A DNA stretch of 64,000 nucleotides from Marinicella sp. (GTDB taxonomy: Bacteria > Pseudomonadota > Gammaproteobacteria > Xanthomonadales > Marinicellaceae), in assembly GCA_965230295.1 (NCBI GenBank), contig OZ246001.1, positions 2,048,001-2,112,000 of the forward strand. The letters are read 5' to 3'. Of this stretch, positions 1-64,000 are shown piece after piece; within the stretch, counting starts at the first letter, position 1; every line of letters starts with the position of its first letter. The notes under the pieces are model-generated. The model did no database searches. It was given only the letters and a program-made list of their open reading frames with translations, and was not told the DNA's origin. A program made the position numbers and the translations under genes.

Positions 1-5
1 GTGTG

Positions 6-521
6 TTAAGCGATGAATAAAGTTAACTGTCCTAAGCCAACACCCAGCAGCGCACCGACCACAACATCAGTTGGAAAATGAACACCCAGAACGACTCGTG
101 ACAATCCCACTGTAGCGGCCCAGATAAACAAGGGTAGCCACAAAATTGGAACTGCAGCAGCTGTGATGGTAAAAAACAGGAAAGCTGCGGAAGTGTGACC
201 TGAGGGGAAGCTGAATTGGTCGCCGGGATTGACTTGATTTTTGATGTCCATCACCCGAAAAGGACGGTTGCGTTTCAGGGTGTTCTTCAACAGATAGTAA
301 CAGGGTCTTTCAATGGCAAAAGCCAATGCCAAAACCCAAAAGTACCAATGATTGACGCCATTAAACAGCAAAGCAAATAGCCCCACCAATCCGTAAAGCC
401 AGCCATCACCCATGGCTGATATGCGTTTACAAAAAGGCATTATTTTGGCGTAAACCTTGGTTGAAAATAACCTGTCAACCAGAGAAGTGTCGATTGACTG
501 AATCAAATCTAATGGTTTCAT
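6..521 (-). CDS. PAP2 family phosphatase
   Basis: KxxxxRxRP, SFPSGH and SRVVLGVHFPTD motifs; hydrophobic helices. Confidence 0.9.
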   Translation of the reverse strand: MKPLDLIQSIDTSLVDRLFSTKVYAKIMPFCKRISAMGDGWLYGLVGLFALLFNGVNHWYFWVLALAFAIERPCYYLLKNTLKRNRPFRVMDIKNQVNPGDQFSFPSGHTSAAFLFFTITAAAVPILWLPLFIWAATVGLSRVVLGVHFPTDVVVGALLGVGLGQLTLFIA

Positions 522-609
522 GGTAACCCCAAATCAAAAGATTGGCGTCAGTTTATTCCAGTGATGTGACAGGTAGATGTGTGCTTGATGAATATTTTGT
601 GACGCCTGT

Positions 610-1956
610 TCAGACCAACGCCACCAACTGTGGGTAAAAATACAACAACACCAGCATCAATAATTGCAGCACAATGAAAGGCAGGACACCTTTGTATAAG
701 GCCCGTGTATTGATGTCACTGACACCACGCAGGTAGAACAAGGCAAAGCCAAAGGGTGGGGTGAGGAATGAGGTTTGTAGGTTGATGGCGATCATGATGC
801 CAAGCCAAACCGGGTCATAGCCCATCATCAATAGAATGGGCCCCACGATCGGTATCACCACAAAAGTGATTTCAATGAAATCCAAGATAAAACCCAGTAG
901 GAATAAAATCAACATCACCAACAGCAAAGCCGTCAGTTCGCCACCAGGTAAGTTGGTCAGGAAATGTTGTACAGCCTCATCGCCACCAAAGCCTTTGAAC
1001 ACCAGGGAGAACAAAGCCGCACCAATCAAGATCATGAACACCATGGCGGTGACTTTGACGGTTTCTTTCAAAGCATCACGCAACATGGTTGTGTTGAGTT
1101 TTCCATTCAAAGTGGCCAACAACAAGGCGCCCATGGATCCCACTGAAGCCGCTTCAGTCGGGGTGGCTATACCAGAGATGATGGAACCCAAGACCGCCAG
1201 AATCAAAAACAATGGTGGCAACAGCGATTTGAGGATGGTGCCCAAGCTCGGTTGGTTCTCAACAGCAATGGCTGGCATGGCATCAGGTCTTCGAATTCTG
1301 ACCCAAAATAAGTACAGTGCATACAACAACACCAACAACAATCCAGGTATCAGTGCCCCCATAAACAGATCCTGGACTGAAACGGTCTTGGGGTTGAAAA
1401 TGTTCATGTCCAGTTGGGCTTGTTGGTAAGCATTGGACAACACGTCCCCCAACAACACCAACACGATCGATGGTGGAATGATTTGCCCCAAGGTTCCTGA
1501 GGCACAAATGGTGCCAGCCGAAACGGCCGGATCATAACCATTTTTTTGCATCACTGGCATGGCCAACAACCCCAAGGTCACGACGGTGGCGCCAACAATT
1601 CCGGTACTGGCTGCCAGCAACATGCCGACGATCAACAGGGCGAAACCCAGACCACCTTTTTTGCTGCCCAACAAGGCAGCCATGTTTTGTAACAGGGATT
1701 CGGCCAATTTGGCTTTTTCCAGTACCACACCCATGAACACAAACACCGGCACGGCCATCAATGTCGCATTATTTAAAATGCCGTTGAGGCGATTGGGCAG
1801 GGCCGCAATGAAATCGGCATCAAACCAGCCAGTAAGAAATCCGATCAACGCGAACCAAAGAGACACCCCGCCCAAGGTAAAAGCCACCGGAAAACCGGCC
1901 ATCAAAACGCCGGTTACAGCGATAAACAGCAACAGGGCCCACCAGGCTTCCATCAA
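610..1956 (-). CDS. dctM: TRAP transporter large permease (DctM-like)
   Basis: 448 aa polytopic membrane protein; GTLGQIIPPSI and LTPPFGFALFYL motifs. Confidence 0.9.
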   Translation of the reverse strand: MMEAWWALLLFIAVTGVLMAGFPVAFTLGGVSLWFALIGFLTGWFDADFIAALPNRLNGILNNATLMAVPVFVFMGVVLEKAKLAESLLQNMAALLGSKKGGLGFALLIVGMLLAASTGIVGATVVTLGLLAMPVMQKNGYDPAVSAGTICASGTLGQIIPPSIVLVLLGDVLSNAYQQAQLDMNIFNPKTVSVQDLFMGALIPGLLLVLLYALYLFWVRIRRPDAMPAIAVENQPSLGTILKSLLPPLFLILAVLGSIISGIATPTEAASVGSMGALLLATLNGKLNTTMLRDALKETVKVTAMVFMILIGAALFSLVFKGFGGDEAVQHFLTNLPGGELTALLLVMLILFLLGFILDFIEITFVVIPIVGPILLMMGYDPVWLGIMIAINLQTSFLTPPFGFALFYLRGVSDINTRALYKGVLPFIVLQLLMLVLLYFYPQLVALV

Positions 1957-2477
1957 CCATTCTCCCGGGTGTGATCATTGCTGGCTTGCTTTTTGAATGA
2001 TGAAACCAGGACATAGCCCAACATAGAAACAGGCATCAACAACAACAGGCTTTTGAACAGGTACATCAAGGGTAATCCACCGGTTTCTCCAGAACCTTCT
2101 AAGCGAACCCAGGCATCGATTACATAGGTCCAGCACGACCAAATAATGAATCCCATCATCGGTACCAACAACAACCAGGTACCCCATAAATTAACCCATC
2201 GCTTTTTTGCAGGTGAGAAGCCTTGATAAAACACATCAACCCTGACATGTTTGTCATGGTGCCAGGCATACACCATGCCCAACATCAAAGCAAAGGCATG
2301 ACAATAAATGGCCAATTCTTGCACCGGTATCCACACGGTGTTGAACACATTGCGGGTGATGACAGTGAAAAAACTGACCAGCACCATCAGCAAGGTGATC
2401 CAACCCAGCATGGCACCGTATTTTTCCATCCAATTGTCTGTGTGATTGCTCATACCAAGTTGAGAAATTGAAAGCAC
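1953..2477 (-). CDS. dctQ: TRAP transporter small permease (DctQ-like)
   Basis: 4 TM segments, HVRVD motif, 4-bp overlap with dctM; start uncertain (ATG at 2453 possible). Confidence 0.85.
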   Translation of the reverse strand: MLSISQLGMSNHTDNWMEKYGAMLGWITLLMVLVSFFTVITRNVFNTVWIPVQELAIYCHAFALMLGMVYAWHHDKHVRVDVFYQGFSPAKKRWVNLWGTWLLLVPMMGFIIWSCWTYVIDAWVRLEGSGETGGLPLMYLFKSLLLLMPVSMLGYVLVSSFKKQASNDHTRENG

Positions 2478-2523
2478 AGAATTCTATCACGATATATCTA
2501 CCGTACAGACCAAAAAAGAAAAG

Positions 2524-3183
2524 TTAAGATGGATCGTTTAAATATATTTCAATGCGTTCTTTGCCTTTGCCGATGTTTTTTCGCTTGAGGCGGATGCTGC
2601 CCACTTCTCCGGTGCTGTTAATATGGGTGCCACCACATGAAACTTTGGCAAAGCCTGCCACTTCCCAATAGCGGCGTTGAGTTTCGGGGTCAGAAAAATC
2701 TTTGATGATGGGCAGGTCTTGGGCAAACAAGGCATTGGCCTGTTCGGTCCAGTGGGGAAAATTTGGAGACAAGTTTTCGTCAGATAAAAAATCAATGCGT
2801 GATTTATTGGCCGCAACATGTGAGCCGATGCGTTCAATGCCCTCCAGTTCTTGTGACACCATCTCCAACACCGCTTCAGCAGCAAAATGTGATCGCATTA
2901 AGCGGTATCGGCGTTGCCAATCAATGGTCACATGTACCGGTTGATCAACAGTCAATTGGTGGCTGCTGTCCAATTGGTAACGGATGTGATGATCGGTTTT
3001 TTCTGCTTGTAAAACAGGTAAACCATGGATGGAGCCCTGGTCACTTTCCTGGCCACCAGAAAAAGCAAAGAAAATGGTCTCTTTGAGGGTCACCCAGTCG
3101 CCATCAACTGATGTTATTGTGGTGTCCAATTCGGTTTGATAGGGATCATCCCAAAAGGTTCTGTGGGTATTAAAAGTTGGCAT
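2524..3183 (-). CDS. Alanyl-tRNA editing protein (AlaX family)
   Basis: SGGQESD, MRSHFAAE and CGGTH editing-domain motifs. Confidence 0.85.
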   Translation of the reverse strand: MPTFNTHRTFWDDPYQTELDTTITSVDGDWVTLKETIFFAFSGGQESDQGSIHGLPVLQAEKTDHHIRYQLDSSHQLTVDQPVHVTIDWQRRYRLMRSHFAAEAVLEMVSQELEGIERIGSHVAANKSRIDFLSDENLSPNFPHWTEQANALFAQDLPIIKDFSDPETQRRYWEVAGFAKVSCGGTHINSTGEVGSIRLKRKNIGKGKERIEIYLNDPS

Positions 3184-3198
3184 ATCTGGCTCGTTTCA

Positions 3199-3780
3199 TT
3201 ATGGTTGGCTGGTGTAAACAAAATCTAACTGGTTCAACTCGGCCACCAGTCGTTTGAGGTTTGGGTAATCCAACTCGAACATTTTATACAAGTCCAGGTG
3301 GTCCCACAAACACACCAAATGAAACCCCCGATAATCTGGTTCATTGGAGAAGTCGTCTGCATTGTTCTCAAGCCATTGCAGCCCTTGTGTGACCGAGCTG
3401 CGAAATTTATCAAAACGGGTATATTTCCGGGTATCAATGCCGGTGCGTTCGGCCATAATCAATTCGACTTCGGCAGCCATCACACCATTAAGCACGGCTT
3501 GCAGGTTTTTCTGTTTGGGGTCATGGGACAAAACATCGAATTGGTCTTCGACATCGTGTTTTCTGACCAGGTATTCAGCGATGTGGTCCGATTCAAAAAT
3601 GTTTTGACCCTCATCGATCAATGTGGGTACTTTCATCAAGGGGTTGTTGGCAAAAATACCTGGATCCTGGTCTGCCACATTGCCGGCATCAATCAATTCG
3701 ACCTCTAGGTTTAGCGCATCAATCAAAATACGGTCTTTGCGGGCATAGTGTGATTTTGGGGTGTAATACAGTTTCAACAT
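3199..3780 (-). CDS. Glutathione S-transferase family protein
   Basis: N-terminal SHYARK, NPLMKVPTL, FESDHIAEYL. Confidence 0.85.
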   Translation of the reverse strand: MLKLYYTPKSHYARKDRILIDALNLEVELIDAGNVADQDPGIFANNPLMKVPTLIDEGQNIFESDHIAEYLVRKHDVEDQFDVLSHDPKQKNLQAVLNGVMAAEVELIMAERTGIDTRKYTRFDKFRSSVTQGLQWLENNADDFSNEPDYRGFHLVCLWDHLDLYKMFELDYPNLKRLVAELNQLDFVYTSQP

Positions 3781-4016
3781 GGCTTACAAATTTTGGCAAC
3801 GGACCCAACCATTGTAGTCCCGATCCACGAAACTTGACTAAAAATTTCATAAATATGCATGAATGTCCTGAATTGTCGGGTAGTTGGCATGACTTACAGG
3901 TAGCAGGTGTTATATACTAAGAATGGTGGAGTGGGCGTGTCGTTAAAACCCTCCTACAGGTAAACGTTTCATCAGTTCACTCCCTCTTCTTCACCAATCA
4001 GCCAAGAAGGAATGTC

Positions 4017-4330
4017 CTAGGGACTTCATTCACTTTTGATTTCCACAAAAGTGAAAGCGGCCACGTCGGACATGGCTTACTACCTTGGGCTAGCACTCTC
4101 TGACTGGCCTACAAGGATGTAGGTCTGTCGCGAGAGCAGGCAGGAATTGTTCCCAACAATTCTCTGCATTCACCCCGTCCTGGGGATCGATGCGGAAGCG
4201 ACCAGCTTAGCTTTAGCTTCACGGCTTATCGATCATTCCATCAAGGCTTCTTGACTTTGTCAAATCGCCATTCTTACATGATCTGCCTAACCGAGTGCAC
4301 GCGCTACGGTATTCAAGCAAGGCTTATTAC
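4017..4330. repeat. Modular palindromic intergenic repeat, copy 1
   Basis: 4135-4195 is identical to 37181-37241 (61 bp); 4020-4075 is reverse-complement similar to 29868-29935; boundaries approximate. Confidence 0.8.
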
Positions 4331-4455
4331 CTTTCAGGTAAACCATCATGCTTTCATTACCTGCGCTGGTCGAACTGTCTGACAGTTCTCCACTGTCCGA
4401 TATTGTCGGGCGGTTGTCATAACAGCTTACAAACCTAATCAACTATAATGAATGC

Positions 4456-5415
4456 ATGGCATTGAACAAAGACCACAACATCGCATTTTTGGGTTTTGAT
4501 CAGATTGAATTACTGGATCTGGTGGGTCCGTTTGAGGCTTTTAACAATGCCAACCAGATTTTGAATCACTTCAAATACAACACCTTTCTGGTGAGTGAAC
4601 TGGCCAATTTCACCAGCGAATCAGGGATCAAGATGAGCAGTGACCATCGCTTGACTGATGATCTGACGATTGACACCTTGGTGATCCCGGGTGGCCGCGG
4701 AGCCAGAATACCCGAAATCATCAAGCCATACCAAGACTGGTTTAATCAAAACCATGCCCATATCGATCGCATAGTGACTGTCTGTACCGGTGTTTTTATG
4801 CTGGCTGATCATCCACTGCTGGTCGATAAAACTGTGGTGACTCATTGGAGTTTTGTAGACCGTTTGAAGATTCAATATCCGCACTTGAAAGTGTGTCCGG
4901 ATCGGCTGTTCATTCAGCAGGATAAATTTTATTCTGCGGCAGGAATTCTCAGTGGCATTGATTTGGCTTTGCATTTGATTGAAGCGGATTGTGGTGTAGA
5001 TGTGGCCAGTTATGTGGCCAAAGACTTGATCACCTACCTCAAACGGTCAGGCCATGAATCCCAGTTTTCTGAACCACTTAAATTTCAGTCCACCAACAAC
5101 ACCCATATTGATCGGATCAATCGCTGGTTGATGAACCATTACAGTGAGCACATTACGGTCAGCGAATTGGCCAAACAAGTGCACGTCAGTGAACGGCATT
5201 TGAACCGCTTGATCAACACCCATTTTCACATGAGCGCCAGTAAATACATAGAACACATCAAGCTGGAACAGGCCAAAATATATTTGGCCAAAAAAGACAC
5301 GGCTATCGACACCGCTGCATCCATGGTTGGTTATGCTTCGGCTGACGTCTTCAGGCGCAGTTTCAAGCGAAAATATGGCATGGCACCACACACATATCAA
5401 TTGCGTTTTCAATAA
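4456..5415 (+). CDS. GlxA family transcriptional regulator (DJ-1/PfpI + AraC HTH)
   Basis: TVCTG and THW motifs, SAAGILSGIDLAL, C-terminal AraC HTH (VGYASADVFRRSFKRKYG). Confidence 0.9.
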   Translation: MALNKDHNIAFLGFDQIELLDLVGPFEAFNNANQILNHFKYNTFLVSELANFTSESGIKMSSDHRLTDDLTIDTLVIPGGRGARIPEIIKPYQDWFNQNHAHIDRIVTVCTGVFMLADHPLLVDKTVVTHWSFVDRLKIQYPHLKVCPDRLFIQQDKFYSAAGILSGIDLALHLIEADCGVDVASYVAKDLITYLKRSGHESQFSEPLKFQSTNNTHIDRINRWLMNHYSEHITVSELAKQVHVSERHLNRLINTHFHMSASKYIEHIKLEQAKIYLAKKDTAIDTAASMVGYASADVFRRSFKRKYGMAPHTYQLRFQ

Positions 5416-5440
5416 TCAGAATTATTGAAGGAGTTTTCTT

Positions 5441-5881
5441 ATGAAATTCATACACATCATTTTAGGGTGTATGCTGACAGCCGGTTGGGTACATGGTGCA
5501 GACCAACTGTCACAACATCAAGGGCTACAACAAATCAACCAATTTCATTTCGCTTCAAATCAGTTGGCAAGTTCTGCTACCCCAGATTTACACCAATATC
5601 AAATCCTGAAAGAAGCTGGTTTTAAGCACATCATTGTACTAAGCGCTGGCTTGCACTTGGTTGAAAAAACCCATGCTGAAGCGTTGGGTATGACATTCGA
5701 ACAAGTCAATGTCACTTTAAATGAGCCAGCAGAATTGAACTTCAATGAATTCAGTGAATTGTTGGTTGGGTATGGTGATGAACCAGTGTATGTATTCAGT
5801 GAACAAAATTGGCGTGCTGCCACCTATGTTTACCGGTATCAAGCTTTGTTGAAAGAAGACCTGTTGTTGGCGGCAAAGTAA
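5441..5881 (+). CDS. Secreted phosphatase-like (DSP/beta-lactamase-hydrolase-like fold) protein lacking the catalytic Cys
   Basis: Signal peptide; LASSATP, GFKHII and PVYVFSEQNWRA align by eye with the HCxxxxR-type family. Confidence 0.5.
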   Translation: MKFIHIILGCMLTAGWVHGADQLSQHQGLQQINQFHFASNQLASSATPDLHQYQILKEAGFKHIIVLSAGLHLVEKTHAEALGMTFEQVNVTLNEPAELNFNEFSELLVGYGDEPVYVFSEQNWRAATYVYRYQALLKEDLLLAAK

Positions 5882-5951
5882 ATTTTTAGAATCTTCATGC
5901 AGCTGTACACCCATTACTGTTCAGCACACTATTTTTAGGATAATCTTCCTG

Positions 5952-5993
5952 TCATCATTCTGTGGCTTCGTTGTGGAACCCACAGAATGATGA
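5952..5993. terminator. Inverted repeat between convergent genes (probable bidirectional terminator)
   Basis: TCATCATTCTGTGG...CCACAGAATGATGA, 14-bp perfect stem. Confidence 0.55.
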
Positions 5994-6024
5994 AAATAAT
6001 ATTTGTCCATCGTCTGAAACGACC

Positions 6025-9000
6025 TTACCCTGGATTAGGGCTGCCTTCATCCATCAAGGTCCTCATATTGATGTAATTGAGTGCTGTTTCTTCGGCAGCC
6101 AAGCGTGCTTCCTCTCCACTGAAGTATGATTTTTGGTAATTTTCGGAACTGTCTACCAATTGACCTTGTTGGTCCGCTACTTGCCAATACCACTCATCAC
6201 TGTTGATTCGTTTGGCATGTAGCTTGATGCCTTTCCACACGGCCTGACAGTCGTCTTCCAGATTACCAGACCACTTGATGGTCAATTCATCGTCATCGGT
6301 GCTGTGGTGCTTCATGAATTGTCGGTACAACACCGGTATCATGAACAAGGTCAATAAGGAAGAAAAGGCCAGGCCGAACACGATTGATGAAGCCACCGGT
6401 CCCCACAACAATGATTTACCACCCAAACCTGCTGCCAAAGAAAACAGGCCTGCAATGGTTGTGGTGGTGGTCATGATGATGGGCACCACGCGACGGCGTG
6501 CGGCATAAACCGTGGCATGCAAAGGTCGCTTACCCGCATGGATGCGCTCATTGGCTGCGGAGATCAACACAATGGCTCCATTGACCGCAATCCCGGTCAG
6601 TGCAATGATGCCATACAAGGTGTACAAGCTCAGCGGGTTGTTGGTGATGAACAAGCCAAACACCACCCCGGTGAATGCCATCGGTACGGTGACCATGATC
6701 AGGAAGGGTTGGAAGTAACTGCGCATTTCAGTGGCCAGGATCAAATAAATCAAACCCAATCCAAGTAAAAAGAGGGCACCCATGGCGCCTAAACTTTCGT
6801 TCACATCATCCAATTCTCCAGAGAAATCCAAGTCGGTGTTGGGAAACTGGTGTTTGATTTCATCCCAGGCAGCGACAATTTCATTGTTGATTTTTGCGGT
6901 GTTAGTCAATTCTGGAATGATCTCAGCTTCTACCGTGATGGCCCGTCTGAGGTTGTAATGCTTGATCGTGCTGCGGCCTTGGCCCGTACGCTGGGTGAAC
7001 AGGTTGCCCAAGGTGGTTTGACCGCCATTGGGCAGCGCCACGGGATCATCCATGATCTGATCAATGGCCTGTAAATTTCGTTTTTGAGCCCGCACGCGCA
7101 GTTCGACCTTTTCACCTTCGTCACGCATTAAGGCAACAATCTCTCCATCTAAATGCAAGCGTAAAATTCGTGAGACGGTTCCTTGATCCAGACCTAAATT
7201 ACGGATGTTTTGATGGTTCAACTCAAGCACCAGTTCAGATCGGCCCGGGACATCGTTGTCGGCCACGTCTTTGGAGCCTTCCCGGGTTTCTACGATTTGT
7301 TTGACCGCATCGGCTGCCGCCCGCAATTCCACAAAATCATCACTGCGGACTTTGACACTGACTGGCTTCCCAGCCGGTGGCCCGCCGGAGATTTCGAGGA
7401 AGGAAATGATCGCATCACCTGGGGTGTTGACCAGTGTTTCGCGCATCGCTTCAACCACATCACTGACTGAGCGGTTGTCATTGGTTTTGGGTACCATGGA
7501 AACTTGGATTTGGCCATATTGGTCGCCAAACAAAATTTCTATTTCGGTGAACTTGATACCGGCCAAGGAAGTGATGGCCCTGATTTCTTCTTCTTCAACG
7601 AACTGTCGCAACCTTTTCTCGACTTCAATGGTCTGGGCCAGGGTTTGTTCCAGGGGTGTGTTGGACGGCATGTCCACATTGACATAAAACAAACGGAATG
7701 GATCAAAAGTAAAGAACTCGGTTTTGACCTTTTCTTTTTGCATGATGGCAATGGCGCCAAAGAAGCACAGGATGCCGAAGATGATGATGACGTAGGGTCT
7801 ACGCATCATGAAACACAGGATTTGGGTGTACTTGGTGCGCAGTTTGCGGGTCCAGTTGGTGCGCCAATTTTGCATCCTGGCAGCACCCAATTGAAATGAC
7901 TTCTGGATCGGTTGTTTAACCACTTTGAAGCCAGATGCCAGGTATTTGACGGGATTGAGTCGACTGCGAACTTTGATCGGTTTGCGTTTGTGCTCACTTT
8001 CTTCTGTACCTATCACATGCGATGGTAAAATCCAAAAAGCTTCGATCAAACTGATGGCCAGACCCAAAGTCACTACAAATGGAATGACAAACATGAAAGC
8101 GCCCAAAATGCCAGGCAGCAGCATCAAAGGCAGGAATGCTGCCATGGTGGTGAGCACGCCAGCAGTCACGGGAGCGCCGACTTCGCGCAAGGAATCAAGT
8201 GAGGCAGTCAGCGCATCAGCACCCCGCTGCATGCGGTAAAAAATGGCTTCAACCACCACCACTGCATCATCCACCAACATCCCCAAAACAATCACAATAC
8301 CAAGCAGCACCGACACATTCAGGGTGTTACCGGTCATGTTCAAAACCCACAGAGTTCCGGTGATGGAAAACACAATACCTAATGTCACAAAGAAAGCAAT
8401 TTTGAAACCCAAAAACAACCAGCACACAATCAACACCAAGATCAAACCCAGTCCGGCATTGGTTTGCATGATCGAGAGTGCGGCTCGGGTTTGAATGGTT
8501 TGATCATCGGCCAAGACCAGCTTAATGCCCATGCCAGCAACTTGTTCATTTTTTTCTTCAATGTAGGCATTGATGCGGTCGACCAGTTGCAAAGTGTTGA
8601 CCATGGATACTTTGGTCACAGCCATAGAAACGGCCGGCTTGCCTTGGTACGCTGCCAGTTGCGAAGCATCTTCTCTGCTGCGAGAAATGGTGGCGACATT
8701 GTCTAATGTTACGGCAGAATCGCCGATGGCAGGCAGTTGAATTTGTGCCACCAGGTCCGGTTGGTCAGTGGTGCCAGCCACCCGCACCAACCATTCGTTA
8801 CCAGCGACTTGGGCGCTGCCCGCTGAAACATCTCTGAATGCACCACGGACTGTTTCAGCCAGTTGGGCGGCATTCAAGCCATGAGCTGCCAGTAGATCTG
8901 GATCAAACTCAACATGCAATTCCGGGTCATGCAAACCTGAAGGCGTGACTTGATCAACACCACGCAATCCCTCTAAATCTTCTTTGACTTTTCTGGCCTG

Positions 9001-9474
9001 GGATCTGAGCACTTCGTCGTCAGCCTGTCCGGTGACGACCACCAAAGCGGTTGGAAAGCCATTGGATGTGGTCAATTCAAGAATCAACGGATCATCGGCA
9101 TCATCAGGTAATTCGGCACTGGCTTTGTTTTGGATTTCACGCCTGAGGTCATTGATTCGCTTATCGAAATTGCGTTCGCCAATGTCACGAAAGCGCACCA
9201 GGATGTTAGACACAGATTCACGTGAAGTTGAATTGGTGAAACTGATGTCCTGAACATTTTTGATCGAATCTTCTAAGGGTGCTGTAACCAATTTTTCGAC
9301 ATCTTCAGCCGATGCACCCGGCAGTACAGTGTTGATGTTGACCCAGTAAAAATTGATTTCAGGGTCTTGTTCGCGCGGCATGATGAAGTATGACATCAAG
9401 CCCATGGCCACCACCACAGTGAACATGATGTTGACCAGCGGGTGGTTGGTGAGTAATCGTGACATGATTTTCAT
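6025..9474 (-). CDS. RND efflux permease (AcrB/AcrD/AcrF family) with C-terminal extension
   Basis: GMLVDDAVVVVE, GIAVNGAI, RRVVPIIMTT; two periplasmic domains. Confidence 0.92.
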   Translation of the reverse strand: MKIMSRLLTNHPLVNIMFTVVVAMGLMSYFIMPREQDPEINFYWVNINTVLPGASAEDVEKLVTAPLEDSIKNVQDISFTNSTSRESVSNILVRFRDIGERNFDKRINDLRREIQNKASAELPDDADDPLILELTTSNGFPTALVVVTGQADDEVLRSQARKVKEDLEGLRGVDQVTPSGLHDPELHVEFDPDLLAAHGLNAAQLAETVRGAFRDVSAGSAQVAGNEWLVRVAGTTDQPDLVAQIQLPAIGDSAVTLDNVATISRSREDASQLAAYQGKPAVSMAVTKVSMVNTLQLVDRINAYIEEKNEQVAGMGIKLVLADDQTIQTRAALSIMQTNAGLGLILVLIVCWLFLGFKIAFFVTLGIVFSITGTLWVLNMTGNTLNVSVLLGIVIVLGMLVDDAVVVVEAIFYRMQRGADALTASLDSLREVGAPVTAGVLTTMAAFLPLMLLPGILGAFMFVIPFVVTLGLAISLIEAFWILPSHVIGTEESEHKRKPIKVRSRLNPVKYLASGFKVVKQPIQKSFQLGAARMQNWRTNWTRKLRTKYTQILCFMMRRPYVIIIFGILCFFGAIAIMQKEKVKTEFFTFDPFRLFYVNVDMPSNTPLEQTLAQTIEVEKRLRQFVEEEEIRAITSLAGIKFTEIEILFGDQYGQIQVSMVPKTNDNRSVSDVVEAMRETLVNTPGDAIISFLEISGGPPAGKPVSVKVRSDDFVELRAAADAVKQIVETREGSKDVADNDVPGRSELVLELNHQNIRNLGLDQGTVSRILRLHLDGEIVALMRDEGEKVELRVRAQKRNLQAIDQIMDDPVALPNGGQTTLGNLFTQRTGQGRSTIKHYNLRRAITVEAEIIPELTNTAKINNEIVAAWDEIKHQFPNTDLDFSGELDDVNESLGAMGALFLLGLGLIYLILATEMRSYFQPFLIMVTVPMAFTGVVFGLFITNNPLSLYTLYGIIALTGIAVNGAIVLISAANERIHAGKRPLHATVYAARRRVVPIIMTTTTTIAGLFSLAAGLGGKSLLWGPVASSIVFGLAFSSLLTLFMIPVLYRQFMKHHSTDDDELTIKWSGNLEDDCQAVWKGIKLHAKRINSDEWYWQVADQQGQLVDSSENYQKSYFSGEEARLAAEETALNYINMRTLMDEGSPNPG

Positions 9475-9490
9475 TGTATATACCTCGTAA

Positions 9491-10486
9491 TCACTTCACG
9501 GTGATGGCTTGACCGTCTTGGAGCCTTTCGCGGCCGCCGATGATGACTTGCCAATCAGGCGTCACTTGCAGGGCCACGGGTCGGCCTTCTTGTGCACCTT
9601 CAAGCGGCATGAATTGGGCTCGTCCATTGTTGGCAATAAATACACCCAGCTGGCCTTGACGTTTGACCACCAAATCAGCTGATAGCAGTTGACCTTTGAG
9701 GTACCAAACCAACTGACCTGTCTGGCCAATCATGACGTTCTCAAGGGGTCTCAAGCGGGCCGTTTGCATGGCAGTCTGTTGTTCAATCACTGGGCTTAGG
9801 CGAATCAATTCAACCGGTACTTCCCTGTCCTTACTTTTGAACAGTGTGCGATCTGCCTGCGCCAACTGGCTGGCCAGGTGACTTGGGATTTTGGCATGGA
9901 CTTGAGGGTCTGTCTGTTGTGCCACTTTAAACATGGCCGCACCGATCACCAACAACTGTCCTTGTTGAGCTTGTCGCGCTGTGATGATGCCATCAAAAGG
10001 GGCTTTGATCTGGGTTTTTTCAGCTTTTCTGGCGGCAGATTTTTCAGCCACTTTGAAGCGCAATAAATCAGCCCTTAAAACCGCCACATCGGTTTCTCTG
10101 GCCAATAAGTCATCAGCGGAGATGTATTGACTTTGTTTCAATTCTCTGGCGCGTTTCAGACGCAATTCTGCTTGGGCCAAACGTGCTTTGGCCGCTTGGG
10201 TATTGGCTTTGGCTTGATCCAATTCTAAATTGACATCCACCACATCCATGCTGAGTAACAGTTCGCCTTGTTTAACGGCATCACCCACATCGACATGGAT
10301 GTTTGATACCACAGCGGAAATTTCTGCTGACAGTTGGCTGTCATTGAGTGCCACCAATTCGGCGTTGGCTGATAAACGGCGTTCAATCAGAACGTCTGAT
10401 AAAGGTTTTACAGTGACTGGAATGGTGGCGATTTCTTGCTGAGCATTCACTGCAAAGCTGAACATGAATAATAAAAGTAAACGCAC
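9491..10486 (-). CDS. RND periplasmic adaptor (membrane fusion protein)
   Basis: VDVGDAVKQGELL lipoyl motif, coiled coil, IKAPFDGII; immediately upstream of the RND gene. Confidence 0.9.
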   Translation of the reverse strand: MRLLLLFMFSFAVNAQQEIATIPVTVKPLSDVLIERRLSANAELVALNDSQLSAEISAVVSNIHVDVGDAVKQGELLLSMDVVDVNLELDQAKANTQAAKARLAQAELRLKRARELKQSQYISADDLLARETDVAVLRADLLRFKVAEKSAARKAEKTQIKAPFDGIITARQAQQGQLLVIGAAMFKVAQQTDPQVHAKIPSHLASQLAQADRTLFKSKDREVPVELIRLSPVIEQQTAMQTARLRPLENVMIGQTGQLVWYLKGQLLSADLVVKRQGQLGVFIANNGRAQFMPLEGAQEGRPVALQVTPDWQVIIGGRERLQDGQAITVK

Positions 10487-10625
10487 TGTGTGTTCTCCGG
10501 GGGTTGATGGGTAAAACAGTCTTTGGTGTCCAATAAGTGCGTACTATTTTAATGTATTTAGGTGTATTTAGGGTTAATCCTTATAGGGAAGAACCCATTT
10601 TTTTTAATCAAAATTCCGATGGTGG

Positions 10626-11801
10626 CTAATTTTTCAATTGTAAACGGTTGCGGCCTTTTTTCTTGGCGGTATAAAGGGCTTGGTCAGCCGTTTTGATGGT
10701 TTCAGCGGTATGGGTTTTGTGGATCGAATCGGTCAGTCCTATGGAGATGGTGACTTTCACTGGTTTAGGCTTTTGGCCTTTGCGTCGATTCACAATAAAG
10801 GGTGTATTCGCGACATCATCAATGACCGCTTGCAGGTGGTCTCTGATTTCATCGGCACTGTGGTTATTGAATACGATGGTAAACTCTTCGCCGCCATATC
10901 GATAGGCATGTCCGCCACCACCAACGGCACCAATTTTCGCGGCGATCATCCGCAGCACATCATCTCCCACATCGTGACCGTAGGTGTCGTTAAATTTTTT
11001 GAAATGATCAACATCGACCATGGCCAAGGCATAAATGCCTAAACTGCGTTGTAACTTTTCTTCAAGGGCTCTGCGACCAGGCAAGGCAGTTAATTCATCG
11101 ACATAAGCCAAATGCCAGGCATTCTGCAAAGCACTGAGTAACAAGATTAACAATCCACTGCTGGCTGCCAGTATGGCGAGTATCTGGTCTGTCGTAGTGA
11201 CTAGAACCAATAAGGTCAATGCCGAAATGATCCCATTGAATGAACGCCGTTGCTGTTTCAGGATCAGCATGACCAGTAACCCCAGCAGTGCCACCAGCCA
11301 AAACAGCAAGCCCAATTGTGCTATTTCAGGGTTGGGTAAACGGATGGGATCAACCCATTGGGTGGCCAGCCATGGCATGAGCCATTCGGGTTGTCGAGCA
11401 TTTAAGCCTATAGCAAAACCCAACAATGACAGGCATGTCAGATGAATTGACCAGGCTGCCCAAGTAAACAATCCCCTTTCAGGCAGCCATTTGATTGCCA
11501 CAATGAGGCCACATCCGCCCAATAACAAGAGGTTCAGAGTCAACGATTCCCAGCCGTTTTGGTGACCTATCCATGCCGCCATCACAACCAAACCTGAATA
11601 AAACAAGTGCGCGGTGTTGAAATACAAAGCCACCACCAGCAATGAAAAGCCGATGAAGTAGGGCAGAAAGGGGGCCATTTGTTGTACAGCTGAAGGCAGT
11701 TTGGAAAAATAAAAGTAGCCGATCACCGACAGGCCGATGATAAAAAAGGCAGGGGTTATGATTTTCAGTAATTTCAAAAGCTGGTAGCCGTTAACGTGCA
11801 A
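10626..11801 (-). CDS. Membrane-bound diguanylate cyclase
   Basis: Multiple TM helices, DVDHFKKFNDTYGH, RYGGEEF; start uncertain. Confidence 0.9.
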   Translation of the reverse strand: MHVNGYQLLKLLKIITPAFFIIGLSVIGYFYFSKLPSAVQQMAPFLPYFIGFSLLVVALYFNTAHLFYSGLVVMAAWIGHQNGWESLTLNLLLLGGCGLIVAIKWLPERGLFTWAAWSIHLTCLSLLGFAIGLNARQPEWLMPWLATQWVDPIRLPNPEIAQLGLLFWLVALLGLLVMLILKQQRRSFNGIISALTLLVLVTTTDQILAILAASSGLLILLLSALQNAWHLAYVDELTALPGRRALEEKLQRSLGIYALAMVDVDHFKKFNDTYGHDVGDDVLRMIAAKIGAVGGGGHAYRYGGEEFTIVFNNHSADEIRDHLQAVIDDVANTPFIVNRRKGQKPKPVKVTISIGLTDSIHKTHTAETIKTADQALYTAKKKGRNRLQLKN

Positions 11802-11852
11802 TCAATGATAAACACTGTGTGTTGAAAATGCTATGATTACTGATGAGCAAAA

Positions 11853-12365
11853 GTGGAACTCAGCATGGTTAAAGAGATTTCAGATAAACAGATTGGAGGC
11901 TGTGATTGTGGACATGTGCGTTATCAAGTGAATCGTCAGCCCATCTATGTTCATTGCTGTCACTGCAGTTGGTGTCAGCGTGAATCAGGAGCCGCCTTTG
12001 CCTTGAATGCCATGGTGGAAAGCAGCGAAGTGGCGTTGTTGGCCGGGTCGCCTGTGTTGATCGATACGCCATCACCCAGTGGACGCGGACAAAAAATAGC
12101 CCGTTGCCCCCAATGTCAGGTTGCTGTTTGGAGTCATTATTCTGGTTTGGGAGAGTTACTCAGTTTTATCAAAGTGGGCACACTTGATGATGTCAACAAC
12201 ATGCCACCAGACATTCATATTTTTACTTCAACCAAGCAGGATTGGTTGGTAATACCTGATGATGGGACACCTGTTTATGAAAAATATTATGATCGAAAAG
12301 CGCTGTGGAATGAAGACCAGTTGCGACGATTTGATGACCTGCTGGAGCTGAAAAATGAAGGGTGA
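11853..12365 (+). CDS. GFA family Zn-binding protein
   Basis: GGCDCG, CHCSWCQR, CPQC. Confidence 0.88.
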   Translation: MELSMVKEISDKQIGGCDCGHVRYQVNRQPIYVHCCHCSWCQRESGAAFALNAMVESSEVALLAGSPVLIDTPSPSGRGQKIARCPQCQVAVWSHYSGLGELLSFIKVGTLDDVNNMPPDIHIFTSTKQDWLVIPDDGTPVYEKYYDRKALWNEDQLRRFDDLLELKNEG

Positions 12366-12369
12366 TTTG

Positions 12370-12705
12370 ATGCCAGAACGCCTAACCCCTGGACATGCTT
12401 TACGGCGCGTCCAGCAACACAAGCAGCCATTCATTGAGTTGTTCCAACACGGAACATTGGTGGTGGAAATGTATCAACCAGACAAAGTGGATTTACAACA
12501 GCCACACACGCGTGATGAATTGTATGTGGTGGTTGCAGGCAGTGGTTGGTTTGTTAACGGGTCGACCCGAAAACCATTTGAACCCGGCGAAGTGTTGTTT
12601 GTGCCTGCCGGTGTTGAGCATCGTTTTGAGGATTTTACCGATGACTTTGCCACATGGGTTATTTTTTATGGTCCTGAAGGGGGCGAGGCCGGATCAGAAA
12701 AATGA
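12370..12705 (+). CDS. Cupin domain protein
   Basis: QQPHTRDELY, PAGVEHRF. Confidence 0.85.
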   Translation: MPERLTPGHALRRVQQHKQPFIELFQHGTLVVEMYQPDKVDLQQPHTRDELYVVVAGSGWFVNGSTRKPFEPGEVLFVPAGVEHRFEDFTDDFATWVIFYGPEGGEAGSEK

Positions 12706-13154
12706 ACATCAGACTGGCCAATCAAGCTGATTTGTCTGCCTGGGTGGCGATGCGCAGCCAGTTATGGCCTGACAGCACCGATCAACATGAAGATGAAATT
12801 AAACAATATTTTGCTGGTACATCAGTCGATATTGTCAGTTGCTATGTGGTTGATGATGGCTGCGGTGAGCTGTGTGGGTTTGTGGAATTGAACATCAGGA
12901 ATTTTGCTGAAGGCAGTCGTTGTCCAAAAGTGCCTTATGTGGAAGGATGGTACATTGTGCCACAGCATCAAAATCGTGGTTTAGGCAAACAGTTGATGCA
13001 ACAAGCAGAACAATGGGCCTTGCAGCAAGGCTATCAAGAATTGGCCAGTGATACGGAATTAGACAATAACAAGAGTATTGCCATCCATAAGCAACTGGGT
13101 TTCACCGAGACGGAACGGGTGGTGTGTTTTTTAAAAAAACTGGACCATCAGTAA
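12702..13154 (+). CDS. GNAT acetyltransferase, AAC(6')-I-like
   Basis: MRSQLWP, YVEGWYI, ELASDTELDN, LGFTETERVVCF; substrate not provable from sequence. Confidence 0.75.
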   Translation: MNIRLANQADLSAWVAMRSQLWPDSTDQHEDEIKQYFAGTSVDIVSCYVVDDGCGELCGFVELNIRNFAEGSRCPKVPYVEGWYIVPQHQNRGLGKQLMQQAEQWALQQGYQELASDTELDNNKSIAIHKQLGFTETERVVCFLKKLDHQ

Positions 13155-13187
13155 ACAACGAAACAAGGTAAAAAAGAGGATATTTCG

Positions 13188-14519
13188 ATGAAGAAAACAA
13201 TGACATTATTGATGATCCTGTTGTGGAATTTATCAGTCCAGGCAGCAGACATCAAAGCTTTGGTGGGTGGTATGTTGATTGATGGTTTCAAAGACCACCC
13301 GATCCACAATTCTGTGGTGATTATCCAGGGCAAGAAGATCGTTGCTGTGGGTGAAATGGGCGATGTTGAAATCCCGGCAGGTGCTGAGGTCATATCAACT
13401 GAAGGCATGACCGTGTTACCTGGCTTGTGGGACATGCATGTTCACCTTCAAATCAATGGGCACGCTGATTACACCCATTGGCACAGCACCTATCCCGACC
13501 GTTTTGAAAAAGAAATCATGCCCGCATCAGCCCACCAATTGTTGATGGCGGGAGTCACCACAGCTCGCGACTTGGGTGCGCCTTTAGAAACCATCATCAA
13601 TGTTCGTGATGCCATCAATCGTGGCGAAATTCCTGGCCCAACCATGTATGTATCCGGCCCATTTATCCAGAAAAAGCCTTATCCTGGTACAGAACTTTAC
13701 CGGTGGGGGGTCGACGGGCCCAGAGATGCCCGGGCCAAAGTCAAAAAACTGGCCGATGCCGGGGTTGATGTGATCAAACTGATTGATCAGGACCAAATGA
13801 CTGAAGCTGAATTGATGGCTGTTGTTGATGAGGCACATAAAAACAATTTGCCGGTGGTGGCCCATGCCCATCGGCCTAAAGAGATTTTATTGGGGCTCAA
13901 AGCAGGCGTGGACAATTTTGAGCACACCGGATTATCCACCGCACCAGAATACCCGCCTGAAGTGATGGCCGGCTTGCGTGAACGAGCCGCTCAAATGAAC
14001 ATTGGGCCATTATTCTGGACACCTACGGTTGAAGGCTTGTTCAATTATGATTATGTCAAAAACAACACCGAAAAGCTGGACAATGACAGTTGGCATTTGG
14101 ATTTGCCACAAGACATCATCGATGACATCAAATCATCCATCACCCATCCAGAGCGCTTGCCATATTTTCAAATCACCAGTAAACGCAAACCCACCTTGAA
14201 AAGAAAAATTCGCCAATTGATAGATGCCGGTGTCGTGTTAATGATTGGGACAGACAGTGGCATACCTTTGAAATTTCACAGCCAATCGACCTGGAATGAG
14301 TTGGACATTTGGGTCAGGGAAATGGGTATCTCCCCCATGGATGCCATTCGAGGTGCGACTTATTGGCCTTCGGTGATGATGAAAAAAAGTCATGAAGTGG
14401 GCACCATAACGCCGGGTAAAAATGCGGACGTCATTGCGGTGAAAGGCGATGTTCTGCGTTACATCAACTTGTTACAGAGGGTTGATATGGTTTTTAAACA
14501 TGGCAAAAGGGTCAAGTAA
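13188..14519 (+). CDS. Secreted amidohydrolase (Xaa-Pro dipeptidase-like)
   Basis: Signal peptide; PGLWDMHVH, AHAH, EH, GTDSG. Confidence 0.88.
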   Translation: MKKTMTLLMILLWNLSVQAADIKALVGGMLIDGFKDHPIHNSVVIIQGKKIVAVGEMGDVEIPAGAEVISTEGMTVLPGLWDMHVHLQINGHADYTHWHSTYPDRFEKEIMPASAHQLLMAGVTTARDLGAPLETIINVRDAINRGEIPGPTMYVSGPFIQKKPYPGTELYRWGVDGPRDARAKVKKLADAGVDVIKLIDQDQMTEAELMAVVDEAHKNNLPVVAHAHRPKEILLGLKAGVDNFEHTGLSTAPEYPPEVMAGLRERAAQMNIGPLFWTPTVEGLFNYDYVKNNTEKLDNDSWHLDLPQDIIDDIKSSITHPERLPYFQITSKRKPTLKRKIRQLIDAGVVLMIGTDSGIPLKFHSQSTWNELDIWVREMGISPMDAIRGATYWPSVMMKKSHEVGTITPGKNADVIAVKGDVLRYINLLQRVDMVFKHGKRVK

Positions 14520-14521
14520 GC

Positions 14522-14792
14522 TAGGGCCTGTTAACACTAAATAAATGACGACTGTTATGACTGAAAACATCACTATCAAGGCGCGAATCGCGTGATTTGG
14601 CATGCCAATTGAGTGATGAGCAACGCAGGATGTGGTGTTTTCAGCCTTAACCCATCGGGCTGGACCGTATTTTCCACCCACCGGCCTTAGCCAATCGTTC
14701 ATGTGGAGTGACCACATATCACGATGGGTGGCGTTGTTGGCTGAAAAATACGGTTTCAGCAGTGGCCATTTATTTAGTGTTAACAGGCCCTA
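14522..14792. mobile_element. MITE-like non-autonomous element
   Basis: 26-bp perfect terminal inverted repeat TAGGGCCTGTTAACACTAAATAAATG (14522-14547 / 14767-14792); no transposase inside. Confidence 0.8.
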
Positions 14793-15017
14793 ATAACAGA
14801 AATAGTCAATTTAAAAGAAACAGAAGCACACCTACAAAGAGCCTAAGTCCTGTTGTGATGCAACGGCTGGTCTGGTCATGAACATGTGTTAACCCCCTCC
14901 CTGTGATAAAAATGTGAGAATTTCTCCACGAAATATTCATATTTGAGTTTGTATAATTTTTGCACTTTTCAATAATTATAGGCCACAAAGACCTATCTAA
15001 ATCGTGAGAACACAACA

Positions 15018-15350
15018 ATGGTAAAAAATAAATTCATCAAATATGGACTCATCAGCCTGGCTGTTTTGTCATTTCAACTTGGGGCACAAACCACCAAATC
15101 AGATCAACCCATAACACCAAAATCCCAACAAGAAATTGATGCTGTCAATCAATCACAAGCTAATTTCGAAGTTGTTAAGCACAGCGATGGCAGTGAGTCC
15201 GTGGATTTAAAAGGGCGCTTTCAAATGTATTCAGTGGCCAAAGTGGTCAACGGTGAAGTGGTTTACAGCTGTCAAAACCATGATCAGTTGGGACCCAACC
15301 ACAGCCATGCTCAAACAAAATCACCAGCTGCTAAGCGAGGTGAACAATGA
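15018..15350 (+). CDS. Small secreted protein (post-PEP-CTERM-1-like domain)
   Basis: Signal peptide; HSDGSESVDLKGRFQMYSVA motif recalled from that family; overlaps next gene. Confidence 0.55.
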   Translation: MVKNKFIKYGLISLAVLSFQLGAQTTKSDQPITPKSQQEIDAVNQSQANFEVVKHSDGSESVDLKGRFQMYSVAKVVNGEVVYSCQNHDQLGPNHSHAQTKSPAAKRGEQ

Positions 15351-16747
15351 GTATCGGGAACAAAAAACCAGTCCTATTGATGCTGCTTTTGCTGTGCAGC
15401 ATGCAAACATTAAGCCAAACCACCATCACCATATTGAATACAGATGGGGCAGGTGAAGGTTTCAATGATCCCACACCTGTCGCACCGATCGGCGGTAACT
15501 CAGGCACCACTTTGGGCGAACAAAGGTTGATTGCATTTCAGTTTGCAGCAGACATATGGGAAACCTTTCTGGACAGTGATGTGGAGATCATTGTCAGTGC
15601 TGGTTTTAATCCGCTGACTTGTGATCAGAACGGGGCGGTCTTGGGTTCAGCGGGTGCCACCTCAGTGCATGCTGATTTTGCCAATGCACCGCTTGCTGAC
15701 ACCTGGTACAACGGATCTTTGGCCAGTGCCTTGTCCGGATCTGACATCAATGGTGGACAAGCAGAAATCAATTCACAGTTCAACTCTTCTTTAGACACTG
15801 GATGCTTGAACAATGGTTGGTATTATGGCTTGGATGGTGCAACACCTGCCGGTTTCACGGCCTTCTTACCCGTGGTGTTACATGAAATGGGTCATGGTCT
15901 GGGGTTCCAGACTTTCACCAATGGCACTACAGGTGCCTTTGTTAGCGGTAGACCCGATGTTTGGACTCGCTTCATGCAGGACCTCTCTACCGGCGAATTT
16001 TGGGATGACATGACCAATGGTGAGCGCGTAACATCAGCCGTCAATGACCCCAATTTGGTGTGGACTGGACCCAATGTAACTGCCGAATTTCCCAATGTAT
16101 TGGGCAATCCTGCGGTGTTAACTGTCAACTCTCCAGGCGCTATTGCCGGTGACTATACAGTACAAACAGCCAGTTTTGGTCCGAGTATTCCAACTCAGGG
16201 ACTCACTGCAGATGTGATCCTGGCAGATGACGGAACCGCCCCTGATGTCAACGATGCATGCCAACCCATCAACACTGACTTGACCGGCGCCATTGCCATT
16301 GTTAACCGAGGCAGTTGTAACTTTACAGTGAAAGTCATCAATGCTCAAAATGCGGGTGCTGTCGGTGTATTGGTCGCCAACAATGTGTCACCAGGTTTGC
16401 CGCCCATGGGTGGTTCTGACAACTCAGTGACCATCCCCTCGGTGGGTATTTCACTGGATGATGGCGCCTTGATCACCACCAACTTACCAGGGGTCAATGC
16501 AACTTTGGGTTATGATGATGCTACGTTTGCTGGCACCAATGGTGGGTTTGTGCGTTTGTTTGCGCCCAACCCGTTTCAACAAGGTTCATCGGTTTCGCAT
16601 TGGACCACAGATGCCAACCCGAATTTGTTGATGGAGCCAAGCATCACACCAACTATTTTCGACAAGATTGACCTGACCTTACAACTGTTCCAGGACATTG
16701 GTTGGCCAACCCTCGATGATTTGATTTTTGCTGATGATTTTGAATAG
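15347..16747 (+). CDS. Secreted zinc metallopeptidase with inserted PA domain
   Basis: HEMGHGLGF, PA domain (RGSCNFTVKVINAQNAGA), SHW, LMEP; ends DDLIFADDFE. Confidence 0.85.
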   Translation: MSIGNKKPVLLMLLLLCSMQTLSQTTITILNTDGAGEGFNDPTPVAPIGGNSGTTLGEQRLIAFQFAADIWETFLDSDVEIIVSAGFNPLTCDQNGAVLGSAGATSVHADFANAPLADTWYNGSLASALSGSDINGGQAEINSQFNSSLDTGCLNNGWYYGLDGATPAGFTAFLPVVLHEMGHGLGFQTFTNGTTGAFVSGRPDVWTRFMQDLSTGEFWDDMTNGERVTSAVNDPNLVWTGPNVTAEFPNVLGNPAVLTVNSPGAIAGDYTVQTASFGPSIPTQGLTADVILADDGTAPDVNDACQPINTDLTGAIAIVNRGSCNFTVKVINAQNAGAVGVLVANNVSPGLPPMGGSDNSVTIPSVGISLDDGALITTNLPGVNATLGYDDATFAGTNGGFVRLFAPNPFQQGSSVSHWTTDANPNLLMEPSITPTIFDKIDLTLQLFQDIGWPTLDDLIFADDFE

Positions 16748-16770
16748 GTAATCAGCAGTACGCCAATCTG

Positions 16771-16800
16771 AAAAAGCCAGGTCAAAGCCTGGCTTTTTTT
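16771..16800. terminator. Bidirectional intrinsic terminator
   Basis: AAAAAGCCAGG-TCAAAG-CCTGGCTTTTTTT between convergent genes. Confidence 0.8.
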
Positions 16801-16826
16801 GGATAAGGGTGGTGTACCTGACCGGT

Positions 16827-17744
16827 TCAATCAAAGCCGGTTTTGAAGATCACATCCCAGCGGTAATCACTGAGGTAATAGATGGCATTCAGGAGTATTT
16901 GCAGGTTGTTACCACTGGTGGCTGTTGGTTGGTGTTCACCGGGTTGATAAACCATCACTTTGGAATTCCAACTTGGGCATTGTTTGGTGTAGCCTAATAA
17001 GTGTTGGTTACCGTTGTCACTGTAATTACTTTGAAACAGGTTTTCAATGTCACACCCTGCATTGCCCGCATTGAAATCCATTTGTGGGTAACGTTCATCA
17101 GGTGTGTTGTTGAAGAAGGGGTAATTATCAGTGGTGATGCCATGCGCGGGATTGTTATAAGTGGTGGTGCCGTCGTAATTGATCTGGTGACTGCCAATAA
17201 AATGATCATCACCCACATAAATCACATCCTGGCCATTGACGGTATCCCAGGGAACTGATCCTGTGGCTTGTGAACCCAAAAGGTTTTGAACGGGTTGTTT
17301 ACCGTTGGTCAAATAAATACCATGATGAAAACTGATCACGCCCCCACCGGTTTGTAAAAACTGTTCAACCGCTGTCACAAAATCGGCTTGTCTGCCACTG
17401 GCGTTGTTACCATTGTTGGGAATGCGGTGGGCAAAGTAAATCAGGATTTCTGGGCGGCTGGTATCGGTGCTCGGTAAGTTCAACAAGGCTGTCGCCTGTT
17501 CAATACTGTTGGTATCAATTTCTACCACACTGCTGGTATTCAGCGCTGCTGTGTTGTTCAGGGTTTGTGACAGGTCACCCGGTTGCATCAGATCAGCATC
17601 CGGCAATCCATGCGGATTCACTTCATCTGAAACGATCAAAATATCAATGGGATCATGTGCAGGTAGGGATTGCCCTTGTAAAAGCCAAGGCATAAGCAAC
17701 AGCCACAGAATAAAAACCTTTTCCATCCATTTATTGTAGGCCAT
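16827..17744 (-). CDS. Secreted ThuA-like/class I glutamine amidotransferase-fold protein
   Basis: Signal peptide; GGGVISFHHG, DERY, YQPGEH; ends DVIFKTGFD. Confidence 0.6.
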   Translation of the reverse strand: MAYNKWMEKVFILWLLLMPWLLQGQSLPAHDPIDILIVSDEVNPHGLPDADLMQPGDLSQTLNNTAALNTSSVVEIDTNSIEQATALLNLPSTDTSRPEILIYFAHRIPNNGNNASGRQADFVTAVEQFLQTGGGVISFHHGIYLTNGKQPVQNLLGSQATGSVPWDTVNGQDVIYVGDDHFIGSHQINYDGTTTYNNPAHGITTDNYPFFNNTPDERYPQMDFNAGNAGCDIENLFQSNYSDNGNQHLLGYTKQCPSWNSKVMVYQPGEHQPTATSGNNLQILLNAIYYLSDYRWDVIFKTGFD

Positions 17745-18002
17745 TTGTTGATGAAGAACAGGATTTCATGAACAAAGTTTTGTGGTATTTTGTTTTATGT
17801 GTCCATAGTCACATTTATGTGCATTTACCCTTAATTGTGTAACCATTCGGGTTGTCATGCGTTTATAAAAGTGACCTTCGACTGATAGAATGTATAAGTA
17901 TCTTTACGCTCTCCTCTTCTACCTATACGTTTCATCAGTCAAAGGCCAAACCAGCGCGCCGGATTGGGAAGCTCTTCTCCTTCCTTAGGGCTTATGTCCA
18001 AA

Positions 18003-19214
18003 TCATTTCCTGATCTCGGCGCTTTGTTGGTGATAAACCAAGCCTTCGGCCTCTGCCAGCTTGGCTGCAATGTTGGCCAACACCCCACGGCCTGTTTCAT
18101 TGATTTTTTGGGTTGACAGTACTTTTAAAAATTGATGTACGCTCAAGCCACCAGAAAACTTACCGGCACCAGCGGTGGGTAGGGTGTGGTTCGGACCGGC
18201 ACAATAGTCGCCAAAGGCCACCGCTGAGTTTTCACCGATGAATAACGAGCCATAATTGGTAAACAGTGCGGTTTTCATCGAAGTGTCACAGACCATCAAA
18301 TGTTCTGGGGCGTAGTCATTGATGAAGTCTAAGGCCTGTTGTTGATCATCTGCCAATAACAACACGATGTTGCCATGAGCGAGCAATTCTTTACCCTTGT
18401 CATGTTCGGCCAACAGGTCGTAAAGATTTTCTAACAGGCTGTCAGTTTCACTGACCACAATACTGATCGCATGGGCGTCATGCTCGGCTTGCGCCAGTGC
18501 GTCAAACATCAACCATTCAGGCTGCTTGATTTGGTTGGCGTAGATCAACAGTTCACTGGGCCCAGCCAAGGTATCTATTTGGGTGCGGTGTTGAACCTGT
18601 GCTTTGGCTTGATTGACAAAGGCATTACCCGGCCCAACAATCATATTCACTGGTGGGGTTTGGTCAAAGCCGTAGGACAGAGCGCCAATGGCCTGGGCGC
18701 CGCCAATATGGATGAATTGAGTGGCACCTGCCAAAGAAGCAGCGGCCAATAATGCAGGATCATCAGAAGGCGAGCAGGCCACCCGCACTGGGCAACCAGC
18801 CACTTGTGCTGGAGTTAACGTCATCAATGCGGTTGAAATCAATGGAAACTGGCCACCGGGTATGTAAGCACCGATGCGTTCGATTGGCTGATACACGAAA
18901 CCAAAATCACCCATTTCGTCACTGAACTGGTCATTTTTTAAATCTTTGATCTGAAATTGGCAGAATTTTTTGATGCGTCGGTGGGCGCTTTGGATGGCGT
19001 CTTTCAATGACTGGTCTATCGGGTACTCATCAAAAGGCAGCAGTTCAATGTATTGAACATCTTGTTGGTCGATTTTTTGACTGATGGCTTGAACCGCCTT
19101 ATCACCATGGTTTTTGATTTTGTCTAAGATCTTGGCCACCGTGTCTTCAATTTTGCTTTGGTTTTTGAAAGCAGGGCGTTGGTAGTCTAGGGTGTTGGTG
19201 TATTTAGCGTTCAT
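18003..19214 (-). CDS. hisD: Histidinol dehydrogenase
   Basis: YIPGG, GPGNAFV, AGPSE, QAEHD, APEHL, GDYCAGPNHTLPT; ATG 19214 overlaps the upstream stop. Confidence 0.95.
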   Translation of the reverse strand: MNAKYTNTLDYQRPAFKNQSKIEDTVAKILDKIKNHGDKAVQAISQKIDQQDVQYIELLPFDEYPIDQSLKDAIQSAHRRIKKFCQFQIKDLKNDQFSDEMGDFGFVYQPIERIGAYIPGGQFPLISTALMTLTPAQVAGCPVRVACSPSDDPALLAAASLAGATQFIHIGGAQAIGALSYGFDQTPPVNMIVGPGNAFVNQAKAQVQHRTQIDTLAGPSELLIYANQIKQPEWLMFDALAQAEHDAHAISIVVSETDSLLENLYDLLAEHDKGKELLAHGNIVLLLADDQQQALDFINDYAPEHLMVCDTSMKTALFTNYGSLFIGENSAVAFGDYCAGPNHTLPTAGAGKFSGGLSVHQFLKVLSTQKINETGRGVLANIAAKLAEAEGLVYHQQSAEIRK

Positions 19215-20439
19215 CGTTTCGACTCCGCAAATCATTGACAATTTCCTGGTAGCTGACCCCTTTGGATTTGGCCATCACCAGGGTAAAAAACAGCAGGTCT
19301 GCTGCTTCCCAACGCACATGGTTATGCTCGGTGGCTTCAATCAACTCATCACATTCTTCTTTCAGTTTTTCTATTTGCAAGGCTTCACTGGCAAACAGTT
19401 TCTGACTGAATGATTGGGTTTCTGTTGTAGCCATGCGTTGTTCAAACACTTCATCCAGGTAATCCAAAGAATAGTTCCTGGTTTGGCTGGCAAAACAAGA
19501 GTACCGATCAAAATGGCAAGCGTTGCGGTTCTGCTCAACCAAAAAAAGCAAGGTGTCACCGTCACAATCCACATCCACCTGGATCAGCTTTTGGGTGTTA
19601 CTGCTGGTCAAACCCTTGGTCCACAGTTCATTTCTGGAACGGGAAAAATAGGTGCCGGTGCGATTTTCCAATGCATGTTCTAGTGATTCAGCGGAAGAGT
19701 AAGCCATCATCAAGACTTTGTTGGTCTTTACATCTTGAACCACAGTTGGGATCAATGGCAGTTTGTCAAAATCCACAAGTGACATGAAAGCCTGGTTCAG
19801 TGACATATGCCCTGAGTAAATGGCCATGCCGATTTGAGAATTGGCTCCACGGGCATTGATCCATTGCAAATCTTCATAACTGGTGATGCCACCGGCAACT
19901 GTCACCGGAATCGGCGAGGCTTTGATCACTGCACTGATCCGTTGCTGGTCAATACCCTGCATCATGCCTTCTTTCTTGACCTGGGTGTACAGAAATTCGC
20001 CACAGTTCTGGGCCCAGTCAGCAATGATGTCGAGTACTTTGATGTCTTGGGTTTTCTTCCAGCCGTGGGTGGTGAGAAAATCGTCTTTGGCATCAATGGC
20101 AAAAATCAGCGATTGCCGTGGTAGCTTTTTGACCCAATCCTGACTGGCAGAAGTGCCCAGGATGATTTTGGTGGCGCCGGCTGCCAAATAATTCTTAGCC
20201 GTTTCCAAATCGCGGATGCCACCGCCCACCCGACAGGGACGTTTGCGCAGCAGCTGTTCGATCAGATCTTGATTTGAGCCATGACCCATGGCGGCATCCA
20301 AATCAATGATGGCCACTTCGCCATACATGGCAAATTCTTCCAGCAGTTCGAACACATCATCGCGCTCGATGATCTTTTTATCACCTTGCTGGAGTTGAAC
20401 GGCCTTGCCGCCCATGAGGTCTATTGATGGTATCAGCAT
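19204..20439 (-). CDS. hisA/hisIE: HisA-HisI-HisE fusion (isomerase + PR-AMP cyclohydrolase + PR-ATP pyrophosphatase)
   Basis: N-terminal IPSIDL, DLDAA, VGGGIR; then YFSRSRNELWTKG, DCDGDTLL, ACH; then KLKEECDEL, EAADLLF. Confidence 0.9.
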   Translation of the reverse strand: MLIPSIDLMGGKAVQLQQGDKKIIERDDVFELLEEFAMYGEVAIIDLDAAMGHGSNQDLIEQLLRKRPCRVGGGIRDLETAKNYLAAGATKIILGTSASQDWVKKLPRQSLIFAIDAKDDFLTTHGWKKTQDIKVLDIIADWAQNCGEFLYTQVKKEGMMQGIDQQRISAVIKASPIPVTVAGGITSYEDLQWINARGANSQIGMAIYSGHMSLNQAFMSLVDFDKLPLIPTVVQDVKTNKVLMMAYSSAESLEHALENRTGTYFSRSRNELWTKGLTSSNTQKLIQVDVDCDGDTLLFLVEQNRNACHFDRYSCFASQTRNYSLDYLDEVFEQRMATTETQSFSQKLFASEALQIEKLKEECDELIEATEHNHVRWEAADLLFFTLVMAKSKGVSYQEIVNDLRSRNDER

Positions 20440-20461
20440 ACTTTCTCCTTACCAGAGCCAT

Positions 20462-20523
20462 CGTCATTACCCGGCTTGACCGGGTAATCCATAGCGAAGC
20501 GGGTTCGAACGAAGTTCGAAAAT
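20462..20523. repeat. REP-like palindrome between hisF and hisA
   Basis: GTCATTACCCGGCTTGACCGGGTAATCCA plus TTCGAAC..GTTCGAA; near-copy at 48467-48529. Confidence 0.75.
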
Positions 20524-20560
20524 ATCATTGTCATTCTTTGTTCAGGTTTCATATTCTGAG

Positions 20561-21355
20561 TTAATCCAAAGTGTTTCTGACTTTAATGTTGTTGTTGATT
20601 AGAAATTCTTTGATCTGCCCCACGGTGTATTCGCCACGGTGGAACAAACCTGCGGCCAAAACCGCATCAGCACCGGCATGAATCGCGTCTAAAAAGTCTT
20701 GTGGACCATTGGCGCCACCTGATGCAATCACTTGTACTGGAAAGTCAGCGCCGAATTGTGCCAGTAAATTGGTGTCAAATCCACTGCCAGTGCCATCTTT
20801 GTGCATGGCAGTGAGCAAAATCTCACCTGCACCGCGGTCAACGACCTCTTTGATCCAGCCGTGGTAGTCCACTTCGGCCCGCCGAGAACCGCCATGGGTG
20901 TAGATGGCCAACTCCCCATTGGCTTCATGGTTCACATCCACCGCCACCACGATACTTTGGGAGCCATATTGGGTAGAAATTTGATTGATCAGTTCGGGTT
21001 TTTCGACGGCCATGGTGTTTAGGGTCACTTTATCGGCACCGGCATGAAAGAACTTGTGCACGTCATCCAGGGTTTTGATACCACCACCCACAGCAAAGGG
21101 AATGGATAAATGGGTGGCCACTTGATAAACCATGTCGAGAGCCGATTGTTGACCGTCAACAGAAGCCTTGATGTCCAGGAAAATCAGTTCATCGGCACCT
21201 TGTTGTTCATACATTTTGGCCAACTCAACCGGATCACCCATGTCTAACAATTCTTTGAAATTGGTGCCTTTGACGACCCGTCCATAGGCCACATCCAGGC
21301 ATGGAATGATCCTTGCAGTGAGGTCAGAGTTTGAGTTATTGTCATTGACATACAT
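20561..21355 (-). CDS. hisF: Imidazole glycerol phosphate synthase cyclase subunit
   Basis: RIIPCLDV, GDPVELA, GADELIFLDI, GAGEILLT, VIASGG. Confidence 0.95.
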   Translation of the reverse strand: MYVNDNNSNSDLTARIIPCLDVAYGRVVKGTNFKELLDMGDPVELAKMYEQQGADELIFLDIKASVDGQQSALDMVYQVATHLSIPFAVGGGIKTLDDVHKFFHAGADKVTLNTMAVEKPELINQISTQYGSQSIVVAVDVNHEANGELAIYTHGGSRRAEVDYHGWIKEVVDRGAGEILLTAMHKDGTGSGFDTNLLAQFGADFPVQVIASGGANGPQDFLDAIHAGADAVLAAGLFHRGEYTVGQIKEFLINNNIKVRNTLD

Positions 21356-21947
21356 GTTTGATCAGCTCCCTACCAAAAACACCGGATTTTTCCGGGTGAA
21401 ATTGAAATCCGTATAAATTGCCACGTTGCACCGAAGCACAAAACGCATCACCGTAATTAACTTTGGCGGTGGCGAATGGACATTCAGTGATGGCATAAGA
21501 ATTGACGAAATAAGCATACTGGTTTTTTAAGGTCAGTTTGTATGAATTCAGTTTGGCCCAGCCCACCATTGGTGTTTTGGGGTGCGGTAACCGGTGACAA
21601 CGGCCTGGAAATAACCCAAGGCCTTTGGCTTCAGGGTCTTCATCACTGCCCTCAAACAACACTTGCATGCCGACACATATACCAATCAGGCGTTTGCCAT
21701 TGCGGACCCATTCCAATAAAAATTCACGCCAACCATTTTGATCAATCTGATTCATCACGAAAGCAAAGCGCCCTTGGCCTGGCATCACCAAAACATCCAG
21801 CTCGGTGAGGTATTCTGCTTTGGGTTGTTTTAAGGTTTGTAACTCACAATCGGCCACTTCAATGGCGGTTTGCATACTCAGCAAGTTACCTGAGTTCAAA
21901 TCAATCACGCCCACACGGGTTTTGGGCTTGCTGAGGTCTTTGGTCAT
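21342..21947 (-). CDS. hisH: Imidazole glycerol phosphate synthase glutaminase subunit
   Basis: PGQG, GICVGMQ, QFHPEKSG. Confidence 0.95.
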   Translation of the reverse strand: MTKDLSKPKTRVGVIDLNSGNLLSMQTAIEVADCELQTLKQPKAEYLTELDVLVMPGQGRFAFVMNQIDQNGWREFLLEWVRNGKRLIGICVGMQVLFEGSDEDPEAKGLGLFPGRCHRLPHPKTPMVGWAKLNSYKLTLKNQYAYFVNSYAITECPFATAKVNYGDAFCASVQRGNLYGFQFHPEKSGVFGRELIKHVCQ

Positions 21948-22516
21948 AACACCCCCTTGGTGGAACGCTCACCAGCAACCGGTTGTAAGGCTTCTTTCAT
22001 GGCATAGGCCAGTGCTTTAAAGGCACTTTCCACCAAGTGGTGGTTGTTGCGGAAATATTGGTTTTTCAAGTGCAGGCAGATTTTGCTGTTGATGCTCAAA
22101 GTGTAAAAAAAATGCTCCCACATTTCAGTGTTGATGCCACCGAGTTGAGGCTGTGAAAACGGCAGATCGATCACCGCATAGGGCCGGCCGCACAAGTCCA
22201 CCGCACACATCGTCAAAGCTTCATCCATGGGCAGCAGGCGTTGGCCATAACGTTGGTTGGGTTTGGCCGCTTGCCAAGCTTGGTACAGGGCATCGCCCAA
22301 GCAAATGGCCACATCTTCGATACCGTGGTGGTCATCAACTTCTAAATCTGCTGTGACTTGCAGGTCCATAAACCAACCGGCGTGTGACGCCAGTTGGTCC
22401 AGCATGTGATCAAAAAACGGCAAGCCGGTGTTGATGTTTTTCTTTGAAGGATCACCAGTGATGTCCAAGGACAATTCAATTTGGGTTTCTTTGGTGGCTC
22501 TGGATACCTGAATCAT
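21944..22516 (-). CDS. hisB: Imidazoleglycerol-phosphate dehydratase (monofunctional)
   Basis: FFDHML, DDHHGIED, PMDE, NNHHLVE, STKGVL; no N-terminal phosphatase domain. Confidence 0.95.
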   Translation of the reverse strand: MIQVSRATKETQIELSLDITGDPSKKNINTGLPFFDHMLDQLASHAGWFMDLQVTADLEVDDHHGIEDVAICLGDALYQAWQAAKPNQRYGQRLLPMDEALTMCAVDLCGRPYAVIDLPFSQPQLGGINTEMWEHFFYTLSINSKICLHLKNQYFRNNHHLVESAFKALAYAMKEALQPVAGERSTKGVL

Positions 22517-24150
22517 AATAAAGCCTCTAATTGGTTGATGTTTTCAAGGACCAGATCGGCCCCTGCCTGATATAAATTTTCTTTGGCGGCTGGGTCGGTG
22601 GCACCGATGCCAATACACACACAGCCGGCAGCGTTGCCTGCTTGCATGTCATCAACGGTGTCGCCACAAAACCAAATGCGCTTGGCCTGGCTGTCATCAA
22701 TGACTTGAAACAAACCTTCTGGATCGGGTTTTTGTTGTTCCACATCATCTGCGCTGATGATGTAAGAGGGTTGAATGTTCAGTTGATTGACGCCTTGTTC
22801 GGCTTCCATCCGTGGCCGTCCGGTCACAATGGCGGTGGGTCGTTTGGCTTTAAATACCTGTTGTTTGAGTGGATTCAACAGCAAGTCTTGCTCTTGTTCA
22901 ACCAAACCTGGGGTTTGTCCATCGCCCAAATAGAGAGTTTGGAAGGTATTGACCACCAGTTCATACGGTATGTCAAAGCCGCTTTGCTTAATCAATTCTG
23001 CAGCCAACACCCAATCGTTGTTGAAACCACCTTGGGCCCGGACTGTTTCAATGTCGGTCTGATTGACGCCTTGGCCTGTGAGCTCCTCGACGGTTTTGAT
23101 GATGCATTGATCATAACTCAAAGAAGTGTCTATCAATACCCCATCCATATCAAATGCCAACAACTCAGGTTTGAGTATCAATTTCAATGCTTGCATGAAA
23201 GTATCCATGTACTCAGGAATGGTGAGGCGTATGGCACGTGGCAAACCACCCAGTTCAGTTTTGATCTGGATGCCTTGTTTTTCCATGACCCGGGAAAACA
23301 ATTCTTTTTGTGCTGGGTTGGTTTCGAACAGCACAAAGTTGCCGCGACTGGGGCATACCCGTAATCCCGTTGATTCGAGCAGTTTGACCACCATGGTGCG
23401 ATTGGTCTCAATCGTTTGGCAGTATTCCTTGATTTCATCGCGGGCTTGCCAGGCGGCAGCGGCCAGTTGTAAATTGGCCCGTGAAACATTGAATGGCATG
23501 GCAATTTGCTTGAAACGTTCAATCAACTCAGGTGCACCGAATATGTAACCAATTCGAGCCCCTGCCAGGCCAAAGGCTTTGGAGAAGGTGCGCAAAGTGA
23601 CCAGATTGGGATAGGCGGCATAATCGATGGGCTCAACCTCATTAGCGAACTCTACATAAGCTTCATCCAGAAAAACCCAAGCACCTTTGCTCTCAGCTGT
23701 CTCGATCAGGTCAACCAAGACATCAGCGGCCAAGTATTCACCTGTGGGGTTGTTGGGCCGGGTCAAAATGACCCATTGATTGGCTTGGATATTCGCCTTT
23801 AAGACTTCGGTATCAATGGATAAATCATCGCATGCTGGAACGAAAGTGGTTTGGTTGTTCCAGACTTGTTGGTTGTGGGTGTACTGGCTGAAACAAGGTT
23901 CTGGTACCAACAGTGATTGGTCATTGAGCTTACAATTTTTATAAAGCAGCTCGATGCTTTCATCACCGCCATTGGTCAACATCACGGAACCACTGCTCAG
24001 ACCCATATCGGCTGCCATTTGATTTTCCAGTACGGCTCGATCTGGGTAACACCATAAATCGTCCACTTTCAATTGAAACCGTTTTAACCATTCGGGCTGT
24101 GAATCGGCCCGCTCGTTAAAGTCCAGCTTGAGTTTCACCTCGTTCATCAT
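22513..24150 (-). CDS. hisC: Histidinol-phosphate aminotransferase fused to a HAD phosphatase
   Basis: NGGDE, PNNPTG, DEAY, RTFSKAFGLAGARIG; C-terminal FDMDGVLID, GGFNNDW, KPDPEG, GDTVDD. Confidence 0.9.
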   Translation of the reverse strand: MMNEVKLKLDFNERADSQPEWLKRFQLKVDDLWCYPDRAVLENQMAADMGLSSGSVMLTNGGDESIELLYKNCKLNDQSLLVPEPCFSQYTHNQQVWNNQTTFVPACDDLSIDTEVLKANIQANQWVILTRPNNPTGEYLAADVLVDLIETAESKGAWVFLDEAYVEFANEVEPIDYAAYPNLVTLRTFSKAFGLAGARIGYIFGAPELIERFKQIAMPFNVSRANLQLAAAAWQARDEIKEYCQTIETNRTMVVKLLESTGLRVCPSRGNFVLFETNPAQKELFSRVMEKQGIQIKTELGGLPRAIRLTIPEYMDTFMQALKLILKPELLAFDMDGVLIDTSLSYDQCIIKTVEELTGQGVNQTDIETVRAQGGFNNDWVLAAELIKQSGFDIPYELVVNTFQTLYLGDGQTPGLVEQEQDLLLNPLKQQVFKAKRPTAIVTGRPRMEAEQGVNQLNIQPSYIISADDVEQQKPDPEGLFQVIDDSQAKRIWFCGDTVDDMQAGNAAGCVCIGIGATDPAAKENLYQAGADLVLENINQLEALL

Positions 24151-24999
24151 TCACACCACTTTTCTGATCGGTAATTCCAGGATGTCAGTGGCACCGGCTT
24201 GCTTCAGTTTGGGAATCAAATCTTTGGCTGCACCTTTGGGGATGGCGGCACGTACTGAGTAGGCTTCGGTGTTGAACAATTTACTGACAGTTGGTGATCG
24301 CATGGCAGGTAGTAATGAAACAATTTTTTCAATGTCATTACTTTGGCAATTCATTTCCAGTAAAACGCGTTGTCGGGCATTCATCACGCCGTTGATCAAC
24401 AACAGCATGTCATCAATCACGGCTCTCTTGTCTGGGTCTTCTAAGGCCGCTTTGTTGGCAAAAAACTGGGTGGCACTTTCATACACCACATCACATATTT
24501 TCAAGCGGTTGGCTTTGATGGTGCTGCCGGTGCTGGTGTTATCAATCACCATATCGGCATCTTCAGGTGGGAACACTTCAGTGGCACCATAAGATCGAAT
24601 CAACTGGGCATCGAAGCCTTTGTCTTCGAGGAATTTTTTTGCCAGATTCATGTATTCTGTGGCCACAATGATCTTGCGCTGTTTCAAAGCTTCATAATCC
24701 CAGTCCTCCGGGATACAGGCCACGATTTCGACTGGGTTGAACCCCAAGGGTTTGATGATTTCTACGTTGGCCCCTTGTTCAGCGATCCAGTCCATGCCTG
24801 CAAACCCGATGTCATGTTGGCCCAACTCCACCAATGATGGGATGTTCTGTCCTTTGAGCAATTTGATTTCAAAACGGTTGTCAGAACAGCTGGGACGGTA
24901 ATTGCGCTCATCGCCCATGATGTTGATGCCAATGTCTGACAACAGCTTGAGGATCTCAATTTGTAATTTCCCCTTGGGGATGGCCATTTTAATTTTCAT
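24151..24999 (-). CDS. hisG: ATP phosphoribosyltransferase (long form)
   Basis: AIPKGKL, ATEY, GATE, DNTSTGSTIKANRL, C-terminal regulatory domain. Confidence 0.95.
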   Translation of the reverse strand: MKIKMAIPKGKLQIEILKLLSDIGINIMGDERNYRPSCSDNRFEIKLLKGQNIPSLVELGQHDIGFAGMDWIAEQGANVEIIKPLGFNPVEIVACIPEDWDYEALKQRKIIVATEYMNLAKKFLEDKGFDAQLIRSYGATEVFPPEDADMVIDNTSTGSTIKANRLKICDVVYESATQFFANKAALEDPDKRAVIDDMLLLINGVMNARQRVLLEMNCQSNDIEKIVSLLPAMRSPTVSKLFNTEAYSVRAAIPKGAAKDLIPKLKQAGATDILELPIRKVV

Positions 25000-25048
25000 G
25001 ATGTTTTCTCAGTATTTTTTTGTTCGATTCAGGCCCTTTATGTAAGCC

Positions 25049-25076
25049 AAAAAAAACCCCGTCTTTTCGACGGGGC
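25049..25076 (-). terminator. Attenuator terminator 2 (hisG-proximal)
   Basis: GCCCCGTC-GAAAA-GACGGGGT followed by a T run on the minus strand. Confidence 0.9.
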
Positions 25077-25097
25077 TTCGTGAATAAAATGCGAATT

Positions 25098-25163
25098 TCA
25101 GCAGCGCCGTCTCAATATGTCGGTCAAATGATGATGATCCATTATTGGTTGATTGTTTTTCAT
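25098..25163 (-). CDS. hisL: His leader peptide 2 (MKNNQPIMDHHHLTDILRRRC)
   Basis: Three tandem CAT codons; ends about 20 nt before terminator 2; GACGG in its 3' end can pair with CCGTC of the terminator; no clear SD. Confidence 0.75.
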   Translation of the reverse strand: MKNNQPIMDHHHLTDILRRRC

Positions 25164-25185
25164 GTTAATTCAGTAATTTCAGTCC

Positions 25186-25219
25186 AAAAAAAAGCCCCGT
25201 TTGATGTAACGGGGCTTTT
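25186..25219 (-). terminator. Attenuator terminator 1 (promoter-proximal)
   Basis: AAAAGCCCCGTT-ACATCA-AACGGGGCTTTTTTTT on the minus strand. Confidence 0.9.
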
Positions 25220-25244
25220 ATAAGAATTCTTTTTCAAATTGGCA

Positions 25245-25304
25245 CTAAGCCACCCCGTTGTCAGTTAACGCATGGTGATGGGTATGTGCAAATCTTGTGT
25301 TCAT
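25245..25304 (-). CDS. hisL: His leader peptide 1 (MNTRFAHTHHHALTDNGVA)
   Basis: Four His codons (HTHHH); AACGGGG in its 3' end pairs with CCCCGTT of terminator 1; in-frame ATG at 25313 lies inside the -10 box. Confidence 0.8.
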   Translation of the reverse strand: MNTRFAHTHHHALTDNGVA

Positions 25305-25311
25305 GGTTCGC

Positions 25312-25340
25312 ATGTTAGAGAGGTTTGTTGGGTTTGTCAA
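25312..25340 (-). promoter_or_regulatory. sigma70 promoter of the his operon
   Basis: TTGACA-17 bp-TAACAT; 7 nt separate the -10 from the ATG of leader 1. Confidence 0.75.
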
Positions 25341-25542
25341 CGGTTTATTTTAAGTGGATTGACAATTAAATGATTCGTGGACAAAAAATTGTAAAACAGT
25401 TATTCCGAGGCTTGTGCGTGAACTTGCTGTAACAGCCCATCATTGTGTAGTAAAATAAGCTGATCATAAATTGTAGAATGATCCATTGACCATGTATGAG
25501 ATGTAAGGCAATGGATGCTCAACGTAATCAAAAGGATTTGCC

Positions 25543-28500
25543 ATGTCATATTTTTTCCATTATCTGAGACAGCATTTGATGCTGATCGGACTTGTTTTGT
25601 CTACAACTGCTTCCTCTTCCAAACAGTTCAGCCAAATGAATCATGCGCCTATTAACGAAGCGCCTCATGCTGTGAGTGAAAATTCATGGAAGGTTTTGAA
25701 TCAAACCATTCACGATATGAAGTTATTGCCTTCACCTGCAGGCATCGGCTCTGAGGATGCCGGATTTTTCGGTGAAAGCGTTGCTGTTGAAGGAGACCGG
25801 GCTTTGATTGGGGCGCCTGGTGTGCTTGGGCACGGAGTGGTTTTTGTGTTTGATTGGATCGGTGACTCTTGGGTGAAAACCGATGTGTTGGAGCCGGTTG
25901 ATGGGGAAGATGGAGATCAATTTGGTGGCTCTGTGAGTCTTTCCGGTGGGCGTGTTTTGGTCGGCGCCTATCAAGATGATGATTTCGGCAATGCATCAGG
26001 TGCAGCCTATGTATTTGAATTCAATCAAGGGGTGTGGACGCAAACCAATAAATTGTTACCCCAAGATCCAGCAGCCAATGACCATTTTGGCAGGGCCGTG
26101 AGTTTGTTTGCAGATCGTGCTTTGATTGGTTCATCACAGGATGACGACAACAACACCAGTTCTGGGTCTGTCTATGTATTCGATTTGGTCAATGGACAGT
26201 GGAGTGAAACATTCAAGATAAAGCCAGATGATGGGGCTTTCGGTGATGTTTTTGGTTATTCAGTCAGTTTATCCACCGATCGTGCTTTGATTGGTGCCTA
26301 CGGTGATGACGATGAATTCAATCTCTCCGGTTCTGCCTATATTTTTGACTACTTCAATGGCCAATGGTCTCAGACACAGAAATTAACTGCTGCTGATTCT
26401 CAAACCTGGGCAAATTTTGGTTATGCAGTCAGTTTGGATGGAGATCGGGCTTTGGTAGGCGCCTACAATGATGATTCAGGGTTCATCGATTCAGGTTCGG
26501 CTTATGTGTTTGAGTTAGCAGCAGGTGTTTGGGGACAAACAGAAAAACTAACTGCATCTGATCAGGCAGAAAGTGATCGCTTTGGACGTACGGTGATGTT
26601 GTCAGGAGATCGCGCATTGATTGGCAGCCGTGATGACGATGACAATGGCTTGAATTCAGGATCGGCCTATTTATTTGAACTCAATGGAGGTGTTTGGTCC
26701 GAGACCATTAAATTGACCCCCAATGATGGTGCCTTAAGCGATTGGTTTGGTGCAGCTGTAGGGTTGTCGGGTGACCGGGTCATCATCGGTGCCAATGGAG
26801 ACAATGATTTTTTTCCACAGTCTGGGTCAGCCTATTATTTCGCTTTGAATGAGGGAACTTGGTCACAACAACAAAAATTAACCGCGGGTGAAGGCGCTGC
26901 TGCAGATCAATTCGGGTTTTCGGTCAGCATTTCCGGCAACCGCGCTCTGGTTGGCGCCATTTATGACAAGGACAACGGCAACAATTCCGGATCAGCCTAT
27001 ATATTTGAATACAATGACAGCGACTGGATACAAACGGCCAAATTGCTTGCTGCTGATGGCGAACCTTTTGATGTATTTGGGTATTCGGTCAGCTTGTCTG
27101 GAGATCGGGCTTTGGTGGGCGCATTTGGTGAGGATGATCAAGCTGCACAATCAGGGGCCGCTTATATCTTCGAGTTGGATTCAGGGGTGTGGTCGCAGAC
27201 TGCCAAACTAAAGGCAGACAATGCCAGTGCGGATGACTTTTTTGGTTATTCGGTGAGCTTGTCGGGCAGTCGGGCATTGGTGGGCGCCTATCTGGCGGAT
27301 GGCAAAGGCATCACCGATTCAGGTGCCGCTTATATGTATGATCTAGTTGGTGGTATATGGATCCAAACCACAGAATTAAATACAGACGATGCAGAGGTCA
27401 ATGACCGGCTTGGTGTGGCAGTGAGCCTGGATGGAGATCGGGCATTGGTGGGGGCATTTCTTGAGGATGACAATGGCAACAATGCGGGTTCTGCTTATGT
27501 GTTTGATAACAACATGGGAACGTGGAATCAGACGCAGAAATTGTTGGCCAATGATGGGTCGGGCTTTGACCATTTTGGTCGTGCTGTTAGCTTATCAGGC
27601 AACCGGGCTTTGGTTGGTGCTTACTTGGACGACGAGAATGGCACCAATTCAGGTTCTGCCTATGTGTTTGATTTTGATGTTGGTAGTTGGTCTCAGTCGA
27701 GCAAGTTGATGGCTTCTGATGGTGTTTTGGGCGATGAATTTGGTCGTGCCGTAAGCCTTGAAGGTGATCGTGCGCTGGTGGGTGCTTATTTGGATGATGA
27801 TCAGGGCATAGAATCAGGGTCAGCTTATGTATTTGAATTATCTGATGGATCATGGTCTCAACTCAATAAACTGACTGCTGCCGATGGCCAAGCCAATGAC
27901 CAATATGGTTTTTCAGTCAGTCTTGAAGGTGATGCGGCATTGATCGGTGCGTTCTTAACAGATGATCACGGCCTCGACTCAGGATCAGCATACGTGGTGG
28001 ATGTGGTCCCAAAATATACAGTTTCGGTTGATGTATCGGGTTTGGCATCAGGTAACTCGGTGGCGTTCAGGAACAATGGGGTTGATCCTTTATTGGTGTC
28101 GACCAATGGCTTGACCACATTTGTCACACCCATACGTGATGGCAATGCATATGATGTGACTGTCCACCCGCCTCAACCCTCCAATCCAAACCAAATATGT
28201 GTAGTCACAGACCCTATGGGTAGCATCGAATCGGCCGATGTGGTGTTGGATGTTGTTTGTACCACTTTGACATATTTCATTGGTGTGACGGTAACAGGCC
28301 TCGATGACAACAACACAATCGAGTTAACCACCAACATGCAAAGCCTGGTTTTTAACACCAACACCATGATGAATTTTCCATTACCACTGGATGATGGCAC
28401 CGACTATTCAGTGTTGCTCACGGCTCAACCAGTTGATCCAAATCAAACCTGCGTTGTGACCGGTGGCAACAGTGGAAGTAATGATGGTTCAGGCGCCCTC

Positions 28501-29094
28501 AATGGAATGGATGCGATGGTTGCTGTTGATTGCACCACCAATCAATATGCCATTGGCATCAATTTATCGGGATTGGCAGCAACCAATTCTGTCAGTTTCA
28601 CCAATGGAGATGACACCCTGATGATGTTTGCAGATGGGTTGTCGGTGCTTTCGACCTTGGATGACGGGTCACTCTATGATGTAAACATCGCCACTCAACC
28701 ACAATCGCCCAATCAAACCTGTTCATTTCTATCAGCCAATTCTGGCACTTTGGCAGGGCTGGGAGTGCAAATAGAAGTGAGTTGTATCACCAACAGTTAT
28801 TTCATTGGAGGAATTGTTGATGGTTTGCTTTCTGGTAATTATTTGGTGTTGCAAAACAATGGTGGTGATGACAAAGTCATCACTGTAGACGGCCCGTACA
28901 TTTTTGATAGCCCCTTGCTTGATGAGCAAACCTACAGTGTCACGATTGATCTGCAACCGAACAATCCGATTCAACCGTGTTTTGTCCAAAACGGGCAATC
29001 AACTCTGGCAGGTGCCGACGTGACCAATGTCAACATAGAATGTTTGTTTGGCGATGATTTGATTTTTCGCGACTCCTTTGGGAACTTCGATTAA
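25543..29094 (+). CDS. Secreted FG-GAP repeat protein
   Basis: 14 FG..V.L.GDRALVGA repeats, then four Cys-containing repeats; ends DDLIFRDSFGNFD. Confidence 0.88.
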   Translation: MSYFFHYLRQHLMLIGLVLSTTASSSKQFSQMNHAPINEAPHAVSENSWKVLNQTIHDMKLLPSPAGIGSEDAGFFGESVAVEGDRALIGAPGVLGHGVVFVFDWIGDSWVKTDVLEPVDGEDGDQFGGSVSLSGGRVLVGAYQDDDFGNASGAAYVFEFNQGVWTQTNKLLPQDPAANDHFGRAVSLFADRALIGSSQDDDNNTSSGSVYVFDLVNGQWSETFKIKPDDGAFGDVFGYSVSLSTDRALIGAYGDDDEFNLSGSAYIFDYFNGQWSQTQKLTAADSQTWANFGYAVSLDGDRALVGAYNDDSGFIDSGSAYVFELAAGVWGQTEKLTASDQAESDRFGRTVMLSGDRALIGSRDDDDNGLNSGSAYLFELNGGVWSETIKLTPNDGALSDWFGAAVGLSGDRVIIGANGDNDFFPQSGSAYYFALNEGTWSQQQKLTAGEGAAADQFGFSVSISGNRALVGAIYDKDNGNNSGSAYIFEYNDSDWIQTAKLLAADGEPFDVFGYSVSLSGDRALVGAFGEDDQAAQSGAAYIFELDSGVWSQTAKLKADNASADDFFGYSVSLSGSRALVGAYLADGKGITDSGAAYMYDLVGGIWIQTTELNTDDAEVNDRLGVAVSLDGDRALVGAFLEDDNGNNAGSAYVFDNNMGTWNQTQKLLANDGSGFDHFGRAVSLSGNRALVGAYLDDENGTNSGSAYVFDFDVGSWSQSSKLMASDGVLGDEFGRAVSLEGDRALVGAYLDDDQGIESGSAYVFELSDGSWSQLNKLTAADGQANDQYGFSVSLEGDAALIGAFLTDDHGLDSGSAYVVDVVPKYTVSVDVSGLASGNSVAFRNNGVDPLLVSTNGLTTFVTPIRDGNAYDVTVHPPQPSNPNQICVVTDPMGSIESADVVLDVVCTTLTYFIGVTVTGLDDNNTIELTTNMQSLVFNTNTMMNFPLPLDDGTDYSVLLTAQPVDPNQTCVVTGGNSGSNDGSGALNGMDAMVAVDCTTNQYAIGINLSGLAATNSVSFTNGDDTLMMFADGLSVLSTLDDGSLYDVNIATQPQSPNQTCSFLSANSGTLAGLGVQIEVSCITNSYFIGGIVDGLLSGNYLVLQNNGGDDKVITVDGPYIFDSPLLDEQTYSVTIDLQPNNPIQPCFVQNGQSTLAGADVTNVNIECLFGDDLIFRDSFGNFD

Positions 29095-29167
29095 CAATGG
29101 GTTATGAATGATAAAAAACCGATAACAGTGTCTTCAACCCATATTATGAGGCATAATTTGTGGTCAA

Positions 29168-29620
29168 ATGAAGAAACTGGAAGTCATATTATTGTGCCTA
29201 TTGATCACCGGATGCAGTCATTCAGTGGGGGCCAATCACCCCGCGGTGATTTTAGATGCCTTGTATGAACAGCATGAGCAATGGCGGGGCACGCCTTATC
29301 ATTTAGGTGGTTATGGTAAAGAGGGCATCGATTGTTCCGGTTTTGTGGCCTTGACATTCAACGAATTGTTCGAAGTTCGCCTGCCACGATCCACACGAAA
29401 GCAAGCCCAAATTGAAGCTGAAATACCCAAGGTGATGATAGAGACAGGGGATTTGGTGTTTTTTAAAATTCCGAATCAAGGTGACATTTATCATGCCGGC
29501 ATCTACCTCAATGAAGGTAATTTTTTACATGCCTCTACTTCAAAAGGTGTGATGATTTCAAATCTACAAGCCCAATATTGGTCTGATAACTACTGGAAGG
29601 CTGTTCGGGTTTTGCCTTAA
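29168..29620 (+). CDS. NlpC/P60 family lipoprotein
   Basis: Lipobox ITGC; GIDCSGF, HAGIY, FLHAS. Confidence 0.92.
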   Translation: MKKLEVILLCLLITGCSHSVGANHPAVILDALYEQHEQWRGTPYHLGGYGKEGIDCSGFVALTFNELFEVRLPRSTRKQAQIEAEIPKVMIETGDLVFFKIPNQGDIYHAGIYLNEGNFLHASTSKGVMISNLQAQYWSDNYWKAVRVLP

Positions 29621-29668
29621 CTGGAGCGTGGACTTCAGACCATGTTAAAGTTTCAGTAAGGTATACAA

Positions 29669-29725
29669 GTTCACTTCGACTCCGCTCAGTGAACGCCAGG
29701 ACACGCTGGCTGAGCGGTCGAAGCC
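29669..29725. repeat. REP-like CTTCGACTCCGCTCAG / CTGAGCGGTCGAAG pair
   Basis: Related copies at 46646-46729 and 47867-47980. Confidence 0.7.
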
Positions 29726-29744
29726 CTGTTTGAAAAAAATAACA

Positions 29745-29945
29745 TGGAAAGTGGGGTTCTGATCACATTGAATTTTGAAAATGCGAAACAAGGCCAAGAA
29801 CATTCGTCCAACTTGTTCTGGTTGGCGTAGCCTAGCGAAGCCAGAAGAGCAAGTCAATTAAACCTATCTATGTTCGAAGTGGCCGCTTTCACATTTGATT
29901 TTTGAAAATGTGAAACAAGGCCCAAGAACATTCTTATGTAGGCCA
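29745..29945. repeat. Two partial copies of the end module of the modular repeat
   Basis: TCACATT..ATTTTGAAAATG.GAAACAAGGCC(C)AAGAACATTC occurs twice; reverse-complement similar to 4010-4075. Confidence 0.6.
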
Positions 29946-30036
29946 TTAGTCAGTATTTCACCCCAAAAATCAGCAAAAAATGAACCAATCGAACCTTTGT
30001 GATTCTATACATAGATCAATAAATTGAGGTAACAGC

Positions 30037-30822
30037 ATGAGCGATTTTCACTGGGATTATGAAGTATTCTTGTTTTTGGCCACCATCCTGACTTTGGCCG
30101 CATGGTTGTTCAGTAAATTCAAAAAAACCAAGGCCAACCAATCCAATAAATGGCTACAATTCTCTGCGGCTGCGGGAAGCTTCTTCCCCATTTTGTTTTT
30201 GGTGCTCTCGGTTCGATCATTTGCTTTCGAACCATTTCGAATTCCTTCATCTTCAATGATGCCTACATTATTGACCGGTGATTTCATCTATGTCGATAAA
30301 ACCGCCTACGGCATCAAAATGCCCATACTTCACAACACTTTGATCGAAACGGGCCATCCTGAACACGGTGATGTGTTTGTTTTTCGATCGGTAGAGGATC
30401 CTTCTGTTGATGTGATTAAACGAGTGATTGGCGTACCTGGTGATCACATTAAATATGACGAATCCAGCAAGCAAGTGTATGTGAATGGTGAATTGTTGGA
30501 AACCTTTAGTACTGGATTTTACCGTGGGTTCCATGATGACATTCCAGCTACGGGTTTGCGCCAAAACGACGCCAAAACAGGTGTGGTGTCACACACGATC
30601 TTACAGTCAGACTTGGTGCAGCGACATTATCAATACACCGACTTGGTGGTGCCTGATGGGCATTATTTTGGTATGGGCGATAACCGTGACTTCAGCAAAG
30701 ACAGTCGGGTGTTTGGTTTGATTCCAGAAAAAAACATTGTTGGTAAAGCAGAATTTATTTGGATGCACTGGCGACCTGATGCTTTTGGGGAAGGCTTAAA
30801 ACGCATCGGTGATCAGCTTTAA
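30037..30822 (+). CDS. lepB: Signal peptidase I
   Basis: EPFRIPSSSMMPTL, IKRVIGVPGD, GDNRDFSKDSR. Confidence 0.92.
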   Translation: MSDFHWDYEVFLFLATILTLAAWLFSKFKKTKANQSNKWLQFSAAAGSFFPILFLVLSVRSFAFEPFRIPSSSMMPTLLTGDFIYVDKTAYGIKMPILHNTLIETGHPEHGDVFVFRSVEDPSVDVIKRVIGVPGDHIKYDESSKQVYVNGELLETFSTGFYRGFHDDIPATGLRQNDAKTGVVSHTILQSDLVQRHYQYTDLVVPDGHYFGMGDNRDFSKDSRVFGLIPEKNIVGKAEFIWMHWRPDAFGEGLKRIGDQL

Positions 30823-31069
30823 GGTTTGTCAGTGAACAAAATCACACCGCTGGCAAGTTGTTCTTTGCGGGTAACTGTCATGTACAAATCATCAGCGACC
30901 ACCTAAAGGCCCACCACCCATGATGACAAAAGTTTTACCACCAGCCCATACCAGCCAGCTTTGCCATAGGTTTTAGGTTGTGCCAAACAAGTGGCTACCA
31001 AAGCACCATCGTAGCAAGGCTGGTAGTCCTCGCAGACTTTTTAAATGTACTTTACCCCATGATTGGTCC

Positions 31070-31167
31070 ATATAACGCCATTATCAGTTGCGTTTCTGTT
31101 GTAGTGGAGATTTTGGGTAAAGTGGCGTAACCACCCCAAAATGGAGCGAAGACCAAAGTTGTTAGAA
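31070..31167 (-). other. attC-like recombination site
   Basis: Minus strand starts TTCTAAC overlapping the gene's TAA stop, has an internal TTTTGGG../..CCCAAAA stem and ends GGCGTTATAT. Confidence 0.6.
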
Positions 31168-31575
31168 ATTTTCTTCAAAGACAGCGATACCATTCTCGAT
31201 ATTCCACCCATAGTAGCCTATTTCTTCGCTGATATAATTAACAGCTTCAATGGTGGCCTTTGTTATTTCAACAGAATTTCCGTTGATTAAAGTGTAATTT
31301 TCGATAGTAACCACTGCCCATTTTACGCCAGGACATTTGGAACACGTCCAAGACTCTATCAACGAAAATGAACCACCTTTCTTCGAAGGAGTTATCTCAA
31401 TATAACCACAGCTACATACTGGGGTGTCGATATCCAATTCCATGCCAACTTTCAATTCCTCAAGTGACATGTCTGTTCTGATTTTTGTTTGCATATCGGT
31501 CAAACTGGAAGCCTTATGGACTGTACCACAATCCAAACAGGTCAACTCAATAGCAAACCAATCAAACATTCCCAT
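31162..31575 (-). CDS. Hypothetical Cys-motif protein (cassette-like)
   Basis: MGMFDW...CLDC...CSKC; stop overlaps the attC-like site. Confidence 0.6.
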   Translation of the reverse strand: MGMFDWFAIELTCLDCGTVHKASSLTDMQTKIRTDMSLEELKVGMELDIDTPVCSCGYIEITPSKKGGSFSLIESWTCSKCPGVKWAVVTIENYTLINGNSVEITKATIEAVNYISEEIGYYGWNIENGIAVFEENF

Positions 31576-32138
31576 TTTTAATCCCAGTGAATTACCAACG
31601 CCTTTGTAATAGACATTTTTTGCCAAAATAGAATAAATAATAGTTCCCTGGCTTTTTCATTATTTTGTCAATACAGTTCATGGCTACTTGGTAGAGCTAA
31701 CAAATTATTATTTGCGTATTTGTATACATCATGAATAAGTGATTTTAGCATAAGTGATTGATTACTGGTTAAGCAGGACAGCACTGTTTCGCGTCAGCAC
31801 CATGTGGACCATTTAGGGTAAATTGCAAAGAGGTGATTTCGGTTCATTGCAAATTCTAATAACAGGAGCAACAAGACAGATAAGCAAAGAACCATTGCCT
31901 TGAGACCACAATTACATCAGGATAACTTGAAACAAATGAACCAAAGCATCTCATCAATTAAATGGCCTTTGGTTCCAATTGTTTTGATGACGTACATTTT
32001 AAATAAATAGACCCATCAATAATTCTTTTGATGGTGATGTTGTGACACGAATATACCCTTTTTGAAATTCATCTGTTTTTTTGGGAAAAGTCATAATTGT
32101 TCAACAAGTTTTTGAGTATGTGATCTCGTAAATACAAC

Positions 32139-32963
32139 ATGATAAATATTTATGGAATAATTAAGGTCATGAATAAATATACAAAGTCTTTGGACAGGGC
32201 CATAAGAGCAGGTAATGTGACAAGTGTTGTTTCCCTATTGGAAGGAGCAAATGCCCCATATGCCCCTGATCGTGACTATGATTTGACACCACTGGCATAT
32301 GCAGCCCGCAATGGTAATGAACTCATTGTGTCAAAACTCATTGATTTAGGGTTTGATTTTAACCAAGCTGATGAATTTGATGGCACTCCACTTTTTTCGG
32401 CTGTGAGGGGAAAGAGTTTGGCTGTTTGCAAGATTTTATTGGATGCCGGTGCAGATGTAAATTTTGCCACCAGTCCAGATGGGCAAGAAGACCCTCATAC
32501 ACCGTTGTCATTGGCAGCCAAAATAAATGCCATTGATTTAGTGAAGTTATTACATATGAGAGGGGCCAAAGCAAATTGGATCCATGACCAAGATCTTGGG
32601 CCCTCTGTTTTGACTTACGCGAGAAAACCCGAAGTAGTGAAATACCTTTTAGAAGCTGGAGCCAACCCAGATACCCCAAATTGGCGCCCAGCGATCATAG
32701 GTGCAGCCTATGATGGTTTGTGGAATCTTGTTGAGCTAATGATTGAATACCGAGCTAACCCAAATATCAAATGTCCAGAACTCGGCTATTCATTGCTCGC
32801 ATTGTCAATTGAAAATGCACCTCAAAAAGTGATTAAGAAGCTGATTGAGGCTGGAGCACGTTTTAACACAACGGAAGATCTCACAGGCATCGAGTTATCT
32901 GATAAAACGTTGAAAATATTGAAAAGTCATGGCATTCAGCATACTGCTTTTAGTCAATACTGA
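32139..32963 (+). CDS. Ankyrin repeat protein
   Basis: TPLAYAA, TPLFSAV, TPLSLAA, LLEAGANP repeats. Confidence 0.88.
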   Translation: MINIYGIIKVMNKYTKSLDRAIRAGNVTSVVSLLEGANAPYAPDRDYDLTPLAYAARNGNELIVSKLIDLGFDFNQADEFDGTPLFSAVRGKSLAVCKILLDAGADVNFATSPDGQEDPHTPLSLAAKINAIDLVKLLHMRGAKANWIHDQDLGPSVLTYARKPEVVKYLLEAGANPDTPNWRPAIIGAAYDGLWNLVELMIEYRANPNIKCPELGYSLLALSIENAPQKVIKKLIEAGARFNTTEDLTGIELSDKTLKILKSHGIQHTAFSQY

Positions 32964-33273
32964 TTGAGCTAAATCATCAAGAGGTCGTTTAAGTTCAAGG
33001 TTCGGATCAAACAAGTTGGTTTGCATGGTATTTTACAGAGTGGAAGCATGTGGTAGTCGAATACTGAAAGTGGGAATAGAAAAAACACTTGGATACAAGG
33101 ATCTTAAGTTGAGAGGTGAGGGCGTTTGTCGGATAATGTTTCTGCTCCTTATCAAACTATACTGAGAGTAAAGTCAGATAAAGGGTATTTGTTTATTCAA
33201 TATGTGCCAGATAAAAGCTAACGAAACCATGCATAGAATGTCATGTAAGTAGAAAATCATTTTTACTGAAATT

Positions 33274-33549
33274 ATGAATATAAAGATCATTGACCTAGAT
33301 ACAGATCAGGGAAACCAAATTATCGATGAATTAAAAAGTCGGGGATGGAAGCAAACAAAGCAATATTTTCCTTTAGCAATTGATAAAGGTGTTGATTTTG
33401 ACAGCTACACCTTAAAAAAGGATGGCCAAGAACTTATTTTCGAATGGAGTAATTGGTTTGAGTGGGAGGTTAAGGGTTCTCTAGATGTGTTAAAAAGACT
33501 GGCTTTAGAGTATTCTTTAAAATTGGAAAATGAATCAACTGATACATAA
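33274..33549 (+). CDS. Hypothetical protein (cassette-like)
   Basis: 91-aa AT-rich ORF whose stop lies in CATAAC followed by an inverted repeat. Confidence 0.6.
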   Translation: MNIKIIDLDTDQGNQIIDELKSRGWKQTKQYFPLAIDKGVDFDSYTLKKDGQELIFEWSNWFEWEVKGSLDVLKRLALEYSLKLENESTDT

Positions 33550-33602
33550 CCAGGGAGCCTATACGATCCCAATGCTATTCACACTATATGTTCTGGTTAT
33601 TG
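33544..33602 (+). other. Degenerate attC-like site
   Basis: ACATAACCAG...CTGGTTAT inverted ends; upstream boundary GTCATGTA (33240) is one mismatch from the complement of TACATAAC. Confidence 0.45.
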
Positions 33603-33723
33603 TGTCCAAGAAGGCTCATCTGCATCTCTTAAATTAAACGACCATTGGATCAAATGGTTTTGACGACATACTACTGGTTCTGTTAATGTTAATTCTGAGT
33701 TTGATAAAGTTTTGGATTTGAAA

Positions 33724-34818
33724 ATGAAGACCTGTGCACTTTTTTTGTTATTGATTCAATCTTCCGTTTTGTGCGCAAAAGACGCGGTTACGCAGCCTTT
33801 GGATGCCCCAAAGTTGATAGCTGCGGTAGACGTGTTGTTGGCTGAGGCTGCTGAAAATGGTTTTTCGGGAGCAGTGACCATTGCTCATCAAAACCGCATT
33901 ATTTATGACCAAGTGATTGGTTTCAGTGATCGCAAAAATGAAGAGCCCATACATTCGGAAACCCTGTTTCATGTGGCTTCAATCACCAAGTATTTAACGG
34001 CTTTATTGATACTGGTGTCAGAAGATAAAAAGCTGGTTGCAATGGATGACGACATCAGTCAGTATTTAAAAATAGATGCCCTGAAGAACAGGAACATTAC
34101 CATCAGGGATTTATTGATGCATGAATCAGGAATCACATCGAACTACACAACTGAACGTTCATACAGCAGTCAAAAGGCACTTGCGCGGATGAATAAAAAG
34201 CTGAAATTCAGTGAACAAAAACCATTCAAATACACCAATGACAACTATGAGCTGTTGGCTCTGATGCTTGAGCACATACACCAGGACAACTATGAAAATA
34301 TTGCCCGAAACCTCATACTGAAGCCATTGAATTTAATCAAGACGAACTTCTGGGGTTCTGTCGACATGAATGACAGTAGAATCTTAAGCCAACCATTAGA
34401 AAAAGTTTCGGCCCGGTTGTTAAAAAAGAACTATGGCATGTTAGGTTCCTCTGGCTTATTAACCAACTCGCACGATCTGGTTAAACTTCAACTTGCTGTA
34501 TTGAATGGTGAACTCAAGTGTGGCCAGAGCAGTTGTTGGGATCAGATCATTTCGAACACCCAAACAGAATCTTTTGCGGACATTGCCTATGGTTCATTTT
34601 TCTATACACGCCCAAAGCTGCACCGGTACTTTTCAGCCAGGGGCTACGAGAGCTGGGGAGACAATGCCATTTTGAACCATTATCCGGCATTTGATTTGGT
34701 GTTGTCAGTGGTAACCAGTAAGGGCCCTTTGGAGTCTTCGGGTGAGGCCCCGTTTCGCAGTCAAATTTCTGGAAAAATCGAAACAGCCATACATCAAAAT
34801 CATTCTTCAAATCACTGA
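33724..34818 (+). CDS. Serine hydrolase (beta-lactamase/AmpC-like fold)
   Basis: Signal peptide; ASITK, LLMHESG, YTN. Confidence 0.85.
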   Translation: MKTCALFLLLIQSSVLCAKDAVTQPLDAPKLIAAVDVLLAEAAENGFSGAVTIAHQNRIIYDQVIGFSDRKNEEPIHSETLFHVASITKYLTALLILVSEDKKLVAMDDDISQYLKIDALKNRNITIRDLLMHESGITSNYTTERSYSSQKALARMNKKLKFSEQKPFKYTNDNYELLALMLEHIHQDNYENIARNLILKPLNLIKTNFWGSVDMNDSRILSQPLEKVSARLLKKNYGMLGSSGLLTNSHDLVKLQLAVLNGELKCGQSSCWDQIISNTQTESFADIAYGSFFYTRPKLHRYFSARGYESWGDNAILNHYPAFDLVLSVVTSKGPLESSGEAPFRSQISGKIETAIHQNHSSNH

Positions 34819-35112
34819 TAGACACAGCAATTGGATAGGATGTTGGGTGGTCTGAGAATACCTGTTGTTTGAATGAGAAAGGTACCGTGCCAATCCAGTG
34901 ACCATTCGCCTTACAACTGTCACCGACTGGAAATTCGTGCAATGGCATTCGCAGATTGAGCCGATCACCAGTTCTTCATTGAAGTTCATGACACTTCTAC
35001 TATAATAAATATTTTAATCGGTATTGGCATTTGGCTTCATCGATGTCAGTTGGTGCTTGAATGATGATCTGTTATGCCCAGGCCTAAACCTAAACACATC
35101 AGGAGAATCCAA

Positions 35113-35412
35113 ATGAACTTTTTTGTAATGACTGTAGTTACTTGTAGAGACCAGGAGATACAGTCTCAAGTCATTCAGTCTGGTAAAGATCTGATAAAGG
35201 CGGTCAGCCATTTCCCAGGTATCGTGGGCATTGAATATTATCATGTGAAGGAAGAAAGCAAGACTGTCATGATATGGGAATGTGTTTCTGAAGAGAAATA
35301 TCAAAAATGTGTTCAATCAGATGCCTTCTCATCGGTCATGAAACAAAATGATTTTTTAATGGATGCAGAAAAAGTCTCCTTTTCCCAATCTAAATTAACT
35401 CAATTACTGTGA
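35113..35412 (+). CDS. Small ABM/dimeric alpha-beta barrel-like hypothetical protein
   Basis: AGGAG SD upstream; FPG...WE..E pattern. Confidence 0.5.
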   Translation: MNFFVMTVVTCRDQEIQSQVIQSGKDLIKAVSHFPGIVGIEYYHVKEESKTVMIWECVSEEKYQKCVQSDAFSSVMKQNDFLMDAEKVSFSQSKLTQLL

Positions 35413-35556
35413 TGTACGCTTTTGTGCCCATCAATTTTTTCATAGCAAACGCGAATAAAATAGCCTGCTGATAACGCCTATTAAGTTTCGGGAGTATTAA
35501 CCAGGCATCTCATGAGATAATTGATGGTAGGTACAAAAAACGATTAACCGAGAAGA

Positions 35557-37005
35557 TTGATGGCAATGATGGTCAGACTGAATCAGTGGCTGGTTGATAC
35601 TCAAACCGGATCCATATCTTTAGAAGGAAGCGCTTCTGATGCGGTGTACTTAGACCACACCCCTTTGAAATTGTTGCTTTGTCTGATCCGGCACCAAGGC
35701 ACAGATGTTTCAAAAGAGACCATGCTGAATGAAGTTTGGTCGAATAAAGTCGTCACAGAAGAGGTTTTGTCAGTTGCCATCAGTCAAATCAGAAAAAAAT
35801 TAGGTGACGATGCCCGTAAGCCTGAAATCATCAAAACAATTCCAGGGCATGGCTATCGCTTGATAGCAAAAGTTGAAGCATACGATGAAAGATCTGATGA
35901 CCAACAAAATAAGCATGCTGATGCGAACCTGTTCACCGGCAAAAAAGTCTTTTATGGACTGATGGTGCTGACCTTTCTGATTATTGGGTATTGGTTCGTT
36001 AAGTATCAAGTTAAAGGCGATGATGTTCTGACCAAAAGCATACCAAAGGAAATCAGTAGCCAGTATCAAAAAGGTCGGTACTTAATGACGCTTAATGGCA
36101 CAGAGCACTGGTTACAAGCTGAGCAAATATTCAAGAACACCATCATAAACTTTCCCGAATATGCGCCAGCATATGAGGATTTAGCCAGAGCACAATTCAA
36201 CATGGCCATATACGGCAACCAGAAAAAGCCATCAAGTGCGAATGAGTTGAATCATTTGTTGAAAAAAGCCATGCAATTGGCACCTGGCCAAGCTTCGACC
36301 TACCTGTTGTTGGCCAAAGTTTCGTTCATGTTGGAGTGGGATTTTAAACAAGCCCATGAATACTATAAAAAATCCATACAAATAGATCCCGAAAGTGCGT
36401 CAGCACATTTCAATTACGCCCAATTTTTGTTGGCTGCAGAAGCATATGAGTTGGCGTTGTTACATACTGAAAGGTATATCGATTTAAAACCTGAGGGTTA
36501 TGCGACTTCTGCGGTTGCCTGGATCTATAACATGATGGGAGATTATGAGTCGGCGTTGGAAGAACTTAATAACCTCAAGCAATACCAGTCAAATTCACTT
36601 GAATATCACATATCTGCCCAGGCGATTCTGGAAAACATCGGCGATGAAGCGGCTTCTTTTGCGGAACTCAAAGCCATTTTCAAGTTAAAGAACTATTCTG
36701 ATTTGGAATTAAAAGCTGCTGATGAAGCCTTCGGGGCCAATGGTCTTTCAGGTGTGTATCAGTGGTTGCTCGAAGTTAAACAAGAAAAAGGAAACATCGG
36801 TCAATATTTACCACCGCTGTCACTGGCTCGGTATGCAACAAAAGCCGGTAAAGATGATTTGGCGAGCCAATACATCATTCAGGCGGCACAAGAGAAACAG
36901 TTTGAATTACTGTGGTTTAATGCCGATCCAAAGTATCAAAAACTCAGGGAAAGGGCGGAACTACAAAACATCATCGTCAATCATATGGAACAGATGAATC
37001 GATAA
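35557..37005 (+). CDS. ToxR/CadC-like membrane-anchored regulator (wHTH-TM-TPR)
   Basis: ISQIRKKLGD, IKTIPGHGYRL, one TM helix, TPR-like repeats. Confidence 0.85.
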   Translation: MMAMMVRLNQWLVDTQTGSISLEGSASDAVYLDHTPLKLLLCLIRHQGTDVSKETMLNEVWSNKVVTEEVLSVAISQIRKKLGDDARKPEIIKTIPGHGYRLIAKVEAYDERSDDQQNKHADANLFTGKKVFYGLMVLTFLIIGYWFVKYQVKGDDVLTKSIPKEISSQYQKGRYLMTLNGTEHWLQAEQIFKNTIINFPEYAPAYEDLARAQFNMAIYGNQKKPSSANELNHLLKKAMQLAPGQASTYLLLAKVSFMLEWDFKQAHEYYKKSIQIDPESASAHFNYAQFLLAAEAYELALLHTERYIDLKPEGYATSAVAWIYNMMGDYESALEELNNLKQYQSNSLEYHISAQAILENIGDEAASFAELKAIFKLKNYSDLELKAADEAFGANGLSGVYQWLLEVKQEKGNIGQYLPPLSLARYATKAGKDDLASQYIIQAAQEKQFELLWFNADPKYQKLRERAELQNIIVNHMEQMNR

Positions 37006-37099
37006 ACAAAAGGAATGTTCTTGAGGCTTCATTCTGGTTCATGGTCTGACAGGTCTTCATATTTGCTGCGCAAATAAACCGACCTTTACAAACTATTGT

Positions 37100-37480
37100 T
37101 TGAGCAGTTGCTTCGCACTGCATGTCTGTTCCAGACAAAAGTGAAAGCGACTGCTTACATGGATGTAAGTATGCAGCGATAGCAGGCAGGAATTGTTCCC
37201 AACAATTCTCTGCATTCACCCCGTCCTGGGGATCGATGCGGTAGCTGCCGAGGCGAACATGACTTGCTACCTCGCGCTCTTCGCCTCTGATTGGCCTACA
37301 TGGATGTAGGTCTGCCGCGATAGCTAGGAGCGATAGCGGCCGCAACATCAATAGCTCGCGGCTAATCGCTCATTGCATAAAGGTTCCTTTGCTTCGCAAA
37401 ACCACCTTTATTCCACTCACTGCCTAACCGGCTCGGTGGGTCAAGCTGCTCAGCAGCTTTCCCGGGTACACCTTTCGGTG
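37100..37480. repeat. Modular palindromic intergenic repeat, copy 2
   Basis: 61-bp identity to 4135-4195; two TACATGGATGTA hairpins; its 3' part recurs at about 50370-50400. Confidence 0.8.
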
Positions 37481-37599
37481 TTCAAGTCGGTGTCATTTTG
37501 TAAGTATTTGTAACTATTAATGTCCTATTCAGGATATTTCACAGCAAAAGATATAGCCTACACAGATTAAAACCTATTGAATTATCGGAGCTTTAACTC

Positions 37600-38826
37600 A
37601 TGAAAAATTTTTTGATGCTGACCCTTTTATTGACCTCGGTATTTTCATATGCCCAAAAAAATTGGGTTTATAAAACAGATGGAATGGTGGTGGGTCAACC
37701 ATTGATCCACAATGATCAAATCTATGTACTGTCTGGCCAGTCGTTGTCTGTATTGAAAAAAAATGGCGAGTTGATCTGGCAATACAGCATCGGGGCAAAC
37801 ACCTACAGCAGCGTAGAAATAAATAACGGGCAGATATACGTTCTGGCTGATGATGGCGTTCATGCCTTGAACCAACAAGGGGAAAAGCAGTGGTTTTTTC
37901 CGACTCAAGACAAAGCCTCATCGGTAAATGGCAAAAGCTGGGGGTGGGGTGATGAGGTGTTTCAAGATCCGTGGTCCTGGTACCGTTCGTCACCCGTTTA
38001 CGTTGACGGAAAAATTGTATTTGGGAACGCCAGCGGCACTTACGCCATATCGGCCAAAGATGGCACGTTGGTATGGCATATCGATACCGGTGTAACCCAT
38101 ACAAAACCGGCTGTTTTTGAGAATATGGTGTATGTAGGAAGCTGGAACAATAAGTTGTATGCAATTGATGTCAATTCCGGAGCTGTGGTTTGGGAGTTCA
38201 TTTCGCGCATACCTCAGGGAGAATCGACCAATTGGATTGGCTGGAAAGGGTTTAACTTGTCTCCGACTGTTTTTAATGGCGTCATTTATGTTGGTAACAG
38301 AGGCACTTATTTTTATGCGATAGATGCAAAAAGTGGTGTTGAAAAATGGAGCAGTAAATATGCGGGAACTTGGATCGGCTCACCAGCAATTGAGAGTGAT
38401 GGAATCCTTTATTTTGGGACCTCCGATGGCATGTCTTTGATTGGGCACCATGCCAAATCAGGGGCACAAACTTTATTGCACATGAATGATTTTTATAATT
38501 TTGCACAACCTCAGGCCGATGAAAGCAGGGTTTTTTATGCATCACTTTCAGGACGGCTGTATTCAGTTGATAAAAAAACATGGAAAGGAACATTGTTGTA
38601 TTCAACTTCGGCCAGCAGGGAAAACTACGCCGATTTGGTCAAAGCCGAAGGTGGTCTAAAGCGTTATTACAGCGGTATTGAGAAATACAGCAACCAAACT
38701 GAGATGAAAGACATCAAACGCATGCACAATAAGTTGGGTTCGATTTTAAGTATGACATTGCATGATGGAGTCATTTACTTGGGCGGTGCGGATGGCAATG
38801 TACATGCGATAAACTTGAACCGGTGA
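37600..38826 (+). CDS. Secreted PQQ-like beta-propeller repeat protein
   Basis: Signal peptide; repeated YAIDxxxGxxxW motifs. Confidence 0.85.
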   Translation: MKNFLMLTLLLTSVFSYAQKNWVYKTDGMVVGQPLIHNDQIYVLSGQSLSVLKKNGELIWQYSIGANTYSSVEINNGQIYVLADDGVHALNQQGEKQWFFPTQDKASSVNGKSWGWGDEVFQDPWSWYRSSPVYVDGKIVFGNASGTYAISAKDGTLVWHIDTGVTHTKPAVFENMVYVGSWNNKLYAIDVNSGAVVWEFISRIPQGESTNWIGWKGFNLSPTVFNGVIYVGNRGTYFYAIDAKSGVEKWSSKYAGTWIGSPAIESDGILYFGTSDGMSLIGHHAKSGAQTLLHMNDFYNFAQPQADESRVFYASLSGRLYSVDKKTWKGTLLYSTSASRENYADLVKAEGGLKRYYSGIEKYSNQTEMKDIKRMHNKLGSILSMTLHDGVIYLGGADGNVHAINLNR

Positions 38827-38890
38827 ATGGAGCTCCAAAAACATTCCTTTATCAGAACTTTCGTGGATTCATTCCCGGACAAAGGCACAA

Positions 38891-39613
38891 CTATTGGGGT
38901 TCTAATGCCACCAAAGAAGTCACTTGATTCAATGCCAGTTGTTTGATTTGTTGGATTATTTTGGCAGCTGAAGGATTTTTTTGTGCATTCGAGTGCGCTT
39001 GCAAGGCCTCGGACATTGATCCATGAAAAGACAGTATAACCAGATCTGTATCTGATCCAGCATCTGCAAACAATGGGTGCCACAGTGGTTGCTTCAGGTC
39101 TTTTTGGATCACCACCAGTTTGTCGATCAATGCTTGTACTTTCTTTTTGGCAGCGGCTTGTAACTGGTATTCTTGTACATACAAATAAGGGTGTTGCTTA
39201 AACAGTGGATTCATTACTTCCAGAGGTGGTCCCACGACAAACAAGTCTTCTTTAAACTCAGCCATATCCGCCAACATTGCCACCTGGGTATGGTGTTGGC
39301 CATGCGCTTCGCGTCTTTTGGTTAAACTGTTCGGTGAAAAATAAGCCCCGTAAGAAATCATCGGATGCAGTGAAAATATTTCCCAGTGGTTGCCTTGTAT
39401 CAATTGGCCCACATGAGGTTCTTGAACACTCCAGCCGTCAAAAAAATTGGCTTGAGCCATGGCTTTGTGTGTCTCTAAAAATGATGCCACACGCCCCCCT
39501 TCGGTTTTGATCAGCTCCAGTCGGTACAAGACAGGCTGTGCATTGGCTTGCACGATAAGAAAAGTTAAAATCAACCAGCTGATGAGTTTTGCTGAACTGT
39601 TGTTGAATTTCAT
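38891..39613 (-). CDS. Secreted hypothetical protein
   Basis: Long ORF, GGGAG SD, signal peptide ending ANA-Q. Confidence 0.6.
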   Translation of the reverse strand: MKFNNSSAKLISWLILTFLIVQANAQPVLYRLELIKTEGGRVASFLETHKAMAQANFFDGWSVQEPHVGQLIQGNHWEIFSLHPMISYGAYFSPNSLTKRREAHGQHHTQVAMLADMAEFKEDLFVVGPPLEVMNPLFKQHPYLYVQEYQLQAAAKKKVQALIDKLVVIQKDLKQPLWHPLFADAGSDTDLVILSFHGSMSEALQAHSNAQKNPSAAKIIQQIKQLALNQVTSLVALEPQ

Positions 39614-39754
39614 GATACATACTCCCACTACATGCGTGTACCCATTATAAATACAAAAGTCTGTTGGGTGAAAGTAATGAGGTCAGCCGACAGTTTTTTG
39701 CGGCAGGTCGTTATCAGCTTTCATCAGTTCAGGAAGTCGTGAACGCACAGGGCC

Positions 39755-40999
39755 TTAAGGTTTGTCGGCGAACAAAATCACACCACTGGCTTGTTGTTCC
39801 CGATCGAATATGGTGAAGTAGCTGGCCATCAAAGGTAAGCCAAATATGCATTGATTGGGCCAGCCTTGTAACGTTGTGATTTGAAAGGAGGCTTGGTTCG
39901 GGGCTGGTGCATGGATTTGCCAGTAGTCATGTGGACGCAGTTCCAGCTCAACAGTCTCACCTTCTAAGCCTTCCAATTCAAAATAAATACTTGGCCAGGC
40001 ATCCATATCAATCAGGGACAAATCAACCCCCACTTCAACACCGGTGAATGTGCCATAGGGCTCAAGGACAGTTTTGAAGTCTGGATTGATATGGGTCAGT
40101 TCATTGATCAAATGATCATACAACACTTGTGGTAAAACGATGTAAGAAGCCCCGCTGTCAACAATGCCATTGGTGCGGTGGTTGAGGTCAGATTCGTCTA
40201 ATTCTGGTGCGTTGATGGATTCGCTGTTGCCCACCCGCATGCGGTGCACATGCACGTTGTAGTATTTGTCATCCAACACTTTGACTTTTTTGAATTTTCC
40301 TTGGTAAAGGTGCTGGTGTAATTTGGGTTTACCTAACACGAAAAATCCCCGATTCAGTGGATGAAAGCTCAGTTGTTTTTGGCTTTTTACACTGCTGGTT
40401 TGGTAAATGCTGGATCGGTGAACCACAAAGGCGAATTGATTACCCACCACACCTTGTTGTTCCAGCTGTGTAAAGTAAGGTGTGAGGTATGATTTGGGGT
40501 ATTGCTTGATGAAGGATTTGTTTTCCCTGATGGTGTCGTCTTGTTCTTCTTCAGCCAAGAACCAAGGGTAAGTGTGTGCCGGATCGACATTGTATTCAGT
40601 TAAATATTCAGTCAGGTCGTAAGCCTTGTTCAACTCATAGTAGGCCAACCCCATGATGCCATCGGCATCAGCGAAGCTGCTTTGTTGTTCTTTTCGGGTA
40701 ACAGCGATGTGTATGTTGTCAGCGACCACAGAAAAAGGGCCATCACCCATGGCCACTTCGGTTTTGACCACCGGGCCAAACCAGCCGCCTTTGCCATAAG
40801 TTCGGTTTTGTGCAAAACAGGTGGCTTGCAATGAGCCATCATCACAGGGTTGGTAATCCTCTCCTTGAACCACCAAAGCGCTGGACCCTGAATCAAGAAT
40901 CAAGTTGGCGGTGGCGCCTTCACTGCCCACTTTGATTTGTGCTGTGAAGCCACCTTTGGCAAAGACATTGGTGATGGGAATGATGACTGATTTTGGCAT
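39755..40999 (-). CDS. Pepsin-like aspartic protease (family A1)
   Basis: Two catalytic motifs LILDSGSS and GIVDSGAS, flap TYGKG, DGIMGL, CIFGLP, YFTIFDR. Confidence 0.88.
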   Translation of the reverse strand: MPKSVIIPITNVFAKGGFTAQIKVGSEGATANLILDSGSSALVVQGEDYQPCDDGSLQATCFAQNRTYGKGGWFGPVVKTEVAMGDGPFSVVADNIHIAVTRKEQQSSFADADGIMGLAYYELNKAYDLTEYLTEYNVDPAHTYPWFLAEEEQDDTIRENKSFIKQYPKSYLTPYFTQLEQQGVVGNQFAFVVHRSSIYQTSSVKSQKQLSFHPLNRGFFVLGKPKLHQHLYQGKFKKVKVLDDKYYNVHVHRMRVGNSESINAPELDESDLNHRTNGIVDSGASYIVLPQVLYDHLINELTHINPDFKTVLEPYGTFTGVEVGVDLSLIDMDAWPSIYFELEGLEGETVELELRPHDYWQIHAPAPNQASFQITTLQGWPNQCIFGLPLMASYFTIFDREQQASGVILFADKP

Positions 41000-41061
41000 A
41001 AGTATAGGTTATTTGATTCGATTTGGATAAACTGGTATTGATGTGTTGATCATCAGTTTGA

Positions 41062-42318
41062 CTATGAAATTTTTAGCAAGTCAGACCAGCGTGTTGTGTA
41101 ATTGGGTGATTTGGCATTGGCACGCATCGCCCACTTTTCAGCAAAGCCGAGACTGGCAAATTTCAAACGGTCTTTGCCGAATTTTTGATTGATATCATCT
41201 AAACACTGCATCAATGCTGGCCTGGTCTTGTTGGTGGTGAATAAGTCGGGCTGGTAACAGGTTTTCGGTGTCAGTTCATTGAGCATGATACCGGCTTTCT
41301 TGTAGCCTAAATGTTTGCGATAAATCTTTTGTAAACCCGATTCGATGGCCTGGATGAAAACCCCTGTGTCATCGCTGGGTTCTGTGAGTGATAAAGTCAG
41401 AGACGGTTGGTATAGATAGTCGCGGTTTTTTTTGTTGGCATATAAAAACAAACTCACCACACGTGCCAAAGAGCCTTGGTTTCTGAGCTTTTCACAACAT
41501 CGGCTGATGTGGTATGACAACGATTCTTTTAAGTCCTGATAGTCATTGATGGTATGGCCAAATGAACGTGAATTCAGAATGCTTTTTTTGTTGACGGGAC
41601 CATCTTCAAATTCTATACATGCAACGCCCCTGAGTTCGAGTACCATGCGTTCCATGTTGACAGAAAACTTGCGTCGCAAGGTTGCATGATCAGCCTGATG
41701 TAAGTCCCAGGCGGTGTTGATGTGGTTGCGCGTCAAGGCTTTGGATAACCGGCGACCCACGCCCCAGATCTTATTCACGGGCATTCGTTTAAGCCAATAT
41801 TCACGGGTGGTTTTGTTGCTTAAGTCAACCACCCCATGACTGGCAGCCTTGTTTTTTTTGGCCACATGATTGGCCAGCTTGGCCAAAGTCTTGGTGGGGC
41901 CAAAGCCAACACAAACGGGCAAGGATAAACACTGGTTCAGTTGCTGTTTGATCCTCAAACCAATCGTTCTCAAAGGCTCCTGGAAGCCTTCAAAACACAT
42001 GAACGATTCATCAACAGAATAGCTGGTCACTTGATCACAGTGTTTTTTTAATAATTGGTTAAAACGTTGAGAAATGTCCCCATATAGGCAGTAATTGGAG
42101 GAGAACCATTTGATTTGATGTTTGTTAACCAGGTGCTTGACTTCATGAAAGGGTACAGCCATACCAATTCCCAAAGCTTTAGCCTCTTCAGATATCGAGA
42201 TCACACAACCGTCGTTGTTACTCAGGACAATCATTGGTTGGCCATTCAGCTCCGGACGGAATATACGCTCGCACGAGACATAAAAACTGTTGACATCACA
42301 TAAGGCGTAAGTTTTCAC
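41062..42318 (-). CDS. umuC: Y-family DNA polymerase V subunit
   Basis: DVNSFYVSCE, SNNDGC, YSVDE, TKTLAK, SPNYTTRW; GTG start overlaps the umuD stop. Confidence 0.93.
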   Translation of the reverse strand: MKTYALCDVNSFYVSCERIFRPELNGQPMIVLSNNDGCVISISEEAKALGIGMAVPFHEVKHLVNKHQIKWFSSNYCLYGDISQRFNQLLKKHCDQVTSYSVDESFMCFEGFQEPLRTIGLRIKQQLNQCLSLPVCVGFGPTKTLAKLANHVAKKNKAASHGVVDLSNKTTREYWLKRMPVNKIWGVGRRLSKALTRNHINTAWDLHQADHATLRRKFSVNMERMVLELRGVACIEFEDGPVNKKSILNSRSFGHTINDYQDLKESLSYHISRCCEKLRNQGSLARVVSLFLYANKKNRDYLYQPSLTLSLTEPSDDTGVFIQAIESGLQKIYRKHLGYKKAGIMLNELTPKTCYQPDLFTTNKTRPALMQCLDDINQKFGKDRLKFASLGFAEKWAMRANAKSPNYTTRWSDLLKIS

Positions 42319-42737
42319 TTCAATGACCTGGCCACTCCGGTCACCACACCCCAAATGACCAATTCTGTTTCACCGGTGATGACGATGTCCTTGTAATTAT
42401 GGTTCTCAGCCCGTAAACGCAACCCGCCCTGGGTACACAGGCGCTTGACAGTGAATTCGTTGTTGACCAATGCCACCACAATGTCTTTGTCAGCCGCTGC
42501 ATACGACCGGTCAATGACCAAGACATCATTTTGATAAATACCGGCCCCAATCATGGAATCGCCTTCAACCCGTGCTAAAAAAGTACTCTCTCGGTTTTTG
42601 ATCAGTAGCTGATCCAGGCTCAATGAATCTTCCAGGTGTTCATCCACAACGCCAGGAAAACCTGCTGAAATTTTTCCAGAATAGAACGGGATGTTGGTGT
42701 AGTTGCCTTGTGGCTTGAGGATGGTTACTTTGCTCAT
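42315..42737 (-). CDS. umuD: UmuD-like S24 autopeptidase
   Basis: SAGFP cleavage site, GDSM, TVKRL, IWGVV. Confidence 0.92.
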   Translation of the reverse strand: MSKVTILKPQGNYTNIPFYSGKISAGFPGVVDEHLEDSLSLDQLLIKNRESTFLARVEGDSMIGAGIYQNDVLVIDRSYAAADKDIVVALVNNEFTVKRLCTQGGLRLRAENHNYKDIVITGETELVIWGVVTGVARSLK

Positions 42738-42872
42738 TGACTAACCTGTGAAGATATTGATTATATTTTAGCAGCCAAGCCCTTAAAAAAAAGCTTTATT
42801 AGAAAATGATACATATGACAGGTGCCAGTCGATGGTTATAATGTTGAGCTTTTGAATGAATCCCGGTTTATT

Positions 42873-44537
42873 ATGCGAGTGTTATTGATGAGTTTATTGT
42901 TCAGTTCAACCTGGTTGTTTGCAGCCACCCAACAAAACGAAGCCGTTGATGCCATATTTGCCAAATGGGATCAGCCTGATGTGCCAGGTGCAGCCGTGGG
43001 CGTTTTCCATGAGGGTCAAATCATTTATGCCCGAGGTTATGGCATGGCCAATCTGGAATATGACATCCCCAATTCTGCAGATTCGGTGTTCCGCATTGGT
43101 TCCACATCGAAACAGTTCACTGCCGCTTGTGTGGTGTTGTTGGCGCAGCAAGGCAAACTGAAATTAACCGATACCCTGGATCAATACTTCCCTGATTTTC
43201 CAGCCTATGCCAAAAAAATCACCATCAACCAACTGATGCACCACAGCAGTGGCATGAGGGATTATCTGATGTTGGCATTCTTAAAAGGCTTGAGTGAAGC
43301 GCACTACTATCAGGACAAAGATGTGATGCAATGGCTGGTCAACCAAACTGAATTGAATTTTGAGCCAGGAGATGAACATTTGTACAGCAATTCTGGTTAT
43401 TGGCTGTTGGGGCAAATTGTGAATAAAGCAGCGGGGATGAACATGGCTGATTATGCAGCCCAAGAAATATTCAAGCCCTTGGGCATGGCCCACACCCATT
43501 TTCACAATGACCACAAGCGCATTGTGAGAAACCGGGCATCAGGCTATTTACCCACCGGTGAATTTGACTATGAAATCAGCATGACGCACTTGGACATGAT
43601 TGGTGATGGCGGTGTCTTCACCACCATCAATGACATCAAAAAATGGGACGATGCTTATTATGGTTCTGATGTTTTGAATGCCGGATTCTGGCAGATCATG
43701 ACCCAAGTGGGTGTGTTGAACAACGGTGAAAAGATGGATTATGCCGGCGGTCTGATTTTGGATGAGTACAAGGGCTTAGAGACCATCAGCCATGGAGGCG
43801 CCTTTGTTGGTTACCGTGCTGAATTGTTGCGTTTTCCGTCGCAGAAATTTTCAGTGGCCATCTTCACCAACCGCGGTGATGCCAATCCATCTTCGATGGC
43901 GTTAGAAGTGGCCGATGTTTTTCTGGAAAAATTCTACCAACCAGAACAAGAATCAGCTGAATCTGACCAAGATTCAAGTGAGCAAAAAGCTGAGGCCGAA
44001 CTCAAGGAAATGACGCATGAACAACTGGTGGGCGGCTATGAATTACAACCCGGGATCCGATTGTTGATCACCGAACAAGGCGGTGTTTTACATACCAAAC
44101 AATTATGGAACGGTAAAGAATACGATTTAACCCCTAATCAAAATACCAATCAATTTCAAATAGCTGATGACACTAAGATCACTTTCACGTTCTCAGCATT
44201 GTCTGAGGGACATTCACAGGTATTAACGGTGTTTCAAATGGGCGAAAATACGCCTTGGAAAAGGGTCAATGATTTTGATGCCAGCGGGGTTGATTTGAAT
44301 GACTTCGTGGGAGATTACCACAGTGAAGAGTTGGCTGTGACTTACCATTTGAGAATGGCAGATGAACAGTTAACCGTTCAAGTGGGTAACATCGAACCGG
44401 TGGTGTTGAATGTGGCCGCTGAAGATGAGTTGACCTATCAGGGCAGTATCTGGAAATTTGACAGGAATGAAGATCAAATCACCGGCTTTAAAATGACAGC
44501 TGGACGGGTACAAAATCTGAAATTTACCAAACGTTGA
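42873..44537 (+). CDS. Serine hydrolase (D-aminopeptidase/AmpC-like) with C-terminal domains
   Basis: Signal peptide; GSTSK, YSN, HGG. Confidence 0.88.
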   Translation: MRVLLMSLLFSSTWLFAATQQNEAVDAIFAKWDQPDVPGAAVGVFHEGQIIYARGYGMANLEYDIPNSADSVFRIGSTSKQFTAACVVLLAQQGKLKLTDTLDQYFPDFPAYAKKITINQLMHHSSGMRDYLMLAFLKGLSEAHYYQDKDVMQWLVNQTELNFEPGDEHLYSNSGYWLLGQIVNKAAGMNMADYAAQEIFKPLGMAHTHFHNDHKRIVRNRASGYLPTGEFDYEISMTHLDMIGDGGVFTTINDIKKWDDAYYGSDVLNAGFWQIMTQVGVLNNGEKMDYAGGLILDEYKGLETISHGGAFVGYRAELLRFPSQKFSVAIFTNRGDANPSSMALEVADVFLEKFYQPEQESAESDQDSSEQKAEAELKEMTHEQLVGGYELQPGIRLLITEQGGVLHTKQLWNGKEYDLTPNQNTNQFQIADDTKITFTFSALSEGHSQVLTVFQMGENTPWKRVNDFDASGVDLNDFVGDYHSEELAVTYHLRMADEQLTVQVGNIEPVVLNVAAEDELTYQGSIWKFDRNEDQITGFKMTAGRVQNLKFTKR

Positions 44538-44670
44538 ACCTACATAACAAAGGCAGTGGCTCTCATTGGCACCAAAGTAGACTGCGGTGAACCCATGAAT
44601 TCATGACTTCGCATTGCAGTCATTCATGGTATATAGTGGATCGTATTCACGTAATTTGGTAGACCCTACA

Positions 44671-45420
44671 ATGAAATATGTTCTGACTTTGGTTGTTTTT
44701 TTGTTTCTGATTTTGGCCATGTGGTTGTGGGTTGATCCGATCCCACAAGATTTAAACTACCACGCTTTTGCTGATGCCCACACAATGCTGGGTATCCCAC
44801 ATTTTTGGAACGTGATGTCTAATCTGCCATTTGTGGTGGTTGGTTTGATGGGGGTTTGGTCACTCAGCCAAAACCAGTTGCGGGTGGCAGCAGATTACCG
44901 CCAGTTTTACTGGGTGTTTTTCTTGGGCATCATAGCCGTCGGTTTTGGTTCCGGTTGGTATCATCTAAACCCCAATAACGACACTTTGGTCTGGGATCGG
45001 TTGCCCATGACGGTGGCGTTTATGGCTTTCTTCAGTGTCATCCTGGCTGAACATGTCAATGCCCAATTAGGCAAGCGTCTGCTGTGGCCATTGATCATCG
45101 TTGGCTTATTCAGCATTGTTTATTGGCAATACACCGAATCCATCGGCGCAGGTGATTTGCGCTGGTATGGGCTGGTGCAGTTTTTACCGCTGGTCATGAT
45201 CCCCATCATTTTTGTTACTTACCCTAAAAAGTTCAGTCACATCCATCTGTTGTGGTGGTTTTTAGGCATGTATGTGGTGGCCAAACTCCTGGAACATTTT
45301 GATGGTCAGATTTTCGCCACCTTATCAGTGATCAGTGGCCACAGCTTGAAACATGTGGCGGCGGCCATCGGGGTTTATTTTTATTGGCGTTATTTACGGA
45401 TTCGGGTCGGGGTCCGTTGA
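44671..45420 (+). CDS. Ceramidase-like (CREST) membrane protein
   Basis: NVMSNLPF, GSGWYH, WDRLPM, SGHSLKH. Confidence 0.8.
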   Translation: MKYVLTLVVFLFLILAMWLWVDPIPQDLNYHAFADAHTMLGIPHFWNVMSNLPFVVVGLMGVWSLSQNQLRVAADYRQFYWVFFLGIIAVGFGSGWYHLNPNNDTLVWDRLPMTVAFMAFFSVILAEHVNAQLGKRLLWPLIIVGLFSIVYWQYTESIGAGDLRWYGLVQFLPLVMIPIIFVTYPKKFSHIHLLWWFLGMYVVAKLLEHFDGQIFATLSVISGHSLKHVAAAIGVYFYWRYLRIRVGVR

Positions 45421-45759
45421 ATTCAGTTTTCGTTTTTTTTCTTGGATTCTTTGTACGATGCGGTTCACTGGATCTCTCGGGTTGAGTTGGATTGGGATGA
45501 TAAACACAGCCAACAACCAACAGATCAGGTCAAAGAGCAACACCCATTGCCATGAGAAATAGTCCAGCAGCCAATAGTTGCTGATGCCAATCGGTATTAA
45601 AAACAGGGCGAATGCAAGCTGACCCAAGATGCTGAAAAAAATATTCAGACGATAACGGGCGTTACAGATCTGACACTTCAATGGAAATGAAAAAGCCATA
45701 AAAATCTTTTTCCACCAGATTAATCCTTCTTGTCCACAAACTTCACATTTCATACCCAT
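45394..45759 (-). CDS. Hypothetical membrane protein with two CxxC motifs
   Basis: CEVC...CQIC followed by two TM helices; co-oriented with arsH. Confidence 0.55.
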   Translation of the reverse strand: MGMKCEVCGQEGLIWWKKIFMAFSFPLKCQICNARYRLNIFFSILGQLAFALFLIPIGISNYWLLDYFSWQWVLLFDLICWLLAVFIIPIQLNPRDPVNRIVQRIQEKKRKLNSTDPDPNP

Positions 45760-45770
45760 CAGACCATGGC

Positions 45771-46484
45771 TTATTCAGAACGTTCACTGATGCGTTTTTT
45801 AAAAGCCACCAAATCTTCCTTGCGTTCCGAATACCGGTCCACCATATGATCCTTGATGTCGCGAGTCAACAAAGTGAATTTCACCAATTCTTCCATCACA
45901 TCGACAATGCGATCATACAAAGAAGAGGGCTTCATGCGGTTATCATCATCGAATTCTAACCAGGCTTTGGGCACAGAAGATTGATTGGGGATGGTCAACA
46001 AACGCATCCAGCGGCCCAATACCCGCAGTTGATTAACGGTGTTGAACGATTGAGATCCGCCATTGACTTGCATCACGGCTAAAGTCTTGCCTTGGGTTGG
46101 TCTTACCGAGCCGACTGACAAAGGAATCCAATCAATTTGCGACTTCATGATGCCAGTCATTGAACCATGGCGTTCAGGTGAACACCAGACCATGCCTTCT
46201 GACCATTTGACCAGTTCATGCAGCTCTTGTACTTTCGGGTGACTGCCATCGTTGGTGTCGGGTTGTGGCAACCCAGAAGGATCAAAGGTTTTGGTTTCCG
46301 CCCCAAAATATTGCAAGATGCGCGCGGCTTCTTCGGTGGCCAAGCGGCTGAAAGACCGTTCACGCAATGAGCCATACAACAACAAGATCCGTGGTTTGTG
46401 GTCAGATATTTGGTTGTTGAACAGGGTTTCCTGATCAATCGGCTGGATACTTTCGGTATCGATATTGGGTAGGTCTTTAAACAT
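45771..46484 (-). CDS. arsH: Arsenical resistance flavoprotein
   Basis: [37 protein letters not shown]. Confidence 0.95.
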
Positions 46485-46504
46485 GACTGTTCTCTTCTAA
46501 AATG

Positions 46505-46729
46505 GTCATTCTGCGGCTTGACCACAGAATCCAGGTGACATTAACTTCAATTTCATTATTCAATTACTGAACTGAAAAATTCTCTACCTGGATCCTGCGG
46601 TCAAGCCGCAGGATGACGTTAGTTCTTTATTGACTTAAATCTGCCGTTGGCTGAGCACTTCGGCCAGCTCAGCACAAGCTGGAGTCGAAGCCATTTTAAT
46701 GTGTTCACTTCGACTACACTCAGTAAACG
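46505..46729. repeat. REP cluster between acr3 and arsH
   Basis: Inverted GTCAT(T/C)CTGCGGCTTGACC pair (46505-46533, 46589-46617) plus CTTCGAC-type units. Confidence 0.75.
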
Positions 46730-46731
46730 TT

Positions 46732-47739
46732 TCAATTAAACCAATGCCGGGTCCGGTTGGCAAAAGCCACCAATGACAACATCACCGGTACTTCAACCAG
46801 GACCCCAACCACAGTGGCCAAGGCTGCGCCTGAATTCAAACCAAACAATGAAATGGCCACCGCCACCGCCAACTCAAAAAAGTTTGACGTGCCGATCATA
46901 CAAGCCGGCGCAGCGATGTCATGCGACATCCGCAAGCGCTTGGCGATGAAATAAGCGATGAAGAAAATGCCATAGGTTTGGATCAGCAAAGGGATGGCAA
47001 TCAACACAATGGCGGTCGGGTTGTCGATGATTTTTTCAGCTTGGAAGCCAAACAACAAGACCACAGTTGCCAACAAGCCAATGATTGACCAAGGCTTTAG
47101 CGTGTGTAACAAACCCTCAATGCGGTTGTGCAGTAGTTTGCGCGTTATGGCACCGGCGATCAGTGGTAACAGTACATACAGCACCACCGAAAGTACCAGT
47201 GTTTCCCATGGGATTTCGATGTCGTTGATGCCAAGCAGGAAAGCCGCTATCGGTGCAAAGGCAAAGATCATGATCACATCATTGACCGACACCTGAACCA
47301 AAGTGTAATTGGGGTTGCCCTTGGTCAGTTGACTCCAGACAAACACCATCGCCGTACATGGTGCGACACCCAACAGGATCATCCCTGCGATGTATTCATT
47401 GGCGGTTTGTGGATCGACCCAACTGGCAAAAAACACCTTGAAAAACAGGTAGCCCAGGGCCGCCATGGTGAACGGTTTGACCAGCCAGTTGATCACCAAA
47501 GTCAGGATCAGTCCCTTGGGGTTTTTGCCAGAATCTTTGACCGCGGAAAAATCCACTTGCACCATCATGGGGTAAATCATCACCCAAATCAGCACCGCCA
47601 CCACCAGGTTCACGTGGGCATATTCCAATGCCGCAATCTGTTGAAACAATGCCGGGAAATAATTACCCAACACCACGCCTGCCAAAATACACAAGCCCAC
47701 CCAAACCGATAAATACCTTTCAAATAATCCCATATTCAA
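46732..47739 (-). CDS. acr3: ACR3 family arsenite efflux transporter
   Basis: [34 protein letters not shown]. Confidence 0.95.
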
Positions 47740-47760
47740 TCATCTATATTTTGTTAATAA

Positions 47761-47980
47761 CGTCATACCGGCGAAGGCCGGTATCCAGTGTCTTTGTCTA
47801 GGTCACTTTGATAAAAGCATTGAATAGACAAAACTACTCCATTTGCAATCTTCAATTCATACCCATGTTCACTTCGACTGCTGTCTGTGCTGAGCCTGTC
47901 GCAGTACTCAGTGAACGAAAAATGATTGGGTCCGTTGGCTGAACACTTCGGCCAGCTCAGCACAAGCTGGAGTCGAAGCC
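47761..47980. repeat. REP cluster between arsC and acr3
   Basis: GTCATACCGGCGAAGGCCGGTATCCA; 47932-47980 nearly identical to 46644-46692. Confidence 0.75.
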
Positions 47981-47991
47981 TCTTTTCTGTT

Positions 47992-48426
47992 TCATTGCTC
48001 TGTCAAAACCTCCTCAATCCCCACCACAAAATCCCGAATCTCATTCCTGACTTTGCGGTAACAATCCAACTGACTGTCTTCATCATCAAACATGGCCGCC
48101 ATTTTGGGTGGATCTTCAAAACCCACATGGATCACCTGCGTGTCGCCATGAAAGACCGGACAACTCTCATGGGCATGGCCACAAACCGTGAACACATAAT
48201 CCAAGGACTGATCATCAAATTCAGACAACAACTGAGATTGTTGTCCGGAAATATCCACACCAGCTTCAGCCATCGCTTTGACCGCATTGGGGTTCAAGCC
48301 ATGCGTTTCGATGCCTGCTGAGTACACATTGAATTGGTCACCTTTCAAATGACGCAACCAACCTTCAGCCATCTGTGAGCGACAGGAATTTCCTGTGCAT
48401 AAAAATAAGATGTTTTTCTTATCCAT
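47992..48426 (-). CDS. arsC: Arsenate reductase (LMW-PTP type)
   Basis: CTGNSCRSQMAEG, TVCG..ESCP, FEDP. Confidence 0.95.
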   Translation of the reverse strand: MDKKNILFLCTGNSCRSQMAEGWLRHLKGDQFNVYSAGIETHGLNPNAVKAMAEAGVDISGQQSQLLSEFDDQSLDYVFTVCGHAHESCPVFHGDTQVIHVGFEDPPKMAAMFDDEDSQLDCYRKVRNEIRDFVVGIEEVLTEQ

Positions 48427-48466
48427 GTCGATTTTATACCCTTAATTTTTAAAATAGATTTGAAGG

Positions 48467-48529
48467 CGTCATCCTCGGGCTTGACCCGGGGATCCATAGC
48501 AGAGCGGGTTCGAACTCAGTTCGAAAATA
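48467..48529. repeat. REP-like palindrome between arsR and arsC
   Basis: Near-copy of 20462-20523. Confidence 0.75.
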
Positions 48530-48552
48530 AAACATGATGAAGTAATCAATCA

Positions 48553-48891
48553 TCAACAACACCCTTTTTCCTGAAAGGTCTTCAAACGCTTTAAGTCATT
48601 CACAAAAGGTTCTTGCTCGGCCACATGCTGCATGTTCTGTTTCAACAAATCACGCCATTCTGGCGCCATGTCTGGGTTGATCTGGTAATGCACCCATTGG
48701 TCTTTGCGTTCATCCAACACCAGTCCGGCATCACGCAAATACTTAAAGTGGCGAGAAATTCGTGATTGTGGAGCTGCCAGAATTTCCATAAAGTCACAGA
48801 CGCAAAGGCTTTTGCAATGCGATAACAAAAACAAGCAACGCAACCGGGTGGCGTCGCTGAGTGTCTTAAAAAAGTCAGTGGCAGTTAACAT
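48553..48891 (-). CDS. arsR: ArsR/SmtB repressor
   Basis: FKTLSDATRL, LCVCD, QSRISRH, WVHY, terminal CC. Confidence 0.92.
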   Translation of the reverse strand: MLTATDFFKTLSDATRLRCLFLLSHCKSLCVCDFMEILAAPQSRISRHFKYLRDAGLVLDERKDQWVHYQINPDMAPEWRDLLKQNMQHVAEQEPFVNDLKRLKTFQEKGCC

Positions 48892-48898
48892 GGGTGCA

Positions 48899-48927
48899 AT
48901 TGTATATTCGTTTATGCGAATATGCAA
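48899..48927 (-). promoter_or_regulatory. ars promoter with probable ArsR operator
   Basis: TTGCAT-17-TACAAT; palindrome ATATTCG-N6-CGAATAT (48904-48923) fills the spacer. Confidence 0.75.
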
Positions 48928-49005
48928 TAGTTTAGTGTTATTTTATTAATTAAACTTTGGCTTGACTTTATGAGGTTCGTTTTGGCGAAATGACTAATGG
49001 GGACA

Positions 49006-49063
49006 GTCATTGCGAGGAGCTTCGCGACACCCAATCGAGTTGAGCGCAGGCTGTGGCAATCTC
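49006..49063. repeat. GTCATTGCGAG...GCAATCTC REP-like element
   Basis: Same GTCAT...ATC end architecture as the other REP-like units in the window. Confidence 0.55.
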
Positions 49064-49121
49064 ATGAATTTGTCGCTGGCTTTTGAAAACCATAGAGGTC
49101 AGTATGAACCTCAATACGCTT

Positions 49122-49643
49122 TTACTCTTTTAACATTTTAGAAAAAACAATATTCTTATATGATTTCCCATTGACCGAAAAATTTAATTCGCCCACGTTT
49201 TTATAGTCATTTTTTTCATAGAACCTGATGGCCCTGTGATTTTTGATGTAAACGGAAAGCCACATGGTTTCTATTTGTAATTCTTTGGCTTGTTCTTCAA
49301 CGTAAGTGAGCAACTGTTGTCCAATTTTTAAGGGTATAAAATCATTTAAGATAAAAATTCGTTCTAATTGAACCTTATTATCTGAAGCAACGTTTTCCTG
49401 TGCGGCATTGACAACTAACTTTACATAACCCACGGGTAAATCATCTACATAAATAATATAGTAAAGTATATTCGGATCTTTAATATTTTGATCTGTTTTT
49501 AATATCGAAAAATTCTCGTCAAGGTATTTGGGTATATCGTTTTTATCACTGATATACTGACCATGCGATTCGGCCCAAGTTGTTCTGCCTAACAGTGCCA
49601 AAACTTCTTTGTCTTTAACCTTTGCTTTTTGTATTTTAATCAT
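49122..49643 (-). CDS. GNAT acetyltransferase (PaiA-like)
   Basis: LERIFI, KIGQQLL, WLSVYIKNHRAIRFYEK; AT-rich. Confidence 0.85.
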   Translation of the reverse strand: MIKIQKAKVKDKEVLALLGRTTWAESHGQYISDKNDIPKYLDENFSILKTDQNIKDPNILYYIIYVDDLPVGYVKLVVNAAQENVASDNKVQLERIFILNDFIPLKIGQQLLTYVEEQAKELQIETMWLSVYIKNHRAIRFYEKNDYKNVGELNFSVNGKSYKNIVFSKMLKE

Positions 49644-49872
49644 TGTTATTACCTTTTACTTTCAATCTTTTTAAGTGAAATGCATGAAGAAAAACCGCGA
49701 TTGTGCAACCAATTATGATTGGCGTTGCGCCGATTAATGTGCCGTACAAAATGTAGCCAATGTTTGCAATCAGTGAGATTAATCGCAGCTTATATTCGCC
49801 TTTGGCAGACATGGAATATAGATTAATCGCCAAAGCTGTATAGCCAATACCATCAATTAAAACTGGATTCAT
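49636..49872 (-). CDS. Small membrane protein (YgjV-like)
   Basis: Three hydrophobic segments, KLRLISLIAN..YILYG. Confidence 0.55.
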   Translation of the reverse strand: MNPVLIDGIGYTALAINLYSMSAKGEYKLRLISLIANIGYILYGTLIGATPIIIGCTIAVFLHAFHLKRLKVKGNNND

Positions 49873-50011
49873 AGGCTGCCTTTGATGCTTGAAAAATAAT
49901 TTATATGTACTGGCATGACTTTAACTATATTTAGTATAGTTGATATAGTAAGTATATTTATTTAGAATGCAATAACGGTCAAAAATGATAGGTTAATGAA
50001 AACGCGAAAAT

Positions 50012-50353
50012 ATGTATAAATTTAATGAAAAAGAATACCCCTGTACCACCAGTTTAACGATGGGAATCATTGGGGGAAAGTGGAAGGCAGCTATCCTATA
50101 CAACTTGAAGTCTAAACCACTGCGCTACAATGAACTCAGAAAGGAAATGCCCACTGTCACAGAACGCACATTGAGTTTACAGTTAAAAACATTGGAAAAA
50201 GACGGCATCATCAAGCGAAAAGTTTATACCTCGAAACCACCGCTGAAAGTTGAATATTCCTTAACTGAGTTTGGCCAAACATTGATTCCCTTACTGCAAG
50301 CCATTGTGGATTGGGGAAAGTATGCGATTGAGCAAAATGCTGATAAAGATTAG
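50012..50353 (+). CDS. HxlR family transcriptional regulator
   Basis: IGGKWK, LRYNEL, PPLKVEYSLT. Confidence 0.9.
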   Translation: MYKFNEKEYPCTTSLTMGIIGGKWKAAILYNLKSKPLRYNELRKEMPTVTERTLSLQLKTLEKDGIIKRKVYTSKPPLKVEYSLTEFGQTLIPLLQAIVDWGKYAIEQNADKD

Positions 50354-50480
50354 CAGTTTGCCTGAGCGACTCGGCGGGTCAAGCTACTCAGTAGCTTTCC
50401 ACAGTGGATTCTATAGCCTCATGACTTTGGTGAGTTAGAATAAATGGTATCATGGCATACAAGTAACATACGCAGAAGCC

Positions 50481-51266
50481 ATGAATAATCCATTCAAACC
50501 CAGAGTCGGTGCGGTGATGAGTGCCGATGTTGCCGTACCTCGCCATGATGAGGTGGTGCAATTTTATGCTGAAATCCTGACCACCGGTGACCTGCCACTT
50601 TGGCAGGCCGATTTGATGAACAACCGAGGCACACCGATCATTGGCTTGGGTCCCCAAAGCCCGGATTATGCCGAGCTGCCTTTGCAATGGATGCCACACT
50701 TTCAAGTGTCCGATGTGGCCGCCAGTGCCAAAAAAGCCTTGGATCTCGGCGGCACCGAAGTGATGCATGGTAAGGACGATGAGGGCGACAGCCAATGGGC
50801 CGTGATCCTTGACCCCAATGGCGCAGCCTTTGGACTGATCCCTGTGGTGCCAAATGAAATGGTCCCAGATTATGGTTCTGATGAAGCCGGTGATTTTGGC
50901 CACATTGCCTGGCTCGACTTAACCACACCCAATGCGGAAACCACCCGTGATTTTTACGCGACAGTCATCGGCCTGAAACCAGCAGATGTTAACATGACGG
51001 ATGGTGATGACAGCTATGCTGATTACAACATGCTCGGCAGCGATGACCAGCCAGTTGGTGGCGTCTGCCATGCCCGAGGATGCAATCAGGACTTACCTCC
51101 CGTGTGGCTGATGTACCTACCGGTTGGTGATTTAGCAGCCAGCCTGAAAAAGGTCGAACAAAACCAAGGTCAGGTGATCAAAACTTATGAAAACGATAAC
51201 GGACAAACCACCATGGCCGTGATCCAGGATCCGGTGGGTGCTTATGTGGCTTTGTCGCAAAATTAA
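50481..51266 (+). CDS. Two-domain VOC/glyoxalase family protein
   Basis: WMPHFQV, DPNGAAFG, WLMYLPV, DPVGA. Confidence 0.85.
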   Translation: MNNPFKPRVGAVMSADVAVPRHDEVVQFYAEILTTGDLPLWQADLMNNRGTPIIGLGPQSPDYAELPLQWMPHFQVSDVAASAKKALDLGGTEVMHGKDDEGDSQWAVILDPNGAAFGLIPVVPNEMVPDYGSDEAGDFGHIAWLDLTTPNAETTRDFYATVIGLKPADVNMTDGDDSYADYNMLGSDDQPVGGVCHARGCNQDLPPVWLMYLPVGDLAASLKKVEQNQGQVIKTYENDNGQTTMAVIQDPVGAYVALSQN

Positions 51267-51398
51267 GTTAATGAAAGTCAGAAATCAATGATTTACAATA
51301 AATTATTTGAATTTTGCGTGCATGAAATTACGCCAATATCTTGATAGATGTCAGAGATGCACCATTAATAAGTTGTCAGCAATACAAAGAGACACCGG

Positions 51399-51905
51399 AT
51401 GAAAAGGATCGTTTTAATGGGACTTTTGAGTTTTATTTCTAGTTTGTTCACCACAAGTGTGCACAGTGAACCTGAGATATCTGTGCTCAGTGAGGTTCAA
51501 TCGGATGAAATAAAGGCGATGTCCAAGCAGGGAAAAGGAATAATGGTCAAGTACTTAGGGGTGCAGGCCAATTACACCGAAGATGACATTGATCGAGTTG
51601 TTATTATATGGAGGCAATCCGAAAAACCAAATAAAGAAAGTCCAGATGAATTTATTGGAAATCTCGGTGCTTATTTAGGAGAGCTGTTGATAGAAAACCA
51701 CGATTTATCCTGGTGTGTGTATAAAGATGTCCGAGGTAGTGATTACTGCATTACGCATAAAAAAATTGTAGTACATACCTTTCCACATTCGACCGTTTAT
51801 AAAGCGGCTATTGAAGGCAGGGAAAATGCGATTAGAGATGTGTCTAAAGCTCTGCTAGAACAAATCAATGAACATCATGATAATCCTGAAGTTAAAACAC
51901 ATTAA
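51399..51905 (+). CDS. Hypothetical protein (DUF3806-like), cassette-like
   Basis: LGAYLGELL...W....D.RG.D...FP pattern; followed by an attC-like site. Confidence 0.55.
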   Translation: MKRIVLMGLLSFISSLFTTSVHSEPEISVLSEVQSDEIKAMSKQGKGIMVKYLGVQANYTEDDIDRVVIIWRQSEKPNKESPDEFIGNLGAYLGELLIENHDLSWCVYKDVRGSDYCITHKKIVVHTFPHSTVYKAAIEGRENAIRDVSKALLEQINEHHDNPEVKTH

Positions 51906-51908
51906 AAT

Positions 51909-51956
51909 TGCTAACAATTCAAAGCAGTGGATGAACCACTGTTTGAGGCGTTAGGC
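51909..51956 (+). other. Short attC-like site
   Basis: TGCTAACAATTCAAAGCAGTGG-ATGAA-CCACTGTTTGAGGCGTTAGGC: TAAC...GTTRRRY ends with an internal stem. Confidence 0.65.
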
Positions 51957-51974
51957 TCAGATTGAATTCTAAGC

Positions 51975-52475
51975 ATGAGAGAATTTATGGAATTGTCATT
52001 ACGCAAAGCAGAATTGAATGATAAAGAAGTTTTGGAAGGAATAAGGTCAGATTCCTTTGAACCAATATTTGCCTCTTTTAGAAAAATCCTCGGTGAAGAG
52101 ATATATGAGTTAGCTCAAAGACAAGAGGATGAAGAACAGAAAAATATTTTGGCTGGGATGTTTTCAGAAAATTCAACGTGGCAGCTATATGTCGCAGAGC
52201 ACGAGAGCGAGGTTGTCGGGTTTGTATCATTTCAGATTAATGAGCAGACTACAGTAGGTGAGATTGGACTGAATGCCGTAAGGTCAATTCACTCTGGAAA
52301 GGGCGTCGGTACTAGAATGTATGAATTCGCTAATGAGGAAATGAAAAAGGCTGGAATGCGAGTAGCTACTGTAGCCACGGGTGGAGATGAAAGCCATATT
52401 CCCGCAAGGAAGGCTTATGAAAAAGCAGGGTTTGATGTTCAAATTCCTAGTGTATGGTACTGCCGTCTGCTATGA
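51975..52475 (+). CDS. GNAT acetyltransferase, cassette-like
   Basis: GEIGLNAV, GKGVG, TGGDESHIPARKAYEKAGF. Confidence 0.85.
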   Translation: MREFMELSLRKAELNDKEVLEGIRSDSFEPIFASFRKILGEEIYELAQRQEDEEQKNILAGMFSENSTWQLYVAEHESEVVGFVSFQINEQTTVGEIGLNAVRSIHSGKGVGTRMYEFANEEMKKAGMRVATVATGGDESHIPARKAYEKAGFDVQIPSVWYCRLL

Positions 52476-52478
52476 ATA

Positions 52479-52539
52479 GTTTAACAAGCAAAGCCGGAAG
52501 GTCCCGCCTGGTGGTTCGCTTCTGTTTTGAGCATTAAAT
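52479..52539 (+). other. Degenerate attC-like site
   Basis: GTTTAAC (RYYYAAC) just after the stop; ends TTTGAGCATTAAAT (GTT mutated to ATT). Confidence 0.5.
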
Positions 52540-52678
52540 GCGATATAGAGAACGAAGTTATAAGGAATGTTCTTGGGGCTTCCAAATCATCTCATACAGG
52601 GTGTTGTATGACCAATGAAACAGGGTTCAGCATTTAACAAACCAATAAGTTACCACTCTACACATACAGGAGAAATAA

Positions 52679-53074
52679 GTGATTAAGTTCGGGTACACAA
52701 TTGTTTATGTTGCCGATGTGAATGAGGCGTTGTCATTTTTTGAAAATGCCTTTGGTATGAGCCGAAAGTTCGTCACAGAAGAAAATGATTACGGCGAACT
52801 GAGCACAGGAGAAACAACACTTTCATTCGCATCTCACGAGCTTGGTCGCTCAAATTTTAAAGGTGGTTACGTCAGCGGATCCGATTCAGACCAGCCATTG
52901 GGTACGGAAATCGCATTGGTAACTGCTGATGTCAACACAGCTCACTCATCTGCGCTAAAGCACGGCGCTTCTGAGCTAAAAGCTCCGGAAGAAAAGCCTT
53001 GGGGGCAAGTGGTTTCTTATGTACGTTGTCCATCGGGTATATTATTAGAACTGTGTACACCGATAACAGGCTAA
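52679..53074 (+). CDS. VOC/glyoxalase family protein
   Basis: YTIVYV, YGEL.TG, KPWGQVVSYVR; AGGAG SD. Confidence 0.88.
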   Translation: MIKFGYTIVYVADVNEALSFFENAFGMSRKFVTEENDYGELSTGETTLSFASHELGRSNFKGGYVSGSDSDQPLGTEIALVTADVNTAHSSALKHGASELKAPEEKPWGQVVSYVRCPSGILLELCTPITG

Positions 53075-53155
53075 GTTCTGGCAAGGCCAAATCAACCGCA
53101 AATAATGTGGGCTGGAAATGCTAAGGCGCACCTTAGCTTGTGGATTTAATCGACC

Positions 53156-53455
53156 ATGAATACCCAGAAGCCAAATACACCACTTTCAGGATATCTATTT
53201 ACTTTTACCAGTGCAATTCTCTGTGTCCTGTCTTTATTGGATGGTGATTCGAGAATTAACAACACAGCTTCTTTTGTGTTTCATTCACACAGTCCGGTGC
53301 TGTTAATTGTATTCATAAATTTGTTGGGCGTCATTTGGGTGGTGTTAACTGCATACTTTGTCATCAGTGGTAAAAGGGTTGTGGGTCTTGTCGAAAAGTG
53401 TCAGCTTGGTTTTTATCTCTTCACATGGTGTCTTATGTTTTATTTGTATTATTGA
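53156..53455 (+). CDS. Hypothetical membrane protein
   Basis: 99-aa ORF with three hydrophobic segments. Confidence 0.45.
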   Translation: MNTQKPNTPLSGYLFTFTSAILCVLSLLDGDSRINNTASFVFHSHSPVLLIVFINLLGVIWVVLTAYFVISGKRVVGLVEKCQLGFYLFTWCLMFYLYY

Positions 53456-53591
53456 AGTGAGTTTGAAAGATGAAACATCTGAGTTAAAGTTCATGAACAC
53501 AAATAAATGATGTTGGTTCCAGTTCTGTTATGATGGTTACATCAGTTTGTCGTTCAACGGTAACCCACTCTTTGATATCAGGAGACCCCAT

Positions 53592-54374
53592 ATGAAACAA
53601 TTGGCAATCACTCTATTGGCGGCAGTATTTGCCCTCACCAATTCAAATTGTGTCAGTGCTGAAGTCACTGAGAAAGCCATCACTTTGCCCAATGACCTGG
53701 GCACAGCCACCTTATACAGCAACCCAAAGGTTGACGGCTCTGATACCGGTATTATCGTGGTGCATGAATGGTGGGGCTTGAATCAATATGCCAAAGATCG
53801 GGCCAAAATGCTGGCTGAGGCCGGACACACCGCAATCGCTGTGGACATGTATGGTCACGGCAAAGTCGCTGAACACCCGGAGGATGCTCAAGGTTTTATG
53901 CAAGCCGCCATGGCCAATCCTGAGTTGGTCACTGCTCGATTCAATGCGGCCAAAGACATTTTGAGGGGACAAAAGCAAGTGAATGCTGAGCGAATTTATG
54001 CCATGGGCTACTGTTTTGGTGGTGCAGTGGTGTTGAACCAGGCCCGCATGGGCAACGATTTGGCTGGGGTCGCCAGTTTTCATGGTAGCTTAAATGCTGC
54101 TGTTGAAGCCAAACCTGGCGCCATCCAAGCCAAAATCATGGTCGCCCATGGTGGTGCAGATCCATTTGTTCCGGCCGAACAGGTGACCGGTTTCGTTCAG
54201 GAAATGTTGTCCTTGGGTGCTGATTTTGAACTCCTCAACTACCCACAAGCCAAACACAGCTTCACCAATCCTGGCGCCACCGAGAAAGGCCAAAAATATG
54301 AATTGCCCTTGGCTTATGATGAACAAGCGGATAAGGCAAGTTGGAAGGCCTTTTTGCAGTTTATTGAGGAATGA
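53592..54374 (+). CDS. Dienelactone hydrolase family protein
   Basis: HEWWG, GYCFGG, HGGAD, HSF; signal peptide; AGGAG SD. Confidence 0.92.
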   Translation: MKQLAITLLAAVFALTNSNCVSAEVTEKAITLPNDLGTATLYSNPKVDGSDTGIIVVHEWWGLNQYAKDRAKMLAEAGHTAIAVDMYGHGKVAEHPEDAQGFMQAAMANPELVTARFNAAKDILRGQKQVNAERIYAMGYCFGGAVVLNQARMGNDLAGVASFHGSLNAAVEAKPGAIQAKIMVAHGGADPFVPAEQVTGFVQEMLSLGADFELLNYPQAKHSFTNPGATEKGQKYELPLAYDEQADKASWKAFLQFIEE

Positions 54375-54429
54375 CACACATTGGCAAAAGATATTTGTTG
54401 GCTGTTAAATGATTCAATGGTGAGTGGAC

Positions 54430-55329
54430 ATGAGTAACACACGCGACTTGGTTGGTTACGGACAACACACACCGAAAAATGTGTGGCCCAATGGTGAACG
54501 ACTCGCGCTGCAGTTCGTGATTAACTATGAGGAAGGCGGTGAGAATTGTATCCTCAATGGTGATCATGCATCCGAGGCGTTCCTTTCTGAAATCATTGGT
54601 GCCAAACCACTTGAAGGCGTTCGACACATGAGCATGGAGTCGATCTATGAATATGGCAGTCGTGCAGGCTTTTGGCGCTTACATCGTTTGTTCACTGAAC
54701 GGGACATACCTGTGACTGTTTATGGGGTGGCAACTGCATTGGAAAAAAACCCGAAAGCAGTGGTTGCGATGCAAGCGGCTGACTGGGAAATAGCCTCGCA
54801 TGGACTTAAGTGGATCAATTACCAAGACATACCTGTGGCTGAAGAACGCCAACATATCCAACAAGCCATTGAGATTCATACCCGCGTCACAGGAGAAAGG
54901 CCGCTGGGCTGGTACACCGGACGAACCAGCCCCCACACCCGGGATTTGGTTCATGAGGCGGGTGGTTTTTTATATGATGCTGACTCTTATGCCGATGACC
55001 TGCCTTATTGGGTGACGGATTATGACAAACCGTATTTGATCATTCCTTATACCCTTGACAACAACGACATGCGTTTTGCTACCAATCAAGGGTTCAATTG
55101 TGGTGACCAGTTTTTCACTTACCTCAAAGACAGTTTCGATGTGCTGTATGCCGAAGGTGCCCAATCGCCTAAAATGATGAGTGTTGGTTTGCACTGTCGT
55201 CTGGTTGGACGTCCCGGTCGGGCAGCCGCATTGATCAAGTTCCTCGATTATGTAAAAGGCTTTACAGACGTGTGGATCACACGCCGTGTAGACATTGCCA
55301 GGCACTGGCATGCCAAACACAAACCCTGA
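54430..55329 (+). CDS. puuE: Allantoinase PuuE (polysaccharide deacetylase fold)
   Basis: RDLVGYG, INYEEGGE, YEYGSRAGFWR, GWYTGR, GLHCRLVGRPGR. Confidence 0.92.
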   Translation: MSNTRDLVGYGQHTPKNVWPNGERLALQFVINYEEGGENCILNGDHASEAFLSEIIGAKPLEGVRHMSMESIYEYGSRAGFWRLHRLFTERDIPVTVYGVATALEKNPKAVVAMQAADWEIASHGLKWINYQDIPVAEERQHIQQAIEIHTRVTGERPLGWYTGRTSPHTRDLVHEAGGFLYDADSYADDLPYWVTDYDKPYLIIPYTLDNNDMRFATNQGFNCGDQFFTYLKDSFDVLYAEGAQSPKMMSVGLHCRLVGRPGRAAALIKFLDYVKGFTDVWITRRVDIARHWHAKHKP

Positions 55330-55372
55330 TTTAAAATATTTTCAACACTGTAGTCTGATAGAATATTAACCC

Positions 55373-55564
55373 ATGAAAAAAGCCATCAATAAATACTGTC
55401 CCCGATCTGGCAAGCCAGTAGCCGAAGACTCATTGACCGAATACCGTGGCCGAGTCGTGGGTTTTTGTAACCCAGGCTGTCGGGATGATTTCGCCAGTGA
55501 TGTCGATGCCAGCCCAAATGACAAGCAATACTTTGATGTGGTGATTAAGGAAACCGAGTCTTGA
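55373..55564 (+). CDS. Small YHS-like protein
   Basis: INKYCPRSGKPV, VGFCNPGCRDDF. Confidence 0.7.
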   Translation: MKKAINKYCPRSGKPVAEDSLTEYRGRVVGFCNPGCRDDFASDVDASPNDKQYFDVVIKETES

Positions 55565-55694
55565 TTCTGTTCCGCATGCCGCATTAAAGGAGAGCACTAC
55601 ACCAAAAGGGGCTTTAAAACAAATGTCTAAACCACCTGTGACTTCTTCCAAGTCGCAAATGACTGAATGAAAAAAATGACCGTAAAGTCTAACC

Positions 55695-56714
55695 ATGATG
55701 AATAAACCAAAATCACTTCAAATCTGTTGTTTTATTTTATTGTTATTATTCAGTTCGGTACTTATTGCCAAGGACCAAGGCGGCCTGAAAGAACGGTCCA
55801 ATAACGTGGCGAAACATGAATTCATAACAGCAGCTGATTCAGAGACACCATTCAGGCCCCGCATCATTGCCTATTACAATTCCAACACCCAACCGATCCT
55901 CAACCAGGCTGAGTACCTGCCTTATACCCATTACATTCTGGCCTTTCTGATTCCTGATGGTCGAGGTGGTGTTAAACCTTCAAAAGATTTGCAGCAGGTG
56001 TTGGCAGACGAAGAAGTGTTGTCACGGATTCAAGCAGCGGGTAAGAAGGTCATGGTCTCGGTCGGTGGTGGCACGGTTACAGGCAAAGATTGGTTACTGA
56101 TGGGTCAAAACGCTGAAGCAGTGGCAGATTCAATTGTTGCGGTTGTGCAGCGATACCATTTGGACGGTGTGGATTTGGATGTCGAGGCGGTCCCTTACAC
56201 CGAGCAAAAAACTTTTCAGCCCTATGCAGATGCGGTGGTTGCACTGACCGGGGTGTTGGCCAAAAGGTTACCCAACAAATACCTGAGCCATGCACCCCAG
56301 CCACCTTACCTCTGTAAACCGGGCAGTTCCGGCGAATGCCCTAAAGATTCACTGTACGCTACCATATTGGCAGCAACAGGAGAACAGATCAGTTGGCTGA
56401 ATATGCAGTATTACAGCAACCCGCCAGTGACCTCTTCAGACATGGATGAGGTTGAGTCCTATGAGTCTATCGTAGAAGGGTGGACTGGTTTCGCTGGACT
56501 GGCGCCTGAGCGATTGGTACTCGGTAAACCGTATTCCACACGGGTCAATGGTTATGAGTCCATGACTGAAGTCAGCAGTAAAATCTTACAACCATTGAGT
56601 AAAAAACATGGCAATAAATTTGGCGGTTTTATGGCCTGGGAATTCAACGAAGATGAAAATGGAGCCTGGGCAGAGGCTGTTCATCAAGCAATTGGAAGTG
56701 ATGTCAATAACTGA
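55695..56714 (+). CDS. Glycoside hydrolase family 18 (chitinase-like)
   Basis: Signal peptide; SVGG, intact DGVDLDVE, MQYY, GFMAW. Confidence 0.9.
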   Translation: MMNKPKSLQICCFILLLLFSSVLIAKDQGGLKERSNNVAKHEFITAADSETPFRPRIIAYYNSNTQPILNQAEYLPYTHYILAFLIPDGRGGVKPSKDLQQVLADEEVLSRIQAAGKKVMVSVGGGTVTGKDWLLMGQNAEAVADSIVAVVQRYHLDGVDLDVEAVPYTEQKTFQPYADAVVALTGVLAKRLPNKYLSHAPQPPYLCKPGSSGECPKDSLYATILAATGEQISWLNMQYYSNPPVTSSDMDEVESYESIVEGWTGFAGLAPERLVLGKPYSTRVNGYESMTEVSSKILQPLSKKHGNKFGGFMAWEFNEDENGAWAEAVHQAIGSDVNN

Positions 56715-56924
56715 AAATAATTCAGAAAATTAATCATTTAAGTAGTACACCAAATAAAAATACTTCGATCATGTGATCATCTGGCTGTTGTGGCGCACTT
56801 CAGCTGGCAATAAACACCAAACCAGGTTGGGTAGATTGGAGTCATCTCCACATCAAAAATATATGGCACAAAATATCCCGGTAATACGTATGAATGGTAT
56901 ATCCATATCATAAAGGTGATAACC

Positions 56925-58169
56925 ATGAAAAATAAAATTGTGTTGCTGATGGCGTTGATGTTGGTGGCTTGGCAGGCACAAGCCCTGACCTTTCAGGCGA
57001 TTGTCTTGTCAGATGAAATTGACAACAATCCAGGCGATGGCGTTTGTGAAATTCCATTTGGCATGAAATTTTGTAGTTTACGAGCCGCTATCATGGAGGC
57101 CAATGCGTTGGGTGGCAGCCACACCATCATGTTAAGCGGCAGTGGTGCTGTTTATGAATTGACTATTTTGGGAGAAGAAACGGGTGGTGTAGCCGGAGAT
57201 TTAAATGTCATTGCGGCTGATATTACCATCATTGGCGCAGGGCCGGGTGAGACCATCATCAATGGTAATAACAACAATCGAATCTTCCATGTATCAAATG
57301 ATGCACAATTGAACTTATTAGATTTAACGCTGACTGGTGGTAGGGCAGCGACTGCCAGTAATTTCAGTGGTGGGGCCATCAGTGTCGACACAGCGGAAGC
57401 AGAAGTTTACATCGAAAATGTTGTTTTTGAAAACAACAGTGCCAATGCCGGTGGTGCGGTACACGCAACTTTTGGAACAGTTCATATTGCCAATTCTTTG
57501 TTGGTGGATAATTTTACCGAAAACCTGGGTTTCACCAATTTAAACGGACCTGCCATTTTTTGTAATAACTGCGAAATGTTTATTGATGGGTCTACATTCA
57601 TGCGCAATGATATGGGCGGCAAAGCCATTGAGATTCACTCTGGCGCCCTATTAATGATGACCAACAGCACCATGACAGACAATGAGGGAGGCGGTGTCCG
57701 TTCACAAAACGGCAACGCCATTATCAGATTCAGTACCTTTGTTTCAGATTCAGCGCAAAACCTGTCTCATTTCAGCTTTGATGGCACCCATTCGATGGAT
57801 GTTGGTCATTCTGTATTATTCACAACACCAGGTGCTTCTGTTGATAACTGCCAAAGTGGCGATAAACCCATTTCGTCTGGTTATAACATCGTCAGTGATG
57901 GCAGCTGTGAGTTTATGTCAGCAGGAGATAATGAAAACACAGATGCCATGTTGAATGCTGTGGGTAGTAATGGCGGTCTGGGGCCCACTTTCTTACCCAT
58001 GACTGGCAGTCCTGTCATTGATCATGTTCCTTTGTCCGAATGCCTGTCTGCAACTGGGCTGACCTTATCGGTGGATCAAAGGGGCGAGATGAGACCCATG
58101 GGTACATCTTGTGATGCAGGCGCTGTAGAAGTTAATTTGGATTATATTTTCACCGATGGTTTTGAGTGA
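56925..58169 (+). CDS. Secreted CSLREA/choice-of-anchor Q beta-helix protein
   Basis: DNNPGDGVC, CSLRAAIMEAN, DQRG..RP...CDAGAVE; ends DYIFTDGFE. Confidence 0.85.
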   Translation: MKNKIVLLMALMLVAWQAQALTFQAIVLSDEIDNNPGDGVCEIPFGMKFCSLRAAIMEANALGGSHTIMLSGSGAVYELTILGEETGGVAGDLNVIAADITIIGAGPGETIINGNNNNRIFHVSNDAQLNLLDLTLTGGRAATASNFSGGAISVDTAEAEVYIENVVFENNSANAGGAVHATFGTVHIANSLLVDNFTENLGFTNLNGPAIFCNNCEMFIDGSTFMRNDMGGKAIEIHSGALLMMTNSTMTDNEGGGVRSQNGNAIIRFSTFVSDSAQNLSHFSFDGTHSMDVGHSVLFTTPGASVDNCQSGDKPISSGYNIVSDGSCEFMSAGDNENTDAMLNAVGSNGGLGPTFLPMTGSPVIDHVPLSECLSATGLTLSVDQRGEMRPMGTSCDAGAVEVNLDYIFTDGFE

Positions 58170-58458
58170 CTTGTGTTGGTTTTGTTGGGGTCCCAATCGA
58201 TTTATTTTGGTGTAAAAAGGTGTGAATTGTCCCTGATACTTAAAAAGGGGGGATGAAATTAAGTAACCAGTTTAGTTGACAATTCACGGTCCGAATTATA
58301 GTTAATAATATGAATTAAGATAGTTTTTCACCTTGAAGTTCACATTTCTTTACAAATGGATGGTGCCACGCAGAAGATTATTGTCTCTCAACACTTTTAT
58401 TTTTCTTGAAGATCACCATGATAATTAATTCTGTCATCTTGCCTATCGAGGAGCTGTT

Positions 58459-58941
58459 ATGAAATACCAACTCGCCCAACTCAACATTGCTCAATTTCGC
58501 TTACCACAAGAACACCCTGCCAATGCTGATTTTGTCAACAACCTGGATCGGGTCAATGCCATTGCGGAAACGCAGCCCGGATTTGTTTGGCGCTTCACCG
58601 GTTCAGGCAATGATGCCTTGGATGTCCAGGCTTTTGAAGATCCTAACATTGCTGTGAACATGTCTGTTTGGACGGACATCAGGTCGTTGGTCAAATTTGT
58701 TTACCGCAATGATGAGCACAAGCAAATCATGCGCAGACGCAAAGAATGGTTTGATAAAATGGCATTTCATATGGTGTTGTGGTGGATTGAAGCCGATCGT
58801 TTACCCACTTTGGAAGAAGCCAAAATACGACTTGAGTTATTGCGTCGTAACGGCCCATCCTATGCGGCCTTCACTTTTAAACAACCCTATGCACCGCCCA
58901 CTGGTGAGCTGTTGAACCCATTCAAAGATGAATGCGCATGA
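58459..58941 (+). CDS. DUF3291 family protein
   Basis: LAQLNIA, PGFVWR, NMSVW, RRKEWF, VLWW. Confidence 0.85.
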   Translation: MKYQLAQLNIAQFRLPQEHPANADFVNNLDRVNAIAETQPGFVWRFTGSGNDALDVQAFEDPNIAVNMSVWTDIRSLVKFVYRNDEHKQIMRRRKEWFDKMAFHMVLWWIEADRLPTLEEAKIRLELLRRNGPSYAAFTFKQPYAPPTGELLNPFKDECA

Positions 58942-58992
58942 TTGGGTTCAAATGACATACCCAATAAACTTATAAAATTTTTAGGAGCATAA

Positions 58993-59466
58993 ATGAAAAC
59001 CCAATATAGATTTTTAATGGTCGCTTTTGTTCTGGTCAGCCAGACAAGCTTGGCCAGTGATGAGGCTGTGTTTAAGCCGGTCAATGACCTGTTCTTGGCC
59101 ATGTCAAACATTGATCATGACAGAATGAAAGCGGAAGTGACCGAAGACTTTTTGTTGTTGGAGCATGGCGAAGTGTGGACCATGGGTGATTTAATGGCTG
59201 TGGTCAAACCTTCAGACTACAAAAGAACCAATTATTTCAGTGTGATCAACATCAACCATCAAGACAACATGGCCTGGATTAATTATTGGAACAAAGCCAA
59301 TTTCGATAACCAGAAAAACAGTGAAGATGTGGTTTGGCTGGAAAGTGTGGTTATGGTCAAGAAATCAGGTGACTGGAAAATTGCACAAATGCACTCCACA
59401 AGGTTAGAGCCTAAAAGGGTTCCCAATGACATTGATTTCATCAAACAGTCGATTGATTATAGATAA
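58993..59466 (+). CDS. Secreted NTF2/SnoaL-like protein
   Basis: Signal peptide; DFLLLEHGE, WLES, WKIAQMHST. Confidence 0.75.
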   Translation: MKTQYRFLMVAFVLVSQTSLASDEAVFKPVNDLFLAMSNIDHDRMKAEVTEDFLLLEHGEVWTMGDLMAVVKPSDYKRTNYFSVININHQDNMAWINYWNKANFDNQKNSEDVVWLESVVMVKKSGDWKIAQMHSTRLEPKRVPNDIDFIKQSIDYR

Positions 59467-59530
59467 GTAAGCCAAATGAGTTGAAAACTAGACTCAAGTC
59501 ATTTGGTGGATTCATTGAATAGTATTTACC

Positions 59531-60019
59531 ATGAACATCAGAACAGCAACCAAACAAGACTGGAATTCGATTTGGCCAATTTTGCGCGAGATTGTGCAAG
59601 CCGGTGAGACTTATGGTTTTGATCCCAATATCAGCCAAGCACAAGCCGAGCAAATCTGGATGGAAGCTCCCCGCAATACCTATGTGGTTGAGGAGGGTGA
59701 CCAAATATTGGGCACTTATTTTCTGAAGTCCAATCATGGAGGCCCAGGTGGTCACGTGTGTAACTGTGGCTATATGGTGTCTCCTCAAGCCCGCGGCAAA
59801 GGACTGGCCACTGCCATGTGTGAACATTCACAACAGCAGGCTGTGGCTTTGGGTTATCAAGCCATGCAGTTTAATTTCGTTGCCACCAGTAATGAGGGTG
59901 CTGTAAGACTGTGGGGAAAGCTGGGTTTCGAAACCGTAGGCCGCTTGCCCAAGGCATTCAAGCACCCAACTAAAGGGTATGTTGATGCCTTGGTGATGTA
60001 TAAATGGTTGGCTGAATGA
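59531..60019 (+). CDS. GNAT acetyltransferase
   Basis: ARGKGLA, MQFNFV, GRLPKAFKHP. Confidence 0.9.
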   Translation: MNIRTATKQDWNSIWPILREIVQAGETYGFDPNISQAQAEQIWMEAPRNTYVVEEGDQILGTYFLKSNHGGPGGHVCNCGYMVSPQARGKGLATAMCEHSQQQAVALGYQAMQFNFVATSNEGAVRLWGKLGFETVGRLPKAFKHPTKGYVDALVMYKWLAE

Positions 60020-60170
60020 TGCCGGGAATGAATCATCTCTTTGTCACTTAATTGGAGCTCCTGACGAAAAAATGTGTCGAAATGCTGGGCCTTCGGTGTG
60101 CAATCATGCATACTGGAACTGCGAACGAATGAATCCGCGATTGAAAATATAACTTAAAGGGGAATTGCAG

Positions 60171-60530
60171 ATGAAACACTTCATTAAACCATGCATGTTG
60201 ATAGGCATCATCTCACTGAGTGCCTGTGCTGCAGAAAAAAATCAACAAGAGACAACAGCAGCCATTGAAGAAGTGGTGTGGCAAGCAGGAGCAGATGTCG
60301 AAAAATTTTGGCAGCAGTACGCTGATACAAAAGGTGGATTGACATGGGGTCAGTCGATCACATACCCAGCCTATGAACAAGTCAAAGAAGGCGATACGCT
60401 GATGATATTACTCGACCAAGGCCCCTGCCTGATGGAGTTTTTCCACAGCCGCTGGCGCCGAGCCAATGACGTGTGGCGTTGGGATGACTCGATCAATGAG
60501 TATGGTGGTTGTCCGTTTGTGTTTGATTAA
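60171..60530 (+). CDS. Hypothetical lipoprotein
   Basis: Lipobox LSAC. Confidence 0.65.
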   Translation: MKHFIKPCMLIGIISLSACAAEKNQQETTAAIEEVVWQAGADVEKFWQQYADTKGGLTWGQSITYPAYEQVKEGDTLMILLDQGPCLMEFFHSRWRRANDVWRWDDSINEYGGCPFVFD

Positions 60531-60643
60531 GGGTTGAAAATCCAGTAGGGTTAACCAACAAATAGCACTGCAGGTAAGTACTTGGCTGGCAAGTTAGGTA
60601 TATTTGGCACATAATAGAAGTTAATGGCATCAGCGAGATTCTT

Positions 60644-61276
60644 ATGAAGTTAGCAACGATAATCATTTTAGTCCTTATGATCGGTCAGCTTGCTGCCAGT
60701 CAAAAAGCCGTTACTGAACAAGGAAAAGTGGTCATTCTCAATGACAATGGCACTTGGCAATATGAAGATGAGGCCAGGCACGTAGAACCTGAACTGACCA
60801 TCAATCCCGGTACTTTTAACACCCATGCCGAAGCCGACTTTGTCCTACAAAGCGCAAAGACTGACCCAACATTTGCCATCAATCCCAATGAGTGGTTATT
60901 CAACAAGAGCGAGAACGGGGAAGATGCAGCAGAATATTATTTTCAGCGCAAGGGCGCGGATCTTTATGCCATGGCCATCACAGAGCAAATAGAAATTGAT
61001 GTGCAGGAGTTGGCCAAAATTGCATTTGAAAATGCCAAAGCAGCGGCACCCGATTCCAGGGTTGTGAAAAAAGAATATCGCACAGTCAATAACAAGCAAG
61101 TCATTTACATGGAAATGACTGGTACCATTCAAAGCATTCAATTTAAATACCATGGTTATTACTATTCGAATGCCTCTGGTTCAACGCAGTTGATTGCTTA
61201 TACTGGCGTTAATTTAGTGGACAAATATGCGGACGATATCAACCTGTTCCTGAATGGATTTTCAAGTGGTCAATGA
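60644..61276 (+). CDS. Secreted hypothetical protein (DUF3157-like N-terminus)
   Basis: Signal peptide; TEQGKVVILNDNGTWQY. Confidence 0.6.
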   Translation: MKLATIIILVLMIGQLAASQKAVTEQGKVVILNDNGTWQYEDEARHVEPELTINPGTFNTHAEADFVLQSAKTDPTFAINPNEWLFNKSENGEDAAEYYFQRKGADLYAMAITEQIEIDVQELAKIAFENAKAAAPDSRVVKKEYRTVNNKQVIYMEMTGTIQSIQFKYHGYYYSNASGSTQLIAYTGVNLVDKYADDINLFLNGFSSGQ

Positions 61277-61756
61277 CGCAGTTATTCAAAGTGACATTCA
61301 TCTTGGGTGGTCGACTTCAGTCGACCGGATAGTTTACTGGTTTGATTGACATCAACGCTTCATCATGTGTTGTACAAATAGTCTTATGGAACTGATCGCA
61401 GTATTATTGAATTAATGATTGATTGGTTATAAAACAAAATAACAGATGTCCGCAGATCAGAAACACAAATGACATACCTCAACTTGAACGATCTATCTAA
61501 AAACACGTCTTGAATCGACTGGTTATTTGTACATTCTTTATGACAACCACCGCGATCACGAGACTTAATGCCTTCGAGTATCCGAAACCTTAATCAGATT
61601 CATTTTCGTTAGAAGCCTTGATGTTGGATGGCCCTGAATTACATGAATCTTTGCAGGCACAAAAAATCAGGCTTTCTTTTCGGCCCAATGATTTCGCCAA
61701 CCACTTAAAGAATTAATTGAGGGACAAGCTTTAGATTGCCCCTTCACGTTTCGAGT

Positions 61757-62296
61757 TTAAAACACCCCATTGGCATTTCGGATCTTACCACCGCTGAGCA
61801 GTGAATTGAGCCGCATCATGGTGTCCAGCGCTTGTATTGAATCCCAGTGCTCGACGATTTTACCGTCTGCAATCCGCCAGGTATCGATGATATTCAAGCC
61901 CTTTTGGTCATTGCCCCTGTGGGCCTTGTGTAAGGTCGCATGAGAATGAAAAATGACATAATCACCATCGGCAAAGATGTGCTTCACGTCATAGGTGTAA
62001 TCAGGGTACTTAACTACCAATTGTTGTAAAAAGCCCACCAATCCGGTGACTTTGTTGGGTATGTTGCGGTTGTGTTGGACATATGAGCTGTCGTTGTAGT
62101 GTTGTAGAACGTAGTCGAAGTCATGGTTGTTCATGAGGTGTTGAACAAAGTCGGTGATCAACTCAACGTTTTTCGTTTCTTGTACAGACCAACTGGATTT
62201 GTGTAGTCCTTCCAAATCGATGGTGATGTTGTCGTCAGCTGAGTGAGCGACAGAGCTGGTTAAAACTGACAATAATGGGGTGATGATTTTCCACAT
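61757..62296 (-). CDS. SnoaL-like/NTF2 family protein
   Basis: YVQHN, DGDYV..H, DTWRIADGKIVEHWD; signal peptide. Confidence 0.85.
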   Translation of the reverse strand: MWKIITPLLSVLTSSVAHSADDNITIDLEGLHKSSWSVQETKNVELITDFVQHLMNNHDFDYVLQHYNDSSYVQHNRNIPNKVTGLVGFLQQLVVKYPDYTYDVKHIFADGDYVIFHSHATLHKAHRGNDQKGLNIIDTWRIADGKIVEHWDSIQALDTMMRLNSLLSGGKIRNANGVF

Positions 62297-62448
62297 AATA
62301 GGCTCCGGTTAAATAAATGATTAATACGATGGTATAAATTTGGCACTATGGTATAAAATAGTAACTAGCATTACAAGAAGGCACTAATGTGTGACCTGGT
62401 TACCAGTCAGTAACCCTTGGTTCAATCAATCCATAGGAGTAACAACAA

Positions 62449-62829
62449 ATGGTCGTCAAAGTTCAAGCAGATAGGCGGGTGTTTTATAACAATGAAGAAT
62501 GCCCCATCCGTGATGTCGTGTTAAAAATATCAGATAAGTGGTCAATGCTCATATTATTTGCCTTGGCTGATGGCGCCGATCGATTCAATTCGCTCAAATC
62601 AAGAATCATTGGTATCTCTCAGCGGATGCTGACCCAAACCCTCAGGAATCTGGAACGCGAGGGTTATGTAAACAGAACAGTCTTTCCAGAGGTTCCTGTT
62701 CGGGTTGAGTATGAGTTGACTGACTTAGGCCAAGATCTGATCAAACCCATATACCAGCTGGTTTCATGGGCCGGTGAAAACCATGAAACGGTTAAGCTGG
62801 CCAGAGTGGCTTTTGCGGCAAGGGATTGA
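62449..62829 (+). CDS. HxlR family transcriptional regulator
   Basis: CPIR, DKWS, ISQRMLTQTLR, VEYELT; palindrome GGTTAC-N6-GTAACC upstream (62398-62415). Confidence 0.9.
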   Translation: MVVKVQADRRVFYNNEECPIRDVVLKISDKWSMLILFALADGADRFNSLKSRIIGISQRMLTQTLRNLEREGYVNRTVFPEVPVRVEYELTDLGQDLIKPIYQLVSWAGENHETVKLARVAFAARD

Positions 62830-62888
62830 TCCAGTGATGGCTGAATGCATGGTGTTATAATGATTGAAGTTAACAAGTGGGCAAAACA

Positions 62889-63242
62889 ATGAATTATGTT
62901 GATGGTTTTGTGGTTGCAGTGCCCAATGAAAACAAAGCACTGTACCTTAAACATGCCACCTTGGCTGCTGAGGTATTTAAAGATCATGGCGCTTTACATG
63001 TGGTCGAAACCTGGGGTGAGGATGTGCCTGATGGTGAAGTGACTTCATTGCCAATGGCTGTTAAATGTAAAGCCGATGAAACCGTTGTTTTTTCCTGGGT
63101 TACCTGGCCTTCCAAAGCAGCACGAGACTCAGGTTGGCAAAAGATTATGGAAGACCCGCGAATGCAACCAGACGAAAATCCCATGCCATTTGATGGCAAG
63201 CGGTTGATTTATGGTGGCTTCCAGAAAATTTTGGAGGTCTGA
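62889..63242 (+). CDS. DUF1428 (YbaA-like) protein
   Basis: YVDGFV.AVP, ETVVFSW, MPFDGKRLIYGGF. Confidence 0.9.
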   Translation: MNYVDGFVVAVPNENKALYLKHATLAAEVFKDHGALHVVETWGEDVPDGEVTSLPMAVKCKADETVVFSWVTWPSKAARDSGWQKIMEDPRMQPDENPMPFDGKRLIYGGFQKILEV

Positions 63243-63259
63243 ATGCAAGCACTGATGGT

Positions 63260-64000
63260 ATGAAAATTCTGATCACAGGAACAGCCGGCCGGGTGGGGCG
63301 GGCCATTTATTCCAAGTTGATGCGGGAGCATGAAGTGGTAGGCATGGATCGCACTCCCTGTTCAACGGCTGATTATTTGGGAGACATCCGTGATGAGGCA
63401 CTGTTACAACAAGCCTTAAATGGTGTCGATGCAGTTATTCACACCGCTGCCTTGCATGCGCCTCATGTGGGATTATTACCTGATGATGAATTTGATTCCA
63501 TCAATGTCAAGGCCACTGAAAAACTGGCCTTGTTGGGTTCAGAGCAAGGCATCAAGCACTTTATTTTCACCAGCACCACGGCATTGTATGGCCATGCCTC
63601 CACCCCTGAAGGGATTGCAGGTTGGGTGGATGAAAGCGTGGTTCCACAACCCAAAACCATTTACCACAGATCTAAAATCAAGGCAGAAAAACGCTTGGAA
63701 AAAATATCCCATGTGTTCAATCTGCCGGTGACAGTTTTGCAAATGTCCCGCTGTTTTCCTGAACCTGCCGATTTGATGGCGGTGTACCGTTTGTCACGTG
63801 GGGTGGACGCCCGTGATGTGGCTCTTGCACATGCCTGTGCTGTGGAACAAAGGCCGGCCGGATTCAATCGATACATCATTTCGGGACAGACGCCATTCAA
63901 ACGTGAGGATTGTCGACAGCTGTATGAAGATGCACCAGCACTGATTCAAACCCTTGAACCTGAATTAATAAAGACATTTAAACAGCGCGGCTGGAATTTG
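63260..64000 (+). CDS. NAD-dependent epimerase/dehydratase (runs off the window end)
   Basis: MKILITGTAGRVG, HTAALHAPH, TSTTALYG, YHRSK; not in the ORF track because it has no stop in the window. Confidence 0.85.
   Translation, partial: MKILITGTAGRVGRAIYSKLMREHEVVGMDRTPCSTADYLGDIRDEALLQQALNGVDAVIHTAALHAPHVGLLPDDEFDSINVKATEKLALLGSEQGIKHFIFTSTTALYGHASTPEGIAGWVDESVVPQPKTIYHRSKIKAEKRLEKISHVFNLPVTVLQMSRCFPEPADLMAVYRLSRGVDARDVALAHACAVEQRPAGFNRYIISGQTPFKREDCRQLYEDAPALIQTLEPELIKTFKQRGWNL

What the first reader, a model, noticed from the sequence alone, without database searches (positions are those of the whole stretch)
25049..25340. Two ribosome-mediated histidine attenuators in series upstream of hisG
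Minus strand, in order: promoter TTGACA-17-TAACAT; leader 1 MNTRFAHTHHHALTDNGVA (25304-25245); terminator 1 (25219-25186); leader 2 MKNNQPIMDHHHLTDILRRRC (25163-25098); terminator 2 (25076-25049); hisG. Each leader has its own antiterminator match (AACGGGG/CCCCGTT; GACGG/CCGTC). Leader 1 also has a 1:2 hairpin starting in the His codons (CACC..CGTT/AACG.GGTG). The shared HHH(A)LTD peptide and GCCCCGT stems imply duplication, and terminator and antiterminator have changed together (T/A versus C/G), which suggests both are maintained. The enteric model has one leader with seven His codons. Tandem riboswitches and T-boxes are known, but I know of no described tandem leader-peptide attenuator. Inference: two short sensors multiply into a tighter, steeper response. 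Both ORFs are below the ORF-track cutoff; leader 2 lacks a clear SD.
Basis: partly seen in the sequence, partly recalled or inferred. Interest (0 to 1): 0.88.

Follow-up and report, generated by a model that had tools for sequence, protein, structure and literature searches.

The report
Two histidine attenuators in series
Upstream of the histidine-biosynthesis operon of a Marinicella bacterium lie two complete "leader peptide plus terminator" histidine sensors one after the other, an arrangement that is kept in dozens of related species and probably makes the on/off switch tighter than a single sensor would.

Summary
On the minus strand, one TTGACA-17-TAACAT promoter is followed by two modules. 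Each module has a short ORF with a His-codon run, a segment that can pair with the terminator's 5' arm, and a strong intrinsic terminator. Next come hisG and a seven-gene his operon.

The pair is not a chance feature of one genome. Of 49 distinct related hisG loci (Marinicella, Kangiella and allied MAGs), 32 carry both modules and 17 carry one. One of the 17 is cut by a contig end and is probably tandem too.

- **Antiterminators:** pairing is kept in 97% of cells for module 1 and 92% for module 2, against 25-60% in slid registers.
- **Switch logic:** masked folding reproduces it. With a ribosome at the His codons the terminator arm is sequestered in 32/32 and 31/32 loci. With a ribosome at the stop codon it is sequestered in 3/32 and 7/32.
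- **Internal promoter:** none is conserved.
- **Leader 1 start:** it lies 6-7 nt after the -10 box in 46/49 loci, so it is probably leaderless.
- **Single-module loci:** these sit nested inside tandem clades and keep module 1, so they are secondary losses.

Function is inferred, and no RNA data exist. My searches found no same-signal tandem leader-peptide attenuator in print. I rate it a new variant of a known kind.

The parts
25312..25340 (-). sigma-70-type promoter: -35 TTGACA (25340-25335), 17-nt spacer, -10 TAACAT (25317-25312)
   Evidence: 10 of 12 matches. A -35/-10 pair ending 6-7 nt before the first leader's start codon is present in 32 of 49 loci by strict rules. By a relaxed pattern it is present in 46 of 49.
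25245..25304 (-). leader ORF 1, MNTRFAHTHHHALTDNGVA plus TAG. His codons lie at 25286-25284 and 25280-25272. The ATG lies 7 nt after the -10 box, so the ORF is probably leaderless.
   Evidence: Homologous ORFs with a His run occur in all 49 loci. Conservation is shown in alignment A1.
25252..25259 (-). region 2 of module 1 (AACGGGGT). It pairs either with the His-codon region (1:2) or with the terminator 1 5' arm as an antiterminator. It ends 3-4 nt before the stop codon.
   Evidence: duplex -13.6 kcal/mol, z -3.0; 97.3% of cells paired against 25-60% in slid registers; 1:2 helix 3 is 91% paired, with no significant covariation.
25186..25219 (-). intrinsic terminator 1: 12-bp stem (8 G/C-rich core pairs), 6-nt loop, T run (8 T in all, part counted in the stem)
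   Evidence: Nearly invariant in A1.
25098..25163 (-). leader ORF 2, MKNNQPIMDHHHLTDILRRRC plus TGA. HHH lies at 25136-25128. There is no clear SD in this genome.
   Evidence: A second His-run ORF is present in 32 of 49 loci. Alignment A2.
25103..25111 (-). region 2 of module 2 (GACGGCGCT). It pairs with AGCCCCGTC (25077-25069) of terminator 2. It ends 2 nt before the stop codon.
   Evidence: 91.7% of cells paired against 25-57% in slid registers, 7 cells with changes on both sides, and 0 of 500 shuffles as high..
25049..25079 (-). intrinsic terminator 2: 11-bp stem, 5-nt loop, T run (8 T in all, part counted in the stem)
25032..25048 (-). small hairpin directly after the terminator 2 T run (GGCTT..GGGCC). 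It belongs to read-through transcripts only, and its role is unknown.
   Evidence: Read. Relatives show GGCC..GGCC, GGCT..AGCC and GGTCAT..ATGACT at the same place. No statistical test was run.
24151..24999 (-). hisG, long-form ATP phosphoribosyltransferase, first gene of the regulated operon
   Evidence: TIGR00070 at 157 bits; TIGR03455 at 93 bits.
18003..24150 (-). rest of the his operon: hisC fused to a HAD hydrolase, hisB, hisH, hisF, hisA fused to hisIE, hisD

Best explanation
This is a two-stage, ribosome-mediated transcription attenuator for histidine.

One promoter starts a transcript whose first codon is probably the AUG of leader 1. When His-tRNA is charged, the ribosome runs to the leader 1 stop codon, covers region 2, and terminator 1 forms. 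Polymerases that leak through transcribe leader 2, where a second ribosome plays the same game at terminator 2. When His-tRNA is scarce, each ribosome stalls on its His codons, and region 2 pairs with the 5' arm of the terminator before the 3' arm is made. The polymerase then reads on into hisG and the other six genes.

Read-through would be the product of the two stages. That gives a lower basal level and a steeper response than either short sensor (3-4 His codons) could give alone.

**Shown from sequence and comparison:** the parts, their order, their conservation and their pairing potential.
**Inferred:** translation of both ORFs, the leaderless start, use of both terminators, and the multiplicative behaviour.
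For: - **Anatomy.** It was read directly, and the genes were identified.
- **Conservation of the tandem.** Both modules are present in 32 of 49 distinct hisG loci: 19 of the Marinicella genus-level group, 10 Kangiella or Kangiellaceae, and 3 other MAGs. Leader peptides differ outside the His run and the codons that overlap region 2.
- **Terminators and His ORFs.** 81 of 83 terminators within 450 nt upstream of hisG are preceded by a His-run ORF.
- **Antiterminator 1.** Duplex energies run from -7.4 to -16.2 kcal/mol. They are -12.6 to -16.2 with z about -2 to -4.6 in the Marinicella genus group and in singles of the same type, and weaker in part of Kangiella. In alignment A1, 97.3% of cells are paired.
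- **Antiterminator 2.** In alignment A2, 91.7% of cells are paired, and a CG to UA exchange occurs in 6 sequences. By eye, where the terminator arm changes (CCCTGTTG in L042; CCCCGTTG in Kangiella), region 2 changes with it (CAACAG; CAACGG or CGACGG).
- **Masked folding before the 3' arm exists.**
  - Ribosome at His: the 5' arm is paired upstream by at least 5 bp in 32/32 module 1 and 31/32 module 2 loci.
  - Ribosome at stop: 3/32 and 7/32.
- **No conserved internal promoter.** 9 of 32 tandem loci have any promoter-like hit between the terminators, at scattered positions, and the window's own hit is shared by none. In the listed 48-nt upstream stretches, roughly 13 to more than 40 nt separate the terminator 1 T run from the leader 2 ATG (read by eye).
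- **Specific to his.** It is one of only 2 close same-strand terminator pairs in the genome.
- **Theory and precedent.**
  - Sensitivity rises with the number of regulatory codons (PMC1183508; abstract and passages read).
Against: - There are no transcript data of any kind, so neither the start site, nor either 3' end, nor translation of either ORF is shown.
- Terminator and antiterminator stems are so conserved that true covariation is thin. For antiterminator 1 there is 1 cell with a double change, and 32-44 of 500 shuffles reach each observed measure. The structures were also derived from the window sequence, which favours them over slid registers.
- Leader 2 has no recognisable SD in the window. 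With the short arm my script used, its antiterminator scored only -7.1 kcal/mol (z -1.1).
- Module 2 shows no convincing 1:2 'protector' hairpin. Without translation, terminator 2 might be bypassed rather than enforced.
- The module 1 1:2 hairpin is conserved in potential (80% paired) but without significant covariation (152 of 500 shuffles as high).
- 16-17 related loci manage with one module, so the second stage is dispensable in some lineages.
- The Rfam His_leader model does not recognise either module.
Confidence: 0.78

Rival explanations
1. Only one module is a working sensor. The other is a relic of a duplication, or a constitutive 'safety' terminator that lowers expression regardless of histidine.
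For: 16-17 of 49 loci have a single module. In the window, leader 2 has no clear SD, only three His codons and a weaker antiterminator. No 1:2 hairpin is seen in module 2.
Against: A relic would lose its His run, its reading frame and its antiterminator. All three are kept in both modules in 32 loci spanning hisG identities down to about 62%. In every single-module locus with full upstream sequence the second module is cleanly absent, not decayed.
Confidence: 0.08
2. These are two transcription units. An internal promoter drives leader 2 plus the operon. Module 1 is an independent short transcript, a small RNA or peptide gene ending at terminator 1.
For: A promoter-like site, TTAACA-16-AATAAT (25168-25141, 10 of 12), lies in the window. 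A TTGAC-like hexamer often follows the terminator 1 T run in relatives (read).
Against: The window's site lies inside leader ORF 2. It would start transcription at or after the His codons, and it is not shared by any of the other 31 tandem loci. Only 9 of 32 loci have any hit, at positions from -7 to +90 relative to the leader 2 ATG. Shuffled sequence gives 2.1 +/- 1.6 such hits per 900 nt. Module 1 has every feature of an attenuator aimed downstream.
Confidence: 0.05
3. Both modules work but are not redundant. They sense different things or have different thresholds. For example, stage 1 (leaderless, 70S-dependent initiation) could report the state of translation initiation as well as His-tRNA, while stage 2 reports His-tRNA alone.
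For: The two leaders have different start contexts. Leader 1 starts 6-7 nt after the -10 box in 46 of 49 loci, whereas leader 2 starts internally and is SD-poor. The natural precedent mgtCBR uses its two ORFs for two signals (PMC3641672).
Against: Both ORFs carry the same regulatory codons and no other conserved codon run. Conserved non-His residues (NGV; RRR/RRW) are explained by the nucleotides of region 2.
Confidence: 0.09

Closest known systems
Enterobacterial his operon leader (hisL; Rfam RF00514 His_leader)
   Same: A short ORF with a run of His codons, alternative antiterminator and terminator hairpins, an intrinsic terminator, and a position directly upstream of hisG. The coupling of leader translation to transcription is described in PMC9413887 (passage read) and modelled in PMC1183508.
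   Different: Here there are two leaders of 3-4 His codons each, with 3-7 His codons per leader in relatives. There are also two terminators and a first ORF that begins 7 nt after the -10 box. RF00514 does not reach its cut-off on the window (no hit at E<=10), on the own genome, or on any of 10 related loci (best 33.9 bits against 49).
Tandem attenuators of the Salmonella mgtCBR leader (Lee and Groisman 2012, PMC3641672)
   Same: Two short translated ORFs in one leader, each controlling transcription elongation into the operon. Their effects are independent and additive.
   Different: The two ORFs sense different signals (ATP; proline-charged tRNA). [quoted passage not shown] Here both ORFs carry His codons and each has a canonical intrinsic terminator.
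Tandem riboswitches and double T-boxes
   Same: Two complete sensor-plus-terminator units in series in one 5' leader. For double T-boxes the authors suggest recent duplication and 'a sharper response' (PMC9413887, passage read). The metE tandem riboswitch is cited in PMC3641672 section 11.
   Different: Those sense the ligand or the tRNA directly by RNA. Here the sensor is a translating ribosome.
Engineered tandem pT181-type antisense attenuators
   Same: Placing two attenuators in series multiplied their effects and raised sensitivity, and was modelled by squaring the single-attenuator function (bioRxiv 10.1101/018358, passages read). This is the behaviour proposed here.
   Different: They are synthetic and antisense-RNA controlled, with no translation involved.
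erm resistance genes with two leader peptides
   Same: Two leader ORFs in series ahead of the regulated gene (PMC8274638; search listing and start of abstract only).
   Different: This is translational rather than transcriptional attenuation. The signal is a drug-stalled ribosome, not an amino acid.

Membership tests
Ribosome-mediated (leader-peptide) transcription attenuator, His type | Short ORF in the leader with a run of codons for the end product of the operon | tested here: met
   Both ORFs were read (H-x-HHH and HHH). The operon is his. His runs are kept in every module of the 49 loci. Modules were defined by having a His run, but 81 of 83 terminators found independently have one.
Ribosome-mediated (leader-peptide) transcription attenuator, His type | Intrinsic terminator between the leader ORF and the first structural gene | tested here: met
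   There are two, at 25219-25186 and 25079-25049.
Ribosome-mediated (leader-peptide) transcription attenuator, His type | Antiterminator: a segment upstream that pairs with the 5' arm of the terminator, mutually exclusive with it | tested here: met
   97.3% paired; 91.7% paired, some double changes.
Ribosome-mediated (leader-peptide) transcription attenuator, His type | Geometry: a ribosome at the stop codon masks region 2, and a ribosome stalled at the regulatory codons leaves it free | tested here: met
   In most modules region 2 ends within a few nt of the stop codon and starts 7-16 nt after the last His codon; some, mainly Kangiella leader 2, have it 22-34 nt upstream of the stop. Masked folding gives 32/32 and 31/32 against 3/32 and 7/32. 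A footprint of -15 to +12 around the A-site codon was assumed.
Ribosome-mediated (leader-peptide) transcription attenuator, His type | 1:2 (pause or protector) hairpin that synchronises ribosome and polymerase | tested here: inconclusive
   In module 1 the hairpin joins the His codons to region 2 and is 80% paired overall (helix 3 is 91%), but covariation is not above shuffles. In module 2 no convincing hairpin involves region 2.
Ribosome-mediated (leader-peptide) transcription attenuator, His type | The leader ORF is translated, and termination responds to charged tRNA-His | not testable with these tools
   No RNA run was listed (see Tried and rejected).
Rfam RF00514 His_leader (sequence and structure family) | Score at or above the gathering cut-off of 49 bits | tested here: not met
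   The window has no hit at E<=10. The own genome has 0 hits. In 10 related loci the best scores are 33.9 and 33.3 bits. The element works like a His leader but is not a member of this curated family.
Tandem cis-regulatory RNA (two complete units in one leader) | Both units lie on one transcript, with no promoter between them | tested here: inconclusive
   No conserved promoter-like site was found. A consensus scan cannot exclude a weak or non-sigma-70 promoter, so 5'-end mapping is needed.

The most novel reading that the evidence does not exclude
This is an old, conserved, natural two-stage attenuator in which the same signal (charged tRNA-His) is read twice by two ribosomes.

Stage 1 is a leader peptide translated from a leaderless 5'-terminal AUG, so the first ribosome loads as soon as the transcript emerges. 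Stage 2 is an internal, SD-poor ORF. Together they would give a near-digital response from only 3-7 His codons each. The repeated terminators also make stage 2 easy to lose by precise deletion, which appears to have happened about 5-7 times.

If true, it would be the first natural same-signal tandem leader-peptide attenuator. To my knowledge it would also be the first leaderless leader peptide proposed in Gammaproteobacteria. That last point is recalled and was not searched for.
Probability: 0.4. Interest if true: 0.72.

Novelty: new variant of a known kind. Interest (0 to 1): 0.62.

Why it matters
Leader-peptide attenuation is a textbook mechanism, and its sensitivity is thought to depend on the number of regulatory codons (PMC1183508). 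Here nature seems to have reached tight control by a different route: two short sensors in series instead of one long one. The tandem form has been kept in at least 32 species of two families (Marinicellaceae and Kangiellaceae, in different orders in the NCBI lineage).

This offers a natural test of the 'multiplication' behaviour so far shown only with engineered attenuators (bioRxiv 10.1101/018358). Sister species that have lost stage 2 are ready-made controls (L039/L040, L037/L038, L042/L043).

The conserved 7-nt distance from the -10 box to the first AUG adds a second testable point: a leaderless leader peptide.

The modules also escape the Rfam His_leader model, so annotation based on that model alone would miss them.

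Tried and rejected
- **Rfam.** No family reached its cut-off on the window. Sub-threshold Thr_leader (24.1 bits) and Trp_leader (22.7 bits) matches only reflect the generic 'hairpin plus terminator' shape.
- **RNA evidence.** The look-up of sequencing runs listed no RNA holder, only one holder of unrecorded kind ('?', kept as contigs). I therefore did not use read laying. This is no evidence either way.
- **Tandem His leaders elsewhere.**
  - RF00514 over 151 class-level genomes gave 0 hits over the cut-off. The model is too narrow to be informative.
  - A degenerate pattern of two runs of four His codons 101-160 nt apart over 401 genomes hit 28 genomes. In the 30 loci fetched for that pattern, my module finder found no tandem pair and only one weak single (L115). 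The pattern matches look like repeats inside longer coding regions by their sequence (frames not checked).
  - This is a weak test. The pattern needs four His codons starting with CAT, the window itself does not match it, and not all matches were fetched.
- **Duplication test.** I considered scoring module 1 against module 2 similarity but rejected it. Shared function (His codons, CCCCGT stems) would give similarity anyway.
- **'Terminator 1 ends an upstream gene'.** Rejected. The upstream neighbour (25543..29094) is on the other strand and points away.
- **Literature.** Seven searches found no same-signal tandem leader-peptide attenuator and no tandem His leader. Term look-ups in PMC9413887, PMC2965389 and PMC1262725 also found none. 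The 2004 comparative study of proteobacterial attenuators, cited as reference 22 in PMC2965389 (year and scope recalled), did not appear in any listing and I did not see it. Supplements were closed. Either could hold a mention.
Full report
**What is there**

I read the region on the minus strand. It holds, in order:
- a TTGACA-17-TAACAT promoter (25340-25312; 10 of 12 in the scan);
- leader ORF 1 (25304-25245, MNTRFAHTHHHALTDNGVA);
- terminator 1 (25219-25186);
- leader ORF 2 (25163-25098, MKNNQPIMDHHHLTDILRRRC);
- terminator 2 (25079-25049);
- a small hairpin (25048-25032);
- hisG (24999-24151).

hisG is a long-form ATP phosphoribosyltransferase (TIGR00070 plus TIGR03455). It is followed by hisC fused to a HAD hydrolase, hisB, hisH, hisF, hisA fused to hisIE, and hisD. 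The upstream neighbour is divergent, so nothing on this strand reads into the leader.

The 273-nt leader folds better than all 200 shuffles (z -3.69). Both terminator hairpins dominate the minimum-energy and centroid structures.

**Whose genome**

The nearest named HisG relatives are Marinicella species (93% to M. meishanensis). The window lies in a 4.0-Mb single-contig genome of that genus-level group.

Other families of the same order have a HisG only 25-30% identical. By my reading of the translation, their upstream ORF is TrpR/YerC-like, and they have no leader. The closest HisG outside Marinicella is in Kangiella (62-65% identity), which NCBI places in a different order. Kangiella shares the hisC-HAD fusion directly after hisG. 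The operon and its leader therefore travel as a unit.

**Conservation of the tandem**

After removing duplicates I had 49 distinct loci. A script looked for intrinsic terminators and for ATG ORFs of 6-45 codons with a His run ending 0-110 nt before a terminator.
- 32 loci have two such modules and 17 have one.
- One 'single' locus, L056, has only 225 nt of upstream sequence. That sequence begins with the tail of another terminator, so L056 is probably tandem.
- Independently of the His criterion, 81 of the 83 terminators within 450 nt upstream of hisG are preceded by a His-run ORF. The two exceptions lie at -320 in L048 and L077 and look like ends of the upstream gene.
- Outside the His run and the codons that overlap region 2, the peptides differ freely. 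This is what is expected of leader peptides.

**History**

I built a HisG tree of 49 rows; two rows are partial proteins (L069 at 191 aa and L075 at 148 aa). The tree needs 7-8 changes of state, and at least 6 are forced by well-supported branches.
- Single-module loci are nested inside tandem clades: L040 next to L039, L038/L072 next to L037, and L015/L043 next to L042.
- In every single locus with full upstream sequence, the module kept is the promoter-proximal type. Its peptide ends in NGV, DGA or the Kangiella-leader-1-like ...V(Y/C)V.
- In L040 the sequence after the only terminator matches, by eye, what follows terminator 2 in its sister L039. This points to a precise deletion between the two similar terminators.
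- Module 2 peptides of Marinicella pacifica-type genomes (..QRRWF) and of Kangiella (..RRW..) resemble each other.

I therefore infer that the tandem predates the split of these operons, and that stage 2 has been lost repeatedly. Duplication as the ultimate origin is plausible but not demonstrable.

**Mechanism, module 1**

Region 2 (AACGGGGT, 25259-25252) ends 3-4 nt before the stop codon. It can pair with the 5' arm of terminator 1 at -13.6 kcal/mol (z -3.0). In the Marinicella genus group the values are -12.6 to -16.2; across all module 1 copies they range down to -3.5 to -8.3 in some Kangiella-group loci and two outliers, L046 and L071.
- Over 23 aligned sequences, 97.3% of cells pair, against 25-60% in slid registers. 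Variation is small: one double change, and 32-44 of 500 shuffles reach the observed measures.
- Region 2 can also pair with the His codons. Helix 3 is 91% paired and the whole 1:2 hairpin 80%, against 34-45% slid, but covariation is not above shuffles.

**Mechanism, module 2**

Region 2 (GACGGCGCT, 25111-25103) ends 2 nt before the stop codon. It pairs with AGCCCCGTC of terminator 2, giving 8 pairs around one mismatch.
- Over 18 sequences, 91.7% of cells pair, against 25-57% slid. There are 7 cells with changes on both sides, and 0 of 500 shuffles are as high.
- By eye, lineages with a different terminator arm have a matching region 2: L042 has CTGTTG with CAACAG, and Kangiella has CCGTTG with CAACGG or CGACGG.
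- No hairpin ties region 2 to the His codons in module 2.

**A test of the switch logic**

I folded each module up to the terminator loop, that is, before the 3' arm exists. A ribosome footprint of -15 to +12 around the A-site codon was masked.

| Ribosome position | Module 1: 5' arm paired upstream by >=5 bp | Module 2: 5' arm paired upstream by >=5 bp |
|---|---|---|
| At a His codon | 32/32 | 31/32 (26/32 at the last His codon) |
| At the stop codon | 3/32 | 7/32 |
| No ribosome | 18/32 | 23/32 |

The geometry of classical attenuation therefore holds for both stages. The no-ribosome row shows that 'super-attenuation' without translation is not assured.

**One transcript or two**

The window has a promoter-like TTAACA-16-AATAAT at 25168-25141. 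It lies inside leader ORF 2 and is shared by none of the other 31 tandem loci. Only 9 of 32 loci have any hit between the terminators, at scattered positions. Shuffles give about 2 such hits per 900 nt.

By contrast, the promoter in front of leader 1 is found in nearly all loci. Its -10 box ends 6-7 nt before an in-frame start codon in 32 of 49 loci by strict rules. By a relaxed pattern the figure is 46 of 49. The three misses are two cut contigs and a distant Planctomycetota locus. I did not compute a chance rate for the relaxed pattern and estimate it at a few per cent.

This spacing puts the transcription start at or next to the A of the AUG, so leader 1 is probably leaderless. That is an inference from spacing alone.

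**Translation of leader 2**

There is no clear SD in the window. Many relatives have a GAGA-like element 8-14 nt upstream, similar to the one before hisG (read; not scored).

**Is the design general in this genome?**

No. Of 737 terminators called, only two same-strand pairs lie 40-260 nt apart, and the other follows a chaperonin-like gene end. Thr-rich and Ile/Val-rich leader-like ORFs elsewhere appear single (seen in passing).

**Comparison with what is known**

- It works like the enteric his attenuator but is not a member of Rfam His_leader.
- Tandem attenuators with leader ORFs are described for mgtCBR, but for two different signals and without intrinsic terminators (PMC3641672; abstract and section 11).
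- Tandem riboswitches and double T-boxes are known, with the same 'sharper response' argument (PMC9413887, passage).
- Engineered attenuators in tandem multiply their effects (bioRxiv 10.1101/018358, passages).
- Theory links sensitivity to the number of regulatory codons (PMC1183508; abstract and passages).
- My seven literature searches and three term look-ups found no same-signal tandem leader-peptide attenuator. One older comparative paper and all supplements could not be seen.

**Verdict**

Function is untested. I rate it a new variant of a known kind, with interest 0.62.

Noticed in passing
window 25032-25048 (minus strand); same place in L031, L035-L037, L039-L041: A small GC-rich hairpin follows the terminator 2 T run directly (GGCTT..GGGCC). 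Relatives have GGCC..GGCC, GGCT..AGCC, GGTCAT..ATGACT and GTCCAT..ATGGGC, which suggests the structure is kept. It exists only on read-through transcripts, and its role is unknown.
   Followed up: partly
L044, L047, L049, L051, L054, L057, about 40-60 nt upstream of hisG: In the Marinicella pacifica-type clade the apical part of terminator 2 (GTCGCCATTG) is complementary to a segment just downstream of the T run (CAATGGCGAC). This is a possible third alternative pairing after read-through.
   Followed up: no
window 22513-24150 and 19204-20439 (minus strand): There are two gene fusions in the his operon. One joins hisC to a TIGR01548-type HAD hydrolase, a candidate histidinol-phosphatase. The other joins hisA to hisIE. 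hisD is the last gene rather than the second. Kangiella shares the hisC-HAD fusion.
   Followed up: partly
L025-L030 (other families of the same order): HisG there is only 25-30% identical. It is preceded by a roughly 100-codon ORF that looks TrpR/YerC-like by my reading, with no His leader. The Marinicella his operon thus resembles Kangiella's rather than that of its order-mates, which hints at horizontal transfer of the operon together with its leader.
   Followed up: no
G000 C1, about 1348114 (+) and about 1184463 (-), outside the window: Two candidate single leader peptides each lie before a terminator: MQNRIGTTTTITTRQKQVMC (Thr/Ile-rich) and MNLIANINLINVVVVILVIIGPRVW (Ile/Val/Leu-rich). 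I did not check the downstream genes.
   Followed up: no
window 25307-25314 and 25089-25095 (minus strand): The 7-mer ATGCGAA, which overlaps the -10 box and start region of leader 1, is the reverse complement of TTCGCAT, which lies between leader 2 and terminator 2. Both are conserved within the window's sub-clade (A1, A2) but not in other clades. This may be chance.
   Followed up: no
window 25543-29094 (plus strand): A divergent 1183-aa ORF has no NCBIfam match at E<=0.001.
   Followed up: no
L058 835-972 (minus strand), Kangiella aquimarina: A TwoAYGGAY RNA (RF01731) match scores 44.9 bits, just over its 43-bit cut-off, a few hundred bases upstream of the his leader.
   Followed up: no
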